Shown: piece by piece, positions 1 to 64,000 of the stretch
Position numbering within the stretch: the stretch's first letter is position 1
Layout of the letters: each line of letters begins with the position of its first letter
Source: an uncultured virus (IMG/VR IMGVR_UViG_3300032030_000052)
Taxonomy: Duplodnaviria > Heunggongvirae > Uroviricota > Caudoviricetes
IMG/VR virus record: IMGVR_UViG_3300032030_000052
Length of the DNA: 64,000 nt
Strand: one strand, 5' to 3'
The notes under the pieces: generated by a model
Told to the model about the DNA's origin: nothing
Seen by the model: only the letters and a program-made list of their open reading frames with translations
Databases searched by the model: none
Translations under genes and position numbers: made by a program

Positions 1-3000
1 TTCCAAGTATAAGAAGAGCATTGCCAACATCATCTCCGCCAATATGTGTTATCAGACTTAGACCAGCGGCTATGATAGCCACAGCAGTTCCCATAGAAAT
101 CATGGCTGCGGACATGGCTAGCAATGTTATCGACACTTTTACGAAATCATCAACGCCATTTGCCATGTTAGCGAGAAACAGTGTAGCAAGGAACAATGAA
201 CCAATTCCGGACAGTACTAACAGGTACGTCTCTGGTTTCACTTTATTTGTTTCTAGCATTGATACCGCGGCGGATATGATAATGCTCGCACCAGCAATAG
301 ACATGATGATAGCTGACATTCCAGCACCAATCGCACTTATCGTCGCTGCGGCGGCAAGGGCTCTGCCTGCTTTTACGTCAGTAGCCAGATTTAGTATGAC
401 TGCCATGCCCCCGATCATCGCTGCAAAAAGCACTATCACCAAACCAAAAGCATCGGACGGAATGGTTGAAATGATACTAAGGGCTCCCGATATTGACAAT
501 ATCGCTAAACCGAACGCCACAAACAATGCAGACATTGCAAACATGACTGCCGGGAGTTTCATAAGGGTCTTCTGGTCGATTTTCTGAAGTTCGCCTATTA
601 TGGCGTTCATCATTATTGTTAACACACCCATCATTCCGGCGAGCGCGAGAAATGCCTCACCGTTAGCTGCGTTACTTTTCTCAATTATGCCAAGTGCAAT
701 ACTAAGCAACGCTATAGAACCCGAAAATGCAAGCAATGCTATGGCTACGGAATATATGGTTTTGGCTAATCCAAACGCGGAAGATAAGGCGCCCATAGCA
801 CCTTTTATCGTCTTCTCTGATTCGGAAATGGTTTTTGAAGTTTTGGCCATCGCTTTTATGACTATCGCAATGACAATCATTACACCGACGGCTTTATAAA
901 GTTGGTCGTCTGGAATTTGTGAAAGGATTACAAGTGACAAAGCGACAATGGCTAATGAACCCGCAATAGATGTGATTTCCAAAACATTACCGGCGGATTC
1001 GACGGCATCACCCATGTTTTCAAAGAATTCGGATATGGATTTTGGGATCTTACCAATCGAAGCTATCACGCCAGACAATGATTTGATCGAGTCCATGAAG
1101 TCCGCAATGCCGATGACTGCTCCTGTGGCGATACCCATTTTGGCAACTTCACCCCATTTGATTCCCATTATACCATCAATAACGTTGTTAATGAAATCAG
1201 TAAATGTTCTAGGTGTTTCTTCGTTTCCATCAGTTATGCCACGCATACTATCGATAACTTCTTTTATACTAGAAAGAAGCGGGCTATCTTTAAGTGTTTT
1301 TGTATCTTCTCCAGTCAAGGCATCGTAAATGGTCGTAAATAGATTCTTAATAGTAGTGAAAAGCTTACTATCTTGAACCGAGGATATAAACGTCTTTATC
1401 TTCTCGATTCCAGCCGAAATGTACGGTGAAATAAAATTAAAGACACCTTTAATCTTATCAAATACATTTTTGACAATAGTGAATATTTTAGTAAAAACAT
1501 TTTGAATTTTTGATGCAGTTTTATCACTGACGATCAGTTTGGAACTCGCATCGGCGATCAGTTTCGTTAGACTTTTTGTTTTCGAAGAAACCGACGATAT
1601 ATTTATGTTGAATACGGATGCAAAAGCGTTTATAATTGGTTTTGCGACTTTTGCTATCGCGCGTCCAATATTTTTGGCGGCTGTCCACAAATCAGAAAGT
1701 GCACCAGTTATATTGTCAAGAATCGCTTTGAATTTTGCTTTCCGGACATCTCTCGCCACTTTTCCCTGCGATTTTGCTGCGGATTTCGATGCTTTGTCTA
1801 CTTTTATAGATGCTTTCTCGAAATCCCATCCAGCTGATATAACGGAGTCGATATATGCCTGAACATTTTTAGCATGCTTAGCACCTTTATCTCCTCCGCC
1901 GAACATCTCAGTAAGAACGTCGACACGTTTCTGACCGCTTCCATACATTCCTTTTAGAATGATGTCTTTTGCTGCCTGAGCTTCCTCAGCGCTAACTAGA
2001 AGCGTTTGCGTGGCATCGTTTATTGTGTCAGCCGCTTCTTCAGCAGACTCGCCATAGATTTCTTTAATAAGGTCAAAGAACTCTTTGATCTTGACTGTTA
2101 CAGAATCTACCTTCTCGACGATCTTATCAAACCAGCCGATATCGACTGACTTAATCATTGCTGAGAAAGCATCGATTCCGGACTGCCACATTTCAGAAAA
2201 ATGGTCTCCAAAAGTGACAGTACGACCTTCCATACCCTTGAGCATCTGGTCATAAGCCGTAGCACTCATGGTTATTCCGTCGTATTGCTTGCGTATTTCA
2301 TCAAGAGTACGTGGAACTTTAATGGATTTCAGCTTATTTTTGAACTCATCAATGCGTTCTGTGAGCGAAATAAAAAGAGTATTTGTTTTGTTAATGATTG
2401 GAGATGCAAAGATCTCACCAACTCTGGAAAGAGCTGCTTTCATGTTTCCGAGAGCACCCGTAAAGGTCTTATTAGCCTCTTTTGCGTGTGCACCGAAAGC
2501 ATCATCCATAGCAAAGGCAAAAGTCTGGAAATCGATCTTGCCTCTTGAGACCATGTCGCGAACTTCTTCTTCCGTGGTGTTAAGAACTTCAGCGAGTTTT
2601 GCCGCAGCATTCATGCCTCTGGAAGAAAGCTGAAGCAACTGATCGCCCATGAGACGACCATTACCGGCAACCGTAGTGAAGATTCGAGCAATATCCTCAT
2701 ATGAGGAGTTTGTCATCGCCGCGACACCAGAAATGGCTCGCAGTGATTTATGCATTGCCGTCAGATCTTGACCATTAACGGTATCAAGTGTCTTCTTGAA
2801 GTCGACTCCAGAAGCAGCCAGCTGAGAAGCCGCGGATGCCGCTGCGTCAAGACCATAAGCGGTGTCCTTAACACCGTAACTGACCGCCTTCTCGACTTCT
2901 TCCCACGCGAATCCGAGACCCTCAATCTGGAACTTGGCGTTCGCGATATTCATGGCTCTGGACCAACCACCAGACTTGATCTGACCGATGGTTGCTGCTT

Positions 3001-3292
3001 CGAGTTGCTTCACAGAACCGACGATGCCGTTTGTTATCTGTCCAATGACATTCATTCCGACAACGCCGAGAGTCGAGAATCGCCGTTCGATATTCACGAT
3101 TGCTCGTTCCATAGCAGCGAAGTTGACGTTATCGATGGAGCGCTGGATGTTATTACCGCCTTCAGTCGCGCCCTTGAGCTTGAGCTTCTCGTTGAGCTTA
3201 TCGAGCGTCGTCATCGTCTTTGCAGCATTTGACTCAAATTTGCTGTTGTCAAATCCCATTCTTACGATGCGATCGTCATAGCTTTTACTCAT
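1..3292 (-). CDS. tape measure protein (runs off left edge)
   Basis: Read manually from ATG at 3292 (MSKSYDDRIVRMGFDNSKFESNAAKTMTTLDKL...). Ala/Ile-rich, directly after tail genes. Absent from the ORF track, consistent with no stop inside the window. Confidence 0.9.
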   Translation of the reverse strand, partial: MSKSYDDRIVRMGFDNSKFESNAAKTMTTLDKLNEKLKLKGATEGGNNIQRSIDNVNFAAMERAIVNIERRFSTLGVVGMNVIGQITNGIVGSVKQLEAATIGQIKSGGWSRAMNIANAKFQIEGLGFAWEEVEKAVSYGVKDTAYGLDAAASAASQLAASGVDFKKTLDTVNGQDLTAMHKSLRAISGVAAMTNSSYEDIARIFTTVAGNGRLMGDQLLQLSSRGMNAAAKLAEVLNTTEEEVRDMVSRGKIDFQTFAFAMDDAFGAHAKEANKTFTGALGNMKAALSRVGEIFASPIINKTNTLFISLTERIDEFKNKLKSIKVPRTLDEIRKQYDGITMSATAYDQMLKGMEGRTVTFGDHFSEMWQSGIDAFSAMIKSVDIGWFDKIVEKVDSVTVKIKEFFDLIKEIYGESAEEAADTINDATQTLLVSAEEAQAAKDIILKGMYGSGQKRVDVLTEMFGGGDKGAKHAKNVQAYIDSVISAGWDFEKASIKVDKASKSAAKSQGKVARDVRKAKFKAILDNITGALSDLWTAAKNIGRAIAKVAKPIINAFASVFNINISSVSSKTKSLTKLIADASSKLIVSDKTASKIQNVFTKIFTIVKNVFDKIKGVFNFISPYISAGIEKIKTFISSVQDSKLFTTIKNLFTTIYDALTGEDTKTLKDSPLLSSIKEVIDSMRGITDGNEETPRTFTDFINNVIDGIMGIKWGEVAKMGIATGAVIGIADFMDSIKSLSGVIASIGKIPKSISEFFENMGDAVESAGNVLEITSIAGSLAIVALSLVILSQIPDDQLYKAVGVMIVIAIVIKAMAKTSKTISESEKTIKGAMGALSSAFGLAKTIYSVAIALLAFSGSIALLSIALGIIEKSNAANGEAFLALAGMMGVLTIMMNAIIGELQKIDQKTLMKLPAVMFAMSALFVAFGLAILSISGALSIISTIPSDAFGLVIVLFAAMIGGMAVILNLATDVKAGRALAAAATISAIGAGMSAIIMSIAGASIIISAAVSMLETNKVKPETYLLVLSGIGSLFLATLFLANMANGVDDFVKVSITLLAMSAAMISMGTAVAIIAAGLSLITHIGGDDVGNALLILG

Positions 3293-3678
3293 TACTTAGT
3301 CACTTCCTTCCAGATTGTATCTGCCATTTCTTTGAATATCTTCTCGGTTATCGGGGTTATGAAATCATTTGGGACAACATATCCACCGTTTCGAGTCGCA
3401 TGTCCGTATCGTATTAACACGACAATCGGAGTAGCGCCAATCATCGAACTATTTCGCCAGTAGATTGAGATCGTCCCTTTTTCATCGACTATCTCGTAGC
3501 TCCACGAAGCAGCGGTAACACCTGTATCTTTCGGGGTAGCTGCGGCAAGAAGCTCGACACCTTTTTCTCCGAAATGCTCCAAATACTTAACGAGGTTTTT
3601 CTTCTTAGTTCGTTTGAAGAAACCCTCAATATTCTTGAAGCTTCCGGAATGCTGAACAGTAATCATGCTTCTTGCCAT
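3292..3678 (-). CDS. tail/neck component (HK97 gp10-like)
   Basis: 128 aa with a TPKDTG motif. Stop overlaps the tape-measure start (TAATG). Confidence 0.7.
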   Translation of the reverse strand: MARSMITVQHSGSFKNIEGFFKRTKKKNLVKYLEHFGEKGVELLAAATPKDTGVTAASWSYEIVDEKGTISIYWRNSSMIGATPIVVLIRYGHATRNGGYVVPNDFITPITEKIFKEMADTIWKEVTK

Positions 3679-3693
3679 CAGGAACCTCCGTAA

Positions 3694-4236
3694 TCAATGT
3701 CTGCGTTTAGCTCTTCTCGCCATATTTGTAGCGTGATGGCTTCTCGCAGATTCAGCTTTGGACATCTTGCGGTCTTTGCTCGGCTTGTTTTCAATATTTG
3801 CAATACGAATAAGCATCAGCAAGCGACTAAGATGCCATTTCTGACATGGATCAAAAGGAATTTGCAGGGCAGTCATCCAGTAATATATCAGATCTGATGT
3901 GACGAACTTTGTGCTTTTCGGTTGCATCTTGTTTTCGTGTATAACCGCAGCGGTCATCGAATCGTCAATGTAGTCACGAATCTCCTTACGAATTTCCGGA
4001 GTGATTGCGAGATATACTGACGGATCGACGTTCTGTGTGATTGTCATACATTTGATATAATCATCGAATTCTTGCTCTGTATGTTCCTTGTTCAGAAATG
4101 GGACTTTCCACTTGGATTCCCATTTTGAAAGTGAGACCAAAGAGTGCTCTAAAGTAAGAGTGGTCTCTTTTGTATAGGTGATAAGATTCGTCACCGGATC
4201 ATGTAACATGACCGATGGAATCGTTATTTTCTTCAT
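3694..4236 (-). CDS. tail assembly-associated protein
   Basis: 180 aa, between tail chaperone and tape measure. Confidence 0.6.
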   Translation of the reverse strand: MKKITIPSVMLHDPVTNLITYTKETTLTLEHSLVSLSKWESKWKVPFLNKEHTEQEFDDYIKCMTITQNVDPSVYLAITPEIRKEIRDYIDDSMTAAVIHENKMQPKSTKFVTSDLIYYWMTALQIPFDPCQKWHLSRLLMLIRIANIENKPSKDRKMSKAESARSHHATNMARRAKRRH

Positions 4237-4245
4237 TCAACATCA

Positions 4246-4689
4246 TCACGCTTTTGCGATAGCAGGCGGATATGCATGACCGGCATTTGCTGCTTCGGAT
4301 GCAGCCGCTTCCTCACGAATTTTAGCCGGAATCACATTGTTGAAGAACTCCGCACCGACCTCAGGATTGTTGATAAACTCCATATAAAGCTCAGAATATG
4401 CCTGAGTCTGCTGGAACTCAAGAGCGAGCTTTCCGCGGACCGGATCCTCTTTGATGAATCGCTTACCGTCCGGAGATACCTCGCCGTACGTGATGAGAAT
4501 GAGCTTCTGGAAGAGTGCCATAACTTCCGGAACATTCTTACTCTCGATGATGCGCTTACCGTATTCAGCGAGACCGCCGTCCATAGAAGTCTGCATCTCA
4601 ACAAGCTCGGCTTCGGTGAGATTGAAATAGAATGTTTCTTCTCTCTCGTTACCGAGAAAATCTGTATATTTGATCTTTTTAGCGTACAT
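4246..4689 (-). CDS. tail assembly chaperone
   Basis: 147 aa directly after major tail gene, with RBS AAGGAGG. Confidence 0.7.
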   Translation of the reverse strand: MYAKKIKYTDFLGNEREETFYFNLTEAELVEMQTSMDGGLAEYGKRIIESKNVPEVMALFQKLILITYGEVSPDGKRFIKEDPVRGKLALEFQQTQAYSELYMEFINNPEVGAEFFNNVIPAKIREEAAASEAANAGHAYPPAIAKA

Positions 4690-4785
4690 TGTAAATCCTC
4701 CTTATGATTGACCTTTTCTCCTTGATAATTGATGACGGCGCGCGCCATGCCGTCGTTAGGGGTTGTATCATTGCATTTGAATAAT

Positions 4786-4812
4786 AAACACTGCGGCGCG
4801 CATACAGTGTTT
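4786..4812 (-). terminator. hairpin after major tail gene
   Basis: Inverted repeat aaacactg...cagtgttt followed on minus by a T-rich stretch. Confidence 0.5.
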
Positions 4813-4820
4813 AAGCCGGA

Positions 4821-5642
4821 TTAAGACTCGTCGCGCTTGTAGTACTGACCGGAAACAAACTCCGGAGTCTCATCCTGACGCGGAATGAGAGTGTACTTAG
4901 TTCCGTACTTGGTATAGTACTTCTCATAGTACTTGGTGTCCCAGTCAGACGGCTCAGAGGTGAGCGCAGTATAGGTGTAGTTACCGCCGAACATGGAGAT
5001 AACCTGTGCCGGAGTCGGCAGAGTAGAATCGTTTGTTGCGCTGCCCCAAATAAGGTCAAGCAGGGATTCCCAATCCGCCGGATCCATGAGATGCTTATAG
5101 AACGTCAGGTGAGAAGACGGCTTGAATCCCGGAACATTGACAGATGTGGTGCTGCACTCCCAAGAAAGCGGAGAAACATCCGGAGACTCGTTAACGGTCT
5201 CGTTATTTTTATCACTCGGGGATGCTGTAGCATTGTAGACGAGATGGAGCTCCTCAGAGAAGTCCATGCCCATGGTATCATTACCGATTGTATTGCAGTA
5301 TGCGATACCGAACGGCTTACGGTTCTGCTGATGGACCTTTACGCCCGGACCGATTGTCGCTGCACCGTCGCACTGATCGAACTGCTCCGGAGAAGTATAA
5401 GCCTCGATGGTAAAGCCGAACTGCTCTGCGGAACGGAACGTTGCATACTTTGCATCATTCGCATAGATATCGTTCGCCTCTGCGCCAGACGGAGATTCAT
5501 TGACAGCAGAAACGCCATCCCATGCTACACCGGAAGCATAACCGGTTTCAGCAGCGGAATCAGCAACGAACAGGACGACATTATGGATACCAAGAGTATA
5601 TTTCTTGTTACCGGTATCATCCCAAATAAGTCTCTGACTCAT
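4821..5642 (-). CDS. major tail protein
   Basis: GVAWDGVSAVNESPSGAEANDIYA motif typical of siphophage tail tube proteins; synteny. Confidence 0.85.
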   Translation of the reverse strand: MSQRLIWDDTGNKKYTLGIHNVVLFVADSAAETGYASGVAWDGVSAVNESPSGAEANDIYANDAKYATFRSAEQFGFTIEAYTSPEQFDQCDGAATIGPGVKVHQQNRKPFGIAYCNTIGNDTMGMDFSEELHLVYNATASPSDKNNETVNESPDVSPLSWECSTTSVNVPGFKPSSHLTFYKHLMDPADWESLLDLIWGSATNDSTLPTPAQVISMFGGNYTYTALTSEPSDWDTKYYEKYYTKYGTKYTLIPRQDETPEFVSGQYYKRDES

Positions 5643-5657
5643 GTTGTATATCCTCCT

Positions 5658-5963
5658 TTAGTAAGTTATTGTGAAAACCCAGTGATTGAGATTATCTGCG
5701 ACATACGGTCTTACGAAATTCGCAGTCGGAATCTGATTTACCTTATCCACAATGGGACTGTCAGGATCATAGTCAATCACTATGATTTCATATTGTTTTT
5801 GCGATGCGTAAACCCCGTCATCAGCATGTGTGTTATCGATATCAGATAACCGATAGCGGATGGCGGGGTACTGCATTTTAGCTGACGTCGGGGGCTGAAA
5901 ATAAACGTTACCGCTCCCAAGAATATTCTCAAGAAGCGCTTGAAGCGTTAAGCGATTACGCAT
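5658..5963 (-). CDS. tail terminator
   Basis: NVYFQPP...YPAIRY motif; position before major tail. Confidence 0.75.
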   Translation of the reverse strand: MRNRLTLQALLENILGSGNVYFQPPTSAKMQYPAIRYRLSDIDNTHADDGVYASQKQYEIIVIDYDPDSPIVDKVNQIPTANFVRPYVADNLNHWVFTITY

Positions 5964-6273
5964 TATAAACGCCCCCAATCGACAGAATCAACCGAGGGTA
6001 CGCAACATCAACTTTGGTGATGCGCCATTTAACCCCCATGTAGACTACATACTTCATGAACTGAAAATTCTCAAAGGCGTATTTGTTAGCCACAATGCTT
6101 ATCTGATTACTCAAGGTAAGCTCGTCGTTGGTCGTTTCGGATGTATCACGAGAACTGAAATGGCTACTAGGAACATCTCCATAGTATTCTTTTTCGACAA
6201 TCCGTTCAGACCAGACTCCCGGTTTCGAATTGTATTGCTCGGTAAATCCGATATTACCGTGAAACTTTGCCAT
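5956..6273 (-). CDS. head-tail stopper/connector
   Basis: 105 aa with GVKWRITKVDVAYPRLIL; synteny. Confidence 0.7.
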   Translation of the reverse strand: MAKFHGNIGFTEQYNSKPGVWSERIVEKEYYGDVPSSHFSSRDTSETTNDELTLSNQISIVANKYAFENFQFMKYVVYMGVKWRITKVDVAYPRLILSIGGVYNA

Positions 6274-6295
6274 TTTGAATTTTCACCTCACTTGT

Positions 6296-6703
6296 TTAGC
6301 CGCCGGGTGTATTATCGTTGTCGGCGGTTTCAACTGTCAGACCGCTAAGGCTATATGTCTTAGTGACGTCGTTATAACCTTCTTTGCTCGCCACGACGGT
6401 GATAGTCTGCGAGCTCTTGTCCGCTATACGACAAATGCAGATGCCGTCAGCATCCAGAACTCTCGGATTGGTGACGGTAACTGTGATCGTAACATCGTCA
6501 ACATCAGGAACGCTCGCGTGGATAGCGAGATAGTTACCGGAATCTTCGCCCGGATTGAATGCTGTCGAGTAGTCATCGATATACTTCAACGTACCAGTGA
6601 TGTCGTTTGTGCCGATCACGATATCGTCCTGAAGCTCATCGACTGTATACCCAAACAAATTCTCAGACGGATCGATGTCGACGTCGACGGTCAAGCCGCT
6701 CAA
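6296..6703 (-). CDS. beta-rich (Ig-like) domain, probably a -1 frameshift C-terminal extension of the major capsid protein
   Basis: TTG start without RBS overlaps the capsid stop. Slippery heptamer A-AAC-CCT at 6709-6703. Confidence 0.65.
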   Translation of the reverse strand: MSGLTVDVDIDPSENLFGYTVDELQDDIVIGTNDITGTLKYIDDYSTAFNPGEDSGNYLAIHASVPDVDDVTITVTVTNPRVLDADGICICRIADKSSQTITVVASKEGYNDVTKTYSLSGLTVETADNDNTPGG

Positions 6704-8631
6704 GGGTTTTCCGTCACGTCTTCTTCAAGTGCAATCGCAGACTTTGCCTTTGCGTTAGCGCCGGAGAGTCTGGTCTCGATGAGCTGCTGATACTTGTTGA
6801 AGTTGATGTCGAAGTCCTTGAAGCTGGTGATCTCGCCACCCTTGGTGGAGCCGACCTCATAGTCATCAAGGTCGATGAAGATGCCGAGGAGCTTCTTGGT
6901 CTTCTCGTCGTTGCCGACAGTGACAGTACGAGTCTTGTTCTCGAACTGCTCTGCGGTATAGATGTTACGGACATTCAGAGTACGAGCCAGATCGGAAACG
7001 CCATCATAGATGCGGCGACCATTGAGGTCACGAGCCAGCAGCATGACGTTGAGCAGGTGCGGAGTGCAGAAGAAGTCAACCTTACCAGAACCCTTATAGC
7101 CCTCACGAGCATACAGAGCCGCGGTAACGATTGCCTCTGCATAGATGTAGTTCTCGCCGAAGTTAGCCTCGGTGTTGGTGCCCTGAATCTCAGCACGAGC
7201 AGCCTCGATGTCGACATCAGCATGGATGGTGTAGATCTCGTCATCCAACCAGATCGGACGGATGTGATCATCGTGGATCTTGTGTGCATCATTGTCATCA
7301 CGATCATCGCCGACCATGATTGCGCATGCGAGCTCTTCGTTCAGGAGGAGCTTCAGGATGTCATACTGATACTTGACGATATCGAAATCGGTGATGTCGA
7401 TAACGCTGTCACGCGGGATCTCATCCAGCACGTAAACAGTCTGCGGATCGGTGGTTCTGTTCAGAAGCTTGAAGTTGCCGATGTTAGACTTCTTGCCGTT
7501 GTTCTTGGAGCGGTTGTAACCCTTACCTCTCAGATCTGCGGTGCCCTCGAGATCGCGGATATCAGTCTGACGGGTACGGATACGGCTGAACGGGCTCTTA
7601 CGGACACCATTCAGAACTGCGGTAACCCAGCCCTGATCTCTGGTGATGACTTCCGGTGCACCCGGGCGAACATCCTTATAATCCGGGAACAGATAACCCA
7701 TTGTCTCATCGTCCCAGCCATGAGCAAGAACGTCTTCGTTGTTCTGTGCAAAGATATCCATTGCGGTCTTCAGGGAGCCGACGGAGCTATTCTTTGCGAG
7801 CTTGATGATTTCGGCACCATCCTCGTGGGACAGGACGTCTGTGCGCTGAGTTGCAGCGTCTTCAAATGCGTTGTGCTTCACAGTATCTTCCTCCTCTTTC
7901 TTCTTGGAATTCTTTTCGCGCTCTTCCTCAAGAGCCTGCTCGACCGCGACGCCAACAATTGCAGCCATAACGGTCTGCTGTTTTTCGGTCATGCTGTCGA
8001 CAACATCCTGAACGGTTTCATCGTCAAGATTCTTGTCATCTGTCTTCTTAGATTCGACCTCTTCGGTCTTCTTGTCTTCATGCTCGAGAATCACATTCTC
8101 CACTCCTTTCGGTGCGTCTTCAGTTTTCACTTCTGCATTATCTTCGACAACGTCTTCGTGTGCGAGTTCGAGGTATTCACCGGTTGTGATTACGCCACCG
8201 TCATCCTCATCATCTCCGTGAGCGAAGACATCTTCGATTTTGGCGCCAGGATTTGCACCAGCCAGAACGAGAGAAACCTCAACGATCTTACCATGCATGA
8301 CATCGGCGCCATTGTGCTTCAAGTGACCGGCGTAGATGGACAGCGAATTAAGGTCTCGATTGCGGACTGCTTCTTTTGCCGCGAGACCCTGCTCACTGTT
8401 GTTGAACTTGCAATAAGCTCGTACACCTTCCGGCTCGTTCTTCAAAAGAGCGTGACCGAGAATGTGGAATACATCATCGTGATTGTGACCGTAACAGAGC
8501 GGAACGGTTGTGCCGTCCTGTGCAGCAAACGCATCACGACGAATGATTCGACCGTCGGAGCATCTGAGATCATTCTTAGTAGCCCAGCCGGCACAATCAT
8601 ATCTCACGCCGTTGACAACGAGATTTGCCAT
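6700..8631 (-). CDS. fused prohead protease / scaffold / major capsid protein (HK97 fold)
   Basis: N-terminal protease-like region (VPLCYGHNH, LSI, EVSLV...GANP), acidic linker, then capsid region; follows portal. Confidence 0.9.
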   Translation of the reverse strand: MANLVVNGVRYDCAGWATKNDLRCSDGRIIRRDAFAAQDGTTVPLCYGHNHDDVFHILGHALLKNEPEGVRAYCKFNNSEQGLAAKEAVRNRDLNSLSIYAGHLKHNGADVMHGKIVEVSLVLAGANPGAKIEDVFAHGDDEDDGGVITTGEYLELAHEDVVEDNAEVKTEDAPKGVENVILEHEDKKTEEVESKKTDDKNLDDETVQDVVDSMTEKQQTVMAAIVGVAVEQALEEEREKNSKKKEEEDTVKHNAFEDAATQRTDVLSHEDGAEIIKLAKNSSVGSLKTAMDIFAQNNEDVLAHGWDDETMGYLFPDYKDVRPGAPEVITRDQGWVTAVLNGVRKSPFSRIRTRQTDIRDLEGTADLRGKGYNRSKNNGKKSNIGNFKLLNRTTDPQTVYVLDEIPRDSVIDITDFDIVKYQYDILKLLLNEELACAIMVGDDRDDNDAHKIHDDHIRPIWLDDEIYTIHADVDIEAARAEIQGTNTEANFGENYIYAEAIVTAALYAREGYKGSGKVDFFCTPHLLNVMLLARDLNGRRIYDGVSDLARTLNVRNIYTAEQFENKTRTVTVGNDEKTKKLLGIFIDLDDYEVGSTKGGEITSFKDFDINFNKYQQLIETRLSGANAKAKSAIALEEDVTENP

Positions 8632-8665
8632 TTTGAATTTATTCCTCCTTTTGTTATTTCAGCTA

Positions 8666-9931
8666 TCACGGACCAGAGGCTAAGCTCTCAAGAGCATTCG
8701 TCGCGGATCCAGAGTCAGCCGTGGACTCTTCTTTTGGAACTGCTTCATTCAGGTTCCGGTTACGGAGTTCATCCGATTTCGGATCCTTAGACGGTTTCAT
8801 ACCTGCCGCCTGACGCATCTCATTCGGAGTCGCAATTTCGCCGCGAATGAGCTTATCAGACAGATCGGCAAGCTGTTCAACCGTAATAAGCTTGAACGGA
8901 TCGTGGAAGAACTTGATTGCGTGACCGCGAGTTCTAGCATTTTTGCTAAGGAATTTACGGGTCAGTTCCACAGTGATCGCAGAGAGGATCGGTTCGATCG
9001 TTCGGTTGTAGTAGTTAACCATCGCCTTCTCATCCGCAGAGCCGTCCAGAATTGCCTGAGTGAGACCTAGCTGGCTGTATAGCATGCTTGTTAGATACTC
9101 AATCTGACTCATAAGGTTGTTCTCTATCGGACGATTAAGCTGAATGATCTTCTCCGAAGCATCGGAGTAAGCAACGCCGTAAGGATTACTTACGAGTTGA
9201 TCCTCAAGCTGTTTTCTTCGTTTTTCCGCTCGGTCTTTTGCCATATCGGAGCGGGTAGCATAGGGCAACTGGATGATGAGATCCAGCTTTCCAGATGCAT
9301 TCCGATCGTCGATTGTATCGAGAAGCGCAAGTTTACGAACGAGTCGTTTGAGCGTTGAACTTGGCTCGTTCATTACGGCATACATTGGATTCTCGATAAT
9401 CGCAACTGCTTTCTTCGGAAAGTCAAGCTGTTCGTAGATCGACTTGCGATCGTTATAAACCTCGACGCGAACGTAATCAGAAAACCACTCAATGATTTTT
9501 CCGGTACGCATCGACTCGATATCGATCGATAGGTCCGCATCTTTTGGCTCATCATCGGTATCAATCGGGACAATTGCGACATAGCCCTCATCGAACATCG
9601 AAAGGACTATGTCTTGAATGAACGCCCGAGCTGTCTGGTCTTTGTTTGCTTCCAACGTCAGACAGGTATTTAAGCAGCTGTTTTTCGTCTCGAGATATCG
9701 ACCGTCAGCGTCTGTCAACACATGCTTAATATCGTTCTGGGCAACATCAAGAGCGATTCTGTTATAGATCGCTGTGATGATAGATCGGTCATTTCCGCGA
9801 CTTAATCGGACGCGGTCAGGACGATACGCCCATCCTGTTCCGAGATCTACATATTTCTTTGTCGGACTTCGACTCGTGAACGCATTCCAGGCATGTTTCA
9901 GCCAGGAGCCGAGACTGAAATTAGATTCCAT
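8666..9931 (-). CDS. portal protein
   Basis: 421 aa with C-terminal TPNEMR motif, between terminase and capsid. Confidence 0.9.
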   Translation of the reverse strand: MESNFSLGSWLKHAWNAFTSRSPTKKYVDLGTGWAYRPDRVRLSRGNDRSIITAIYNRIALDVAQNDIKHVLTDADGRYLETKNSCLNTCLTLEANKDQTARAFIQDIVLSMFDEGYVAIVPIDTDDEPKDADLSIDIESMRTGKIIEWFSDYVRVEVYNDRKSIYEQLDFPKKAVAIIENPMYAVMNEPSSTLKRLVRKLALLDTIDDRNASGKLDLIIQLPYATRSDMAKDRAEKRRKQLEDQLVSNPYGVAYSDASEKIIQLNRPIENNLMSQIEYLTSMLYSQLGLTQAILDGSADEKAMVNYYNRTIEPILSAITVELTRKFLSKNARTRGHAIKFFHDPFKLITVEQLADLSDKLIRGEIATPNEMRQAAGMKPSKDPKSDELRNRNLNEAVPKEESTADSGSATNALESLASGP

Positions 9932-9949
9932 TTTGAATTCGTCACCTCT

Positions 9950-10765
9950 TTACAAGCCGAACTTCTTGAGAATCGCTTTTCCGGCTTCAACTGCTTTAAT
10001 TTCGGCATCTCCGACTTTAGCCATTGCGTCCAGTGCTGCTTTTCCAGCTCCTTTACCGACGGTTCCAACTTTTTTACCAGCTTTCTCTGCGGCATCAATA
10101 GCGTCGGCTGCCGCTTTGATTGGTTTGGTTTTGGCTCCTGCGTCGATGAATTTATCAGCTGCCGCTTTCACTTTATTGACTGCTTTAATCTCAGCATCGC
10201 CAACTTTAGCGAGTGTATCAACAGCTGCTTTACCGACAGTTTTGGTGGCTTCTTTTGCTCCATCTTTCATCGTCGGAAGTGACTTTTTAACTGCTTCGGC
10301 TACAGCGGATGCGGTTTCTTTGGCGACTGCACCGGTAAACTTAGTAGCTCCAGATACGGCTTTCTCCGCCACTTTCTCAAGAGTGATATCATACTTCTTA
10401 CGAAGATAATTCGCTCCGACAGCAGCAGCCGCGATAACAGCAGCAGAACCGATTGTCTTCACTGCAAATCGAGCCATCTCTGCTTCGGCTGCTTCTCTTG
10501 CAGGTGTTTTTCCGCGAGCTTTCTTCTCTAGATCCCGACGTTTAGTGACATATTCGAGTTCTTCATTGGTAAGACTTCTAGGATCCCGCTTCCTCAACTC
10601 TGCATATCTGCTGTAATCATCAGTTCGGATTTTATTTTGCTTATGACGCTCAATAGCGCGACCGAGACCCGATTTTGCAAATCTGCCGAGCTTATCATGA
10701 TTCGGGTTGAAATGCGCAAGTTCTGTTTGGGATGCTATCAGCTCCTCGTATGTTCGCATTGGCAT
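9950..10765 (-). CDS. HFNPNH-motif protein 1 (putative head-internal protein), Ala/Lys-rich
   Basis: ELAHFNPNHDKLGRF; two KVGDAEIKAV repeats; start chosen by GAGGTG RBS. Confidence 0.75.
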   Translation of the reverse strand: MPMRTYEELIASQTELAHFNPNHDKLGRFAKSGLGRAIERHKQNKIRTDDYSRYAELRKRDPRSLTNEELEYVTKRRDLEKKARGKTPAREAAEAEMARFAVKTIGSAAVIAAAAVGANYLRKKYDITLEKVAEKAVSGATKFTGAVAKETASAVAEAVKKSLPTMKDGAKEATKTVGKAAVDTLAKVGDAEIKAVNKVKAAADKFIDAGAKTKPIKAAADAIDAAEKAGKKVGTVGKGAGKAALDAMAKVGDAEIKAVEAGKAILKKFGL

Positions 10766-10775
10766 ACTTTTCACC

Positions 10776-12560
10776 TCAATCAAACGCATCTCGATTGAGC
10801 TTATAGGCTACGAATGCGTCCATCATAGCAGCTACAGCATCAATCTTAGCGTCTCGTCTTTGCTTGTAAAGTTTTCGGTTTCCATTCGTATCCTCGAGAG
10901 TGATGCAGTTACCCATTGAGTATTTCATGAGTTGCTCATCAAACAAAAGCATCCGCTCCTCCGAAAGCTTCTTTAGCTCACCAAGAGGAACGGATTCTGT
11001 TCTCGCACCCTGTATTACTTTCTCGATTCCAAACGGACCGTTGTCGCGAGCCCATCTTTCGATAAACTCTTTCGCGTTGTAGGGGTCGTATCCGACACAA
11101 CGAACATCGTAATTCATCTTCTCGATGTGATCTTCAAGATCCTCGTACACGTCATTCATGTCGAGGACTGTCCCGTCAAGCACGACCAGACTCCCCTCTT
11201 TCATAAACACCTCGTACTGTTGACGAGCCGAAGAGTGGAGTTTAGACATCGTAAGAGAACTGATGTAGTTTCGGGTCTTTATGCCAAATGCGCCTCTAGC
11301 AAGAGGGAACATGAATGTGAACGCGCAGAAGTCGTCTCCCTGCGACAAATCACATCCCATTGCACACGGCATCTCCCAATATTCACGCTTACGATGAGGG
11401 AGGGTTTCCTCGTAAGGAAAGTAGAAAGTATAACCTTCCATCGGAATTCCAAATCTCTTAGCGAGGATGTCATTTCTCGTGGATGGTGCCTTTTCAGCTC
11501 TTTCTACTTCTTTCTTATAATCGTCATATGTAACCGTCTGACCGATATTTGGCTGTGCCTTAACCCACATATCAGGGTTGCCAACCTCGTCGATGCTATC
11601 GAGTTTATACCACCAAATGGAAACATATGGATTCGGGTAATTACCTCTCAGGATATCCATTAACTCCATTTTGATTGTATCGCCGGGACCATTTCTAACT
11701 GTACCCTCAGACGACATCGCGATAATCCACCAGTCCGGATTCTTCTTCGCCGACTGCTCGATTGCCGCAATCGGGTCTTCTCGAATCGGACAAGAAAGCC
11801 ACTCGTCAAATGTGGCATACTTGTCTCTGCGTCCCTGAAGCTTCGGAATGCTCATCGGACGAACTTCGAGAAGCGAATTCGTGACTGTTACCTCGATCCC
11901 CTTCTTTGTGGGAGCGAGCATAGGACGATTAGCTCTGTTTCCAGTCGTGTTCTGGATAGAGCCTCGCGTCATCATCTTAAACAAAGGTCCTCTGGATCGT
12001 GCAATCGCCGTTCGGAACGGAGAAAGCATCTCGTCAGCCTGATTCATAGTCGGGGCGACAGCAACCTGTTGTGTGGTGGTTGGATCACAGCATAACTCGT
12101 AAGCATGATTACACTCGCCGTATAGCGATTTCGCTCCGCCTCTTCCGAGGATGAGAAACTGCTTGTTAACGAGTCGTTTCTTGATTCGCTTCCATTTGAA
12201 ATGACCGGCACGACCGTTTTTGGACGGTTCCCAGACCTGACGATCAACGAAGTAATACCAACCTCTGAGACATTCTCCCCAAAGCTTATAGGTATCAAGC
12301 ATCGTGAGTTTGTCACCATTAGTCAGGGTTAACTCGTTCTCACAGAAACGAATCCATCGTTCAACAGGATCTGGATCATAGAAGAACGGCGGTCTTTTGT
12401 TCCGTTTCTTCCATTTCGGATTTAGATTACTGTTCTCGATAAGATAATCGAGACGGTTCATCTCGAGAGAGACTGTCTCACATACCGGTATTTCACCACA
12501 TAATACCTTTTCTCGAAATGGACCGTAGTATTTCGGGTAAGATAAAGAGTTGGTGCTCAC
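10776..12560 (-). CDS. terL: terminase large subunit
   Basis: GRGGAKS Walker A, TFDE Walker B, GCDLS nuclease Asp, KIDAVAAMMDA C-terminus. Confidence 0.95.
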   Translation of the reverse strand: MSTNSLSYPKYYGPFREKVLCGEIPVCETVSLEMNRLDYLIENSNLNPKWKKRNKRPPFFYDPDPVERWIRFCENELTLTNGDKLTMLDTYKLWGECLRGWYYFVDRQVWEPSKNGRAGHFKWKRIKKRLVNKQFLILGRGGAKSLYGECNHAYELCCDPTTTQQVAVAPTMNQADEMLSPFRTAIARSRGPLFKMMTRGSIQNTTGNRANRPMLAPTKKGIEVTVTNSLLEVRPMSIPKLQGRRDKYATFDEWLSCPIREDPIAAIEQSAKKNPDWWIIAMSSEGTVRNGPGDTIKMELMDILRGNYPNPYVSIWWYKLDSIDEVGNPDMWVKAQPNIGQTVTYDDYKKEVERAEKAPSTRNDILAKRFGIPMEGYTFYFPYEETLPHRKREYWEMPCAMGCDLSQGDDFCAFTFMFPLARGAFGIKTRNYISSLTMSKLHSSARQQYEVFMKEGSLVVLDGTVLDMNDVYEDLEDHIEKMNYDVRCVGYDPYNAKEFIERWARDNGPFGIEKVIQGARTESVPLGELKKLSEERMLLFDEQLMKYSMGNCITLEDTNGNRKLYKQRRDAKIDAVAAMMDAFVAYKLNRDAFD

Positions 12561-12576
12561 TTAAGCATCACTCTCC

Positions 12577-13041
12577 TTATTTCTGCTCACGATACTCTCG
12601 TCGCTTTTTGTTCTTGTATGCATCAACTATGGTCAGAGTACCATATGCCAGCAAGCTGTCTTTAATAACCTTTTTACCAATAGTCAATGCGCTTGGGCTC
12701 AATTTTATTGGGATTCCGGCTTCGTTCAATGCCGTGGTTCCCATTTTGGTTAATGCAGCAGACACAAGTAAAGTTCCGGCTCCAGAAACAGCTCCGAAAG
12801 TAAGTGCTTTCTTTAGTCTCTTGTTAGTCTTATTTCGATCAGTAGATACAGCCGCAATATCTTCCATAAAGCTTTTACGCGTATTACCGTTGGTTTTATC
12901 TTTAGCTTTGGTCGGCGGATTGGAAACGCTGGATGAGCCACCATGTCCTTTTGCAAACTGACCATTCTTTGGGTTGTGAAATGGATTAAAATGGGCGAGC
13001 TCAGTTTGGGTGGCGAGAAGTTCTTCGTAGGTTCTAGCCAT
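12577..13041 (-). CDS. HFNPxH-motif protein 2 with hydrophobic segments
   Basis: ELAHFNPFHNPKNGQF. Confidence 0.75.
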   Translation of the reverse strand: MARTYEELLATQTELAHFNPFHNPKNGQFAKGHGGSSSVSNPPTKAKDKTNGNTRKSFMEDIAAVSTDRNKTNKRLKKALTFGAVSGAGTLLVSAALTKMGTTALNEAGIPIKLSPSALTIGKKVIKDSLLAYGTLTIVDAYKNKKRREYREQK

Positions 13042-13048
13042 TTTGATT

Positions 13049-13630
13049 TCACTCCTTCAATTTCTTAATCGATACAGCAATCGCTAATGCTGAAGATGTT
13101 AACGCCAAAGTGGGACCCGCATATTCGAGAATGTTCTGAACAGCTTTACGGCCTTTCGACACTTCCTCTGTTCGCTCACTCTTGAGTCTGGAATATGTGT
13201 CTTCCATCTGCCAACGATTGATCTGAGCACGAAGTTCAGCATCCGTCATGTTAGACAGATCAAACTTTTTCGCTTTTGGTCGAGTGAGTCTCTCGATATC
13301 AGAAGCGGAGCGGACAAGCTTTTCTCCAGTTTCTGATATCTTCTTCCACTCTTCCGTGTCTTCTCTTGCCCAGCGATTAGGATCTTTGAGTACTGTTTCA
13401 ACGTCTTCATCTTTTACTCGCTGGTCTTTCTTCTTGAGTTTGTTCTTACGAATCTCAGCAGCATATCGCTTTTCACCTCGTTCGTTTAGAGAACCATCGG
13501 GATTGCGATATTTATTGGCTCCGATACGACCGCCTATCTTCTTCGCAAACTGTCCAGTCTTTGGATCGTGATTCGGATTGAAATGGATAAGAACAGCGCG
13601 AGGATCACCAGTGTAATCAACGATTCCCAT
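13049..13630 (-). CDS. HFNPNH-motif protein 3
   Basis: VLIHFNPNHDPKTGQF, YRNPDGSL, MTDAELRAQINR, C-terminal hydrophobic helix. Confidence 0.8.
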   Translation of the reverse strand: MGIVDYTGDPRAVLIHFNPNHDPKTGQFAKKIGGRIGANKYRNPDGSLNERGEKRYAAEIRKNKLKKKDQRVKDEDVETVLKDPNRWAREDTEEWKKISETGEKLVRSASDIERLTRPKAKKFDLSNMTDAELRAQINRWQMEDTYSRLKSERTEEVSKGRKAVQNILEYAGPTLALTSSALAIAVSIKKLKE

Positions 13631-13931
13631 TTTGATTTTTCACCGCCTTTTTAGATTTTACGTCACGGTATAATTGATCGCCAATTACAGCAAGAGCTGC
13701 TGCAACAGAGGCTCGACCAAACGAATATGCTACGGACTTTGTTAACGCTTTCACTCTCGCTTCAGGGTATTTGAGTTTGACTGTCGCTAGTCTTTCTGCT
13801 GCAAAACCAGCCCCGACAGCAGCGCCTATTGCAGTAGCACGAACAGCGGTCGAACCGATTTTACTCTTCGAAAACTTACCGGTCTTCGGATCATGATTCG
13901 GGTTGAAATGGATAAGATATTCATCATACAT
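13617..13931 (-). CDS. HFNPNH-motif protein 4
   Basis: MYDEYLIHFNPNHDPKTGKF; start chosen by GAGGT RBS. Confidence 0.75.
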   Translation of the reverse strand: MYDEYLIHFNPNHDPKTGKFSKSKIGSTAVRATAIGAAVGAGFAAERLATVKLKYPEARVKALTKSVAYSFGRASVAAALAVIGDQLYRDVKSKKAVKNQNGNR

Positions 13932-13941
13932 GTGGTCTACC

Positions 13942-14301
13942 TCACTCAGTTTCTCGATCAGTTTCGAAGCCAGCTTGTTCTCTGATTCTCCAACCGAGTT
14001 TATCGATTTGTTGTTCAAACGACTTAGCTGCCGTTCCGGAAGAAGGCGGGTCGAATAACATCCGTACGTTCAAGACAGTGTAAGTCTTAACCATATTAAG
14101 AAGCTTATCATCGCCAATAAAGTCCTGCCACATAGCGGTCTTATCATTGATCTCAAAACCCTCTTTGGGACCTACGCCGAGTTGAACCAGTTCTGCCAGA
14201 GTCGTATTGATATGAAGGATGATATCATCGTCGAATGACTCATCCATTTCGACGATTCCACCGACTCCCATTTTTACAGAGGTTAGAATACTTTCGTTCA
14301 T
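13942..14301 (-). CDS. head-tail adaptor
   Basis: MNESILTSVK...FDDDIILHIN...FDPP motif. Confidence 0.75.
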   Translation of the reverse strand: MNESILTSVKMGVGGIVEMDESFDDDIILHINTTLAELVQLGVGPKEGFEINDKTAMWQDFIGDDKLLNMVKTYTVLNVRMLFDPPSSGTAAKSFEQQIDKLGWRIREQAGFETDRETE

Positions 14302-14319
14302 GATATTACTCCTTTCGGG

Positions 14320-14401
14320 TAAAAAGAAAGAGTCCGTGTGCTGACACGAACCCTCGCTAGGTTTTTCAAAAGCGAAAAGAGCACGTTCTAACCTCTCTCC
14401 T
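14320..14401 (-). ncRNA. candidate short RNA (promoter motif to terminator, no ORF)
   Basis: 25-bp motif at 14402-14426; hairpin plus T-run ending near 14320. Confidence 0.4.
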
Positions 14402-14439
14402 CATAAAAGCGGATGTTTTTTTCGCGTGCCCTAGAAATT

Positions 14440-14510
14440 GGCAGACCTGCGCCGTCCTGCCTCGGATTTAACCGATACTGATGCGTGGCAAGGACGACGG
14501 GGTTTCTGCC
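14440..14510 (-). ncRNA. unidentified structured RNA 4 nt downstream of the tRNA
   Basis: Nested stems GGCAGA/TCTGCC, CGTCGTCC/GGACGGCG, TGCC/GGCA and apical hairpin TCGG-TTAAAT-CCGA. Confidence 0.45.
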
Positions 14511-14514
14511 GGAG

Positions 14515-14587
14515 TGGGCGCAGCCGGACTCGAACCGACAACCTACTGCTTATGAGGCAGCAGCTCTAACCATTGCGCTATACGCCC
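14515..14587 (-). tRNA. tRNA with CAT anticodon (Met or Ile2), CCA not encoded
   Basis: Cloverleaf: GGGCGTA/TGCGCCC acceptor, GCTGC-CTCATAA-GCAGT anticodon arm, GTCGG-TTCGAGT-CCGGC T arm. Confidence 0.9.
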
Positions 14588-14593
14588 CGAATA

Positions 14594-14625
14594 GAAAAGA
14601 GGAAGTATCGATGTGATACTTCCTC
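14594..14625 (-). terminator. intrinsic terminator directly upstream of tRNA
   Basis: GAGGAAGTATC-ACATC-GATACTTCCTC-TTTTCT. Confidence 0.7.
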
Positions 14626-14633
14626 GATTTAGT

Positions 14634-14768
14634 TCATTCTTCGTCTGTTTGCTTCTCTTCTCGTTCATTAGGTCTGGGAAGAAAATGTCTGTCATAATCA
14701 ACGCCGTCTTCTTTTAGGCATACGCGATCATCGTCTGTGAAAATCAGAGGCTTCTTGTCATTACTCAT
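14634..14768 (-). CDS. small hypothetical protein (44 aa)
   Basis: MSNDKKPLIFTDDDRV..., read manually; overlaps upstream stop (ATGA). Confidence 0.5.
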   Translation of the reverse strand: MSNDKKPLIFTDDDRVCLKEDGVDYDRHFLPRPNEREEKQTDEE

Positions 14769-15523
14769 AGTTTCACCTTCATTCCTTCCTTTGCTAATTC
14801 GTTCTTGACTGCCTCGTAATTGTCGAGGATGTCCTGAACTTTCAGAAAGCTCGAAGCTGGTTTGTCGCTTATCTTCTTTAGAGCCTCATTCGCTCTAAAG
14901 ATGATGATTGGATCGTGAGCTTTGTTGTATGTGCCACGGTTGTTATCGTCAACCATACCGTCATACTTACTCTGCATGCGTTCACAATACTCTTTCGTAC
15001 TCTTGTAATAATACGACGCTTCCATAGCGTGGGAGAAAATGGAATAGGCTACTCGCCAATCATTGTCTGTCTTTATGTTGTCGGGATCGAAGCCGCGAAA
15101 CTCTTTTTGTTCTTGCTCGTTTCCAACGTTATAGTTCACGAGTTGCGTTTGAACAGACTTCAAATCCTTGATTAGATCTTTCTTGTTCAGATTCTTGAAC
15201 TCGTCGATGCGATCTTTTTCCGTCGCCATCTTGAGATCCTTTATGGTCTCGTACTTGTGCTCAGCGATAAATTGGGCACCGCGGTACATTACGAGATATT
15301 TCGCAAACGGACCCTTGTATACTTTGTTGTCCCATGAATCTTCATCACGATACGTGTACACCCATTTGCCGTTGTCTTTGTATTTATCAGCGTCGAAGTA
15401 TTTTCCGGTCACGCTGTTCAATCTTGTTCCGGCTTTCAGAAACGTACCATTAGCGGTTGTGAATCGACCAGTTTGCGAATCATGATTCGGATTGAAATGA
15501 CTCAACCATTCGCAGTAGTCCAT
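14765..15523 (-). CDS. HFNPNH-motif protein 5 with globular (possibly ART-like) domain
   Basis: WLSHFNPNHDSQTGRF; shares LKAGT...KDLK...YD..xD..PI motifs with 16045-17187. Confidence 0.75.
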   Translation of the reverse strand: MDYCEWLSHFNPNHDSQTGRFTTANGTFLKAGTRLNSVTGKYFDADKYKDNGKWVYTYRDEDSWDNKVYKGPFAKYLVMYRGAQFIAEHKYETIKDLKMATEKDRIDEFKNLNKKDLIKDLKSVQTQLVNYNVGNEQEQKEFRGFDPDNIKTDNDWRVAYSIFSHAMEASYYYKSTKEYCERMQSKYDGMVDDNNRGTYNKAHDPIIIFRANEALKKISDKPASSFLKVQDILDNYEAVKNELAKEGMKVKL

Positions 15524-15544
15524 GAGTATTCCTCCAATCTTAAC

Positions 15545-15740
15545 TTATGAATAGATTCGTGGTGCCTTGTTAATCGTATCGATAAGCTTCTCAGATTTAT
15601 CGTTTCCAATTTCGCAGCACATATCAATCAAACTGTTGAATGTCATGGATGCATCTTTGCCGTCAATGATATATATCGTTTCGACATAGTCTCCAGACTT
15701 GTATGCTTCTTTGCTGCTTACCGTTACGAAATAATACTTA
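15545..15740 (-). pseudogene. 5'-truncated ORF remnant fused to truncated tRNA
   Basis: Open frame KYYFVTVSSKEAY...KAPRIYS* with no N-terminal start or RBS. Confidence 0.5.
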
Positions 15741-15791
15741 CGACCACCCGGTTATGAGCCGGGAGCTCTAACCAACTGAGCTTAACGGCCC
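15741..15791 (-). pseudogene. truncated tRNA(CAT) lacking T arm and 3' acceptor strand
   Basis: GGGCCGTTAAGCTCAGTTGGTTAGAGCTCCCGG-CTCATAA-CCGGGTGGTCG, then unrelated sequence. Confidence 0.75.
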
Positions 15792-16044
15792 TAAATAGAA
15801 AAAGAGGAAGTCTCGATGTAAGGCTTCCTCGATTTGTTATTTGTTTTTTCGATTCTCTGCTTCTTTCTTTATCGATTCACGAATCATATCATGGTCGATA
15901 CATTTGGTTCCGACATATATGTAAACCACTGCTTTGTCTGTTTCTTTTTCATCGATAGTGCCAATTCACATATATGCCTCAACGGCATTTTCGAATGCAT
16001 AATCCATTCTTATCGCCAACCCTTTTTGTTCACATTAACCCAAA

Positions 16045-17187
16045 TTAAATTCGGGTTAGCAATTTTTTGATATCGACATTGCCCTTATCATTATTGATGG
16101 CTGCAAGTTCTTTCATATGAGTTGGTAATTCGGAAACGCCTGCTTTCAAAAGTGTTTTTAAGGTGCCGGTCTTCATAGCTCTAGTCACCTCGGTCTCTCC
16201 TTTTTTAATGACTCCGCTTTGAGGATCGAGGAGGATGAGCGGTGCCTCTGCGAGTTGATCTCCGATATCATGATAGTCGTGGAGTGCATCATAACCAGCA
16301 TCTTTAAGCGCCTTTGTTAATATATCTGAATCTTTTCCGCGCTTCACCATAGCATAAACGCCAACATAGAAATCGTCGTTACCACGTTCACCAAGTGCCT
16401 GTCTAAACGCTTTTTCGATAAAATCGGGCGAGCATAAACCAAGAAATGGTTTTTGTCTACGTGCCTCTGCGACAAGCGTATCACGAAGGGCTTGCTGATA
16501 TTGTGGATTTTCTTTCCATAAAGCATCGAAAATCTGTCGGGCTTTCTGTTCTGTTGGAATTTTCAAATCCTTTATGGCTTCATATGTGGCGTCATATCTT
16601 TTTCCAGTACCAGCCCAGTCGGCTAGCAACGTCATATATACAGCACGATCTTTCGGCTTATACGCACCGTAGGTTATGCCTGCTTCCTTTGAGATGTCTC
16701 TTCCTGCAATGCCTTCCATTCGATGTATAAGCGTTCCAGCCTTGAGTATTTCGGTCTCTTCATCGAGTGCTTGAGTCATGACGTCCTGAAACTGCTTTTT
16801 GTCAGTAACACCAGCATCGAGAAGTCCTTTGATTTTTTCAGTCGCGTGCAGACGATGAGCAATAATGATACCGGCAGTCACACCAACTGCCGCGACTGCG
16901 CCTATTGTTGCAATTTTGAGGGCCTTCTTTTGCTGTTCAGTTAGTCCTTTCTTTTTAGAGTCGGATTCATTATTAGAGATACCCATCTTTTCTCTAATCC
17001 GATCTTTCTTAATACCCTCTCGCATTTCGTTTATCATCTTATTATACGACTTACTATCGGTTTTGTCAAGTTTACCTCCAGAACGTCCGCCTTTCTTATC
17101 CGTAAACTGTCCGTTATCCGGATCATGATTCGGGTTGAAATGGATAAGAACTGCTCTAGGGTCATTCGTGTAATCTATACCATTCAT
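16045..17187 (-). CDS. HFNPNH-motif protein 6 with TM helix and possible ART-like domain
   Basis: VLIHFNPNHDPDNGQF; hydrophobic helix; LKAGTLIHR...GYDALHDYHD...PLILLD. Confidence 0.8.
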   Translation of the reverse strand: MNGIDYTNDPRAVLIHFNPNHDPDNGQFTDKKGGRSGGKLDKTDSKSYNKMINEMREGIKKDRIREKMGISNNESDSKKKGLTEQQKKALKIATIGAVAAVGVTAGIIIAHRLHATEKIKGLLDAGVTDKKQFQDVMTQALDEETEILKAGTLIHRMEGIAGRDISKEAGITYGAYKPKDRAVYMTLLADWAGTGKRYDATYEAIKDLKIPTEQKARQIFDALWKENPQYQQALRDTLVAEARRQKPFLGLCSPDFIEKAFRQALGERGNDDFYVGVYAMVKRGKDSDILTKALKDAGYDALHDYHDIGDQLAEAPLILLDPQSGVIKKGETEVTRAMKTGTLKTLLKAGVSELPTHMKELAAINNDKGNVDIKKLLTRI

Positions 17188-17250
17188 AATCGTGTCCTCC
17201 TTAAAGTCAACAATTCGTAAAAAGATAGAGAAGGTGTATCCTTCTCTTGT

Positions 17251-17317
17251 AGACTGACAGGGAATCGAACCCTGATACTTGCTGGTTACCCAGTCGTTCC
17301 TTCAACTCTAGTCTCTC
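17251..17317 (-). ncRNA. tRNA-like RNA A (degenerate)
   Basis: Perfect T arm CAGGG-TTCGATT-CCCTG, CTGG-GTAA-CCAG arm, AGACT/AGTCT closing stem; promoter motif 17318-17342 and terminator 17219-17247. Confidence 0.6.
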
Positions 17318-17342
17318 CATTATATTCCTTGTAGATTTCGCG

Positions 17343-17756
17343 TCATCGTTTCCACGGACATGTATCATTCGGTCGACGCTCGACAATTCCATTTTGATTT
17401 GCTAGACTAAAGTCGCCGTAGTGTATCGCATCATGCGTTCGCTTGCATGTGCTTATAAGATACTCGGGATTCAAGAGGATGTCAGACTTTCTGATAATAT
17501 CCTCTTTTCTTATAGGATTCATGTGATGTACGAGAATTCGACCATGCATCTCATATCCTTCGAGTCCGAGATCACAGCCGTTATCTCTGATAATGACTTC
17601 TCGCTTGGCGTCTTCCCAGAGACTTGAATGATAGAACGTTTGATTGAGCCACCGGTCGTATCCGAAAGTTTCCTCTCCGACTCTTCCGTCAAGTTTGAGA
17701 TATTCGAAACGCTCCTTGAACGTTCTAAGCTTGATGAGCTCTGAGTAGGTTCGCAT
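17343..17756 (-). CDS. HNH endonuclease (terminase-associated)
   Basis: RDNGCDL...VHHMNP...THDAIH; near small terminase. Confidence 0.85.
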   Translation of the reverse strand: MRTYSELIKLRTFKERFEYLKLDGRVGEETFGYDRWLNQTFYHSSLWEDAKREVIIRDNGCDLGLEGYEMHGRILVHHMNPIRKEDIIRKSDILLNPEYLISTCKRTHDAIHYGDFSLANQNGIVERRPNDTCPWKR

Positions 17757-17822
17757 GTTTTACTCCTTCTATAATGGAAAGCTGTCCAAAAACCAACTCA
17801 CAATACGAAAGGAGTATGTATC

Positions 17823-18578
17823 ATGAGTAATCAGGACACTATAAAGAAACTGGGGGCCGTTGTTAACGAGAACCTGCCCCACATTCTGACTGGAGTGGCA
17901 GCGGTCGGTGTAGTCACCACAGCTATTGAATCGGCGAAAGCTGCACTCAAGATCAATGACATGGACACTAACGAAGAGGATGATCGTAAGGCATCGGAAA
18001 AGGCGAAATCCGTATTCTTTGCACTTCTCCCTCCGGTAGTATCTGGAGCGCTTACGCTCGGGTGTCTGATTTCATCCGACGTAGTACACACCAAGCGTTA
18101 CACGTCCCTGCTCGGCGCGTTCGTACTTGCGAAAGGCGAACTGCCGAAGTATAAAGAGGAACTTGCTAAGATTGTGAGTCCGGAAAAGAAGAAAGAGATC
18201 GAAAGACAGATGGCAGAAAACAGAGTCAAGGAAAACACTACTGTCGAAGCGGCGGCTTCGCGGTACCTTGACGAAAGCAAGTATGTCAAACACAGAGTCG
18301 TCGATCTGGTTACCGGAGCCACACTCAAAGCATCCTATGCAGCACTGCTTAGAGGTGAGACAGAGGTTGCAAAGGAGATCGCGAGAACGGGACATTGCAC
18401 GCTTGAGACGTTCTACTCGTTTGTTACGGATGAAGCAGACTATCCGGAGATTGCTACAAGAATCTACTGGGATCAGGAAGAACGCAGAAACCAGATGGAT
18501 CTTCACATCGGTGCTGAGATCGAACCCGAAACGGGAGAGATGTACTATACCATTGACTATGAGTATGAGACCCGATAA
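17823..18578 (+). CDS. DUF6353-like protein, the only convincing plus-strand gene
   Basis: RBS GAAAGGAG; NLPHILTGVAAVGVVTTA N-terminus paralogous to genes at 55.5-60 kb. Confidence 0.8.
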   Translation: MSNQDTIKKLGAVVNENLPHILTGVAAVGVVTTAIESAKAALKINDMDTNEEDDRKASEKAKSVFFALLPPVVSGALTLGCLISSDVVHTKRYTSLLGAFVLAKGELPKYKEELAKIVSPEKKKEIERQMAENRVKENTTVEAAASRYLDESKYVKHRVVDLVTGATLKASYAALLRGETEVAKEIARTGHCTLETFYSFVTDEADYPEIATRIYWDQEERRNQMDLHIGAEIEPETGEMYYTIDYEYETR

Positions 18579-18655
18579 CGAGTGACAAACTGACAGCTTC
18601 CAAAAGTTATGAATTAGGGTTGGTTCTAAGAGGTCTACACGGCCTCTTAGTTTTT

Positions 18656-19003
18656 TTAGTCATCAACCTCTTCTTCGTCTTCAGGCGGCTTGTAACTACG
18701 CATTGCTTCAATAGCGTCAGCGAACAACTCGGCGACTTGCTTCTCCGAATGGATCTGTTCGGTCTTAGCCTCGAGTAATGTGTTCTCTTTTCTGAGTCTT
18801 TCGGTCTCGAGTTGGTATTTTGAAGTGGCAAGCTTCAGGAAGTGGATGATCTCTTGACCCGTTGCCGTTCCGTCAATGAGACGCTGCTCTGCTCGCTCAA
18901 CTGCAAGGGCTATCAGCTGCTTCTCTCTGTCTTCAGGGTTGTCTGCTGGAATTATCTTTCGAGTAATCGGCGGATCTGGATTGTTTGCCTTGGACTTTGC
19001 CAC
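18656..19003 (-). CDS. terS: terminase small subunit (putative)
   Basis: PEDREKQLIALA...GTA..Q.I.HFLKL..AIEAMRSY; first gene of the packaging cluster. Confidence 0.7.
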   Translation of the reverse strand: MAKSKANNPDPPITRKIIPADNPEDREKQLIALAVERAEQRLIDGTATGQEIIHFLKLATSKYQLETERLRKENTLLEAKTEQIHSEKQVAELFADAIEAMRSYKPPEDEEEVDD

Positions 19004-19059
19004 ACTTTACATCTCCTTTCTAAGAGATTGTCCACACTTTCTCTTTGTTTTGTCATTGT

Positions 19060-19198
19060 TTTTCACATACTTTTCGGCTGGTGCGTGAGACATATACACG
19101 AAAGGAGAAAAGGCCCGGTGCTTCTACTTCGAAAGGAGGTATGGCTATATGGCTTAGCCTAGGGAGCAGACACGCACCAGCTGAAAAATATGTGAAAA
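19060..19198 (-). ncRNA. candidate structured RNA with anti-Shine-Dalgarno segments
   Basis: 28-bp inverted repeat 19060-19087/19171-19198 enclosing CCTCCTTTCG and TCTCCTTTCG. Confidence 0.5.
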
Positions 19199-19333
19199 CT
19201 GCCATGGGAAAAAGCGAAATGTTTTTTGGAAAATTTCCCCCGCGGGATTTTTGAAGATAGCTGCGATGAGGGAGGGGGTGTATTTTTCAGACCCCTCCCC
19301 CGGGTCACGGCAATTGTGCACCCGTCCTATGTT

Positions 19334-19603
19334 TTAGGACAGGATTTGTTCGTCAGCTCGAACTTTTCGATAAACGTTCATGAAATCAAGAGAAATAATT
19401 TCATCAATCGCACGTTCAATCTCAGCGTTGTTCTCTTCGTCAGTCAGTTGAGACGAAGTTCTTGCGATTCTTGCAAGATAGCCGCAAGAATTGTAACCGT
19501 GAGTTGAATCCCAAACAAACCACTCATTGAACTGAGTAAACGGCGAAAAAGGATTATCGAAAGTCGTCAACGCCACAGGTGCGCTGGAAACTCTTTCACT
19601 CAT
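19334..19603 (-). CDS. conserved hypothetical protein
   Basis: LTTFDNPFSPFTQFNEW...SCGYLARI. Confidence 0.75.
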   Translation of the reverse strand: MSERVSSAPVALTTFDNPFSPFTQFNEWFVWDSTHGYNSCGYLARIARTSSQLTDEENNAEIERAIDEIISLDFMNVYRKVRADEQILS

Positions 19604-19614
19604 TACAATTCACC

Positions 19615-22488
19615 TCAACTCTTCTTGAAATATTTATTCACTGTTGAAGTTGAAACTCCGACAGCTTTTGCGATTTCATCAACTGTGTATCCAGAATTTT
19701 TCATAGCTTCGATCTTGTTTTGCTTTGCTGTAGAGATCGTCGTAGTCTCACGAGGAGTCGCTCTTTCACGAAGCTTATCAAGATCTGTAGCTTTAAGTAT
19801 CGAATAAAGCTGATTCTCAGATATAGCACCCGCCTGGATAGCCTCCCACTCACGGTCGGATATCTCGATAGCGTGTCTTTGGGCACCCACTTGTAGTCTA
19901 GCCGTTGTAAGAGCCTGCTGAGCTGCTTTCTTCTTCTCCTTAGAGGTCATATCTGGATTCTCCTGCCTCTTAGCTTCCATAGTAGCGTTAGCCATTATCT
20001 GTGCTGCGCGTTCTCTGGGAGCATTAGCCTGTGCTATCTCAAGCTGATTGAGAAGATTCTTCCGCTCTTCGGCATATTTCTCCTTAGCCTCCTTGGAGTA
20101 CTGGATGCGCCCCGTGTTAACCATTTCAAGACGGGCTTTATTAGCCAAATCTTTCATGTAATTAGCATAGGATGCATAGAGTTCCTCTTGAGGTGTTCCA
20201 GAAGAGAGCTTACGGGCGTCTGTTTCCTCCGCCATGCGAGTTGAATCTTGCATGCGGACTTTCTCTTTGCCCTTTTTATCCGTATAAGTCTCGACAACGG
20301 ACTTATAAACGAGTGCGCCTTCAGGTTTTGTGGGATCATACCACTCTTTACCCTTCTGATTGACTTTCGGCGAGCCTTGACGCTTAAGAACTTGAACATC
20401 AGACGATGCTTTGGAGATCAGAGTCGATGCACCTTCGTGATAATCGCCATTTTCATCAAGATGTCCCTGATATTTCTTCTTGAGTTCAGCAATGGCATTA
20501 TCTTTCTCAGACTGTTTGTAATCCAGACCGTGTTTTGCGGCATCGATAACAACCATACTGTGACGAACAGCACGAGCGAGCTCCGCTTCTGTAGCACCTT
20601 TAAGAGTCATATCGGTAATTAGATTCGATACGATTCCCATTTGCATCTGTGTACTATCACCGCCGGTCTTAGGATTCTTCATAGGTTTGAATTCTTGACC
20701 ATTGCGGTAATAATGTTCAATGCCTTTGGCGTCTGTCTTGATCTCATCGTACTTGTAGGACTTAGAATCGAATCCCTCAAGTCCTTTGAGCGGCGGTGTA
20801 GAGTTAATCTTGATCTTGCTCTGTTCTGAATTGCACGGGACAACAAGAACTGTATCACCATCGAAGTCTGCTCCAGACAGACGCTCTGCTACTTTACTGC
20901 TAATACCAACAGCATCAGCAGCAGTCGGCGTGATTACACGTTTACCCTCTTTATTCTTGTTATTGACTTTGAGAATCGGGATCTCAAATGTTCCACCATG
21001 AGGAAATCTGATAAGAGCAACAGTCTCGCCGTCGTGGAATTGAGGAGCGAAGACCTCATTATCTTTGATGTCGGTAAGAGGAAGAATGACCTGATACTTC
21101 TGACGAGGGAGTGATGCTGCTTTCAAATGAACAGCGGCGGAATCGCAGTCATTGGCAAACGTCTCAAGCATGACTTTCTTCAATGTCGGATTCGTAAGAG
21201 ACGAGATCTCATCGAATTCCGCTTTCTTATCCATCTGAGACAGGGTAAGCTGTTTCTTGATAAGCTGAAGACTCTGCTTAGACAGGAACTGGGACGGAAG
21301 CTCTTTGCTCCATTCACCCCAGTCACCTTCGGTTCTGGTCTTATTGATAAGGCTAAGAGATTGAGCCTGACCGTCAGAACCGGTGAAACGACCATTGGGA
21401 TCGTCGTAATAGCTCTGACCGCCTCGTTCTTTAAGAAGCGCTCCGAACGGATTATCAGGATCAGATTTGATCTTCTTCAGAACTTCCATTTTAGGAGTGC
21501 TCTTATGCTTATTAGTGTTGAAGATAACATCGACACCATCAGGGAAGTCTTTAGGATCTCCGTAAACAGCCATTCCTTTGATGTAATGTGTTCCGTCGAC
21601 GAGAATTCGAACCTGAGCATATGCTGAATTACCAAGAGAAAGATCTTTTACACCTGGACGAAGCTCGACAACTCCGTCTTTCTTGATTCCACCATCTTCA
21701 GCATAGCGAATCTGCATTCTCTTACTATCCATAGATTCAGGATATTCGAATGCTTTCTTGAAAGTGTCTCCGCCATCATAGCTGATATAGTCTTTGACGG
21801 TGTGGATTTTGCTGGAGTCGTAAACTTCTTTGTACTCGGTATCTTTCGGGCACAACACCATGGTGATCGTCTGTCTACCCGGATTCGTGACCTGCGCAAC
21901 GCCACGAGTATAAATCGGATAGCCATCAGCTTCGAGAATGGCAAGAGCCTGACCGAACTTCTCTCTAGAAACGCCGAGTTCTCTCTCAACACCTTCGCCT
22001 ACGTCAAGCATTCCCTTTTCAGCGATGGTCTTCTTGAGAATATCAGCTGTTGCTTGAGCCGCGTTCATTCGCTTCTCAGAATTCTCATTGAGAAGAGATC
22101 GAACAGACGAGTCATTCTTGTAACCCATGATCCGAGCTATTTCATTGAGGCTCTTACCATCATCTCTCAGAGACTTAGCACGAGCGACTTCAAGAGAGCG
22201 GCGTTCACTCTTAGCAATTGCCTTATATGCTCTCAGCTGAGTTGTCGTGATCTCCTGACCATCAGGAAGCTCTTTGTTGATAGCATCGACAATCTGCTTC
22301 TCCGACAGACCTTTCTTATGAAGCTGCTCCACTCGAGACAAGAAGTCACCAGAGTGCTGATACGGGTTTTCACCGCTTCCCCATGGATAACGACCAGAAC
22401 GTCGCTTAATACCATAGTGTCTCAAATCAGTCGGCTCTTCAAGTTCATCGAATCGCCGTTTCTTAATAGCATCAGCTACGTGGTTCAT
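19615..22488 (-). CDS. putative single-chain two-barrel (YonO/RdRP-like) RNA polymerase with HTH domains
   Basis: QVRI...KGM, LIRFPH and LSGADFDGD motifs; N- and C-terminal HTH-like segments. Confidence 0.8.
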   Translation of the reverse strand: MNHVADAIKKRRFDELEEPTDLRHYGIKRRSGRYPWGSGENPYQHSGDFLSRVEQLHKKGLSEKQIVDAINKELPDGQEITTTQLRAYKAIAKSERRSLEVARAKSLRDDGKSLNEIARIMGYKNDSSVRSLLNENSEKRMNAAQATADILKKTIAEKGMLDVGEGVERELGVSREKFGQALAILEADGYPIYTRGVAQVTNPGRQTITMVLCPKDTEYKEVYDSSKIHTVKDYISYDGGDTFKKAFEYPESMDSKRMQIRYAEDGGIKKDGVVELRPGVKDLSLGNSAYAQVRILVDGTHYIKGMAVYGDPKDFPDGVDVIFNTNKHKSTPKMEVLKKIKSDPDNPFGALLKERGGQSYYDDPNGRFTGSDGQAQSLSLINKTRTEGDWGEWSKELPSQFLSKQSLQLIKKQLTLSQMDKKAEFDEISSLTNPTLKKVMLETFANDCDSAAVHLKAASLPRQKYQVILPLTDIKDNEVFAPQFHDGETVALIRFPHGGTFEIPILKVNNKNKEGKRVITPTAADAVGISSKVAERLSGADFDGDTVLVVPCNSEQSKIKINSTPPLKGLEGFDSKSYKYDEIKTDAKGIEHYYRNGQEFKPMKNPKTGGDSTQMQMGIVSNLITDMTLKGATEAELARAVRHSMVVIDAAKHGLDYKQSEKDNAIAELKKKYQGHLDENGDYHEGASTLISKASSDVQVLKRQGSPKVNQKGKEWYDPTKPEGALVYKSVVETYTDKKGKEKVRMQDSTRMAEETDARKLSSGTPQEELYASYANYMKDLANKARLEMVNTGRIQYSKEAKEKYAEERKNLLNQLEIAQANAPRERAAQIMANATMEAKRQENPDMTSKEKKKAAQQALTTARLQVGAQRHAIEISDREWEAIQAGAISENQLYSILKATDLDKLRERATPRETTTISTAKQNKIEAMKNSGYTVDEIAKAVGVSTSTVNKYFKKS

Positions 22489-22491
22489 GAC

Positions 22492-23172
22492 TTATTCCTC
22501 CTTCGCTCTTTGTCTCTCGGCTATCCGAGAAGTATTGATGATAATATCCATGATGTCTTTAATTTCGTCCGTATCAGGCTCGCAACCATTGATTTCACCA
22601 GACTGATAGATTCTCAGTTCCGTATGAATATCACGAGGTTTGATTTTATACTCGAGACAGAACAAGCCAGCGTACCCCATGAGCTGATCCATACTTGCAG
22701 GATGTGCTCCAGACTTGTAGTCGTGGATACGAAGATTGTTATCTCTGAATGAGATCGTATCAGCCGTTCCGAAACAGAATTCAGAATAATACAGAGGCTG
22801 CTCGACCTGCATCCGATTCTCGATACCATCGTTGATATACATCTTCGCGGTCTCGAATACTTCTTTCGGAAGATTACCGATACGCTTGAGAAGAGTCATA
22901 CCATACGGAGCAGTCTTTCCCTCTTCTCCGATACGATACTTCGTGTAGATGTAATTCTCAACACCCATGACCAGATTGCGAACGCTCGTAACTTTGTGAT
23001 TCATTACGATCTGACTCGCTACATACTCATGGAGTTCTGTTCCGAGAGCCGTTCGATACTGATTTCGAACTCGTTCAGCGATCTTTACATCGTCATACCG
23101 CATCCATGCATTCTGAGACGGACTGAACAATGCGTGCTGACCTCTAAGCTCGAAATGCTTTTGCCAAATCAT
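22492..23172 (-). CDS. PD-(D/E)xK exonuclease (Cas4/RecB-like)
   Basis: GTELH, EQPL..GTAD, IHDYKSG, QL..YA. Confidence 0.8.
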   Translation of the reverse strand: MIWQKHFELRGQHALFSPSQNAWMRYDDVKIAERVRNQYRTALGTELHEYVASQIVMNHKVTSVRNLVMGVENYIYTKYRIGEEGKTAPYGMTLLKRIGNLPKEVFETAKMYINDGIENRMQVEQPLYYSEFCFGTADTISFRDNNLRIHDYKSGAHPASMDQLMGYAGLFCLEYKIKPRDIHTELRIYQSGEINGCEPDTDEIKDIMDIIINTSRIAERQRAKEE

Positions 23173-23437
23173 GCAATACCTCCTCTACGTTTTCCGGACT
23201 GACGAAACGACTGAACGACATCTTGTCATAGAACTCAACCCAGTATTCTTGATTAGGCTGCTTATGAGCCGAACGCCATCGCTTGCATTCAAGCAGAGCC
23301 CACTTGTCACGCCATAAGACAAGCAGGTCCGGAACGCCCTGATGAACGTCCACCTTGAACACACGACAACCGGGAAGAACTTCAGCTAGTCGTTTCTTCA
23401 ATCCGTCCTGAAATTTCCCTTCAGGATTTCGTGCCAT
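23144..23437 (-). CDS. VRR-NUC-like nuclease / resolvase
   Basis: GVPDL...LECK...QPNQ. Confidence 0.8.
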   Translation of the reverse strand: MARNPEGKFQDGLKKRLAEVLPGCRVFKVDVHQGVPDLLVLWRDKWALLECKRWRSAHKQPNQEYWVEFYDKMSFSRFVSPENVEEVLHDLAKAFRA

Positions 23438-24021
23438 ACCTATTCTCCTTTCACGTTTTTCATTGAGATCATTCGCTATGATTTACCATCAACTGAAAAA
23501 CGAAAAGAGAAAGAGAGGTAAATTATACTCATTTCTGAGGACATTCTAACCTCTCTCCTCATAAAAGCGGATGTTTTTTTCGCGTACTGTCAGATTCTCA
23601 CCAGATTTCTTAAAGACCTCTCAATTAACATCAATGTTACCATGGTTGCCGTCTCTTTGACAAATCTGATTTCACGAATAATCTTTAACCCAGTAAAACA
23701 ATCCGAAAGTTTTAATATCTTAAAGATTATTGATATGAATCTTGCAGTACGCCATAAAACACCTCACTTACCATCAGCAATCACTTGGACTGCTTCTTCT
23801 GGTCTTCGCGTGTCTTCTTCGCACGCCGTCTTCTCTCAACACGGTTCTCACCATGCTTGAACTGACAGTCGCGCCAAGAATCGGGATCACGCTTGATCGC
23901 CCGAGTAATTGTTCTCGTCATACTTGCCATAGCTCTCACCTCCTTTCGCCATCGCATAATATTTGTTGTATTGAAACTGCAAACGAAAATATCTCCGTCA
24001 TGCAGACACAACCTTGTTGGA

Positions 24022-24234
24022 TTACTTCCATCGTCTTTTGGTTAGCCATACCTTTTGCTGAACATAGCTATAGACGAAGATCTCTCCGCTACGTGACCAT
24101 AGCTCGATGCAATCCGGAATTGCCTTATGGGGATACCAACGTAATATCGACTTCTCAAAATTTGGATATTTCTTCTTGAAGTCCTTATAATATTTTATTG
24201 GATTGTATTTTGGCGGACGTCCTCCAGCACCCAT
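24022..24234 (-). CDS. hypothetical protein
   Basis: MGAGGRPPKY start with GAGGTG RBS. Confidence 0.55.
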   Translation of the reverse strand: MGAGGRPPKYNPIKYYKDFKKKYPNFEKSILRWYPHKAIPDCIELWSRSGEIFVYSYVQQKVWLTKRRWK

Positions 24235-24249
24235 GTAAATCACCTCTTT

Positions 24250-24760
24250 TCGTGCTATTTTTGGGTATATTTTCAACCATGATTTTGACCCATTTTTTAG
24301 GCATTTTTTAGACCTCATTTTTACCCCTATTTTTAGCCCATTTTTGACCTATTTTTTAACCTCGAAAAATGGTCTGTGGACAAAAATTGAAAAAAACTCA
24401 TAAACTTTTTTTATTTAGAAATTTCTAAAATATCTTTTATATGAGTTTTTGCAAAAAAATGGTCAGAGGGCCAAAAAACCTAGGCGCCAGGCCAAAAACC
24501 CGTGACCACTTTTTTTTTCTGTGGACAAAAAAAATGGGCAGAAATGGTCATTTTTGTGATAATTGTGTGAAAATTGTGATAGTTTTGTGAAAATTAGTGT
24601 TCTGTGGCCAAAAATTTTTGTCCACAAAAACAAAAAGTGTCCACAGAATTTGCCATTTTTGGGGGTAAATTTTTCAATTTTTCGGGGACGATTTTTTAGC
24701 CCGATTTTGACCCCTTTTTACCCTTATTTTTGACCTCTTTTTTTGCCCCTATTTTTACTC
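24250..24760. other. putative replication origin
   Basis: Largely non-coding and AT-rich with A/T tracts; TTGTCCACA-like 9-mers at 24375, 24520, 24603, 24618 and 24637. Confidence 0.6.
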
Positions 24761-25014
24761 GATTTTCGGACTTCAAAGAGACCTCCAAAATCGACCCGTT
24801 CAAGCCTCATTTTCTCCCAAATTTCACCATTGAAATCGCGCTGAAGCCACTCATCATAAGCCATTGATTTTTCTTCTAAAGTGGCATCTGAACCGACTTT
24901 TTTCTCGATATAATGGCGAGCTACACGAACTATCAGGGGTAGTTCTGCGGGGTAAATACTCCTCGCATAATCCTGATTTGTCATGGTCTTAATTGCTGTA
25001 ACCTTGATTTCCAT
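24724..25014 (-). CDS. hypothetical protein
   Basis: ORF with GGAGG RBS. Confidence 0.6.
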   Translation of the reverse strand: MEIKVTAIKTMTNQDYARSIYPAELPLIVRVARHYIEKKVGSDATLEEKSMAYDEWLQRDFNGEIWEKMRLERVDFGGLFEVRKSSKNRGKKRGQK

Positions 25015-25160
25015 CGATTATTTCCTCCGTCTCTCACGTCCGTACCGCTCCTTACAAGAACCTTATAAGTGCCCTCAACGAGTCTAAACAGACCTTCAAC
25101 AGAGCCTCTATTCGACCCTAAATCAACCCTCAAAAGAAGCGTTACGGACGTGAAATAACC

Positions 25161-25526
25161 TCAAATATGGACGAAAGCAGCAGCGCTTTCCTTAGCTTTT
25201 TGAATGATTTCGATGGGCGCGTGACCCTCAAATTCAATCCAAATGTCGAGTAAATTGAGATTCGTTTTGAGCTCAACGTAAGCGTCATACCAGTAACCAT
25301 ACTTCTCAATCAGCTTATCTCGAACAATCAAAAGTGACGTATTTACGTTGTTTTTGAGGTCTTCGCCATTGATTATTCCGCGCTCATACAAGCCGATAAG
25401 AGTATGTGAGACGCCACAAAGTTCCCCAAGTTCTTCCTGTGAAATACCCAGAGCACGTCTCAAAGCCCTCATTTTATAGTGAAATTTATGGTCGTCAAAA
25501 CCGAATTTTTCAACGATTTTAGCCAT
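25161..25526 (-). CDS. XRE-family HTH regulator
   Basis: LRRALGISQEELGELCGVSHTLIGLYERG. Confidence 0.85.
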   Translation of the reverse strand: MAKIVEKFGFDDHKFHYKMRALRRALGISQEELGELCGVSHTLIGLYERGIINGEDLKNNVNTSLLIVRDKLIEKYGYWYDAYVELKTNLNLLDIWIEFEGHAPIEIIQKAKESAAAFVHI

Positions 25527-25530
25527 GGTC

Positions 25531-25872
25531 TCACTCCTTTTCGAAGTTGATTGGAGTGCCGAAAGTGCCTACTGAACCACTGCTATCGGTCGGTTTGAAC
25601 TCCTCTCCGGGCATCGGAAAGCGCCATCTGAACATCAAATAGTTGGCCGCATCGATCAAATGTTCAGTATTTTTGTCTTTTTTAAATGCATCGAGGCACA
25701 TTTCCGCCGTTTTTATGGCGTCAACCCGTCCTTCAGCGAAGTTTTTTCGTGCCGGACCGTATTTATGATACGAAATTTCCACGCGATGCTTCATTTCATT
25801 CACAAAAGCATCAGAAAATTCGCTCGAAAGCACGGAATTGAAGTTGTTGAGGTTGTCATAACGCTTATCCAT
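25531..25872 (-). CDS. hypothetical protein, possible all-alpha NTP pyrophosphatase fold
   Basis: HKYG...EHLIDAANYLMF. Confidence 0.55.
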   Translation of the reverse strand: MDKRYDNLNNFNSVLSSEFSDAFVNEMKHRVEISYHKYGPARKNFAEGRVDAIKTAEMCLDAFKKDKNTEHLIDAANYLMFRWRFPMPGEEFKPTDSSGSVGTFGTPINFEKE

Positions 25873-26221
25873 TGCCGTTTTCTCCTTCTTTTTCGATTTT
25901 TACAGGTGTAAAACTCCAGTAACCATGGCGATATTCACTCTCTGAGATGTTGAAATGCCGAATTCCACCAGTTTCTTGACAAATTTGCATCATATTGAGC
26001 ACTGTTCCGCCACATTCAAGCCCTTCTACCATGGCAAAATAGCTTCTTATGATATGAATTTGCTCATATTTGCCATCTTTTTCAATCGGCATCTTCACTT
26101 TCCACTCGTCGACCATGAAAAATCGACCAGTTTTGAAGTATTCAGAGTCAAATCTGAGCTGAATCGTCAGTCCCGGAACGGAATTTACCTCTGAAAGCAC
26201 CATGGACTCCTGTTTAGTCAT
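25865..26221 (-). CDS. hypothetical protein
   Basis: Coupled ORF with RBS. Confidence 0.6.
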   Translation of the reverse strand: MTKQESMVLSEVNSVPGLTIQLRFDSEYFKTGRFFMVDEWKVKMPIEKDGKYEQIHIIRSYFAMVEGLECGGTVLNMMQICQETGGIRHFNISESEYRHGYWSFTPVKIEKEGENGNG

Positions 26222-26397
26222 GCAAAATCACCTCTTTCAGCCTCTTCGTCTGCTTTTTCCCTCAACCAATCAAGTAAAGCTTCTTCTGAATCAGCTTTTC
26301 CGTCGATAATAGCACCTGCTTGTATCATATGTAGATAAATAGCGAGTTCGTCGTCAGATCTACTTCTTATCTATTCGCCATTTGTCACGTCTTCCAT
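26218..26397 (-). pseudogene. small ORF with in-frame TAG at codon 9
   Basis: MEDVTNGE*IRSRSDDELAIY...LLDWLREK; resembles 32105-32305. Confidence 0.6.
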
Positions 26398-26403
26398 CCC
26401 CTT

Positions 26404-26685
26404 TTAACCCTTAAAATGCTTTACTACATCAGTTGTGTTGATGATATCGTGCATACAATAGGTCTTTTCAGCTGCTGTGAGTATCGACTTAACCATTTCA
26501 CCCCGGTTAAAATCGATTTTTAAGCCATCCATGAGCTTCTCAGGCGTCGGAATCAGCCTTTTCATGTCGTGAGCATTGAGAATTCCCTTCTTTTTCAGCC
26601 TGTAACTCGGGTCATGACGTGCTGTAGCAGCCTGAATTCGAGCCATAATGCCCATTGCACGCTTTCTTGCATCAGTTCTGTCCAT
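26404..26685 (-). CDS. hypothetical protein
   Basis: Coupled ORF. Confidence 0.55.
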   Translation of the reverse strand: MDRTDARKRAMGIMARIQAATARHDPSYRLKKKGILNAHDMKRLIPTPEKLMDGLKIDFNRGEMVKSILTAAEKTYCMHDIINTTDVVKHFKG

Positions 26686-26927
26686 CAGTTTCCACCTCTT
26701 TCAGCTTCAAAATCCTTCAAAACCTTGCGATAACAGCCGTTACAGTGATGTTTTCTCACGCTCGGACAGTCATAACAAGGGTTTTTCTTGCGTTCTTTAG
26801 CGATTTTCCTCGTCTGGAACCGCCTTTTTATCCGTTTTTCAAGCCAATTCCGCAAAATCAGCGAGAAAATGAACAGTAAAATCGGTAATCCAATGAAAAT
26901 CAGCTCAATCCATGGGCTTTTGAACAC
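26685..26927 (-). CDS. small membrane protein with Cys cluster
   Basis: N-terminal TM helix; CxxC...CxxC. Confidence 0.55.
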   Translation of the reverse strand: MFKSPWIELIFIGLPILLFIFSLILRNWLEKRIKRRFQTRKIAKERKKNPCYDCPSVRKHHCNGCYRKVLKDFEAERGGN

Positions 26928-27109
26928 GTCACGTCCCTCCTTTTATCGCAACTGGAGGCTGCTGCACCGTAAATCGAGTTAATTCCCTTCTTTACAGTGC
27001 TGAGATTATACTGTCCGCTCTCCAGCGCTTCTGCTGTGTCAGTATCGCCTTTGTTGCGAAGCATAGCGATGATGTAATTGAGATGGTTTGCCTCTGACAT
27101 ATCTTTCAC
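26900..27109 (-). CDS. hypothetical protein
   Basis: Coupled ORF; KKGINSIYG resembles a PolB motif fragment. Confidence 0.5.
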   Translation of the reverse strand: MKDMSEANHLNYIIAMLRNKGDTDTAEALESGQYNLSTVKKGINSIYGAAASSCDKRRDVTCSKAHGLS

Positions 27110-27672
27110 CCTTTCACTTTGATCCCGTCATGCTGCAACCAGTCGAGAAAACTATTCGCTTTCCGTTTATACATGCCTACAACCATGGGTCCAGCTGGTC
27201 CGGGCTCGATTATATCCTGTCTTACATAATCAGTACCGCTCAGAACCTTTGTATAATACCGCAGAATCAACTGAGCACATACAATGGATTCTTCAGGACG
27301 ACTGTATGCAACATTTCTTCGATAGAGAGTACAATGGTTCTCGATTTTCTCGTTAAGTGTTGCCGGGATGTTGTTACGATTTCCAAGTGACATGTAACGG
27401 ACATAATCGTTCAACACAAGCTGTGCATCAGCGATGTCAATTACTTTGTCCATATTCCAGTCGTAATAATTACAAGTGTCACCATCAGGATAGAATCGAT
27501 AATGATAATAGCCGTCATAAACGCCATACGTGTCCTCATAAGCTTCCAAATACGCAATGTATTCTTTATCGTACTGTGTGATACTGCGTCTCTCTGCGCT
27601 TGCTGTAACGCTACAGAGCGATATAACCATGGTGATAATGATCGTAATGACCGATTTGATATAAGTCTTCAT
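27106..27672 (-). CDS. putative secreted protein
   Basis: Signal-peptide-like N-terminus ending ASA; RBS AGGAGG. Confidence 0.65.
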   Translation of the reverse strand: MKTYIKSVITIIITMVISLCSVTASAERRSITQYDKEYIAYLEAYEDTYGVYDGYYHYRFYPDGDTCNYYDWNMDKVIDIADAQLVLNDYVRYMSLGNRNNIPATLNEKIENHCTLYRRNVAYSRPEESIVCAQLILRYYTKVLSGTDYVRQDIIEPGPAGPMVVGMYKRKANSFLDWLQHDGIKVKG

Positions 27673-27687
27673 AAGTACACCTCCTAA

Positions 27688-28776
27688 TCAGGTTTTATGT
27701 TCAGATACGTCCTTGATATCCTTTAGAACCTCTTCAAGCTTCTTTTCGATGGTGTTGAGTTTAGTCTGGGTCTTACTGCGTCTGTTGAGGAATTCTCGAA
27801 TGACTGCTTCCTTACCCAACTCATCTTCAAGGAAATCACATTTTTGCCTCAGCTCAGCAGAGGAGCCAACCCAAGACCAAATGCAGTCAAGCATGAAGCT
27901 AATCGTTGGATCTCCATTGATTGCATTATCATCAACGGTGAACTTTGTTTTGTACTTATCAAAGATACACTTAATTCTCCCCTCCAAAATCTCAACCCTG
28001 GTTCTACTTCTAGCATAATCTCTGATGATCTTAGTGATGGTGTTACAAATGTTCGACGGATTATATGTGATGGTTTCGTCACTAAGACGTGTTCGATCTG
28101 TATACTCCTTGTAAACGAACTTCAAGAGATCCTTTTCGTAATCGTCAACCATCTGCTTTCCAACGGCTGCTCGGTGTTTTCGTTCGAGGTCGACAACCGA
28201 GAATAAGTATTCAACACAAGCCTTGTCGCCAAAATACGGAGAAGGAGGTGTAATGTCAAACTTAGTGCAGTAATCACGAATGAGTTCGTTGATATCTGAT
28301 TTGTGATCAACGTCTTCATATAACCATCCATATCTTCCCATATTCAGACTATCTTTAAGCTTCTGATTCTCTTCTTTCAACTTCTCAATTTCTGACTCTT
28401 TCTCATAAACAGCATGCTTGATGCTATCAGCAATGAGCGTATGTGAATCCACCTCAGGTTCTTCACCAGTCACTCGTTTATGCAGCTTCTTAAGACTGTT
28501 GAGTGCACCCTCATCCATCAATCGCTCTGTTAGTGGCGGAATCTTTTCTGTCTTAGCGTACTTTGCTTCCATGCCGGGATAGTAGAAGATGCCGTGTTCC
28601 GTCCGTAACCATGCGATAAGATCGTCAGCGCTAAATAGATAAACAGCACCAGTCTTCCTAACCTCAATGAATGAAGTATCATGTTTGTCATTAACGAAAT
28701 ACTTGTTCAGTGCGCCGATTACAGTTTCAAAAGACAAATCGTTCAGATTAAACCCATCTTTGTAAGTAATAGCCAT
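27688..28776 (-). CDS. hypothetical coiled-coil protein
   Basis: 362 aa ORF with RBS. Confidence 0.7.
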   Translation of the reverse strand: MAITYKDGFNLNDLSFETVIGALNKYFVNDKHDTSFIEVRKTGAVYLFSADDLIAWLRTEHGIFYYPGMEAKYAKTEKIPPLTERLMDEGALNSLKKLHKRVTGEEPEVDSHTLIADSIKHAVYEKESEIEKLKEENQKLKDSLNMGRYGWLYEDVDHKSDINELIRDYCTKFDITPPSPYFGDKACVEYLFSVVDLERKHRAAVGKQMVDDYEKDLLKFVYKEYTDRTRLSDETITYNPSNICNTITKIIRDYARSRTRVEILEGRIKCIFDKYKTKFTVDDNAINGDPTISFMLDCIWSWVGSSAELRQKCDFLEDELGKEAVIREFLNRRSKTQTKLNTIEKKLEEVLKDIKDVSEHKT

Positions 28777-28797
28777 GGTTATTCGCTCCTTTCATAG

Positions 28798-28910
28798 AAA
28801 AAAAAACATAAAGACCCTGATCCGCTTGTCCGCAGACCAGAGTCTATTCGAAATAAAGTCAAATCAAATCAGTGTCGTCCGTATTTGGGAGAACACGGGT
28901 TGATTTAACC
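28798..28910 (-). ncRNA. candidate small RNA with C-rich loop
   Basis: Promoter motif 28911-28935, hairpin CCGTGTT-CTCCCA-AATACGG, terminator 28813-28844 plus T-run, no ORF. Confidence 0.5.
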
Positions 28911-28969
28911 CATTATATAAGATGTAAATGTTGCGAAGCTCAGGTTTCATCGCTTTTGATTGATTAGTC

Positions 28970-29278
28970 CTACTCAACCGTCACAAACAGACAAGGCGCG
29001 CTATGGTTCTTCATATAATAAGCCCAAGCCTCAATATCGCGGTTAGTAACTTTGGCACCAACCTTCGCAATATTTCCTTCCATTGCCGCACAACATATAA
29101 GAATGTTCGCGACATAGGCTTTCTGCTGAGGAAGTTTTGATAGGAGTTCCTCGTATTCCTCGAACGTTCGGACCTTATCTTTTATGAGTCTCCCCATAAT
29201 ATCATATAGAAGCGTCATCTCAGACTTAGTAAACGTCGCTATCGCCTCACCGAGTGTAGTCTCATGGTAGTTAGACAT
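28970..29278 (-). CDS. hypothetical protein
   Basis: ORF with RBS. Confidence 0.6.
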   Translation of the reverse strand: MSNYHETTLGEAIATFTKSEMTLLYDIMGRLIKDKVRTFEEYEELLSKLPQQKAYVANILICCAAMEGNIAKVGAKVTNRDIEAWAYYMKNHSAPCLFVTVE

Positions 29279-29471
29279 TCAGCTTCCCTCCTTTCGTTTC
29301 CACATTCACCACAAGATCCATACCCATTGGTGTCTTAATAACTTCCTTAAGCCGCATGTTAGCCGGAAGCAGTACAACACCATCGCGGATCTGGTCAATC
29401 AGCTGTTGTCTTAACTGTTCGAGTTTTTCTTCCTGATTCATACTAATTGTTGATTCGAAAATATAAACCAT
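29271..29471 (-). CDS. hypothetical protein
   Basis: Start MVYIFE chosen by GAGGAG RBS. Confidence 0.55.
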   Translation of the reverse strand: MVYIFESTISMNQEEKLEQLRQQLIDQIRDGVVLLPANMRLKEVIKTPMGMDLVVNVETKGGKLNV

Positions 29472-29624
29472 CAAATCACTCCTCTCACTTCGCCACAACA
29501 GGATCTTTAGGTCCTCCAACCTTCGCCTGTTTATAGTTGATTTCATCTGTATCCTTAATCGTCATCTTTTATAAGTCGGTTCATCTGTTCCATTGCACTT
29601 TCTTCTCTCATCTTTTAACCATCC

Positions 29625-29933
29625 TTACCCATACAGAATATTTTTACGTCGTCTGTCAGCGGCCCAGAAATCCTCTTCTGTGACATATTGAACAGCGACT
29701 TTGTACCATTCTGTATCGTCTTTAACACCGCAGTCCACGATCTCATATGCAAGATATGCAAGATCCGTTTGACAGAGATGATACATACCCATGAATTTTG
29801 TCAGCACAGTATCATCGATATCATCATTTCCGTGTGCGACATTAACGATGAGTGACGTCTCTTGGTATAGATTGCCATACTGAGAGTTCTCGTTAAACGC
29901 CCATGCGACATAGTTCTCGATTATTGTTGTCAT
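29625..29933 (-). CDS. hypothetical protein
   Basis: Start MTTIIEN chosen by GAGGAG RBS. Confidence 0.6.
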   Translation of the reverse strand: MTTIIENYVAWAFNENSQYGNLYQETSLIVNVAHGNDDIDDTVLTKFMGMYHLCQTDLAYLAYEIVDCGVKDDTEWYKVAVQYVTEEDFWAADRRRKNILYG

Positions 29934-29937
29934 ACCA

Positions 29938-30333
29938 TCACTCCTCTTTGAGTTCAATCAAAGGCATATTGTCCCAGAAGTTATAAGTGTAAGCTCTCAG
30001 CCAGATCGATTTATTATCAGCCTGTCTTTTTAAGACCATGGAGTTATAATCAGTTATCTGCTGAATTATATCGCTACCTGGAATCTTATCGCTATCCAGA
30101 ATGAATTTGATGGTCTTGTACTGCTCCTCACGCTTAATTCTATCAGCTCGCTCTAGTGCTGGGATCTTAGCACCAACAAGGAAGCATAGACAGATAAAGG
30201 CAACAACAAAGTTAAGCGGCGCTATAACTGCAAGAATAACACCCGGAAGATCACTATCCCAACTCCAAGGTCCGTAATGCAGTATCAAAGCGCATATTAC
30301 AGCGACTGCTACAAATATAACAAGTAAAAGCAT
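29938..30333 (-). CDS. membrane protein (2 TM)
   Basis: Two hydrophobic segments. Confidence 0.65.
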   Translation of the reverse strand: MLLLVIFVAVAVICALILHYGPWSWDSDLPGVILAVIAPLNFVVAFICLCFLVGAKIPALERADRIKREEQYKTIKFILDSDKIPGSDIIQQITDYNSMVLKRQADNKSIWLRAYTYNFWDNMPLIELKEE

Positions 30334-30334
30334 A

Positions 30335-31180
30335 TCAACTCTCCTTCACATGACCCCAGTTTTCCGAGATAGCAAGCTCAATGTCGCGGATCTGGTTGCT
30401 TGCGAGACCGCCATTATTCTTCTTGATCCATTGGAGAACCTCTTCATATCCGAGCTCTCTCTTAACCGTAATAATTTCCGAATACGGCAAATCCTCTACC
30501 CACTTGCAGAGATCTCTCCACTCGTCCTGCTTATGGTTGTGCCGCCACTCATACATGGCTGCGAGGGTTTCGTAGTTGAGCTTCAGCGTACGTTTCTGGT
30601 TGTAGCTCGATGGTAAGAGCTGGATAAGTTGCCACCAGCAATATTTCTTTCTCGCCTCATCTGTTGCTTTGAGATATTCGTCTCTCCAGTAGTTAAGGAC
30701 ATGTATGGTGTTCTCAAGAATCTCGATTGACGAGTAGCCGAAATCATAATAATCATCAGCGACCTCAACTTCGAAGCATGATTCTTTATCATCAAGATGC
30801 TCATGGCTGAAGTCGTCGATAGTGAACTCCTTAGCCGTGATCCTATGCATTGTTGAGCAGGAATTCATCTCGATGTCATAAGGATTAGGACTGACAACCG
30901 TACGATAAGTGTCAAGTTCCTTCCACCAATACAACGGAGCCGTAATGTCCACGTATACATCGATATACCGACGATACTTAGCATGGACAGGACCACCCTT
31001 AGCAAGCGCCATCATAAGCTTATGGTCGTTCGGTCCGATAACGAATCCGGTTTCCGGCTGATACTTGCTTCCGGACAGCGCGTAATGCGAGTCTGACTTA
31101 TCCCAGCTGTCCTTGGGGTTTCTCATCCCTCTGATGGCGGCTTCCCATCCAGTCACTTTTGTATTTTCGATTTTAATCAT
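30335..31180 (-). CDS. ThyX-like phage protein
   Basis: AIRGMRNP..SW.KSDS, H.KYRR, APLYWWKE.DTY, SCSTMH, R.NHK..EW. Confidence 0.65.
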   Translation of the reverse strand: MIKIENTKVTGWEAAIRGMRNPKDSWDKSDSHYALSGSKYQPETGFVIGPNDHKLMMALAKGGPVHAKYRRYIDVYVDITAPLYWWKELDTYRTVVSPNPYDIEMNSCSTMHRITAKEFTIDDFSHEHLDDKESCFEVEVADDYYDFGYSSIEILENTIHVLNYWRDEYLKATDEARKKYCWWQLIQLLPSSYNQKRTLKLNYETLAAMYEWRHNHKQDEWRDLCKWVEDLPYSEIITVKRELGYEEVLQWIKKNNGGLASNQIRDIELAISENWGHVKES

Positions 31181-31182
31181 GG

Positions 31183-31569
31183 TTATTCCTCCTTAATCTT
31201 ATGAATATCACTGAGGGTAATCTCTTTATTAAACCCATCGAGTTTTTCTTTTGCTGAAGAAAGTGCTATCCGTGCTTCTTCATACTCTCTTCTCGCAGCT
31301 TGAAATCTCATGGATGCTTTAACATGCGCTTTATATGCCTCACAAAACTCCTGAAGTTCCTTGATTTTCGAAGTCTCATATCCAGGCATACTTTTGTAGG
31401 TTTTTACATATTCTGTCTGTTCGGGACACCCGCAACACGCAGACTTTTCCCAGCTCGCAAAGTGTGGACAGGCATTGCAAATATTCGGATTTCTAGTAAT
31501 CCATCCAAGGAACGCACAAAGATCGAGGTATTCTTTCTCAGTCATGACGATCGTTTTCTTTACTTCCAT
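31183..31569 (-). CDS. hypothetical Cys-rich protein
   Basis: ORF with RBS. Confidence 0.6.
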   Translation of the reverse strand: MEVKKTIVMTEKEYLDLCAFLGWITRNPNICNACPHFASWEKSACCGCPEQTEYVKTYKSMPGYETSKIKELQEFCEAYKAHVKASMRFQAARREYEEARIALSSAKEKLDGFNKEITLSDIHKIKEE

Positions 31570-31574
31570 TTAGA

Positions 31575-31811
31575 TCACTCCCTTTCAGGCATTTCCCTCA
31601 ACGTAACCTCTTTCACTGTCGGGAAGCCACAACATTGACAGAGAATATCCGGATCTTCATTAAAGCCACAGTTTCCGAATTTGTTCTCACCGTATTCGCA
31701 CTTCCACTCTGCGCCACATCTCTCGCAGCGGTAGAGTTTTCGTTTGTCGTGAATTCGATCCCAAGCTTCGACTTTCTTAGGATCAAGTTCTTTTAAAATT
31801 TCAATTGCCAT
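31575..31811 (-). CDS. zinc-ribbon protein
   Basis: CERC...CQCC. Confidence 0.6.
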   Translation of the reverse strand: MAIEILKELDPKKVEAWDRIHDKRKLYRCERCGAEWKCEYGENKFGNCGFNEDPDILCQCCGFPTVKEVTLREMPERE

Positions 31812-32115
31812 GGTCAGCCTCCTTCAAAATCTTCAACACTTTCTCAATCTGAGAAAGGTAGTCTTTCTTTTCCGCAAGTCTTTCAGAATAGGCTTCAACA
31901 CTACGCTTGTTTGCATCGACATTCAGCTCAATATAATCCTGAATTGTCCACTCTTCAGACCAGCACTCACGGTCTTTGTTCCGTTCGATAAACTCAGGGC
32001 TTTGTAGGTCTTTGATGGCTGCTTTTCCTTTTTCTATCTCATCAATGTGGTGACTAATTTTGATTGTTAAGTGTTGCTTCTCGGAATTCAGTAAATTGAT
32101 AACTTTATCCATCAC
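31801..32115 (-). CDS. hypothetical coiled-coil protein
   Basis: Coupled ORF. Confidence 0.6.
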   Translation of the reverse strand: MMDKVINLLNSEKQHLTIKISHHIDEIEKGKAAIKDLQSPEFIERNKDRECWSEEWTIQDYIELNVDANKRSVEAYSERLAEKKDYLSQIEKVLKILKEADHGN

Positions 32116-32305
32116 AGTTCCTCTTTTTAAGCCATTCTATGATACTATCTGAATGGCAACTCACGCATCCTTCTCTCGCTAACGGACACCCAACTCCACT
32201 ACAACTTTTATGCTCGGCGAAGCGTAAGGAGCAATAAAAAGTGACCTGATCGATGAACTGCGCAAGGTTTTCGTCACTTTGTCTTAAACCTTCACCATTA
32301 GTCAT
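32105..32305 (-). CDS. small Cys-rich hypothetical protein
   Basis: MTNGEGLRQSDENLAQF...IEWLK. Confidence 0.6.
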   Translation of the reverse strand: MTNGEGLRQSDENLAQFIDQVTFYCSLRFAEHKSCSGVGCPLAREGCVSCHSDSIIEWLKKRNCDG

Positions 32306-32783
32306 CGCTTTTCTCCTTTGTTATAATCTTATGAGTTGGTTTAGCACCGGAATAGTAACGCAATATGCCAATCCTGTTTCTGGCGACCATCAAATCGTTC
32401 GCAACCCCATTAACAGGGAGGCCCAGTTCCGCCATAATCTCGTCATGGAATTCCTCCAGTTTCTTGTACTTCGCTTTAGAATGTTCATATGATCTCTCGA
32501 TGGCGTCTATATTCTCTCTTGCTGCCGGAGGAACCTCGAGTAACGATTCAACAGCGAGACGATACTTATCAAATTTCTCCTTTAGCTCGCGAAGTTTCCT
32601 TTCTGCCTCGCACATCTTTACATTATAAGTATTAAGCGCAAGGTTTTTATCCATAACAGAATCCTTAATCAAAGCACAAAGAGCAGGCATCGGTAAAGTA
32701 TCAGGATCACAGTAATACGGATCGTGCGACATTACGATCTTCTTATAAAGCTCATTTACACATTTTCTATCATTATCAGTCAC
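32298..32783 (-). CDS. hypothetical coiled-coil protein
   Basis: GTG start with AAGGAGG RBS. Confidence 0.6.
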   Translation of the reverse strand: MTDNDRKCVNELYKKIVMSHDPYYCDPDTLPMPALCALIKDSVMDKNLALNTYNVKMCEAERKLRELKEKFDKYRLAVESLLEVPPAARENIDAIERSYEHSKAKYKKLEEFHDEIMAELGLPVNGVANDLMVARNRIGILRYYSGAKPTHKIITKEKSDD

Positions 32784-32785
32784 AG

Positions 32786-33289
32786 TTATTCCTCCTTATA
32801 CTTAGCATTAGCGAACATGCACACCGTATGCAAGAGATGATCGAATATACTGCAATAACAAGTGTTTACATGATTGTAGAAGCTCTCGTTATTCGATCCG
32901 TCAGACCGCTTTGCATAGCTAATATCAAATGCGTGCCGCTCGTGGAACGTCGTAGGCTTACCCGCACCATTGCAGAATAGAGACACGCAAACATGCACAT
33001 TGAGGATGTTCTGATAGACAAATTCCGATGGTGTTAACTCTAAGACGTAACGAACCAGATATCCGTTGACGCTTCTTGGTAAGAGCTCATCAGCGATCTT
33101 GAGTCCGTTACGCTTCAGGTCAGCAACAACATCGAAGTTATCCATCAGATATTTAGACTCGCGAAGCTGGGTATACTCGGTCTTAGTAAACGGAACATCA
33201 TAGATGAGCACACATTCCGGATTCACGACACCAGTTTCTGCCCTTTGCTTATCGATCACTTTCTGTAACACCTCATCAAAGTTCATCAC
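32786..33289 (-). CDS. hypothetical protein
   Basis: Coupled ORF. Confidence 0.6.
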   Translation of the reverse strand: MMNFDEVLQKVIDKQRAETGVVNPECVLIYDVPFTKTEYTQLRESKYLMDNFDVVADLKRNGLKIADELLPRSVNGYLVRYVLELTPSEFVYQNILNVHVCVSLFCNGAGKPTTFHERHAFDISYAKRSDGSNNESFYNHVNTCYCSIFDHLLHTVCMFANAKYKEE

Positions 33290-33573
33290 TTATATTTCTC
33301 CTCCGCAAGTCTCATGTATTCTTTGAGCTCTTCAGTAGTCGCTTCACCGCTGCTCATACGTTCGTGAAGCTCATTGAAACGCTTATCTGCCTCCGTAACG
33401 GTCTTGTTCTCACCATCGAGATACTCCTTGCAAGCCTCTGTATTAAGCAAGCCCAAAGAACTGAGAACCGACACTACACCGAATGTATCCATGTTGATAC
33501 CATTTTCAGTGATGTAGGCGTTTATCTTTTCAGCCAGTTTGAGTCGTTTTGAGAATATCAGAAAGTCTTTCAT
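33286..33573 (-). CDS. hypothetical protein
   Basis: ORF; start uncertain. Confidence 0.55.
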   Translation of the reverse strand: MKDFLIFSKRLKLAEKINAYITENGINMDTFGVVSVLSSLGLLNTEACKEYLDGENKTVTEADKRFNELHERMSSGEATTEELKEYMRLAEEKYK

Positions 33574-33814
33574 CTTCATTACCATCCTTCTTATCAATCT
33601 TGTCCGACCAGACAAGTAATCCACAGCATCGGCAATTCATGCCAGCTTGAAACGTCTTTTCTCCGAGTTTCTTAGTCCTCAGTACATCAACCTCATGGAC
33701 ATGCAAATCCGAACCCTCAAGCCAGTATTCAGACCATTCTTCACCGCAGAGAGGGCATTTGAATTCCCAGATCGGATTGTTTCCTTTCTGCTTCATCTCG
33801 TAAACTGCCATCAC
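33530..33814 (-). CDS. zinc-ribbon protein
   Basis: CPLC...CRCC. Confidence 0.6.
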   Translation of the reverse strand: MMAVYEMKQKGNNPIWEFKCPLCGEEWSEYWLEGSDLHVHEVDVLRTKKLGEKTFQAGMNCRCCGLLVWSDKIDKKDGNEDERLSDILKTTQTG

Positions 33815-34305
33815 TCATCCTCCTTATCAATCCATTCCTGAACATCGACGGTTCTCAAGATCTCGAGTCCGCATTTGGGACTGAGGAACACGACCTTCTT
33901 GATTCCGGCGTTGATGATGACACGCTTGCACATCATACAGCAATCCGGATCCTCTACGAATTTCTCTTCACCAAATGCGCCATCCACCTCAGATACGTCA
34001 ATACCAGCCAGATACAAAGTGGCACCATTGGTCTTCTCGTATCCGGCAGCGATGATAGCGTTCTGCTCGGCATGTACAGAGCGGCATAACTCGTACCGCT
34101 CGCCATGCGGAATATTTTCTGAAGCTCTCCTGCAAGTCCTGATATCGCAGCAATTAGCTCTGCCACGAGGAGCACCATTGTATCCGGTCGAGACAATAAC
34201 GTCATCCTTTACGATAACGGCACCATACTTTCTCCTCAAGCATGTTGAGCGTTCTGCCACTGCGACTGCAATATTGCAATAATAACTGTCTTTACTTGTT
34301 CTCAT
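33811..34305 (-). CDS. dCMP deaminase
   Basis: RSTC.RR..GA.IV, TGYNG, HAEQNA, PDCCMMC; RBS GAAAGGAG. Confidence 0.92.
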   Translation of the reverse strand: MRTSKDSYYCNIAVAVAERSTCLRRKYGAVIVKDDVIVSTGYNGAPRGRANCCDIRTCRRASENIPHGERYELCRSVHAEQNAIIAAGYEKTNGATLYLAGIDVSEVDGAFGEEKFVEDPDCCMMCKRVIINAGIKKVVFLSPKCGLEILRTVDVQEWIDKEDE

Positions 34306-34345
34306 TAGCCTTTTCTCCTTTCGTGTATAGGTCTCATTTAGAACT

Positions 34346-34660
34346 TCACATTTGCCGCCACTTTGTTCTTGGATTTGGCTTATCACGATAGTCCAACAAC
34401 AAAAGGGCATCTCTAATTACCCAGTCTTTAAAATAATCAAGATCTGCTCCGGTACTATGGTCGAAGTTTTTGAACTCCTCAAAATACTTAGCTTCACGGC
34501 TCTCCTCAGGATAATCTCTTTGTAATGTCTCAAGCTCTAACGCCCGTTCTGACCATGTTGTGTCATCAATCATACTGTCATTGAGTTCATAATACATATA
34601 GCTATGAACCAGTATCTGCCGCCTACGCCGTTGGATCTTTTTGACTATAGCTTCATTCAT
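34346..34660 (-). CDS. stand-alone LigA N-terminal (Ia)-like domain protein
   Basis: QILVHSYMYYELNDSMIDD.TW...EL..L..YP. Confidence 0.6.
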   Translation of the reverse strand: MNEAIVKKIQRRRRQILVHSYMYYELNDSMIDDTTWSERALELETLQRDYPEESREAKYFEEFKNFDHSTGADLDYFKDWVIRDALLLLDYRDKPNPRTKWRQM

Positions 34661-35265
34661 TCTACCCCTCCGATCCACATCCGACAACCTGTAACGCCGT
34701 CATTCTGCCATGGACAAGTCGAGTAATCAGCGAAATAGAAGTCGACGATTCCTGGATCAGCATTGCAGTCGTCAACTGAATACCATCCGTTAAGCCTCGG
34801 ATAGTTGTTGAATTCGATATATACGGTGGTTTTACCATTAAGATCATATCCGTACTGCCCATATATCCATCGGGATGCCACGCTCCCCTTATACCACTCG
34901 TCTTTCTCATAGCATGACACCAGCATTCGTCCTGAACCACCATAACAGGGCACTCCATCGCCTTTGTAGTAAGTAGCGGTATATGAGCCGAGATAAGTCA
35001 TGTCGTCTTTGAAATCGGTTACTGCCTCAGTTGTGGTGGACTCGGTAACGCTTGTAACGATCGTACTGCAAGTGGTCGTAACGGTCGTAGTCGTGATCTC
35101 CATGGTCGTCCTGCCCTCTTCTTCAGAAGTCGTTTCAATGATTGTCTCCGCAACTTCCTCAATCAGGGCTTTTTCCGTTTTTACTGATTTGGATCCGAAT
35201 CCATAACCGATTAACGCTGCCATGGCGATAATGAAATAGAGGCAGCCTGCTTCAAGCTTGTTCAT
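34657..35265 (-). CDS. membrane-anchored 3D-domain-like protein
   Basis: TM helix, Thr-rich linker, YLGSYTATYY...VDD...VDFY. Confidence 0.6.
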   Translation of the reverse strand: MNKLEAGCLYFIIAMAALIGYGFGSKSVKTEKALIEEVAETIIETTSEEEGRTTMEITTTTVTTTCSTIVTSVTESTTTEAVTDFKDDMTYLGSYTATYYKGDGVPCYGGSGRMLVSCYEKDEWYKGSVASRWIYGQYGYDLNGKTTVYIEFNNYPRLNGWYSVDDCNADPGIVDFYFADYSTCPWQNDGVTGCRMWIGGVE

Positions 35266-35707
35266 CGTTATCCTCCCATCCGTATTTATAGATAGTACCG
35301 CCGAGGCAAGTCTCAGCAAGTGCTATTGCTTGGATCTTACCATCGTAAATGACTCGTTCTTTCGAACCATGTGACTTGAACGAGTCGATCATGAATCCCA
35401 ATCGAAGTCTCTTGCGCTCTTTAGACTGTAATACACCTTCATACGTCGTCCTGCTCGCCTCATTGAAAGTGATATGTGCCACAATATGAGGATTACCTTT
35501 ATCGCTTACATATTCCAGTTCTGCATAACCGATGATGTTAGTAGGGTCATACCATAAACTTTTGTTCGTAGTATTAGCAACTATAATCTTATTCGGACTT
35601 ACCTTCACCAATTCCTCGAGATAGTCTCCAGCAATTCTATACTTAGTCAACCCGATATGCTCACCATCAGCATAGAGAATACCGGATGCTTTGAATCGTT
35701 TTGCCAT
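35252..35707 (-). CDS. hypothetical protein resembling a degenerate prohead protease
   Basis: By-eye similarity to the N-terminal domain of 6700-8631. Confidence 0.55.
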   Translation of the reverse strand: MAKRFKASGILYADGEHIGLTKYRIAGDYLEELVKVSPNKIIVANTTNKSLWYDPTNIIGYAELEYVSDKGNPHIVAHITFNEASRTTYEGVLQSKERKRLRLGFMIDSFKSHGSKERVIYDGKIQAIALAETCLGGTIYKYGWEDNDEQA

Positions 35708-35708
35708 G

Positions 35709-35957
35709 TCATTCCTCCCTTTCTAACCGGGCTATTGCCTGACGCAGGGCGGAAACCTCTCCACGAAGTTCCCGCCGCGCCTTCTCGTACACTTCCATCT
35801 CCTTGCGAAGCCAATACACGTCCGAAAAGCTACCGAACGCATGGACATTGGCTATCTTATCGCGCATTCTGGAGATTTCTTCAGTCACTTTCGAGAGCCG
35901 TTCCTCACGATTCTCGAGTTCATTTCTAAGCAAGTTTGGAACAAAGCTCTCGTCCAT
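35709..35957 (-). CDS. small coiled-coil protein
   Basis: ORF with RBS. Confidence 0.6.
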   Translation of the reverse strand: MDESFVPNLLRNELENREERLSKVTEEISRMRDKIANVHAFGSFSDVYWLRKEMEVYEKARRELRGEVSALRQAIARLEREE

Positions 35958-35959
35958 GG

Positions 35960-36202
35960 TTATTCCTCCTGTTTTGGTTCAAACGATCTACCGGAATCGT
36001 TTAGATGTTCCTGATTGTTCATACTTCCAGCGCAAGCCATCAGAAACAGAAATAAAGCGAGGTTCTGTGGTGGTAAGAATTCGCTTTTCTTGCAGCCATC
36101 ACATACCGACCCGTCTTTTCTACAGATCGGTATGGTGGCTCCCATGTCATGCTCTTCTTCGTAATGGGGACACTCTTTGCGTTGCCACTCATCCATCAAC
36201 AT
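35960..36202 (-). CDS. small Cys-rich protein
   Basis: Coupled ORF. Confidence 0.55.
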   Translation of the reverse strand: MLMDEWQRKECPHYEEEHDMGATIPICRKDGSVCDGCKKSEFLPPQNLALFLFLMACAGSMNNQEHLNDSGRSFEPKQEE

Positions 36203-36810
36203 TGCCCTCCAAACTTACGATAGGCACGGAGATAGATCTCTTCTGCAAGTTCTTCAGGGCAGAACTCATTTACGTACTGCTGAAGCTCGATAAAACGTCC
36301 CTGCTCATATTCGATCCACCATTTATCTTCGCCCCACTCACGGAGCTTCCAGATATCTTCCACATACTGGTTGATAATGTCTTCGTCCGTACGCGGGTCT
36401 TCAGCAGCCTTATCCTCGGCAAAGCTCATGGTCCGATAGTCTTCGTAGCCCTGCTGTCCCTGCTCTCGCTCGATTACGCCAAGCATCCACTCGACGAATT
36501 TCTGAGCTTCAAGCTTTCTGGAACCGAGAAATGCATGGTAGATACCGCGGTTATTGACGACGAGCATGGTCTGAGAATGCCGAGCGCGGGATGTGACGTC
36601 AGTTGAACTTACGTCTGATGTGACCTTTGTTGAATATAGGTCAGATATAGATACCTTTTCAATGTAACGAAGCGGAATGCGATACCGTACAAGTGACGGA
36701 TTGCTGATACCGAGTGCATCGCATACATCCTTGAGTACGGCATACCATTCTCCATTCACATCTACGAAACGGATATCGTTGCCTCTCCATGAGTCATGTC
36801 TGATTTCCAT
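36196..36810 (-). CDS. BRO-N domain antirepressor-like protein
   Basis: IRFVDVNGEWYAVLKDVCDALGI...SRKLEAQKF..W. Confidence 0.85.
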   Translation of the reverse strand: MEIRHDSWRGNDIRFVDVNGEWYAVLKDVCDALGISNPSLVRYRIPLRYIEKVSISDLYSTKVTSDVSSTDVTSRARHSQTMLVVNNRGIYHAFLGSRKLEAQKFVEWMLGVIEREQGQQGYEDYRTMSFAEDKAAEDPRTDEDIINQYVEDIWKLREWGEDKWWIEYEQGRFIELQQYVNEFCPEELAEEIYLRAYRKFGGQC

Positions 36811-36819
36811 TAGTATTTA

Positions 36820-37185
36820 TCACACCTTTCTAGCGAATACGATTCTGTCCTCATAGACATCCTTCAGTTCATTGAAACCGAATGCGCCATCGAGTTCTTC
36901 CATGATTTTCTCACGGAACTCGTTAGGTACGTCCTTTACTCCGAGAACAACCATTGCAAGCTCTGGATCCTTCTTCATGAGTTTCTTGATTAAGCGGAAC
37001 ATGTGCGGATACAGCATTTCATCCATATCCTCTTCCTGAATGACCGCTCCGAAGATATAGTAATCAGTCATCTGTTCGGGGTTAACATTATATTTCGCAT
37101 TGTAATCAGCGCATGCGAAACCGAACAAAGGATAAAGAGCATCGTCTTCCGAGATCACGAATTTCTTATAAATGACTCCGTCCAT
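36820..37185 (-). CDS. hypothetical protein
   Basis: ORF with RBS. Confidence 0.6.
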   Translation of the reverse strand: MDGVIYKKFVISEDDALYPLFGFACADYNAKYNVNPEQMTDYYIFGAVIQEEDMDEMLYPHMFRLIKKLMKKDPELAMVVLGVKDVPNEFREKIMEELDGAFGFNELKDVYEDRIVFARKV

Positions 37186-37197
37186 GGTTATTCCTCC

Positions 37198-37488
37198 TCA
37201 CTCGTCCTTCTCGAATACCTGCATCTTTTTGATGTTGATATTATCCGCGCTCGGGCAGATTTCGGTCAGGTTGATGCTATCCGGTGTCTGACCCGCCTTT
37301 AAGATGAAAGTAGCCTCGATGGTCATGACGACTGTAGTTTCCTTCTTAGTCTTCTTGACCGGTGCTTTCTTGGTTGCAGGCTTCTTGGTTGTGGAGGACT
37401 TAGCAGTTGTTGCCTTCTTCTTTGCAGTTGCCTTGGTTTCGGTCTTGACTGCTGTTGTCTTTGTGGTTTCCTTTTTCGTAGTTGCCAT
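37198..37488 (-). CDS. Lys/Thr/Ala-rich, histone H1-like small protein
   Basis: KKATTAKSSTTKKPATKKAPVKK low-complexity N-terminus. Confidence 0.65.
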   Translation of the reverse strand: MATTKKETTKTTAVKTETKATAKKKATTAKSSTTKKPATKKAPVKKTKKETTVVMTIEATFILKAGQTPDSINLTEICPSADNINIKKMQVFEKDE

Positions 37489-37588
37489 GGTAATTTACTC
37501 CTTTCGGTTGGAACCGATCACATGCCGGTTCAATTGCATTAGTTTTACATGTCCCATACTTGAGACAATCGTAACATTTTAACATGGG

Positions 37589-37876
37589 TCATTCCCCGTT
37601 CTTGATTCGTTCAAGCTGTCTGTCAAGCTTCTCAGTAATCTTCTTGTCGAACGCTTCGTCTGAGATATCATACAGAAGCCTGAGCTGCTGAATCATGATG
37701 GTATTGTCCGCCATCTCGTCCAGCAAGTCTTCTTTCCAGTCACTTTTTCGTTGTGACGGTCTTCTCGTGAGAACATATCCCAGTTCCATCAACTCGGAAA
37801 CGGCTTGCTTTTCCTGTGTAGCCGGTCCGTAATGCTCCGCGATCTTCTCACACTTGTTTACTTGAGATTTCCTCAT
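37589..37876 (-). CDS. MazG-like NTP pyrophosphohydrolase
   Basis: HYG..Q...SELMEL...DEMAD..IMIQQL. Confidence 0.75.
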   Translation of the reverse strand: MRKSQVNKCEKIAEHYGPATQEKQAVSELMELGYVLTRRPSQRKSDWKEDLLDEMADNTIMIQQLRLLYDISDEAFDKKITEKLDRQLERIKNGE

Positions 37877-37959
37877 GGTGATTTACACTCCTCGAATAAA
37901 AAATAGAAGAGGACCTGTCACATCCTCTTCATAAAATCACCTGTAAACTTCGCGAGGTA

Positions 37960-38535
37960 TTAGCTCTTCGGCTGCATGGTCTCCGCGATGCTCTGGTAAA
38001 TCTTGCCGACGTTCTCCAGATTCCGGCTGAAGTCAGCAGCGATACCATCGAGTCTACCCTCGAACTTCTCGAGAATCATCGCCTTAGCGGATTTCTCGAT
38101 GGCTTCAGTCAGTTCGCTCTTGTCGATCATAGCGATCTCCCGAGCCATCTTCTCGGTCACAGCCTGCTTAAGCGGTTCTTTAGCGTTGACCACAGCAGAG
38201 GTTACAGCCCGTTCAACCATAGATGTCATGAGTCCCTCAGTGGCTTTGACCGCCTTTCCAGCAGCGTTCTGAGCGGCTTTCTCAACTGCCTTATCGACCA
38301 CTGCCTGCTGTACGTCGATGTAGGTGAGGGAGCTGACATCGGTCACAGCCGAGTTCACGACCCCCATGACATCCTTCAGCTTCTTGCCGCAATAAACCGC
38401 AGCAACGACGGAAGCACCGGCAAGGACATACCCGAGGATACGTCCCGCCTTGAGCTTACGGTTTTCTTTCTCGATTTCCTTCATGCGGTACTCCATAGCC
38501 GCCTGTTCAGGGTTGATTGCTTGATAGTCAGTCAT
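37960..38535 (-). CDS. membrane-anchored helical protein
   Basis: TM segment; start MTDYQA chosen by GAGGAGG RBS. Confidence 0.65.
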   Translation of the reverse strand: MTDYQAINPEQAAMEYRMKEIEKENRKLKAGRILGYVLAGASVVAAVYCGKKLKDVMGVVNSAVTDVSSLTYIDVQQAVVDKAVEKAAQNAAGKAVKATEGLMTSMVERAVTSAVVNAKEPLKQAVTEKMAREIAMIDKSELTEAIEKSAKAMILEKFEGRLDGIAADFSRNLENVGKIYQSIAETMQPKS

Positions 38536-38779
38536 TGTTTTTATCCTCCTCTTCAAATTCACTATTCTTGATCCAGTGTTTCTCGCTCTCGTAACGATGA
38601 ACAGATTCACTGTCAGTCACGTTAATGGTGCGGATGGCAAACAGGTTATGCGGGTCATCATATCTTGATACAAGTTCACCAAGCAACATCAGTGCACAAT
38701 CGAGATCACTTACCTGCGCGATAACTCGAGTCATGCCATTCGGGTAAACTTCAACCACGATATAATTGTGTTCACACAT
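38528..38779 (-). CDS. hypothetical protein
   Basis: Start MCEHNY chosen by AAGGAGG RBS. Confidence 0.6.
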   Translation of the reverse strand: MCEHNYIVVEVYPNGMTRVIAQVSDLDCALMLLGELVSRYDDPHNLFAIRTINVTDSESVHRYESEKHWIKNSEFEEEDKNND

Positions 38780-39650
38780 CTTCTTTTTCCTCCTTACCAT
38801 TGATAATCGTTTCTTCTCCAGTCGCCGGATTGATACACGTCAGCTCGATATCCGGATTCTCGTCCGCCCACATCTGCGCAAGAAGCAGAGTAACATGGGT
38901 GATATATGCTTCCGCTTCCTTGAGATCAGTGCTATTTGTGTTACTTTCGGTTTCGCCCGCGATATGACCCTCGATGCACACCATGGCGTTGTCAAGATCA
39001 TTAAGCATACCGAGCAGAGAGTTTCTCTGAGCAGTAGAGATAAGCTCATCGTACTTATCGAAGAACGCATCAACCACGTCGAGTTCCTCTTCGTAAGTCT
39101 TTGGTTTGTACTCGATGGGTGAATCTTCTTTCTCGGGTACAATCTCAACCGTAGTAGGCAGGGGATACCGTGACATATACTTCTTCTCGAGCTCATCGAT
39201 GCCGAGTTCCTTGCGAGCTCTCTCATCGTCGATAACCGCAGCGCTGTATTTGATAGCTCGATCAAGCTCTTCCTTCGTAGCGCCGTTGATAGCCATGGTG
39301 GCGATAAGATCAGCCATGTAATGTTTCGAAGTCTTTTTAGTACTTTCGTTGATCGCCTTACGAATAATGTCTACCGCTCGCGAATCGACGAACTTATCAA
39401 GCCAGTCATCAGTATAACCAAAATTAGGAATACCGATAGCGTCAATGATATTGTTCCGGAACTTCACGAGCTTGTCATAGTCCTCATAAGGTTTCTTCTG
39501 ATACTTAGCACGGTCGAAACCATCGTCTTTGAAATTATCGCATCCATCTTCGACACTCTTATCCTCGATGTATCCGCTTACGTCGCACAAGAAACCGTCG
39601 TATTTGATTTCTTCACAATTCTTACAGTGTGCACATAATGATTCTTCCAT
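38772..39650 (-). CDS. mosaic hypothetical protein containing a segment similar to the phage RNAP
   Basis: MADLIATMAINGATKEELDRAIKYSAAVID. Confidence 0.7.
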   Translation of the reverse strand: MEESLCAHCKNCEEIKYDGFLCDVSGYIEDKSVEDGCDNFKDDGFDRAKYQKKPYEDYDKLVKFRNNIIDAIGIPNFGYTDDWLDKFVDSRAVDIIRKAINESTKKTSKHYMADLIATMAINGATKEELDRAIKYSAAVIDDERARKELGIDELEKKYMSRYPLPTTVEIVPEKEDSPIEYKPKTYEEELDVVDAFFDKYDELISTAQRNSLLGMLNDLDNAMVCIEGHIAGETESNTNSTDLKEAEAYITHVTLLLAQMWADENPDIELTCINPATGEETIINGKEEKEDV

Positions 39651-40307
39651 TTATTTTTCCTCCTTAAATAACATTTCTGGATTCATAACCATAGGTTCTG
39701 GTTCATAAAGATTCCCAGTAACAAGTACCCGCATGGCTTCTCGCATCTGATTTGGAGTAGCCGCACAGGACGAGGCTAATTGATGGAATAGAAAGTCGTT
39801 CTTGTCAACAGTATCATCGAGCCCATCGATTGGTTTTGCATATAATTCGATTATTGAGGGTCCTGGGTCTTTTCTGTATGTCGCACGATCTATCCAATCT
39901 ATAACTCCAATGAGTAGCATAGCATATACGATTCCAAATAACCAGAACTCCGGATCGCCACTCAAAGCTAGGGCTGCTACGAAGCACATGATGGACGTGA
40001 TACCGATAAGGAAGATATACCATGCTATTACTCCGCCGTTTATCTCATGTTTAGTAGTCCACGGCATGAATTTACAGCCACATGCAGTACACTTGTGGGG
40101 AATCCATCGGTATTGCTTAGAACCGAATCCTCCGAGCCATCTTACATAGACACTCTCTTCGTAATCCGGAAACCATTTGATCTCCTTACCATCAATATGA
40201 GTATTTCCGCAGTTTGGACACACGAAAGATCTAAGCTCGTTATGACATTCATCGATGGTCGAATCGTTGTCTTTCGGTATGTACAAACCAGATTTGTCAT
40301 GTTTCAT
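39651..40307 (-). CDS. zinc-ribbon membrane protein
   Basis: CPNC...CTAC plus two TM helices. Confidence 0.65.
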   Translation of the reverse strand: MKHDKSGLYIPKDNDSTIDECHNELRSFVCPNCGNTHIDGKEIKWFPDYEESVYVRWLGGFGSKQYRWIPHKCTACGCKFMPWTTKHEINGGVIAWYIFLIGITSIMCFVAALALSGDPEFWLFGIVYAMLLIGVIDWIDRATYRKDPGPSIIELYAKPIDGLDDTVDKNDFLFHQLASSCAATPNQMREAMRVLVTGNLYEPEPMVMNPEMLFKEEK

Positions 40308-40314
40308 CTGACTT

Positions 40315-40566
40315 TCAAGCCTCCTCAAAATCTTTAATGGCTATCAAACGCTCCTGCGCAACGTACTCTTTGATAATCTTCATAAGTTCCGGATAGTCAT
40401 TGAGATCAAGCAACACATCCGCCTGATCGAGTTTCTCGCCATCGATCCGACCGATAATTTGAATCCGGTGATAGTTATCGAAATCATCAACCCTATAAAG
40501 ATCTTCCGTAATCTTCTGAATGGCGTCTTTCATGGCATTCAGCTCGTTTAGCTTATCAAATGTCAT
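40315..40566 (-). CDS. hypothetical protein
   Basis: ORF with RBS. Confidence 0.6.
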   Translation of the reverse strand: MTFDKLNELNAMKDAIQKITEDLYRVDDFDNYHRIQIIGRIDGEKLDQADVLLDLNDYPELMKIIKEYVAQERLIAIKDFEEA

Positions 40567-40582
40567 GGTTTATTTCCTCCTA

Positions 40583-40972
40583 TCATCTTTTACGAAGCTC
40601 GAATTTATCGCAACAGTGCTCACTCGTGGATATAACCCCGAATCTATTACTATGACAACATGTTCCTCTTATAAATTCAGGTGCGAGATAATCAAAGTGC
40701 TTACAAAGACCGCAAATTTTAATGCCATCCATATCGTCTCCGATAATCTCATCGTCACTATAGCAAGGATGGTTACAACCTAATTCCGGACACTTAGCTG
40801 TCCATTTCTCAGTTAAGTCCGGCATGGATAGAGAAGTCAGGACACACTCTCCTGCAAATGAAGACGCTACGAATTCACATCCGCAGCGCCCGCATTCGAA
40901 TCTCACCTTAATGTCATTCTTCTCATCATATCCCGCAGCCTTTTCCATCGAACCCCTTTTAAGAATCTCCAT
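40583..40972 (-). CDS. Cys-rich zinc-binding protein
   Basis: CGRC, CPELGC, CGLC. Confidence 0.6.
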   Translation of the reverse strand: MEILKRGSMEKAAGYDEKNDIKVRFECGRCGCEFVASSFAGECVLTSLSMPDLTEKWTAKCPELGCNHPCYSDDEIIGDDMDGIKICGLCKHFDYLAPEFIRGTCCHSNRFGVISTSEHCCDKFELRKR

Positions 40973-40981
40973 GGTATCACC

Positions 40982-41236
40982 TCACTCGCATGCAACGACG
41001 TAGTAATTCTTACCATCTTCAGTAGCAATGCCGAGAACGCCATCATATCGAAGAAGCTCATCGAACCATTTCATAGCATCCACAGCATCATCCCATTTGA
41101 TGGTACCGACATATCTCGGATTCGGTTCCCACTTCGGAATAACTACCGGACGATCGATCCAATCACACTCTTCAGGGTCTATATATGTGAATTCATTGTT
41201 GGTGAAAGTTTCATCGTCGAGACTAAACTCCTCAAT
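40982..41236 (-). CDS. 84-aa hypothetical protein with apparent ATT start
   Basis: AAGGAG-AATAT-ATT-GAG...; open frame fills the gap exactly. Confidence 0.5.
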   Translation of the reverse strand: MEEFSLDDETFTNNEFTYIDPEECDWIDRPVVIPKWEPNPRYVGTIKWDDAVDAMKWFDELLRYDGVLGIATEDGKNYYVVACE

Positions 41237-41245
41237 ATATTCTCC

Positions 41246-41749
41246 TTATTTTCTTACAATCGAGATGTTTGTGATCTCAAGATTTCGGTCAGTGATAAGT
41301 GCATCGACGATCTTGCCGACGGTAAGCTTCTCGCATCCAGAGATGATGACTTTACCATCAGCCGCGATGTCGTATGCAGGGTATTTCTTTTCCGTCTTTG
41401 CTTTGGTCTGTTTCTGTTTATTACTCCATGCGCCTTCGAGTTCGGACACGTCCGTAACGGTATAGGCTCCAGGGGCGAAGTCTGATTTGTTGTCTTTCTT
41501 CTCAATCTTACCATCGTCCGTACCGATTCCGAAGCGCTTCAGCAGCTCGCTGTCAAAGCGACCCGGATGCTCGGTCATGTATTCAACGAGGTGCTCCCTG
41601 CGAATGCGGATGGTGTTCTGCTTGTTATTCATCGACACGTCCGCTTTGAGATGACCATCATAGATATATCTACGAATTGTAACAGGTGTGCATCCGAAGA
41701 TCTGAGCCACTTCGGGAACGGAATATCCGATTTTGTTATAGTTCTTCAT
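41246..41749 (-). CDS. excisionase-like HTH DNA-binding protein
   Basis: YSVPEVAQIFGCTPVTIRRYIYDGHLKA. Confidence 0.8.
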   Translation of the reverse strand: MKNYNKIGYSVPEVAQIFGCTPVTIRRYIYDGHLKADVSMNNKQNTIRIRREHLVEYMTEHPGRFDSELLKRFGIGTDDGKIEKKDNKSDFAPGAYTVTDVSELEGAWSNKQKQTKAKTEKKYPAYDIAADGKVIISGCEKLTVGKIVDALITDRNLEITNISIVRK

Positions 41750-41779
41750 AATTTTCCTCCAGTTTAAGTTTAATAAAGT

Positions 41780-42007
41780 TCAGTCGAATGCCCCATGCAG
41801 ATACTTGTTCCAGATCTGCGCTGGGGTTCTTGCCTTGTGAATTTTCTTAGCCGTGATACCATCTTCTGTAACCTCGTACAGAAAGTAGGTATCGCGCTTT
41901 TTATCGGAAGTGATAAGGAAGCGGCAACGTTCTTCACCATTACTCACGACGTAAATCCGTTCCCAGATCACTTCTCCTCTGTCGATTTTGAAATCAGGGT
42001 TCTCCAT
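41780..42007 (-). CDS. hypothetical protein
   Basis: Start MENPDF chosen by GGAGG RBS. Confidence 0.6.
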   Translation of the reverse strand: MENPDFKIDRGEVIWERIYVVSNGEERCRFLITSDKKRDTYFLYEVTEDGITAKKIHKARTPAQIWNKYLHGAFD

Positions 42008-42188
42008 TCTTCTTTTCCTCCCGATTACCGACGATGCCCATCTGACCCTCACCATAATCGACGAGGTCACAGACATCACCATAGGTGTAATCTGCGGTTT
42101 CAGAGTCTTTCTGAGCAGTGACAACCTCCATGTCACCATTCGTGAGCAGGAATGTCATAAGGTCATTGACAAGCTTACTCAGTTTCAT
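41994..42188 (-). CDS. hypothetical protein
   Basis: Coupled ORF. Confidence 0.55.
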   Translation of the reverse strand: MKLSKLVNDLMTFLLTNGDMEVVTAQKDSETADYTYGDVCDLVDYGEGQMGIVGNREEKKNGEP

Positions 42189-42445
42189 TTGATTTCACCT
42201 CCTTCATCCTCGAATACTTCCCAGTCGTCGGCAAAGATGTCATGTGTGGTGATGTGATGAACGATAAAGGTCCTCCAACGAACCTTTTCGCCCGCTTTAG
42301 ATGCTCTGATATGCTTGAGAAGACAGGGAAACTCATGGTCATAATCCTCGTCGATACCGATACTGAAGCAGATAGTTCCACGGTATTTCGGTCTCGTGAT
42401 TTTCATACCGGCTCTCAGCTGAGCCATGACTTCTTCAAAGGTCAT
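42185..42445 (-). CDS. DUF2829-like small protein
   Basis: MTFEE...G.K..R...DIFADDWEV. Confidence 0.6.
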   Translation of the reverse strand: MTFEEVMAQLRAGMKITRPKYRGTICFSIGIDEDYDHEFPCLLKHIRASKAGEKVRWRTFIVHHITTHDIFADDWEVFEDEGGEIK

Positions 42446-43101
42446 ACCGATTCCTCCTTCGTGGATTCAGAACAGTATCCATCAATAAACTCGTGGATTT
42501 CTTCAAGACACTTTTTGCCGAGGTTTCTGAATGACATGAGTGTCTTATCGTCAGTAGAAAGAAGATCATCTATGGTCTCGATCCCGTTTCGCTTCAAAGC
42601 AGCATATGTTCGAATCGAGAAATCACAGTTTTCAATACCGGAATCTCGAGAAAGAGGCTCCTTCTCGATAATTACTGAGTGATGACCAGCTGCGTAACCA
42701 TGGTCGTATCCAAGAGTATATGCTTCGTCACGTACTCTCTTGAAGTTTTGAAAGAAATTATATGATATACCAAGACGGATCATATTGCGGTAGGTTTCGC
42801 ATCCGCCAATATATTCGATTGCTTTACAGATATAGGCAGATACGCATGAGCGGGTGATGCCAAAGTCGACGGCGATATTATGCATACTGCTTCCGAAGCG
42901 GTAATACTCCTGAACGAAAGTACTGCCCAAGATTCTGGATTTTGTTGTACTATGACGCATCCGTGCGAATAGATACTCCAGAACTTCTTCAATGTCTTCA
43001 GGAGCGTCATCCTCGCATTCCGGCAGTTTGTCATGGGCATCGATTCGCTTATTGATCTCAGCCAAGAAGTTATACGGCCATTTAAGATCAGAATTTTTCA
43101 T
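42442..43101 (-). CDS. HTH plus RNA polymerase alpha-CTD-like domain protein
   Basis: IENCDFSIRTYAALKRNGIETIDDLL...FRNLGKKCLEEI. Confidence 0.8.
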   Translation of the reverse strand: MKNSDLKWPYNFLAEINKRIDAHDKLPECEDDAPEDIEEVLEYLFARMRHSTTKSRILGSTFVQEYYRFGSSMHNIAVDFGITRSCVSAYICKAIEYIGGCETYRNMIRLGISYNFFQNFKRVRDEAYTLGYDHGYAAGHHSVIIEKEPLSRDSGIENCDFSIRTYAALKRNGIETIDDLLSTDDKTLMSFRNLGKKCLEEIHEFIDGYCSESTKEESV

Positions 43102-43242
43102 TTTAAGTTCCTCCTTAAGTTTAATTAAGTTTAGATTTCTTGATCAAATAGTCGAAGGACTTGTGGTCCTTAGCAACCGAGCGTACCTTTGATTTGCGGA
43201 ACCGCTTGTTACGGTTTACGTGTTTCGCGATGGGTTTCATAG

Positions 43243-43551
43243 TTAAACCTCCGTTCTGTTCAGTTCAAGTTCAGTAACCCAGTATTTAACGGTGATATCA
43301 TCAAAACCACCGTATCCGACTGAAAAGACGACACGCTTTTCTTAATCAACCATCAGTTCACTGATCTCAGCATCGCCATTACCACCAAGATAGTCGTCGA
43401 TATCCTGCTTGATACAGCTATAGATGGTATTGAATGCGGTTTCGAAATTGTCGAAGGCGCCTACCTCTTTACAAATTTCGTTTTCGTAAACGTCATGGTC
43501 AAAGCATCCTGCACACGTAATGGTTTGCTTCTCGATAACATAGATCTTCAT
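43243..43551 (-). pseudogene. paralog of 48661-49041 interrupted by TAA at 43342-43344
   Basis: Similarity continues past the stop (VKYWVTELELNR vs VTYKVTEFELHR). Confidence 0.7.
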
Positions 43552-43581
43552 TTTAAGTTCCTCCTTAAGTTTAGTAAAGAT

Positions 43582-43651
43582 AAAAAAGAGGAGCCAACGT
43601 AATGTCAGCTCCAAATTGCCGTGAAGATCAACCTGAGTTAGGTTCTCTCTC
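43582..43651 (-). ncRNA. candidate ~70-nt RNA
   Basis: Promoter motif 43652-43676; terminator GGAGCTGAC-ATTAC-GTTGGCTCC then a T-run; no ORF. Confidence 0.45.
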
Positions 43652-43695
43652 CACTACATACCTTGTTATTTTCGCGTAAAAAGGAAAAGCACTCG

Positions 43696-43917
43696 TTATG
43701 AGTGCCCTTCCTCATTCGGATATAATTCTACTGCTGCTAACGCGAATCCAGCTGCTGTTGTTGCATGGTTCCAAGCACGGATTCCAAGGCATGTTGCTAA
43801 TTTTTTCATACCGATTTTTCTAGTAAATTCGGCTGCGTGACCATAGCCTATACCTAAATATCTGTGCAACTTTCCGATTTTGCAAATTTCAAGCTGTGCT
43901 TTTCTGCGTCCTGTCAT
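43696..43917 (-). CDS. cassette-borne hypothetical protein
   Basis: Promoter motif 43932-43956, AGGAGG RBS, terminator. Confidence 0.6.
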   Translation of the reverse strand: MTGRRKAQLEICKIGKLHRYLGIGYGHAAEFTRKIGMKKLATCLGIRAWNHATTAAGFALAAVELYPNEEGHS

Positions 43918-43958
43918 TAGGACCACCTCCTCATCAAAGAGGTTGCAGTTTTCGCGAA

Positions 43959-44336
43959 TTACAGAGTTTCTACCATCCATGCTGCGAGCTCTTCTTTTAA
44001 CTGTTTGGCACCTTTCTTCTTACCAACCGTCTTTTTCATCTCCTCAACCTTCTTGATGAGTGCCTTTCTTGAAATCGAGAAAGCGCCGACATTATCCCGA
44101 TTGAGTATATCGATACACACTGAAAGTGCTCTGTTCGTCACCATCTCGTGCATAATAAGATAGTTGATAGCATAGACATGGATCGTTTTCATCGTACCAG
44201 GCTTACTCTCGAGATAAGTAGCCGTGGTTCTCGACACATCGAGCATCTCTGCGAGGTCTTCAAGCGACCACCCAGCAAAGGCTCTGATGATCGGTAAGTC
44301 CTGTCTGAACTGTTCGATAGCGGTTTCATCAAACAT
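43959..44336 (-). CDS. XRE-family HTH regulator
   Basis: IRAFAGWSLEDLAEMLDVSRTTATYLE. Confidence 0.8.
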   Translation of the reverse strand: MFDETAIEQFRQDLPIIRAFAGWSLEDLAEMLDVSRTTATYLESKPGTMKTIHVYAINYLIMHEMVTNRALSVCIDILNRDNVGAFSISRKALIKKVEEMKKTVGKKKGAKQLKEELAAWMVETL

Positions 44337-44383
44337 TTACCATACCTCCTAAGTTTTAGAAAATGGAAGAGCCCCCGTGTGAA

Positions 44384-44650
44384 TCACGAGGGTTCCTCTC
44401 TGTTGCTGTCAGATAAGTCCTTTTTCATAGCGAGTGGATTTGTCGCGAATAAGAACAGCGTAACGATTTGCGAATATGCCTCAAGTACAAACTCAATCGC
44501 GAGAGCTGGAATACCAACCACGATGTAGATGAACAACATGAATATTAACCATAATGTCCTTCCAATCATGCCGATTTCCAATCTTTCGTTATTGAACATT
44601 TCCTCAGCATCTTTTCTGTTGTTGAAACGCACGTCCATGAATTTCTTCAT
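44384..44650 (-). CDS. cassette-borne membrane protein
   Basis: Promoter motif 44688-44712; hydrophobic segment. Confidence 0.6.
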   Translation of the reverse strand: MKKFMDVRFNNRKDAEEMFNNERLEIGMIGRTLWLIFMLFIYIVVGIPALAIEFVLEAYSQIVTLFLFATNPLAMKKDLSDSNREEPS

Positions 44651-44714
44651 ACAAATTCCTCCTTAATATCATTTGGGACTTATTTCCCATTATATAAGGA
44701 GTAATTTTTGCGAA

Positions 44715-45050
44715 TTAGCTAGCCATCGTAGGGTCAAACGAATCGAATTCTCCTGAAAGAAGCATCTTCTCAAGATTGTGACCCATGCGAATCTCTCGGT
44801 TCGTCCGTTCGCATTTGCCAAGAGTTATTTCAAATTTGGAATCGGGTTTGTCATGGACGAAGATGCGATATCCCTTAGTGAACAGCAATGTGCTCAGGGT
44901 ACAGACTTGAATAGTTCTTACATCATGACATCTCGAAACTGCGCTATCGACCATATCAACTGTTAGTTGCATCCCGTAAAGATCTTTATAATTATGGTTA
45001 ATCGGCAGATACAAATACAGATGATACTCCGGTTTTCTAATCTCATTCAC
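44715..45050 (-). CDS. hypothetical protein
   Basis: Coupled to helicase stop. Confidence 0.6.
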   Translation of the reverse strand: MNEIRKPEYHLYLYLPINHNYKDLYGMQLTVDMVDSAVSRCHDVRTIQVCTLSTLLFTKGYRIFVHDKPDSKFEITLGKCERTNREIRMGHNLEKMLLSGEFDSFDPTMAS

Positions 45051-46321
45051 GCTGCATCCCTCCTCTCGAATTTCCTGAATGTAATATTATAATGCTTGCC
45101 GACGAACCGTGTTTCGTTGAACTGCTTCTTAGTTCTAAGAGCGTTACGAACAGCGTTCTCGATGGAGCTGTGGGACGTCAGATGGTAGTAATACAGGTCT
45201 ACGAACGTCGTGTTCAGTCTGTCGATGCGTCCTGCCGATTGTTCCATCATCTTATACGAATAGTTTTCGGAATAGAAGACGATGGTATCGGTCGTAACGC
45301 AATTCCACCCTTCTGCTCCGGCATTGTATTGGACGAGATACACCCATCGCTTAGATGTCGGAACCGGCTGATGCTTATGTCCCGACCACTCTGCGATTTC
45401 TACGTCTCCACCATAACCGAGATTAAGCAGGATTTCCCGCTCGTAATCGAAGTTATAGAAGATAATCATTTTCGGATGCTTCTCAAACAACTCAAGAATC
45501 GCGAGTTGCCTGGAATCGGTCTCTGACACCATCCGACGCAAGCACTGACAGAACTCTCCTGGAGTCTCGATAGGCTTATCCGCAAATGGATTCCATCGCA
45601 TCTTGAGTATCTTCCGGTACGCTTCTTTATCGAATGTCGTGTAGATATACTCATGGTGCTGAGTTGTAGCCCTGACGACATCCATATCGACCAGAATCCT
45701 GTCACGAAGCCGTATCAGACGCCCCTCGTTTATGTATCGATCAATCTGAGGGAACTTAGTGAATGGCTTCATAACAATGTGCTCTTCTTTGAATTCCGTC
45801 CTGTTCCGATAGAATCCATTGGCTATGAACACTGGAATGTAGTCCGACCATGTATCGCCGGGAGTAGCCGACAGCAGAATCCAATGGTTATATCGAGCAA
45901 TCTTGAGGAATGCTTTCACCCATGCTCCACTACCGACAACTCTCTGCTCGTCAAAGATAAAGAAAGCATTGCGCACTTCCTTATACTTCTTTATGTTGTT
46001 CCACGAGTCAACCACTACTTTGTTCTTGTAATAGTTATGCTCTGGATTTGTACTTAGTAGGAATGGTGTCATCTCACCTTCCCATTCGAGTTTATCACGC
46101 TTCTGAGCAGTCGTTATGATATACAAGTCCATGGGAGCGCGCATGTCGCAGGCAAGTTCCGCGAGATTCTCGTCGACAACCCGTATCTTTCCCCCGTTTT
46201 GTTGATAATAGTACGCGAGAGCCGTTCGAGACTTGCCACTACCGGTACCCCCATGGACAATGCATCCATCTCTTATCTTATCCAGTGCCTCAACTTGATG
46301 TGTCCCCAATTCCAGCATCAT
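45047..46321 (-). CDS. SNF2/SF2 helicase
   Basis: GTGSGKS, FDEQ, LSATP, EGWN, QSAGRIDR. Confidence 0.9.
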   Translation of the reverse strand: MMLELGTHQVEALDKIRDGCIVHGGTGSGKSRTALAYYYQQNGGKIRVVDENLAELACDMRAPMDLYIITTAQKRDKLEWEGEMTPFLLSTNPEHNYYKNKVVVDSWNNIKKYKEVRNAFFIFDEQRVVGSGAWVKAFLKIARYNHWILLSATPGDTWSDYIPVFIANGFYRNRTEFKEEHIVMKPFTKFPQIDRYINEGRLIRLRDRILVDMDVVRATTQHHEYIYTTFDKEAYRKILKMRWNPFADKPIETPGEFCQCLRRMVSETDSRQLAILELFEKHPKMIIFYNFDYEREILLNLGYGGDVEIAEWSGHKHQPVPTSKRWVYLVQYNAGAEGWNCVTTDTIVFYSENYSYKMMEQSAGRIDRLNTTFVDLYYYHLTSHSSIENAVRNALRTKKQFNETRFVGKHYNITFRKFERRDAA

Positions 46322-46715
46322 GGTTTGGTTCCTCCATGTTTTGGATTTTGCTCATCTGTTCTCCGACATTTCTACCAGAGATCATGGCTATAGTAATGAC
46401 GTTGCGGAGGAGGGTTACGTTTTCGTGAGTGTTCTTGAACGAGAAGTCATTCTCGTCGAAGTTTCTCAGCATAGCTTTGATATTACCGAGAGCCTGTACG
46501 ACCATGACATTGAGATCATAACGCTCGCACAGGGCATCAAACGACTCTAGCATTTTGGTGTTGGATGCGTTCTCTTCGCGGAATTTCCGTCTCGCGACCT
46601 GTGTACGGCAAAGATCATCAGCTCTAGCCGCAGCTATCTTGAATAACATATCAACGACGTCCTTAGGAGCATCGTCGAGCATTTCTTTCAGGAAATCTTC
46701 GAACATCCTTGTCAC
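46290..46715 (-). CDS. hypothetical protein
   Basis: Coupled ORF. Confidence 0.6.
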   Translation of the reverse strand: MTRMFEDFLKEMLDDAPKDVVDMLFKIAAARADDLCRTQVARRKFREENASNTKMLESFDALCERYDLNVMVVQALGNIKAMLRNFDENDFSFKNTHENVTLLRNVITIAMISGRNVGEQMSKIQNMEEPNHDAGIGDTSS

Positions 46716-46719
46716 CTCC

Positions 46720-47010
46720 TCAATATTCTTCAGGAAACAGAATCGTTGTAGCCGAACGATCCTGTTCTGTAATGATCCAGATCTTCATTGGTGTCTTAAC
46801 ACCTGCTTGCTCGTATACAGCAAGGATGCGTTCACCATTTTCGAGTGCCTGATAATTGGTTTCCTTGCTCTCCTCACAAGTATCACCCCAGTCACACTCC
46901 TCATACCGCCGAATCGATTTAGATACGAATGCTGCAAACACATGGTCTTTTTGCATACGTTCCACTATGGCAGCGGTAGCCACAATTTTTCCAAGCTTAA
47001 AATTAGACAT
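46720..47010 (-). CDS. conserved plasmid/phage hypothetical protein
   Basis: GKIVATA...DWGD...ITE.DRSATTILFPEEY. Confidence 0.7.
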   Translation of the reverse strand: MSNFKLGKIVATAAIVERMQKDHVFAAFVSKSIRRYEECDWGDTCEESKETNYQALENGERILAVYEQAGVKTPMKIWIITEQDRSATTILFPEEY

Positions 47011-47087
47011 GGTCTTTTCTCCTCTCGTGTAAGTTTAGAATAGAGGGCTGCCAACGCAAATCCATGGTCAGCAGCCCTATCAGTTAG

Positions 47088-48119
47088 TTATTCAGAATCC
47101 TTCTTGAGACTCGAGAGAGCGCTATTAACGCCTTCAGCGAGTCTTTTAGCCGCTTCATGAAGAGGACTACCGATATCGGGAATGATAACTGTAGGACCTT
47201 CATCTTCTTCCTCTTTCTCGGGCAGCCACTTCTTGAACTGATTGTAGTAGTTGCCCTGATTGCCGAGTGCCTTCTTTGCGATAGCCATGGCAAGACCCTT
47301 TTCGGGATCATACTCCTCGTTCTCGCACTTCACGACGGTCTTAGTTCCATCATCCCAGAATACGATGGTAGCGGGAGCGTTGAAGACAACTTTCTTGATG
47401 GCGAGTCTAGGATATACTCGATCATAGCGTACGGGCATTTCAGTTTCCTCCTTTCTGTAATTGTTGATTGCAACCCATCCTTCTTCGGGTCCTGTGTAGA
47501 CATATTCGACGTCGTTGTATGAGACGACGAATCCGATTTGAGGGGATATTGTGCGTCTGCCGATGGTGGTTCCGGTATGATGAATGATCTGCACAAGCCA
47601 TCCCTTTGGATTATCGCGAATGTTGGTGTCCGTTTCACCGATGTATCTGAGATTGTACTTAGCGAGAACCCGGTTGCCGTCCTGCACGATTGCGTCCGGA
47701 ACACCCCAATTAAGGACGGGCGGTTTCTCATACCCACGCATAGCTTCCTCAGCCATTTTAGCGAATGGATTAGCTGCATCATGGATCCCTCTGGTCGACG
47801 GATAGATTCTCTTCCCCATATACCGTTTCTCATACGAGATACCTGGTTTCGGGCCATCATAATCAGTACACGGACCGGGGTGGAAATCAATCCACTCTTT
47901 TCCGGTCCATACGTACAGATTATCGTTGTATCGAAACACTTCATTCTCGGTAGCCGCGCAATGACACCAGTCGCCATCCTCAGATACTTTGATGCATGCA
48001 TCACTATCGAATTTGTTCGTAATCGGATATCGTAGTTCCCCATGGTACCGGAATCTCTTCGGTTTCTCAACCGGAATCGGTTCGAGATCCATGCACATGA
48101 TGTCGCGAACGAGACTCAT
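47088..48119 (-). CDS. multidomain hypothetical protein
   Basis: C-terminal IKKVVFN.PATIVFW.DGTKTVVKC...DPEKGLAMA domain. Confidence 0.75.
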   Translation of the reverse strand: MSLVRDIMCMDLEPIPVEKPKRFRYHGELRYPITNKFDSDACIKVSEDGDWCHCAATENEVFRYNDNLYVWTGKEWIDFHPGPCTDYDGPKPGISYEKRYMGKRIYPSTRGIHDAANPFAKMAEEAMRGYEKPPVLNWGVPDAIVQDGNRVLAKYNLRYIGETDTNIRDNPKGWLVQIIHHTGTTIGRRTISPQIGFVVSYNDVEYVYTGPEEGWVAINNYRKEETEMPVRYDRVYPRLAIKKVVFNAPATIVFWDDGTKTVVKCENEEYDPEKGLAMAIAKKALGNQGNYYNQFKKWLPEKEEEDEGPTVIIPDIGSPLHEAAKRLAEGVNSALSSLKKDSE

Positions 48120-48634
48120 CAGTCATCATCCCTTCTACCGCGGTAACGCTTGAAGCGGTTGATGTACGGGTCAGACTCGAAGTCCTGCTCGACATACATG
48201 GTCTTGATGTAGAGGGTGTAGCCGTCCTTATCCTTCTTCGGCGCAGCGTTCAGGACAACGTGAATCGCTGTTACGCGGATGTTATCGATAGTGCCGACAG
48301 TCTCTTCGTCCATCGGAACAGCCTCTTCATCTGCGTTAACGAGATAAACGTCCGGCAGATACTTGAGAAGCTCGCCATACTTATTGCGATAACTGAGGGT
48401 AGCGCGGACGAAGTAGGTCGGAACGAAATCGTCCGGATCATCGTCCTCACGAGGAGACGTCTCGAACACTTCGACACCTTTGTCACGCAGGTCCTGAACC
48501 TGATGCGGGTCAGGAACGATGATTGTGCAGGTACGGGTCTTAGCACCGAACTTGCTCTTGGTCGGGTCGCCCGAGAGATTCGGAGCGAACATGAATTTAG
48601 TATCGTCGATTGCGATAAGATTGAGATTAGCCAT
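48119..48634 (-). CDS. single-stranded DNA-binding protein (putative)
   Basis: F.PNLSG...Y.K.MYV; located in the replication module. Confidence 0.7.
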   Translation of the reverse strand: MANLNLIAIDDTKFMFAPNLSGDPTKSKFGAKTRTCTIIVPDPHQVQDLRDKGVEVFETSPREDDDPDDFVPTYFVRATLSYRNKYGELLKYLPDVYLVNADEEAVPMDEETVGTIDNIRVTAIHVVLNAAPKKDKDGYTLYIKTMYVEQDFESDPYINRFKRYRGRRDDD

Positions 48635-48660
48635 GGTTATTCTCCTTTTCAATAAATAAG

Positions 48661-49041
48661 TTATAAACCAAGTTCCGCTTTTCGCTGCGCAAACTTTGAT
48701 TTTGTGGTTTCATGGACTCGCTTTTGAGTTTCGCGAATCGCTTCGGAATGACGGTGGAGTTCAAATTCCGTCACTTTGTATGTAACGGTTCTCCATACGC
48801 CGTCATAGACATTGAATGATACGGTCATATTGCTATAATTAGCCTCGAAGTCAGAGATCTTCGCATCCGGATACTCTTCGATGGTTTCATCGGAATCGTC
48901 TCTAGCGACATCGATACAAGCATACCATGCATCGTGGACATCATCGAAAGCACCGAGACCATCGAGAACCTCGTGACAGTTCTGATCTTCATAGTCTGAT
49001 TCGTAATCGACCCACCATTCAATAACATAGATCTTAGACAT
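48661..49041 (-). CDS. acidic hypothetical protein
   Basis: ORF with GGAGG RBS. Confidence 0.65.
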   Translation of the reverse strand: MSKIYVIEWWVDYESDYEDQNCHEVLDGLGAFDDVHDAWYACIDVARDDSDETIEEYPDAKISDFEANYSNMTVSFNVYDGVWRTVTYKVTEFELHRHSEAIRETQKRVHETTKSKFAQRKAELGL

Positions 49042-49135
49042 AATTAACCTCCCAAGTTTCGCATAAGTTTAGATTTAGTTTAGAAAACCGAAGAGCACCT
49101 GTTTCCAAGTGCTCCTCTCATGGTTGTGGCGTTGG

Positions 49136-49414
49136 TCATTCAGGATCCTTGTCCTTGATAACCTTCTTGACTGCTTTGATACCTGTGCTGACCAGAGCGA
49201 TTGTACCGACCGCAACCGCTGCTCCCGCAAAGAAACTCAGATTTGTCACCTTATTGAAATAGTCGTCACTAATGACACCCCATTTCTCAGGACTGGACAT
49301 CTTGTTAATTTCTTTCATTGCAGCGTCGATAAGATCTGAATCCGCAATCGACACTGGTATCTTATTATGCTTTGTCTTACGTAAAGCGTTATCAATAATA
49401 GTACCCATCTTCAT
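49136..49414 (-). CDS. cassette-borne small membrane protein
   Basis: Promoter motif 49435-49459; TM segment; terminator about 49084-49118. Confidence 0.65.
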   Translation of the reverse strand: MKMGTIIDNALRKTKHNKIPVSIADSDLIDAAMKEINKMSSPEKWGVISDDYFNKVTNLSFFAGAAVAVGTIALVSTGIKAVKKVIKDKDPE

Positions 49415-49464
49415 GACTTAACACCTCCTTTCTCCATTACAGACGCTGTGTTTTGTGCGGAGCG

Positions 49465-52400
49465 TCAGAACGGAATAAGGTCTCCGATATCGTAACCCTT
49501 CTCGCAAATATCCGGTTGCGTCCATGGCTCATCCAAATTCACATGAGAATACGGGCAATCCCAGCAATAATCAGTTTTACTAGGATCTGGTGTATTCTCG
49601 CGATACAATGGACAATCGTGGAAATTGGGATCGCAATTGGTCGGTTCTGGGATATAGTGAACATATTGAGGAACGGTGTCTACATCAGTGAACATCTCGA
49701 CATCACCGAACTTACCGATGGTTTCACGAGCTTTCTCAACCATCTTTTCATAGTAACTCCGGTCAATATCGTCCTCTCTTCCAGAACCACGTACTTCTTC
49801 AGACTCAAGCCATAAGAAGCCTTTGGATCCAGTTGCTGCGGAATACTTGACGTTGCCTTCCTTGTCTTTACCCTCACGAAGCAGTTCTTTACCGCCACAT
49901 CCGGGTTTGATGGGGCAGAACTGTCCGACTCGTCCGACAAATTCTGGTTCGCCACCTTCCGCTCTCAGATACAAAGCTGAAGTAACCGACATGGTCTCAC
50001 ACATATCGTCAAACTCGATATCTTCATGGGTGAACAGAGTCTTGAAGACATAAGGAACGGCGAACTGAGCGCCTGTAGCAGTCCATTGTCCGCCATGCTT
50101 ACGGTTATCGTCGGGAACATACCCATAGAGTCTCTCGCAGTCTTCCGACTTGGCATATCGAGCAATGTAGACGGCGTCATTAACCAGACACATCCGCTCA
50201 TAAGTCGCTTCATGCTCGAATGTGTAGCCATAACGCTTACCGTACTCCATGACAAAGTCGATGATCTTCTTGTCCGCGTTAGGAACTTTGATCGAATCGG
50301 TCTTAATGTGAGCTACTGTGTATCCGAGCTTCTTGACTTCCTGTTCAAGATTCATCATGAACAGGGCACCACGCTTAGCGACGATGTTGTCGATGTTGCG
50401 AGGATCTTTGAACGGATTATCGAACTTAGCAGCGGTCAGACCATAAACTGAGTTGATAGCTGTCTTGAGTGCATTAGCGAGCTGTTTTGAGGTGATCTTA
50501 CCATCCTCGACCCACTTGATGTACTTCGTCAGCTTTCCGCCCAGAATATTATTGATCTCAGACCATGCCTCATGCTTGATAGACACACGTCCGTCAACGA
50601 TCTCTTTGAATCGTTTCGTGAACTCCGGACCGAAGAGACACTCGGCTATGGTGCTGTGCGGATGCATGGAAGCGATATCAAGCAATGCGTCCCAGAAATG
50701 GATTCCCGGTTCTGCATATACTCGTCCACCCTCTCCGACTTCTTCTCCGAGATAAGTTGACTTACCATACTCGTACTTGTAGCCCGGGAAGTATGGCAGA
50801 AGCGAATCTGAGTTCGTACTCCACCATTGCATCATATCAGGACAAGCGTCATTGAGGAAGTTACTCACCGCTGCCGGAAGCTCTTTCACAGGTTCCGCGA
50901 GATTTCGATAACAGAATTGGCTCTGAGGCTTCTTCTCATTACCGAAGATGAACTTAGTTGTCAGTGCGTTTGTCGTGTCATTAACTGTCAAATCAGCAAG
51001 GTCAGCAAGAATCTGTCTTGCAACCCAGTCAGATTCAAGATACCAGAACGCAGCCTCAGTCGAGATAACGTCGTTGTCACAATACTCGGCAACCTTATCC
51101 CATTGAGACTTCGGAACCGGTTTATCCCATGGCAGACCGAGCTCTTGGTGATGCACGCCCATCTCGATTTCTAGTTTCTTAAGGCTCTTCTTGTTTCCTG
51201 CTGAAGCGAAATCGTAGATGTCAGTATAACTGAGGTTGTATGCCTCACCGAAAAATCCTCGGCTGTTAGTGATGATGTTCTGACTGAGGTTATAGATTTG
51301 TTCGTTATCCAATCCGATAAGACACGCATACAGCATATGGTTATCATATCTGCGAACATTGAAACCGATCAGTCTGTTCTGAAGCAGGCGTTCGATTTCT
51401 TTTGGCGATGGGTTAATCATTCTCGTGACAGGTTTTGTCCGAGATTCATGGATTGCTTTGATGATGTCGTCAAATGAATTGGTTTCCGGTTCGATGTACT
51501 TCCAGTTTACCAGAAACAGGTTTGGAAACACCTCAACGTCATAAAATACGATTGGTGCTTCATCGTCGTCATGGTTTTCAGATGGTTCCTCAGATTTGAA
51601 ATGCATTTTTGATACCATCTTTATGCACTTATCAGCTTGATTAGTAGAGTTGGCTGCGAACGCAATAACGGCACCATAGAGGTCGCTCACATCGTAGCTC
51701 ATCCCGCTATTGTACGCATCATCGAGCACCTTGAGAATCATACTCACATTTGAGGTTGTATCGCCATGGATACGCTTCTCAAGAGCTTTCTTGATAGTGG
51801 TTCGCATCCCCTTTTCAGTCTGAACGATATCCATATTCACCATTGGTTTGGCCTTTTCTCCTTTCAGAGGCAAACCGGAACTAATGGTCGCTATTTGGTC
51901 GTTTGTACACATTGTTAGTTTTCGCCGAAGACTTGAATTGCCCGTGAATACCTTGATCTCAACATGGTCCTTATAGAGCCTCTCGAGTTTCGTAACGTCA
52001 CCCGTATAGAGATAATGCAAGTGAATCCCAGCACCTGACTTACTGAGTTCAGCATAAGTGGGCGGCCATTTCGAAGCCTCTTCAAGGTTCCTTTCGAACG
52101 ACTTGTTGCCATCGTCATCCGGAATGTCGAAGTCGATAACAATATGGTTTTCGGGACTCACCTTCACATAATGTAAAAGTGAGGTGTCCAGATCCCCAAG
52201 TGTCTTCTTGACGTTGTCCCACTTAAATCGAGGTATACCTTCGTCGTTGGCATACTGAGCAGGACAATTCGCAAGCTCGTCATCCAGAAGCGATGGTTGG
52301 TCTTGGAACTTGATCCACGTTTCGATTTTAACGGGAGAAGTCGTCCTGACCGCTTCTTCCTCGTCATCGTCAAAACCTTGGAATCTGTTCTTCTTGAACG

Positions 52401-53691
52401 TCATGAATATGCTTCTTTGACGCTCACCAGTCTCCTCGTCAAACCATCGATCATAATACTCAGCAAAGTAATTCGACAGCTCTTCCTTGAAGTTACGAAG
52501 ACTCATGGGATACGGAACTTTAGCAGCATCAGACCATGTCTTATACATCTCCCACGCCGCTTTGAGTGTCGTACTGTCATTCTTTCTGAATGTATCATAC
52601 GCATCGATCATGAAGTTGTAGAAGTCATTCGATGCAGACATCATTCGTGTCGGAACATAGTCGTCGTAGAACTCGGGATCAGACTCATATACTTCCTTAC
52701 AATGCCATGCGATATGACCAAGCTCAAAAGGAATCAGCTTCATCAACCGTGTATATTCCTTATATGAGAGTTTATTTCCGGTTGGTGTAACGTCTATAAG
52801 TCGTCTTAGGAGACCTGAACGAGAGTCAGAGATACGAACAGGCTTGTTGGTACCCATGAAGAGGAAAGTTCTGAATGCCGTCGAGTACAACTTACCGTAC
52901 TTAGTGTTGACCGACATAACCTCATGGGCAACAAGAGAATTGATTCGAGTGTTATCCTCAATCTTACTCAAGTCACCATCGTGCTGGATACCAACAAGCG
53001 GATTATCTTTGAACGGTTCAAGAGCGAACTGTGCGTTTGCGCTACCAAGAGTCTTTGATTCAAACGGCGCCGTATACCCATGGAACAGATCGTCAACAAT
53101 GTTCAATACCGTTGATTTACCCGTACCCGGAGCACCGTAGAACACCATAAACTTCTGGATTCGCTTCGAATCACCATTCACGACGCTTCCGATAGCCCAT
53201 TCTATCTTTCGCCTCTCCTCAGGAGAATACAAGGTAGACATTATGGTGTCCCAAGCCTCGCATTTACCCTCTTCCAAAGGATAATCGAGTTGATGGGACG
53301 CATATATCTCCCGCTTAAGTTCCGTGTTGGAGAAGCATAACTCGTCATCGAGCATCTTGAAGTTATCTCGAGATTGCTTCTGGACGTATTTATGCCATCG
53401 GTCGATAGAACCCGAGTCTGCATAACGCATTAACGCAGGCACAACTCGATCGTGTGGATTCTCCTCTTGAACTTGTTTGTAAACTGCCATTACTTCGGCG
53501 TCGACTAACTTGATAAGGACGTCCTCGTCAGTCGACCATAGTCCGGTTGCTTCATTGAAGACGGCGTAGAAGTCGCCACCTTTAATCATCAGGTCTTTTG
53601 ACTTGAGAATAAGGAATTCTGGGCGAACCTCTATCACAGTTCTTCCGTCTTTTTTCGTGCTGCGTGTCGCAACCGACATGAAATCAAGCAT
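49465..53691 (-). CDS. fused SF3 helicase / AEP-like primase / 3'-5' exonuclease / family B DNA polymerase
   Basis: GAPGTGKST; HIVIDFD...SKSGAGIHLHY; FYDVEVFP; LDIASMHP, KTAINSVYG, KTDS. Confidence 0.9.
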   Translation of the reverse strand: MLDFMSVATRSTKKDGRTVIEVRPEFLILKSKDLMIKGGDFYAVFNEATGLWSTDEDVLIKLVDAEVMAVYKQVQEENPHDRVVPALMRYADSGSIDRWHKYVQKQSRDNFKMLDDELCFSNTELKREIYASHQLDYPLEEGKCEAWDTIMSTLYSPEERRKIEWAIGSVVNGDSKRIQKFMVFYGAPGTGKSTVLNIVDDLFHGYTAPFESKTLGSANAQFALEPFKDNPLVGIQHDGDLSKIEDNTRINSLVAHEVMSVNTKYGKLYSTAFRTFLFMGTNKPVRISDSRSGLLRRLIDVTPTGNKLSYKEYTRLMKLIPFELGHIAWHCKEVYESDPEFYDDYVPTRMMSASNDFYNFMIDAYDTFRKNDSTTLKAAWEMYKTWSDAAKVPYPMSLRNFKEELSNYFAEYYDRWFDEETGERQRSIFMTFKKNRFQGFDDDEEEAVRTTSPVKIETWIKFQDQPSLLDDELANCPAQYANDEGIPRFKWDNVKKTLGDLDTSLLHYVKVSPENHIVIDFDIPDDDGNKSFERNLEEASKWPPTYAELSKSGAGIHLHYLYTGDVTKLERLYKDHVEIKVFTGNSSLRRKLTMCTNDQIATISSGLPLKGEKAKPMVNMDIVQTEKGMRTTIKKALEKRIHGDTTSNVSMILKVLDDAYNSGMSYDVSDLYGAVIAFAANSTNQADKCIKMVSKMHFKSEEPSENHDDDEAPIVFYDVEVFPNLFLVNWKYIEPETNSFDDIIKAIHESRTKPVTRMINPSPKEIERLLQNRLIGFNVRRYDNHMLYACLIGLDNEQIYNLSQNIITNSRGFFGEAYNLSYTDIYDFASAGNKKSLKKLEIEMGVHHQELGLPWDKPVPKSQWDKVAEYCDNDVISTEAAFWYLESDWVARQILADLADLTVNDTTNALTTKFIFGNEKKPQSQFCYRNLAEPVKELPAAVSNFLNDACPDMMQWWSTNSDSLLPYFPGYKYEYGKSTYLGEEVGEGGRVYAEPGIHFWDALLDIASMHPHSTIAECLFGPEFTKRFKEIVDGRVSIKHEAWSEINNILGGKLTKYIKWVEDGKITSKQLANALKTAINSVYGLTAAKFDNPFKDPRNIDNIVAKRGALFMMNLEQEVKKLGYTVAHIKTDSIKVPNADKKIIDFVMEYGKRYGYTFEHEATYERMCLVNDAVYIARYAKSEDCERLYGYVPDDNRKHGGQWTATGAQFAVPYVFKTLFTHEDIEFDDMCETMSVTSALYLRAEGGEPEFVGRVGQFCPIKPGCGGKELLREGKDKEGNVKYSAATGSKGFLWLESEEVRGSGREDDIDRSYYEKMVEKARETIGKFGDVEMFTDVDTVPQYVHYIPEPTNCDPNFHDCPLYRENTPDPSKTDYCWDCPYSHVNLDEPWTQPDICEKGYDIGDLIPF

Positions 53692-53707
53692 ACGCAGCCT
53701 CCTTTAT

Positions 53708-54103
53708 TTAGATTCCGAGCGGTCCCTCCGCATCGAGTGCTTCTCCTTCGTCTTCCTTGATTGAACAATAGCAGCCGCGTTCCTGCTTATCGAGCTCAAG
53801 GAGTTTGGTTTTCATGGCGTCCTTGTCGGATTCGTTCTTGATGATATACACGATACCACCGATGACAGCAATTGCGAGACCGAGTTTTGACGCCTTGCCT
53901 CTCAATTTCTTGGTAAGTCCCTTCGTAATGTTGAATAGCTCAGAGATGTCTGTCTGATGGTCACAAACAGCATCACCAAGCTCGTTAACAGATCGGAGAA
54001 ACTCGCGATTATTCATATTGAACGCTGAGATGAGCGCTCCCATCTTCTCTTCGACGGTCATACCGATAGTTTCGACAAAGCCATCTTCTCTCAAAATAGA
54101 CAT
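53708..54103 (-). CDS. membrane protein
   Basis: TM segment; GGAGG RBS. Confidence 0.6.
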   Translation of the reverse strand: MSILREDGFVETIGMTVEEKMGALISAFNMNNREFLRSVNELGDAVCDHQTDISELFNITKGLTKKLRGKASKLGLAIAVIGGIVYIIKNESDKDAMKTKLLELDKQERGCYCSIKEDEGEALDAEGPLGI

Positions 54104-54116
54104 AAGTTTACCTCCG

Positions 54117-54659
54117 TTAAGAAATTTCAAGAGTCTCGTCGAGATACCACATTGCTTGATACCATATCTCTGCTCGACGAAGATCCCTTCTTGTGTGTTT
54201 TAGACGGAATAAGCCGCCATCCCCGTTTCGAGCATACCGACGACTGAGGATGTTCTTCACGATTTCTTTCGCTTCTCCCTCGTCGTATTGCTCGTCCTTT
54301 AGCGCGTACAGACCGCTGCTCTTAAGCATTGCTTTGAACCATCTTGAAGTCTGGTCTCCAATCTCCGGATCAGCCGTGATGTGTTCTTCAATGCGCAGGG
54401 CAAGCGCTACCATCATCTCAAGCATAGAGCACGGGACGTCATCAATCCATGGGGTTACGAATCGATAATGGTAACCCTTGTCATCTGCAAATCTGTACCG
54501 CAGATTCACTCCGTCTTCGTATCGATTCCCATCTGTAGGAATGCTATATGTGAAATCGACCGAAAACAAGAAATAAAGGAGCTCTCGATGGTCCTTACAC
54601 CCGATAAAGTGAATGAGCCATTCGAAATACTCCCTTTTCATATCCTCTCTGTTCATCAA
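54117..54659 (-). CDS. conserved phage hypothetical protein
   Basis: YFEWL...D.NR..DG..LR...CS.LEMMVALA...GGLF...EIWYQ. Confidence 0.75.
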   Translation of the reverse strand: MMNREDMKREYFEWLIHFIGCKDHRELLYFLFSVDFTYSIPTDGNRYEDGVNLRYRFADDKGYHYRFVTPWIDDVPCSMLEMMVALALRIEEHITADPEIGDQTSRWFKAMLKSSGLYALKDEQYDEGEAKEIVKNILSRRYARNGDGGLFRLKHTRRDLRRAEIWYQAMWYLDETLEIS

Positions 54660-55192
54660 TCCTCCGCATCAGGCGGATCGGTGTAGTACACTCCTTCTCT
54701 GAGAATCTCGTAATCACACTTACGATCCTCGTTTCTGACATATGCGATATCCTCGTCGCCGAATGCGTCAACAAGGAGATCAAGATCACCGATCGCCTGC
54801 TCAACATCTTCCACGATGTTGTCATACTCATCAGTAACAACGCCGTCCTCGAAGTAAGACCATGTTACTGCTGTAATCATGGTGCCGTCCTTGAACTCAT
54901 CCGGAGAGATGAAGTAAGGCTTCTGTGCCGCTTTGTCACTGTATCCGTTGTCTTTGATGGCTTTGTTGTATCTTACTAGACCATCACCGCCTTTTTCAGC
55001 TTCAGCAGGAGTCTCGGATTCCTCTTTTTCTTCCTGCTTGCTGATCTTCGGCTGCTCTTCAGCTTCGACCGCGTTGCATTTCGCGATCACCTCATCGATC
55101 TGTTGACCGAAGTATTTCTTCGCGTACAGCCATGCAGCACCTGCTCCGGCTGCTGCGCCTACGATAAACGCCATAAACGATTTGTTATTCAT
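54656..55192 (-). CDS. conserved phage protein with N-terminal TM
   Basis: PY.ISP.EF...YVRN...DYEI. Confidence 0.75.
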   Translation of the reverse strand: MNNKSFMAFIVGAAAGAGAAWLYAKKYFGQQIDEVIAKCNAVEAEEQPKISKQEEKEESETPAEAEKGGDGLVRYNKAIKDNGYSDKAAQKPYFISPDEFKDGTMITAVTWSYFEDGVVTDEYDNIVEDVEQAIGDLDLLVDAFGDEDIAYVRNEDRKCDYEILREGVYYTDPPDAED

Positions 55193-55206
55193 GGTTACCT
55201 CCCTTG

Positions 55207-55440
55207 TTACCATTTGATATCGCGGGTCTCATTGGAGTATACGACCCGCTGCGTGACACGATACTCCGTGTTTGCGAGCATCTCATGATAGCGTCTTTCA
55301 GCCATCCGGATGCTTTCCCTATGCGCGTTGATTCTTTCTTCTTCTCGAGCATCTTTTTTCACCATCTCAACTGACAATATCTGGATGCAGACGAGAACAG
55401 CAAATGCCATCAGCACAAAAACAATACCGAGAATCTTCAT
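55207..55440 (-). CDS. small membrane protein
   Basis: N-terminal TM. Confidence 0.6.
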   Translation of the reverse strand: MKILGIVFVLMAFAVLVCIQILSVEMVKKDAREEERINAHRESIRMAERRYHEMLANTEYRVTQRVVYSNETRDIKW

Positions 55441-55471
55441 TTTAGTTGTCTCCTTTCAAGTTCAAAACAAG

Positions 55472-56461
55472 TTACGCGGATTTCTTATCTTTATATTTGT
55501 CGAAGGAATAGAGAATATCGCCGTCGACATTGAATTCCAGAACGAGAGAAGCTTCGCCGGGAACTTCCTCGCCATTGTCGTACGCTCTGTAGATCTTGTC
55601 GATTCCGAAATCAATGTAGTTGTCACCCTTATGATTCGGATTATTGGGCTCGTACGTCCAACCCACTGCCTGACCTTTTGCGGTGAGCGGCAGTCCGAGA
55701 CGGTGACGAACCTCATTCAGAGTTACAGGTTTGCCGTTACGGAGCTGAAGCACGGAATTGAGATAAGACTGCTCGGATCTGAGCCAGAACAGATTGCGGT
55801 CGATATCCGGATTCCATGCCGTATTTACAGTACCATCAGAATTATATTTGGTGAACAGCGCTGTATAGTCATCGTCGTCGGCAATCATAACAGTTTGCTT
55901 CTGCTCGACAACATTACCATCCTCATCCGTGGTCGTCATGGTGATGTCTTTTGCCCGCATGTTGTGGTAGATGGCTTTCTCTTCTTCTTCGCCAAACTTA
56001 TCGCGGACTCGCTTACGGTAATCTTTGAACTTCGCCGCAAGAGCCGCATAAGCCGCTGAAGCCATGGCAAGACGCTCGGACAGTGTCTTATAACCCTTGA
56101 TCTGACAGAAGATAGACAGACCGATAAGAATTAGAGACATCAGATACAGTCTCAAGCACTTGACTCCGGTCTTGATAAGAGTCGTGAAACTGTCTTTCTT
56201 GGCGTCCTCATGGGTATACTCAACGATTTCACCCTTCTCGTTTGTGGTCTTGCCGGTTTCTTCGCATTTATGGATTGTTTCCATCTGCTTCTTATGGTCT
56301 TCCAGAACCTCCTGAGCCTTGATAGTGGCTCTGCAAGCAGTCACGACACCGGCGATGGTTGTTACGATGCCAACTGCGAGGCAAATTTCAGGCGAGTGCT
56401 TCTGGATTTTCCAGCTTGTAGAGTTGATAAACCCTTTGATATTATCCATGAATTTACTCAT
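55472..56461 (-). CDS. DUF6353-like protein
   Basis: KHSPEI...G.VTAC.AT.K; LNEV...G..VGW; FNVDG. Confidence 0.75.
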   Translation of the reverse strand: MSKFMDNIKGFINSTSWKIQKHSPEICLAVGIVTTIAGVVTACRATIKAQEVLEDHKKQMETIHKCEETGKTTNEKGEIVEYTHEDAKKDSFTTLIKTGVKCLRLYLMSLILIGLSIFCQIKGYKTLSERLAMASAAYAALAAKFKDYRKRVRDKFGEEEEKAIYHNMRAKDITMTTTDEDGNVVEQKQTVMIADDDDYTALFTKYNSDGTVNTAWNPDIDRNLFWLRSEQSYLNSVLQLRNGKPVTLNEVRHRLGLPLTAKGQAVGWTYEPNNPNHKGDNYIDFGIDKIYRAYDNGEEVPGEASLVLEFNVDGDILYSFDKYKDKKSA

Positions 56462-56532
56462 GATACATACTCCTTATCTTTATTTTTGATAGTTTGCATC
56501 GAAGTTTCGCATAAGTTTAGATAAGGTGAGTA

Positions 56533-57201
56533 TTATTTGAGATCGCGAATATCCTTCGGTTTAGGAAGGATAAGAAGATACGGACGTTTGCGATTGCGAG
56601 TTCTTGTCCAGCTCATAGAGTTCAAACTGGTCCAACCTCTCTCGCTATCTGTCCATGTGTGATAGTTGCCCGTGAGCTGATAGAGGTTGGCTACTGTTGC
56701 ATAACCGGTTTCCTCGATTCGCTCCTGAAGTCTTCTCTTCACCTCTTCGGCTTCCCGTTCGGTCTTCACATGGACATTGTCATAGCTGTGCTCGCTATCA
56801 TCTTCGTTGTCGTCATCTTCATCATCGTCATCACGGCGGTAACGACTAGATTTGCGGGATTTATTAGAGCTGATGGACGAATAATTCGTATGTCCTTTGC
56901 TCTTCCGTTTGCTGCTACCGGAATACCCCTTATTCTCGAACAGCAACTCAATGGTATCAGTAACAGAGTCGAGGACGATTCCTCCGATACCGCTGATTGC
57001 ATCAAGAATTCCGGGAATAACGATGGTTTCGAAAAAGTACTCACGGATATTATCGCTATCCTCTTTCAGAAGACTTGCGAGAAATCCGCCTTTCTTCTCG
57101 ATTCGACCATCAGCTACCGGCTTCATCTCGTCGGACTGCTTCGACGGCGGTCTCGTGTCTTTTGCGTCTTTTTCACGATGGCTATTTCCATCAAAAGCCA
57201 T
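56533..57201 (-). CDS. conserved phage hypothetical protein
   Basis: GYATVANLY...TD...GW..L...YLLILPKP. Confidence 0.7.
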   Translation of the reverse strand: MAFDGNSHREKDAKDTRPPSKQSDEMKPVADGRIEKKGGFLASLLKEDSDNIREYFFETIVIPGILDAISGIGGIVLDSVTDTIELLFENKGYSGSSKRKSKGHTNYSSISSNKSRKSSRYRRDDDDEDDDNEDDSEHSYDNVHVKTEREAEEVKRRLQERIEETGYATVANLYQLTGNYHTWTDSERGWTSLNSMSWTRTRNRKRPYLLILPKPKDIRDLK

Positions 57202-57263
57202 GCGGTTCACCCCTTTCAAAAAGTGAAGAGCATCCGTAAAGAATGCTCTTCAACGTGTAGACA

Positions 57264-57695
57264 TCACTTCTTTTCCTTGGTTTCCTCTTTGGAATCCTCT
57301 TTGTTCTCCTGAACATTTGCCTCGGTCTGGGGCTTCTCCTCGCTGCCATCTGCCGTGGTGCCGTCCGCTGCCGCGAAGTATGCCTTCATACGCTCATCGA
57401 CCGCCTTATCGATCATTGCCTGCATCTCGAGCTGCTTCTTTTCCTTGCGCTTATTGACTGCCTTCGTAACCGGCTTGAATGCGACTGCCGCCGCAATACC
57501 GCCGATAAAGAGAACTGTCTTCAGCACGGAATGCTTGCCATTCGGTGCCGGTGCTGCTTCGATAGCCGCCGGTACAACGTCCTGAACAATTTCCTTCGCT
57601 ACTTCGGGAACCGTCTCCTCGACAATAGCCTGCGTTGCCGGAGCAATAGCCTCAACAACCTCTTCTGTCATTGTGTTCATGATTTCGTTTTCCAT
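57264..57695 (-). CDS. cassette-borne membrane protein
   Basis: Promoter motif 57738-57762; TM segment; terminator 57218-57252. Confidence 0.7.
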   Translation of the reverse strand: MENEIMNTMTEEVVEAIAPATQAIVEETVPEVAKEIVQDVVPAAIEAAPAPNGKHSVLKTVLFIGGIAAAVAFKPVTKAVNKRKEKKQLEMQAMIDKAVDERMKAYFAAADGTTADGSEEKPQTEANVQENKEDSKEETKEKK

Positions 57696-57766
57696 AATGA
57701 TTCTCCTTTTCGAAAATATTTTTGTGGGATGTCTTCCCATAATACACTTTGTGATTTTCGCGTACC

Positions 57767-58606
57767 TTACCGAATATAATCAGGCTCGCGATGGCGTTTG
57801 AATGACATTACATAACAAGGCGTCCCGTCTTCCCAGTGATCTTGTTCGAACGGAACGCCATCGACATCTACGTCAAACTCAATACCTCCAGCATCTGCTG
57901 TCCATCCCATCATTGGGGATACAGCCGTGTGTCTGAGTTTCGGATAGACACCTTGCTCATTAAGCTCATCATACAGATCTGATATTGTGATGTAAGGTTC
58001 CAGACCGGTGAATAACCTCTTATTGAGCTTCACTTCAGCTTTTTCGAGCATCTGTACGCTCGCGTAGAATGGTGTGTTAGATAGCGGATCCCAAAACGGA
58101 TGAACGCCTGCAATATTCGACGGCGGTAACTTGGAAACAGCTTCCTGTACCATAGGACTCCTCGCCACATCTCTGTTGACTTCAGATTTGATCTCATCTG
58201 CTTTCTCCTTGCCGAGGACTTCCTCGTTCTTTTCTTCCATTCTCTTGATGATGCCTCTGGAAATAGCAAGAGCAGCGGCAGTCTCAGCATATTGGTCGGA
58301 TCTTGCTTTCATGCCCTTGGCTACACACAGTACACCGGTACCAAAAGCAATCGCAGGTGCAACAAACGGTTTCCATCCTGCTTTTACAGTTTCGACTACT
58401 GTGAGCGAATCCTCTTTTTCATCTTCAGCTTCGATAATGAGTTCTTCTGCTTTCGGTGTCGCTCTAACTGCCAGAACGATGGCTGTTGCGAAGCTTAGAA
58501 CTCCGAAACCGACAAGGAGCTCTGGACCCCGTTTTGTCAACGTCGTAGAAGCTACATCAGCAACCGATTTTGTGATTCTCTTAAAGAATCCTTGAAAATT
58601 CACCAT
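57767..58606 (-). CDS. DUF6353-like protein
   Basis: GPELLVG.G....A..LAV.ATPKA. Confidence 0.75.
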   Translation of the reverse strand: MVNFQGFFKRITKSVADVASTTLTKRGPELLVGFGVLSFATAIVLAVRATPKAEELIIEAEDEKEDSLTVVETVKAGWKPFVAPAIAFGTGVLCVAKGMKARSDQYAETAAALAISRGIIKRMEEKNEEVLGKEKADEIKSEVNRDVARSPMVQEAVSKLPPSNIAGVHPFWDPLSNTPFYASVQMLEKAEVKLNKRLFTGLEPYITISDLYDELNEQGVYPKLRHTAVSPMMGWTADAGGIEFDVDVDGVPFEQDHWEDGTPCYVMSFKRHREPDYIR

Positions 58607-58617
58607 TATCACTCCTT

Positions 58618-58929
58618 TCAACTGGTGAGAATTAAATCAATAATGTCCTCTACTGCCGCTAAAGATATACTAAAAACATAATCGTTAGTACATCCAGTGT
58701 GCGCCCATTCGTCAAATCTAGTGAGCATGTGCTCAAGGACATTCAATGGCGTATCATGAGACCGGTATACCTCCCTATACGCAGCCTTGATAGCAAAACT
58801 ATAAAGGTAGTTCTTTTCGTCCGAAAAGTATGGATTAGAATGGTGCTTATAGTATTCTGATATTATATCAAGAACATGCCTTTTAGCCGCAATGTATGCC
58901 TTATTATTCCTGCTAGTTCGTTCGGACAT
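58618..58929 (-). CDS. hypothetical protein
   Basis: ORF with GAAAGGAG RBS. Confidence 0.6.
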   Translation of the reverse strand: MSERTSRNNKAYIAAKRHVLDIISEYYKHHSNPYFSDEKNYLYSFAIKAAYREVYRSHDTPLNVLEHMLTRFDEWAHTGCTNDYVFSISLAAVEDIIDLILTS

Positions 58930-58967
58930 TGGGCCTCTTCTCCTTTCGAAAAATGAAAAGCGGTCCC

Positions 58968-59147
58968 TTAGGAACCGCCCTTCGTAGCTTTTATGGTTTG
59001 CTTCGCGATCTCTTCTCTGACCGCATCCTGAATCTCGATCGTGTTTCTCTTATTGTCAACGATCGAACCGATCAGTTGTGCTACCAATCCGGCAATCATC
59101 GCTCCTTTTGAAACATAATCGAGAATCCGCTTGGTCTTGGTATCCAT
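58968..59147 (-). CDS. cassette-borne 59-aa protein
   Basis: Read manually (MDTKTKRILDYVSKGAMIAGLVAQLIG...); promoter motif 59165-59189; AGGAGG RBS. Confidence 0.6.
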   Translation of the reverse strand: MDTKTKRILDYVSKGAMIAGLVAQLIGSIVDNKRNTIEIQDAVREEIAKQTIKATKGGS

Positions 59148-59195
59148 AAGCTAAACCTCCTTTCCATTATAGTCCTTGCGATTCGTGCGGAGTTG

Positions 59196-60047
59196 TCAAA
59201 AAGGAATGGTCTTGTCTGACAAGACATCTTCGATGGTGTATGGATTGCCATCATCGTCATAATATCGGTCATCAAGAGGGTCGTAATTCAGGTAATCCGG
59301 TATTGGAGAAGTGGTCGTCGAGATGACGAGTGCTTCCATACCATCTCCGAGATCGACCGGATCGCTAATATTGAAGTCAATCCATGTGAAATCGTCGCAT
59401 AACACCCATCCTCTGGTATCATGCTTCTTGTTCTTGATACCGAGAAAATTACACCACATGTCGACATCGACTTCTGGATGTCCCATGGTGAAGTTTCTGT
59501 TCAGAGCATTGATAGCATCATAGACCTGAGCGAGCGTCGATGTGAAATACGTCTCGGTAATATCATCGTAAAACAGAAACTCCTCTTTGCTAAGCTTGCT
59601 ATTAAGTGACGTCATCTCGCACATCGATTCAGCGCAGATGTTCGACTGTTCTGCTTTCTCAACAGCGAGTTTCTGCATCACCTTATCGTCAGCTTCTTTG
59701 CCGTTTACTTCGATATTGGCTTTACGGTAATCGTCATATTTCTTGGCAATACCAGCAGCACCGGCGCCAAGAACAGCGATGTGCTTCTTGTCGATTTTGC
59801 GAGAACCCACGATACAGGCAACGGTTCCGACCGCAGCCACAGCAGCACCTGCGAGTGGTTTAGCCGAAGCCTGAATCTTTTCGAATGTCGTAAGCTCATC
59901 GCGCTTTTCTTCGGTCCATTCTTTGATAGTCTCCTGAGCTTTGATGGTTCCTTTATAAGTAAGAATAGCGGTTAAAGCTACACCGACGCAAGCAGCCATC
60001 GATAAAATGCCGGATGCGTTTTTAGATAGCCATTTTGAAATGTTCAT
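59196..60047 (-). CDS. DUF6353-like protein
   Basis: KNASGILS..A..GV..TA.L...T.KA. Confidence 0.75.
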   Translation of the reverse strand: MNISKWLSKNASGILSMAACVGVALTAILTYKGTIKAQETIKEWTEEKRDELTTFEKIQASAKPLAGAAVAAVGTVACIVGSRKIDKKHIAVLGAGAAGIAKKYDDYRKANIEVNGKEADDKVMQKLAVEKAEQSNICAESMCEMTSLNSKLSKEEFLFYDDITETYFTSTLAQVYDAINALNRNFTMGHPEVDVDMWCNFLGIKNKKHDTRGWVLCDDFTWIDFNISDPVDLGDGMEALVISTTTSPIPDYLNYDPLDDRYYDDDGNPYTIEDVLSDKTIPF

Positions 60048-60107
60048 ACCTTTCTCCTTTCGCGAATACAAGAGTCAAGAGGAGTTGCAACAACCCCTCT
60101 CGAGTCT

Positions 60108-60326
60108 TTAGGTCAATTTCTCGTCAATGAACTTCTCAAGGTCATCCTTTTGAACGTCCGCATTGACTTCCAGATGCAGATGAGCCATATCACCATCATC
60201 TACGGACACATACACGCTCCCGATATCGACATTTACGTCGTAACCGAGCTGCTTCTTGATGTACCGCATGATGTACTTGCTCACCAATCTAGTCAGCCAT
60301 TTGCTTCGGATTTTCATTTCGTCCAT
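60108..60326 (-). CDS. conserved small phage protein
   Basis: MDEMKI.S...K.LGYDV...HLHL; promoter motif 60361-60385. Confidence 0.7.
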   Translation of the reverse strand: MDEMKIRSKWLTRLVSKYIMRYIKKQLGYDVNVDIGSVYVSVDDGDMAHLHLEVNADVQKDDLEKFIDEKLT

Positions 60327-60395
60327 ACCTTTCTCCTTTCAGAATTGACGGATTTTCTTCCATTATATAGGGTGCAAAATGCGCGGAAAGAAAAA

Positions 60396-60470
60396 GAAAC
60401 AGTGTTGGAATCGAACCAACGTCCTCTATCGTTTCTGATAGTGCTCCAACCTTGCTGAGCTAACTGTCTC
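60396..60470 (-). ncRNA. tRNA-like RNA B (cloverleaf, 6-nt anticodon loop AGAAAC, no CCA)
   Basis: AGACAGT-TA-GCTC/GAGC-A-CTATC/GATAG-AGGAC-GTTGG-TTCGATT-CCAAC-ACTGTTT then T-run; promoter motif 60472-60496. Confidence 0.8.
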
Positions 60471-60518
60471 TCATAATATGATTTGTAAATTTCGCGTAAG
60501 AAAAAGAAAAGGAGCCCC

Positions 60519-60737
60519 TCAGGACTCCTCCTCACCGTTGGCAATCACGATCTTGATAGTTTTGGTTTTCTTCTTGTCTTTCTTAAACACGCCTTTAACG
60601 CCGTCGATCTTGTTGTCGATCCATTCCTTTGCTTCGGGGTGCCGATGTAATACAGCATTGGTCGCCGCCACCCCGGTAGCAATGGTAAGAATCCACATCC
60701 TCAGTTCGTGTGCTGCCTGAACATGCTTATACTTCAT
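60519..60737 (-). CDS. cassette-borne small membrane protein
   Basis: MKYKHVQAAHELRMWIL...; promoter motif 60779-60803. Confidence 0.65.
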   Translation of the reverse strand: MKYKHVQAAHELRMWILTIATGVAATNAVLHRHPEAKEWIDNKIDGVKGVFKKDKKKTKTIKIVIANGEEES

Positions 60738-60870
60738 AACAATTACCTCCAAATATAATTTTTGATCGGGATCGTTCCCATTATACAGGGTGTAAATAAT
60801 GCGCAAAAGAAAAATAATAAGCAGTGATTCATTCGATTCCATTATGTGCTTTCTGCACCCGCTTAAACCC

Positions 60871-60946
60871 AAGAAGATATGTGGGAATCGAACCCACGAC
60901 CTCAAGCGTTTCAGCTTGTGTGCTCCCATTGCACCTCTATCTTCTC
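60871..60946 (-). ncRNA. tRNA-like RNA C (cloverleaf, 6-nt anticodon loop TGAAAC, no CCA)
   Basis: AGAAGATA/TATCTTCT, GTGC/GCAC, CAAGC/GCTTG, AGGTC, GTGGG-TTCGATT-CCCAC; promoter motif 60946-60970. Confidence 0.8.
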
Positions 60947-61021
60947 ATAATAAGCGTTGCAAATTTCGCGCAAAAGAAAAAAGCCAATGCGATCGTCACC
61001 GCACAGGCTCAATTCTGTTAA

Positions 61022-61264
61022 TCAGTCTTCGTCATCATAAACGTCTTCGTAATCCTCGGTATCGGGTACGCCCGCGATTTCTGTGATACGACGCATCTCC
61101 ACTTCTGATGAATCTTCTCCATACTCAAGTGTAGGGCAGCCATAACCACATTCCTCGCAGATGAGTGAATCTTTCCACTTCTCATCCTCGAATACCATGG
61201 GGTTACCACACTCAGGACAAGGATACTTACCTGTCCTTAGCGCTTCTTTCAGTTTATCATTCAT
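61022..61264 (-). CDS. zinc-ribbon protein with acidic tail
   Basis: CPEC...CEEC. Confidence 0.7.
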   Translation of the reverse strand: MNDKLKEALRTGKYPCPECGNPMVFEDEKWKDSLICEECGYGCPTLEYGEDSSEVEMRRITEIAGVPDTEDYEDVYDDED

Positions 61265-61296
61265 ACTGATTACTCCTTTCGTGCTAGGTTATAGAT

Positions 61297-61325
61297 AGTA
61301 TATCATAACCATTTTGAATTGTCAA
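61297..61325 (-). promoter_or_regulatory. sigma70/sigmaA-type promoter
   Basis: TTGACA-N17-TATACT upstream of 61264. Confidence 0.75.
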
Positions 61326-61394
61326 GGATAATCAGAGCTCTTTTCTCCTCATAATATTCGATGCGAAAATGGCGCAAAAAAGGAAGAGCTCTTG

Positions 61395-61727
61395 TCAGAG
61401 CTCCCCAATTGTAAGTTGATCCATCCTTTCAATTCCGATTTTAACCATGTATTCAGATATTTCTGCTATCATTTCTTGTGGAATTTTACTGAGTGCGTCA
61501 TATCCGTACTTCTTCTTTACATTACGGCGAACGTAATCTCTAAAATATGCCATTCTGCTTTCATCTAATACACCCTTATTGTGTATTGAAGTTTTCTTGA
61601 ATACTTTAGATGCTGCGTACCGCCATAACTCTGCCCATACGTCTTGAGCCCACTTGGCTTGTCCTCCGATCTTGATAACTCTGTATCCGTTATTTTCAAG
61701 TTCAGTTTTCATCTCTTCTAGTGTCAT
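61395..61727 (-). CDS. cassette-borne hypothetical protein
   Basis: Promoter motif 61742-61766; AGGAGG RBS. Confidence 0.65.
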   Translation of the reverse strand: MTLEEMKTELENNGYRVIKIGGQAKWAQDVWAELWRYAASKVFKKTSIHNKGVLDESRMAYFRDYVRRNVKKKYGYDALSKIPQEMIAEISEYMVKIGIERMDQLTIGEL

Positions 61728-61817
61728 ATAGACCACCTCCTCATTACATACTATGTATTTTTAGCGCAAAAAGGAAAAGCCCACGTATAACACGCGAGCG
61801 ATTCCTTTTGACGAACC

Positions 61818-62432
61818 TCACTTCTTCGTAGGTTTCAGTTTCCCGATGAATGTTCTCAGTGTTCCGGATGTGAATGCTCCGGTCTGCTCGAATTTCAGTC
61901 CTTCCTTGATCCATTCGCCATAGAATAACACCGGTACCACGATGCCTGCGGTCTCTACTGCGGTTTTGAGTACCGCTCCGCAAACGTCAAGTCCGACTCT
62001 GACCCAGCCTTCAGATTTCTCATGCTTAAGACGCTTAACCTCAACTTCGTTCTTCTGTCTCTCGATATCCAACCGCTCTCGTTCGATAGCGAGCCGCTCT
62101 TTCTCGATTTCGTCCCGTGCCTTTTCGGCATCGACCTTGTTTTGATCGATATCGGCACGGCGCTTATCAAGCTCCAAGCGATCGCTGTCGAGTTTCAAAC
62201 GATCCTCTTCGAGACGAATCTTTGCTTCATTGAGCTCTTTTTCGTCTTTAGCAGCATCTGCTTTTGCGTCAGCATCGACGTCCGTTACGTAATGTGTAAC
62301 TCTCTCCTTGTAGAGTTTCGCAAGTCCTTCGATGGCCCGGGCATATTCCGGTTTCTCCGGATCGAGGTTTTTGATCTTCAATACCTCCCGTTTGATTTCC
62401 TCATCCATTACGTCAGTAAGATCAACCATCAT
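61818..62432 (-). CDS. coiled-coil protein with C-terminal hydrophobic segment
   Basis: Heptad-like ERL repeats; GLKFEQTG; promoter motif 62474-62498. Confidence 0.7.
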   Translation of the reverse strand: MMVDLTDVMDEEIKREVLKIKNLDPEKPEYARAIEGLAKLYKERVTHYVTDVDADAKADAAKDEKELNEAKIRLEEDRLKLDSDRLELDKRRADIDQNKVDAEKARDEIEKERLAIERERLDIERQKNEVEVKRLKHEKSEGWVRVGLDVCGAVLKTAVETAGIVVPVLFYGEWIKEGLKFEQTGAFTSGTLRTFIGKLKPTKK

Positions 62433-62487
62433 TGCCTTTTTTCTCCTTTCGAAAATTTAGTGAGCTTTCGCTCCATTATAGCGTACG

Positions 62488-62718
62488 TTATTCTCGCGTG
62501 ATGGGTGTGAGATCTACCTTCAGCAAGATCTCGTCCTGTCCAAGGATGTATTGGACTGGGATTCCGTCCGACAGCTCCATGAACAAATAGGGCTCGCCTG
62601 TGGAGTTGTCCATACGAAGCTTACCGACTCGCCTATGCTTGTGGCTGCCGGTTAAGAACGCTCCGACACACGATCCGCCAAGGACAAAACCGATCACGAA
62701 AAACAGAATCTTAACCAT
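62488..62718 (-). CDS. small membrane protein
   Basis: TM then VGKLRMD...EPYLFMEL. Confidence 0.65.
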   Translation of the reverse strand: MVKILFFVIGFVLGGSCVGAFLTGSHKHRRVGKLRMDNSTGEPYLFMELSDGIPVQYILGQDEILLKVDLTPITRE

Positions 62719-62799
62719 AGGATATATCACCTCCTTTACAATTCTACCATGATTTTTGGGTTGCGTCGTGATGACTTTAGAAAAAGGAAAGAGACCCCG

Positions 62800-63042
62800 T
62801 TACAGGGTCTCGATACCTTTCTTGTAGTCTCTTAATGATTGCTTTGCTCGAAGATACATGAGTTTTGTGTCGATGATTTGCTCTGTATGATGGAGAGAAC
62901 GCAGTAACAACGACACAGCGTATGCCGAAACACCATAGTTTACTGATCTAAGCGCTTCGTTTCGCTCTTCGTCGATTTGTCTCTTCTCCATGTTTAATCT
63001 GATCTCTTCGCAAATATCTTTGATCTCCTTCGTGGTTTTCAT
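62800..63042 (-). CDS. cassette-borne hypothetical protein
   Basis: Promoter variant 63057-63081; terminator 62781-62811. Confidence 0.65.
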   Translation of the reverse strand: MKTTKEIKDICEEIRLNMEKRQIDEERNEALRSVNYGVSAYAVSLLLRSLHHTEQIIDTKLMYLRAKQSLRDYKKGIETL

Positions 63043-63121
63043 ATAAGACCACCTCCCATTACAGAGGTTGTAGATTATGTGAAAAGGAAAGAGACTCCGC
63101 AGAGCCTCAGTCCATTTTTTG

Positions 63122-63325
63122 TTATGCTATTTTGTATTCGTATTTAACTTCGAATGGGATGTCTTCTGATGTCACAACAACATCGCTCTTTAATTCATCA
63201 AGCAGGAAAATGAAATCCAAGATATATTCGGCGGCGTCTTCGTCCGTATCGAACGATTTCACCCAGTCATATATCGGAACATCTTTTCCTTCGGTTTTTG
63301 CGAAAGCGACAAAATTGTACAACAT
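63122..63325 (-). CDS. cassette-borne hypothetical protein
   Basis: MLYNF start; promoter motif 63341-63365. Confidence 0.65.
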   Translation of the reverse strand: MLYNFVAFAKTEGKDVPIYDWVKSFDTDEDAAEYILDFIFLLDELKSDVVVTSEDIPFEVKYEYKIA

Positions 63326-63402
63326 ATTTATCCCTCCTTTCATAATGGAAGGAGCAAATATCGCGTAAAAAGGAAAGAGACTCCGTAGAGCCTCTCGCCT
63401 AT

Positions 63403-63675
63403 TCAGAAATAAAATCCACATGTATCATACAATAATTTTTCGATACGTAACTTGAGCATCGGATCTCTTTCTGCCAATCCATCGAGAACTGCGCAAATCG
63501 CAATGCAAGTACACTTCGTAATTGGCGTGCGCCCACTTTCCATGTTGTTTATGGACTGTCTGGTAACACCAATCAGATTGCCAAATTGCTCTGCGCTAAG
63601 ATTTGCGTATCCTCTGATTTCTTGCAGTCGATCCTTAAGTAAGTCATGTACGCTTTCGTTATATGGTAGTAACAT
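63403..63675 (-). CDS. XRE-family HTH regulator (cassette-borne)
   Basis: LQEIRGYANLSAEQFGNLIGVTRQSINNMESG; promoter motif 63689-63713. Confidence 0.8.
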   Translation of the reverse strand: MLLPYNESVHDLLKDRLQEIRGYANLSAEQFGNLIGVTRQSINNMESGRTPITKCTCIAICAVLDGLAERDPMLKLRIEKLLYDTCGFYF

Positions 63676-63729
63676 ATAGACCACCTCCCATTACATAGGT
63701 TGCAGATTATGCGAAAAGAAGAGGCGCTG

Positions 63730-63954
63730 TTAAGCAACCTCTTCTATAGACAGCGAATACTCAACCTCATTGATAACAAAGACGATCGCCACCATGATAT
63801 TGTCGTCGTTATACTGCGGATGATATCCGTCGGGATCATAATGATAAAAATATAATTCATCAAATCGATCTCGCATGAAATCTTCCGCAGCATCTATGGT
63901 CTGAAACCCACCATATGATGTCTCCGTCTTTGTATCGAATACCGTGTAAGTCAT
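63730..63954 (-). CDS. cassette-borne hypothetical protein
   Basis: Promoter motif 63970-63994; AGGAGG RBS. Confidence 0.65.
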   Translation of the reverse strand: MTYTVFDTKTETSYGGFQTIDAAEDFMRDRFDELYFYHYDPDGYHPQYNDDNIMVAIVFVINEVEYSLSIEEVA

Positions 63955-64000
63955 AGTATCCCTCCTTTCTATAATGGAAGGAGTTATTCTCGCGCACGAT

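What the first reader, a model, noticed from the sequence alone, without database searches (positions are those of the whole stretch)
60804..60970. tRNA mimic C with the same GAAAC loop, followed by a second small structure
Seen: stem sequences independent of RNA B but the same aberrant loop (TGAAAC), the same TTCGATT T loop, and no CCA. Opening one base pair gives an 8-nt loop CTGAAACG, so a Phe-derived quadruplet (frameshift-suppressor) reading is an alternative. Downstream, TAAGCGG/CTGCTTA encloses GTGC-AGAAA-GCAC. Two independent copies with the same defect make chance decay unlikely.
Basis: partly seen in the sequence, partly recalled or inferred. Interest (0 to 1): 0.8.

Follow-up and report, generated by a model that had tools for sequence, protein, structure and literature searches.

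The report
Anticodon-less tRNA-shaped phage leader RNA
A gut phage makes, right behind its own promoters, small RNAs shaped like tRNAs whose anticodon loop is replaced by a sealed hairpin; they belong to a large undescribed family and cannot decode, so they are probably handles for the host's tRNA-trimming enzymes.

Summary
Observation confirmed. On the minus strand, 60943-60873 is a cloverleaf that scores as tRNA (Rfam 45.2 bits). It has a 6-nt loop UGAAAC on a 5-bp stem, a canonical T loop UUCGAUU and no CCA. A 48-nt two-hairpin domain and a U-run follow.

It starts 1-3 nt after a phage promoter motif (18 copies on this strand, 1 on the other). RNA B (60469-60396) is a 60%-identical paralogue. 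A degenerate third copy lies at 17319-17249.

It is not a decoder. Relatives in Faecalibacterium phage FP_oengus, IMG/VR, metagenomes and Clostridia genomes form a family. All four helices covary: 22 of 24 pairs change on both sides and 94.7% of cells pair.

The anticodon-equivalent arm is a capped hairpin of varying length. Among 47 strict members the loops are 3 nt (2), 4 nt (16), 5 nt (10), 6 nt (11), 7 nt (4) and 8 nt (4). NGAAAC of B and C matches GAAA tetraloops closed by A-U or G-C in relatives.

The first transcribed bases pair with a U-rich trailer. In 31 of 33 IMG/VR members no further promoter follows within 160 nt; in most an RBS and ORF follow.

Best reading: an anticodon-less tRNA-shaped leader or small RNA that serves as a handle for host tRNA-end processing. 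This is untested. The quadruplet-suppressor reading is rejected.

The parts
60944..60970 (-). Phage-type promoter motif CGC-N7-GCA-N7-TTATGAG that drives RNA C
   Evidence: The motif CGC-N7-RCA-N7-TWATGRR occurs 18 times on the minus strand and once on the plus strand. It is strand-biased in relatives too. No sigma-70-type site was found in 60250-61100. Which polymerase uses it is inferred.
60870..60946 (-). RNA C: tRNA-shaped RNA. Core is 60943-60873. The closing helix is lengthened by leader GAG (60946-44) pairing with trailer C-U-U (60873-71). The arm ends in the 6-nt loop UGAAAC (60913-60908). No CCA.
   Evidence: Rfam tRNA 45.2 bits. Model R1 88.5 bits (this is a training sequence). Cloverleaf is the minimum-energy fold.
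60818..60865 (-). Second domain: stem UAAGCGG/CUGCUUA enclosing hairpin GUGC-AGAAA-GCAC (the same stem letters as RNA C's D stem) and a 21-nt stretch containing GGAAUCGAA
   Evidence: Sequence. Fold -11.6 kcal/mol. Kept with few changes in two related strains; one change is U-A to U.G in the hairpin. GGAAUCGAA is complementary to the T loop and 3' T stem; a match this long arose by chance in 13 of 2000 shuffles.
60805..60817 (-). U-rich tract UUAUUUUUCUUUU that ends the RNA C unit
   Evidence: Sequence. The same type of tail follows family members.
60777..60803 (-). Next promoter motif, serving the 72-aa ORF 60737-60519
60470..60496 (-). Promoter motif that drives RNA B
60393..60472 (-). RNA B: paralogous tRNA-shaped RNA. 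Core is 60469-60396. Loop AGAAAC, 10-bp closing helix, then a U-run.
   Evidence: Rfam 43.5 bits. ARAGORN 'tRNA-??? (aa)'. Cloverleaf is the minimum-energy fold.
17249..17319 (-). RNA A: degenerate third copy behind the promoter motif at 17342-17316. GNRA hairpin CUGG-GUAA-CCAG, T arm CAGGG-UUCGAUU-CCCUG, then a hairpin terminator and the RBS of ORF 17187-16045.
   Evidence: R1 gives only 13 bits, E 1.4, so membership is tentative.

Best explanation
RNA C is a non-decoding, tRNA-shaped RNA. It forms the first ~77 nt of a transcript that starts at a phage-specific promoter.

Shown:
- It keeps the acceptor-type helix, D arm and T arm of a tRNA.
- The anticodon arm is a capped hairpin, with GAAA inside a 6-nt loop.
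- It belongs to a large family in gut Clostridia phages that carry a YonO-like single-subunit RNA polymerase.
- In this family the first transcribed bases (AGAGA...) pair with a U-rich trailer, and the capped arm varies freely.

Inferred: the host's tRNA end-processing enzymes take it for a tRNA body. RNase P would cut on the 5' side. RNase Z/BN or exonucleases would trim the 3' side, with possible CCA addition. That would release a stable small RNA and separate it from what follows. In RNA C what follows is the second hairpin domain. In most relatives it is an mRNA.

Whether the released RNA also acts in trans is open.
For: tRNA shape: Rfam gives 45.2 bits for C and 43.5 bits for B.

A homologue with a 6-nt loop UUGAUU sits in the early region of FP_oengus behind the same promoter motif and is not annotated there. 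Further copies are in G006 and G007.

Family size: a search for the promoter motif plus a T arm gave 38 IMG/VR loci, 66 metagenome loci and 8 genome loci. Together with the window, the IMG/VR and metagenome loci gave 79 unique sequences. Of these, 47 pass a strict filter.

Covariation was measured on 23 members not used to train the model. 94.7% of cells pair. 22 of 24 pairs change on both sides. 0 of 500 shuffles reach the observed values, and slid controls pair at only 44-57%.

Loop lengths of the capped arm:
- 27 sequences: 6 nt in 11, 4 nt in 5, 5 nt in 5, 7 nt in 2, 3 nt in 1, 8 nt in 1, unparsed in 2.
- 47 strict members: 3 nt in 2, 4 nt in 16, 5 nt in 10, 6 nt in 11, 7 nt in 4, 8 nt in 4.
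- Of the sixteen 4-nt loops, 5 are GNRA and 3 are UNCG.

Leader position: 31 of 33 IMG/VR members have no further promoter within 160 nt. In most of them an RBS and ORF follow the U-run.

An unconstrained model scan of 25 phage records found no anticodon-less hit away from a promoter among the 15 new hits inspected: five were promoter-proximal anticodon-less elements, and the other ten were ordinary tRNAs in form, with an anticodon loop.

The polymerase homologue is present in 19 of 36 records, and in 14 of 18 that are at least 90% complete.

An extended leader-trailer acceptor stem is also what mascRNA needs for RNase P processing (PMC8457004, abstract). tRNA-like t-elements mark mRNA ends in plant mitochondria (PMC1920247, abstract).
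Against: No processing was observed. The only RNA data are assembled contigs, which do not cover RNA B or C.

In the window, B and C are each followed by a second promoter before the next ORF. A purely cis role is therefore dispensable here.

The closing helix is 8-15 bp long, not a fixed 7 bp.

In Neglectibacter caecimuris, whose genome holds a family member, the 30 best-scoring of 47 tRNA genes all encode CCA. The mimics do not, so they do not follow that host's normal 3' route.

T-arm conservation in the pattern-derived set is partly imposed by the search pattern.

Several close relatives (G003, G004, G005, G008, MT835495.1) gave no cloverleaf hit with default filters.

Folding z-scores are modest.
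Confidence: 0.5

Rival explanations
1. A trans-acting decoy or sponge. The excised or free tRNA body binds host factors that read the acceptor/T-arm half of tRNAs, such as defence toxins that modify or cut tRNA ends, or tRNA-processing enzymes. It thereby protects or redirects them early in infection.
For: B and C are stand-alone units, each with its own promoter, a U-run and a following promoter. Several paralogues with different stems but the same shape occur per genome: 3 in the window and 3 in G025. The units sit in the early region. The window also encodes a Tad2-like anti-defence domain.
Against: No partner was identified. No CCA end is encoded. A sponge would have to compete with the whole host tRNA pool. 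Most relatives are leaders of mRNAs rather than free genes.
Confidence: 0.2
2. A cis-acting RNA structure with no involvement of tRNA enzymes. It would act as a 5'-terminal stabiliser whose paired 5' end blocks 5'-dependent decay. Alternatively it would act as an attenuator or terminator (closing helix plus U-run) that host polymerase obeys and the phage polymerase reads through.
For: The helix begins at the first transcribed bases and is followed by a U-run in the members parsed. The T arm plus U-rich strand is flagged as terminator-like. The YonO paper names the flap domain, absent from minimal polymerases, as required for hairpin-dependent termination (PMC5467207, Discussion passage).
Against: This does not explain why a T loop, the D-loop GG and a four-way cloverleaf are kept by covariation. 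A plain hairpin would do, and other promoters of the same phages do use plain hairpins.
Confidence: 0.15
3. An amino-acid acceptor outside translation. G-1:C73 in B, C and the FP_oengus copy resembles the histidine identity set (recalled), so HisRS might charge the RNA.
For: G-1 pairs with C73 in B, C and the FP_oengus copy. This position is G-C in 15 of 23 family members.
Against: In the other 8 of 23 it is A-U, G-U or U-A. The G is part of the fixed AGAG start of all transcripts from this promoter. The helix runs on beyond -1. No CCA is encoded.
Confidence: 0.05
4. A decoding tRNA: a Phe-derived quadruplet (+1 frameshift) suppressor reading UUUC, or a doublet decoder.
For: The loop contains GAA-A. 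Opening C31-G39 gives 8 nt. In one related strain (run X3) both C31 and G39 are changed to A, which yields an 8-nt loop AUGAAACA.
Against: Loop length varies from 3 to 8 nt in the family, with many tetraloops. B lacks U33. Position 37 would be C. C has A8 instead of U8. The discriminator is C, not A. No CCA is encoded.
Confidence: 0.03
5. Decaying tRNA pseudogenes with no function.
For: The window also holds a truncated tRNA(CAU) copy at 15789-15719.
Against: Each has its own promoter. All four helices are kept by compensatory changes across dozens of phages. RNA C is 92-98% conserved in goat and bovine gut strains while its flanks diverge.
Confidence: 0.02

Closest known systems
t-elements of plant mitochondria (Forner et al. 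2007, PMC1920247; abstract read)
   Same: tRNA-like folds without decoding function, lying in mRNA leaders or trailers. They are proposed as cut signals for RNase P and RNase Z.
   Different: Those are organellar and lie within long transcripts. Here the element is the very first part of a phage transcript, has a capped arm and is followed by a U-run. No cleavage has been shown.
mascRNA of MALAT1 (PMC8457004; abstract read)
   Same: A tRNA-like RNA excised by RNase P. An extended acceptor stem, made by a purine-rich leader pairing with a U-rich trailer, is needed for processing. That is the same geometry as AGAGA/UCUCU here.
   Different: mascRNA is eukaryotic and lies at the 3' end of a long RNA. 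The Rfam scan named no family other than tRNA here.
YrlA-type bacterial and phage Y RNAs (Chen et al. 2014, PMC4201824; abstract read)
   Same: A non-coding RNA with a tRNA-like domain, recognised by tRNA enzymes and also found in phages.
   Different: YrlA is encoded near Ro60, and its ends lie in the Ro-binding stem. Here no Ro60 gene was found among 87 window ORFs, and the RNA ends lie at the acceptor helix.
tRNA-like RNAs of murid gammaherpesvirus 68 followed by pre-miRNA hairpins, and the T4 species 1 and 2 RNAs (both recalled, not read)
   Same: Virus-encoded tRNA-shaped RNAs that do not decode. In the herpesvirus a downstream hairpin is freed by RNase Z, which resembles the layout of RNA C plus its second domain.
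   Different: Different hosts, promoters and sequence. The comparison rests on memory only.
Canonical tRNA (Rfam RF00005)
   Same: Cloverleaf, T loop UUCGAUU, D-loop GG and a 5-nt variable region. Scores above the gathering threshold.
   Different: 6-nt loop, no U33 in B, A8 in C, no CCA, and a closing helix longer than 7 bp that starts at the transcription start.

Membership tests
Canonical decoding tRNA (RF00005) | Four-helix cloverleaf with a T loop and D-loop GG | tested here: met
   45.2 bits against a gathering score of 29. Family covariation in all four helices.
Canonical decoding tRNA (RF00005) | 7-nt anticodon loop with U33 and a purine at position 37 | tested here: not met
   Loop is UGAAAC (6 nt) in C and AGAAAC in B. 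Only 4 of 47 strict family members have a 7-nt loop.
Canonical decoding tRNA (RF00005) | 3' CCA (encoded or added) and aminoacylation | not testable with these tools
   CCA is not encoded: C73 is followed by UUG in C and by UUU in B. Addition and charging need experiments.
Quadruplet (frameshift-suppressor) tRNA | 8-nt loop with U33, a four-base anticodon and a purine after it | tested here: not met
   The 5-bp stem closes a 6-nt loop. If it is opened, the base after GAAA is C. B has A where U33 should be. Strain X3 does have an 8-nt loop, AUGAAACA.
Quadruplet (frameshift-suppressor) tRNA | Loop length kept among homologues | tested here: not met
   Loops of 3-8 nt, including UUCG and GNRA tetraloops.
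tRNA-like processing signals (t-elements, mascRNA type) | tRNA-like fold without a usable anticodon inside or at the end of a longer transcript | tested here: met
   31 of 33 IMG/VR members have no further promoter within 160 nt, and in most an RBS and ORF follow. In the window, RNA A is such a leader. B and C have an extra promoter behind them.
tRNA-like processing signals (t-elements, mascRNA type) | Acceptor stem extended by leader-trailer pairing | tested here: met
   Closing helix of 8-15 bp from the first transcribed bases. Pairs at -1 to -3 covary.
tRNA-like processing signals (t-elements, mascRNA type) | Cleavage by RNase P and/or RNase Z at the element's borders | not testable with these tools
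   Only assembled RNA contigs were available, and they do not cover the element.
YrlA Y RNA | Encoded next to a Ro60 (Rsr) gene | tested here: not met
   No Ro60/TROVE hit among 87 ORFs of the window in Pfam. The window is not the whole genome.
YrlA Y RNA | RNA ends form a Ro-binding stem in place of the anticodon stem | tested here: not met
   The ends lie at the acceptor-type helix and the arm is a short capped hairpin. No Rfam hit other than tRNA.

The most novel reading that the evidence does not exclude
Phages of gut Clostridia that carry a YonO-like single-subunit RNA polymerase begin many early transcripts with an anticodon-less tRNA body. This would be a phage version of 'tRNA punctuation': it borrows the host's tRNA-maturation enzymes to shape phage RNAs. 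The released tRNA bodies, several different ones per genome, may then act in trans as decoys for host factors that grip the acceptor/T-arm half of tRNAs. Neither the RNA class nor the promoter it follows is described in Rfam or in the papers searched.
Probability: 0.35. Interest if true: 0.75.

Novelty: new variant of a known kind. Interest (0 to 1): 0.62.

Why it matters
tRNA-scanning programs either miss these genes or report them as tRNAs with impossible anticodons. That misleads claims about phage tRNA sets, codon recoding and frameshift suppression.

Recognising them as a family gives a defined, testable RNA class:
- Dozens of distinct sequences in human, ruminant and digester samples.
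- Prophage copies in Lachnospiraceae, Ruminococcus and Neglectibacter genomes.

The family is tied to a little-studied phage transcription system, with a conserved ~27-bp promoter and a YonO-like polymerase. If processing is confirmed, it would show bacterial viruses using tRNA mimicry to mature their own RNAs, as mitochondria and some animal viruses do. FP_oengus, which grows on a cultivable host, offers a direct experimental system.

Tried and rejected
Searches that found nothing or failed:
- blastn of 60340-61010 against 50,697 phage records: no match.
- First loose pattern (GAAAC plus T arm) in IMG/VR: 19 loci, mostly tmRNAs plus a few ordinary tRNAs; none related.
- Whole genome of the window: not held.
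Replaced by a single-protein search.
- RNA C-specific pattern in metagenome contigs: 0 hits.
- Earlier notes by place and by sequence: none.
- Rfam at E up to 10 over 59-64 kb: nothing credible besides tRNA.
- Sigma-70-type promoters in 60250-61100: 0.
- Pfam on 87 ORFs: no tRNA ligase, CCA enzyme, synthetase or Ro60.

RNA evidence:
- Contigs of one sheep-gut metatranscriptome (X2 and X8, same sample) cover 60250-60394, 60536-60764 and 61027-61150, but not RNA B or C. A hole proves nothing, because small structured RNAs are usually lost.
- One contig stops at 60394, 2 nt after RNA B's C73. That would fit a cut at the tRNA border.
- However, a related strain (X3) has an insertion of about 220 nt at 60391-60394. 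A break in the assembly graph explains the stop equally well, so it is not used as evidence.

Anti-T-loop switch:
- GGAAUCGAA in the second domain can pair with UUCGAUUCC of the T arm. Ensemble probability is 0.35, against 0.64 for the T stem.
- A complement of 9 nt or more arose by chance in 13 of 2000 shuffles.
- Both related strains carry G60840 to A, which shortens the complement. Left open; not adopted.

Histidine identity (G-1:C73): judged a by-product of the fixed AGAG transcript start.

Host 3' route: the Neglectibacter tRNA genes examined all encode CCA (the 30 best-scoring of 47). The idea that the mimics simply follow the host's CCA-less route is therefore not supported for that host.

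Full report
What is there.

Read on the minus strand, 60943-60873 folds as a cloverleaf:
- Acceptor AAGAUAG/AUAUCUU, with one G.A mismatch at 7:66.
- D arm GUGC-AAUGGGA-GCAC.
- A 5-bp stem CAAGC/GCUUG closing the 6-nt loop UGAAAC.
- Variable region AGGUC.
- T arm GUGGG-UUCGAUU-CCCAC.
- Discriminator C followed by UUG, so no CCA.

Rfam's tRNA model gives 45.2 bits against a gathering score of 29, with E 2.1e-06 over the window. RNA B at 60469-60396 gives 43.5 bits. ARAGORN reports B as 'tRNA-??? (aa)' and misses C. B and C share 46 of 77 aligned bases, and every stem differs.

Behind C lies a 48-nt domain. Stem UAAGCGG/CUGCUUA encloses GUGC-AGAAA-GCAC and a 21-nt stretch. A U-run follows. With ends at 60946 and 60801, the minimum-energy structure is exactly the cloverleaf plus this domain, at -38.2 kcal/mol. 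Energy z-scores are modest: -1.33 and -2.0.

Context.

The window is a phage, with essentially all genes on the minus strand:
- Terminase, portal and tape measure.
- A 1408-aa primase-polymerase.
- A 957-aa YonO-like ('RdRp-homologous') RNA polymerase.

The nearest named relatives by polymerase are a human-faecal phage, MT835495.1 (49%), and Faecalibacterium phage FP_oengus (48%). A public sheep-gut run holds the stretch completely.

A 27-nt motif, CGC-N7-RCA-N7-TWATGRR, occurs 18 times on the coding strand and once on the other. It is equally strand-biased in relatives: for example 16:1, 13:2, 11:0 and 12:0. No sigma-70-type site is found around the finding. I infer that it is the promoter of the phage's own transcription system. 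A preprint notes HTH domains at both ends of this polymerase family (10.1101/842583, passages). The promoter of YonO itself is unknown (PMC5467207, passages).

RNA C, RNA B and a degenerate third element, RNA A (17319-17249), each begin 1-3 nt after the motif. RNA A has a GUAA-capped hairpin and a canonical T arm, but scores only 13 bits with my model. Upstream of the promoters of B and C are ordinary hairpin terminators of the preceding genes. Downstream of each is a U-run and then another copy of the promoter.

Relatives.

FP_oengus has a tRNA-like gene (47.9 bits) at 2936-3005 with a 6-nt loop UUGAUU. It sits behind the same motif in the early region and is not annotated in the record.

A covariance model built from B, C, FP_oengus and G006 also found G007. 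In G007 the arm is only CAC-GAGA-GUG. Five other relatives (G003, G004, G005, G008, MT835495.1) gave no cloverleaf hit with default filters. They do carry other promoter-proximal structured RNAs.

I searched public collections for the promoter motif followed by GGTTCGATTCC 40-65 nt later:
- IMG/VR: 38 loci.
- Metagenome contigs: 66 loci, 60 unique.
- Bacterial genomes: 8 loci. Six are of this type: Lachnospiraceae, Clostridia and Ruminococcus MAGs, Neglectibacter caecimuris, and one MAG labelled Bacteroidales.

Together with the window, the IMG/VR and metagenome loci gave 79 unique sequences. Of these, 47 pass a strict automatic filter: closing helix of at least 7 bp with at most 2 mismatches, T stem at least 4 of 5, and a U-rich tail. 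Several obvious members fail it, including RNA C itself, because its tail is the second domain.

The T arm in this set is imposed by the pattern. The other helices are not.

Structure is under selection.

I used 23 IMG/VR members that took no part in model building. The result:
- 94.7% of 525 cells form a standard pair.
- 22 of 24 pairs show changes on both sides. The two invariant pairs are the G-C pairs fixed by the search pattern.
- 0 of 500 shuffles reach the observed values.
- Sliding the partners by 1-3 columns drops pairing to 44-57%.

The alignment was fitted to the model, so these numbers lean towards the structure. The margin is nevertheless large.

The loop.

The anticodon-equivalent arm is a capped hairpin of free length.
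- 27 sequences: 6 nt in 11, 4 nt in 5, 5 nt in 5, 7 nt in 2, 3 nt in 1, 8 nt in 1, unparsed in 2.
- 47 strict members: 3 nt in 2, 4 nt in 16, 5 nt in 10, 6 nt in 11, 7 nt in 4, 8 nt in 4.
- Of the sixteen 4-nt loops, 5 are GNRA and 3 are UNCG.

The 'GAAAC' shared by B and C recurs as a plain GAAA tetraloop. It is closed by A-U in G006, by G-C in L096 and L156, and also appears in L143 and L209. In B and C the flanking bases (A.C and U.C) merely fail to pair.

Close homologues differ in loop length: CUUAAAA in L089 against CUUAAAAA in L180.

One item of evidence on the other side. In a goat-gut strain (X3) both C31 and G39 of RNA C are changed to A. That gives an 8-nt loop AUGAAACA with UGAAAC unchanged. 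I weigh this as loss of a non-essential closing pair. B lacks U33, position 37 would be C, C has A8, and the discriminator is C.

Position and polymerase.

In 31 of 33 IMG/VR members no further promoter lies within 160 nt. In most, an RBS and ORF follow the U-run. The ORF is often a DUF6353 membrane protein or a small membrane or zinc-ribbon protein. The usual form is therefore a 5' leader. The window's B and C, each with an extra promoter behind them, are the less common stand-alone form.

The closing helix is 8-15 bp and starts at the first transcribed bases (AGAGA...). These pair with ...UCUCU, followed by U-rich sequence.

An unconstrained model scan of 25 phage records found matches in 24. 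Among the 15 new hits inspected, none of the anticodon-less ones lay away from a promoter: five were promoter-proximal, and the other ten were ordinary tRNAs in form with an anticodon loop, nine of them called by ARAGORN (Met, Pro, Gln). A homologue of the polymerase is present in 19 of 36 records, and in 14 of 18 that are at least 90% complete.

How it probably works.

Shown: it is a tRNA-shaped RNA, maintained by selection, that cannot decode. It is made as the first part of a phage transcript.

Inferred: the conserved parts are the acceptor-type helix stacked on the T arm, plus the D-loop/T-loop corner. By established knowledge, RNase P, RNase Z and the CCA-adding enzyme read exactly these parts without needing an anticodon arm.

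A purine-rich leader pairing with a U-rich trailer to lengthen the acceptor stem is also required for RNase P processing of mascRNA (PMC8457004, abstract). tRNA-like t-elements mark mRNA ends in plant mitochondria (PMC1920247, abstract). Bacterial and phage YrlA RNAs show that tRNA-like domains are indeed handled by tRNA enzymes (PMC4201824, abstract).

I therefore favour a processing handle that yields a stable small RNA and frees what follows. In C what follows is the second domain. In relatives it is the mRNA.

Points against this reading:
- No processing was observed.
- B and C have by-pass promoters.
- Helix length varies.
- In Neglectibacter, whose genome holds a family member, the 30 best-scoring of 47 tRNA genes all encode CCA, while the mimics do not.

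Rivals are a trans-acting decoy for acceptor/T-arm-binding host factors, a plain 5' stabiliser or attenuator, a histidine-type acceptor (G-1:C73), a decoder, and a pseudogene. They are listed with odds in the Rival explanations section.

The second structure.

Its hairpin has the same stem letters as C's D stem. Its single-stranded part holds GGAAUCGAA, the exact complement of UUCGAUUCC in the T arms of A, B and C.
- In the thermodynamic ensemble this alternative pairing has probability 0.35, against 0.64 for the T stem.
- A complement of at least 9 nt arises by chance in 13 of 2000 shuffles.
- Both related strains carry a change that shortens it, and one keeps the hairpin through U-A to U.G.

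I read the domain as the 3' module and terminator of the RNA C unit. It is possibly a degenerate duplicate. A switch function remains open.

Known or new.

Rfam names nothing but tRNA here. Five full-text searches found no paper describing such elements. Supplements of the FP_oengus genome paper were not seen.

Earlier notes of this scan describe comparable anticodon-less tRNA mimics in leaders of other, unrelated phages. They agree with my reading but are unchecked and are not independent evidence.

I rate this a new variant of a known kind (tRNA-like processing or mimic RNAs). It is well supported as a family. Its mechanism is untested.

Noticed in passing
window, minus strand: 63703, 63071, 61756, 61364, 60960, 60793, 60486, 60375, 59179, 57752, 49449, 37944, 28925, 23574, 17332, 14416 and others: A conserved ~27-nt promoter-like motif, CGC-N7-RCA-N7-TWATGRR, occurs 18 times on the coding strand and once on the other. 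It is shared with FP_oengus and IMG/VR relatives. It is probably the promoter of the YonO-like polymerase system, which is not described in the papers I read.
   Followed up: partly
window 15789-15719 and 14587-14514 (minus strand): The 5' two thirds of a tRNA(CAU) (Rfam 34.4 bits, broken T arm) and an intact tRNA-Met lie 1.1 kb apart. Each is preceded by a near-identical hairpin. ORF 15523-14765 (252 aa, no family hit) lies between them. This looks like an insertion into a tRNA gene that rebuilt a full copy.
   Followed up: no
window 23574 and 14416 (minus strand): Two near-identical promoter copies (ACATCCGCTTTTATGAGGAGAGAGGTTAGAA) are each followed by a short leader hairpin. The same subtype stands in G003, G004, G005, FP_oengus and MT835495.1. 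It may be a late-gene promoter with a leader attenuator.
   Followed up: no
window 42442-43101 and 42185-42445 (minus strand): One protein has a C-terminal domain like the alpha-CTD of bacterial RNA polymerase (Pfam E 6e-16). It is next to a Tad2-like anti-Thoeris domain protein (E 8e-07).
   Followed up: no
window 60391-60394: A goat-gut relative (run X3) carries about 220 extra bases exactly at the 3' border of RNA B. This suggests that whole promoter/RNA cassettes are inserted or lost at these borders.
   Followed up: no
G003 (L046) contig positions 30718 and 32562; G005 7972; G004 7452 and 5779; FP_oengus 2500: Other promoter-proximal structured RNAs without a full cloverleaf. Some have a T-arm-like hairpin, for example GAGGG-UCCGAGU-CCCUC in G003. 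They are closed by a 5'/3' helix plus a U-run.
   Followed up: no
L110 and L116 (IMG/VR): Two further tRNA-like genes with capped arms (loops UGUA and GACG) occur in phages that lack the promoter motif. Anticodon-less tRNA bodies therefore occur outside this lineage too.
   Followed up: no
L108 / G050 (IMG/VR): The promoter is followed by a long T-arm-bearing RNA and then a row of four tRNA-model hits within 300 nt.
   Followed up: no
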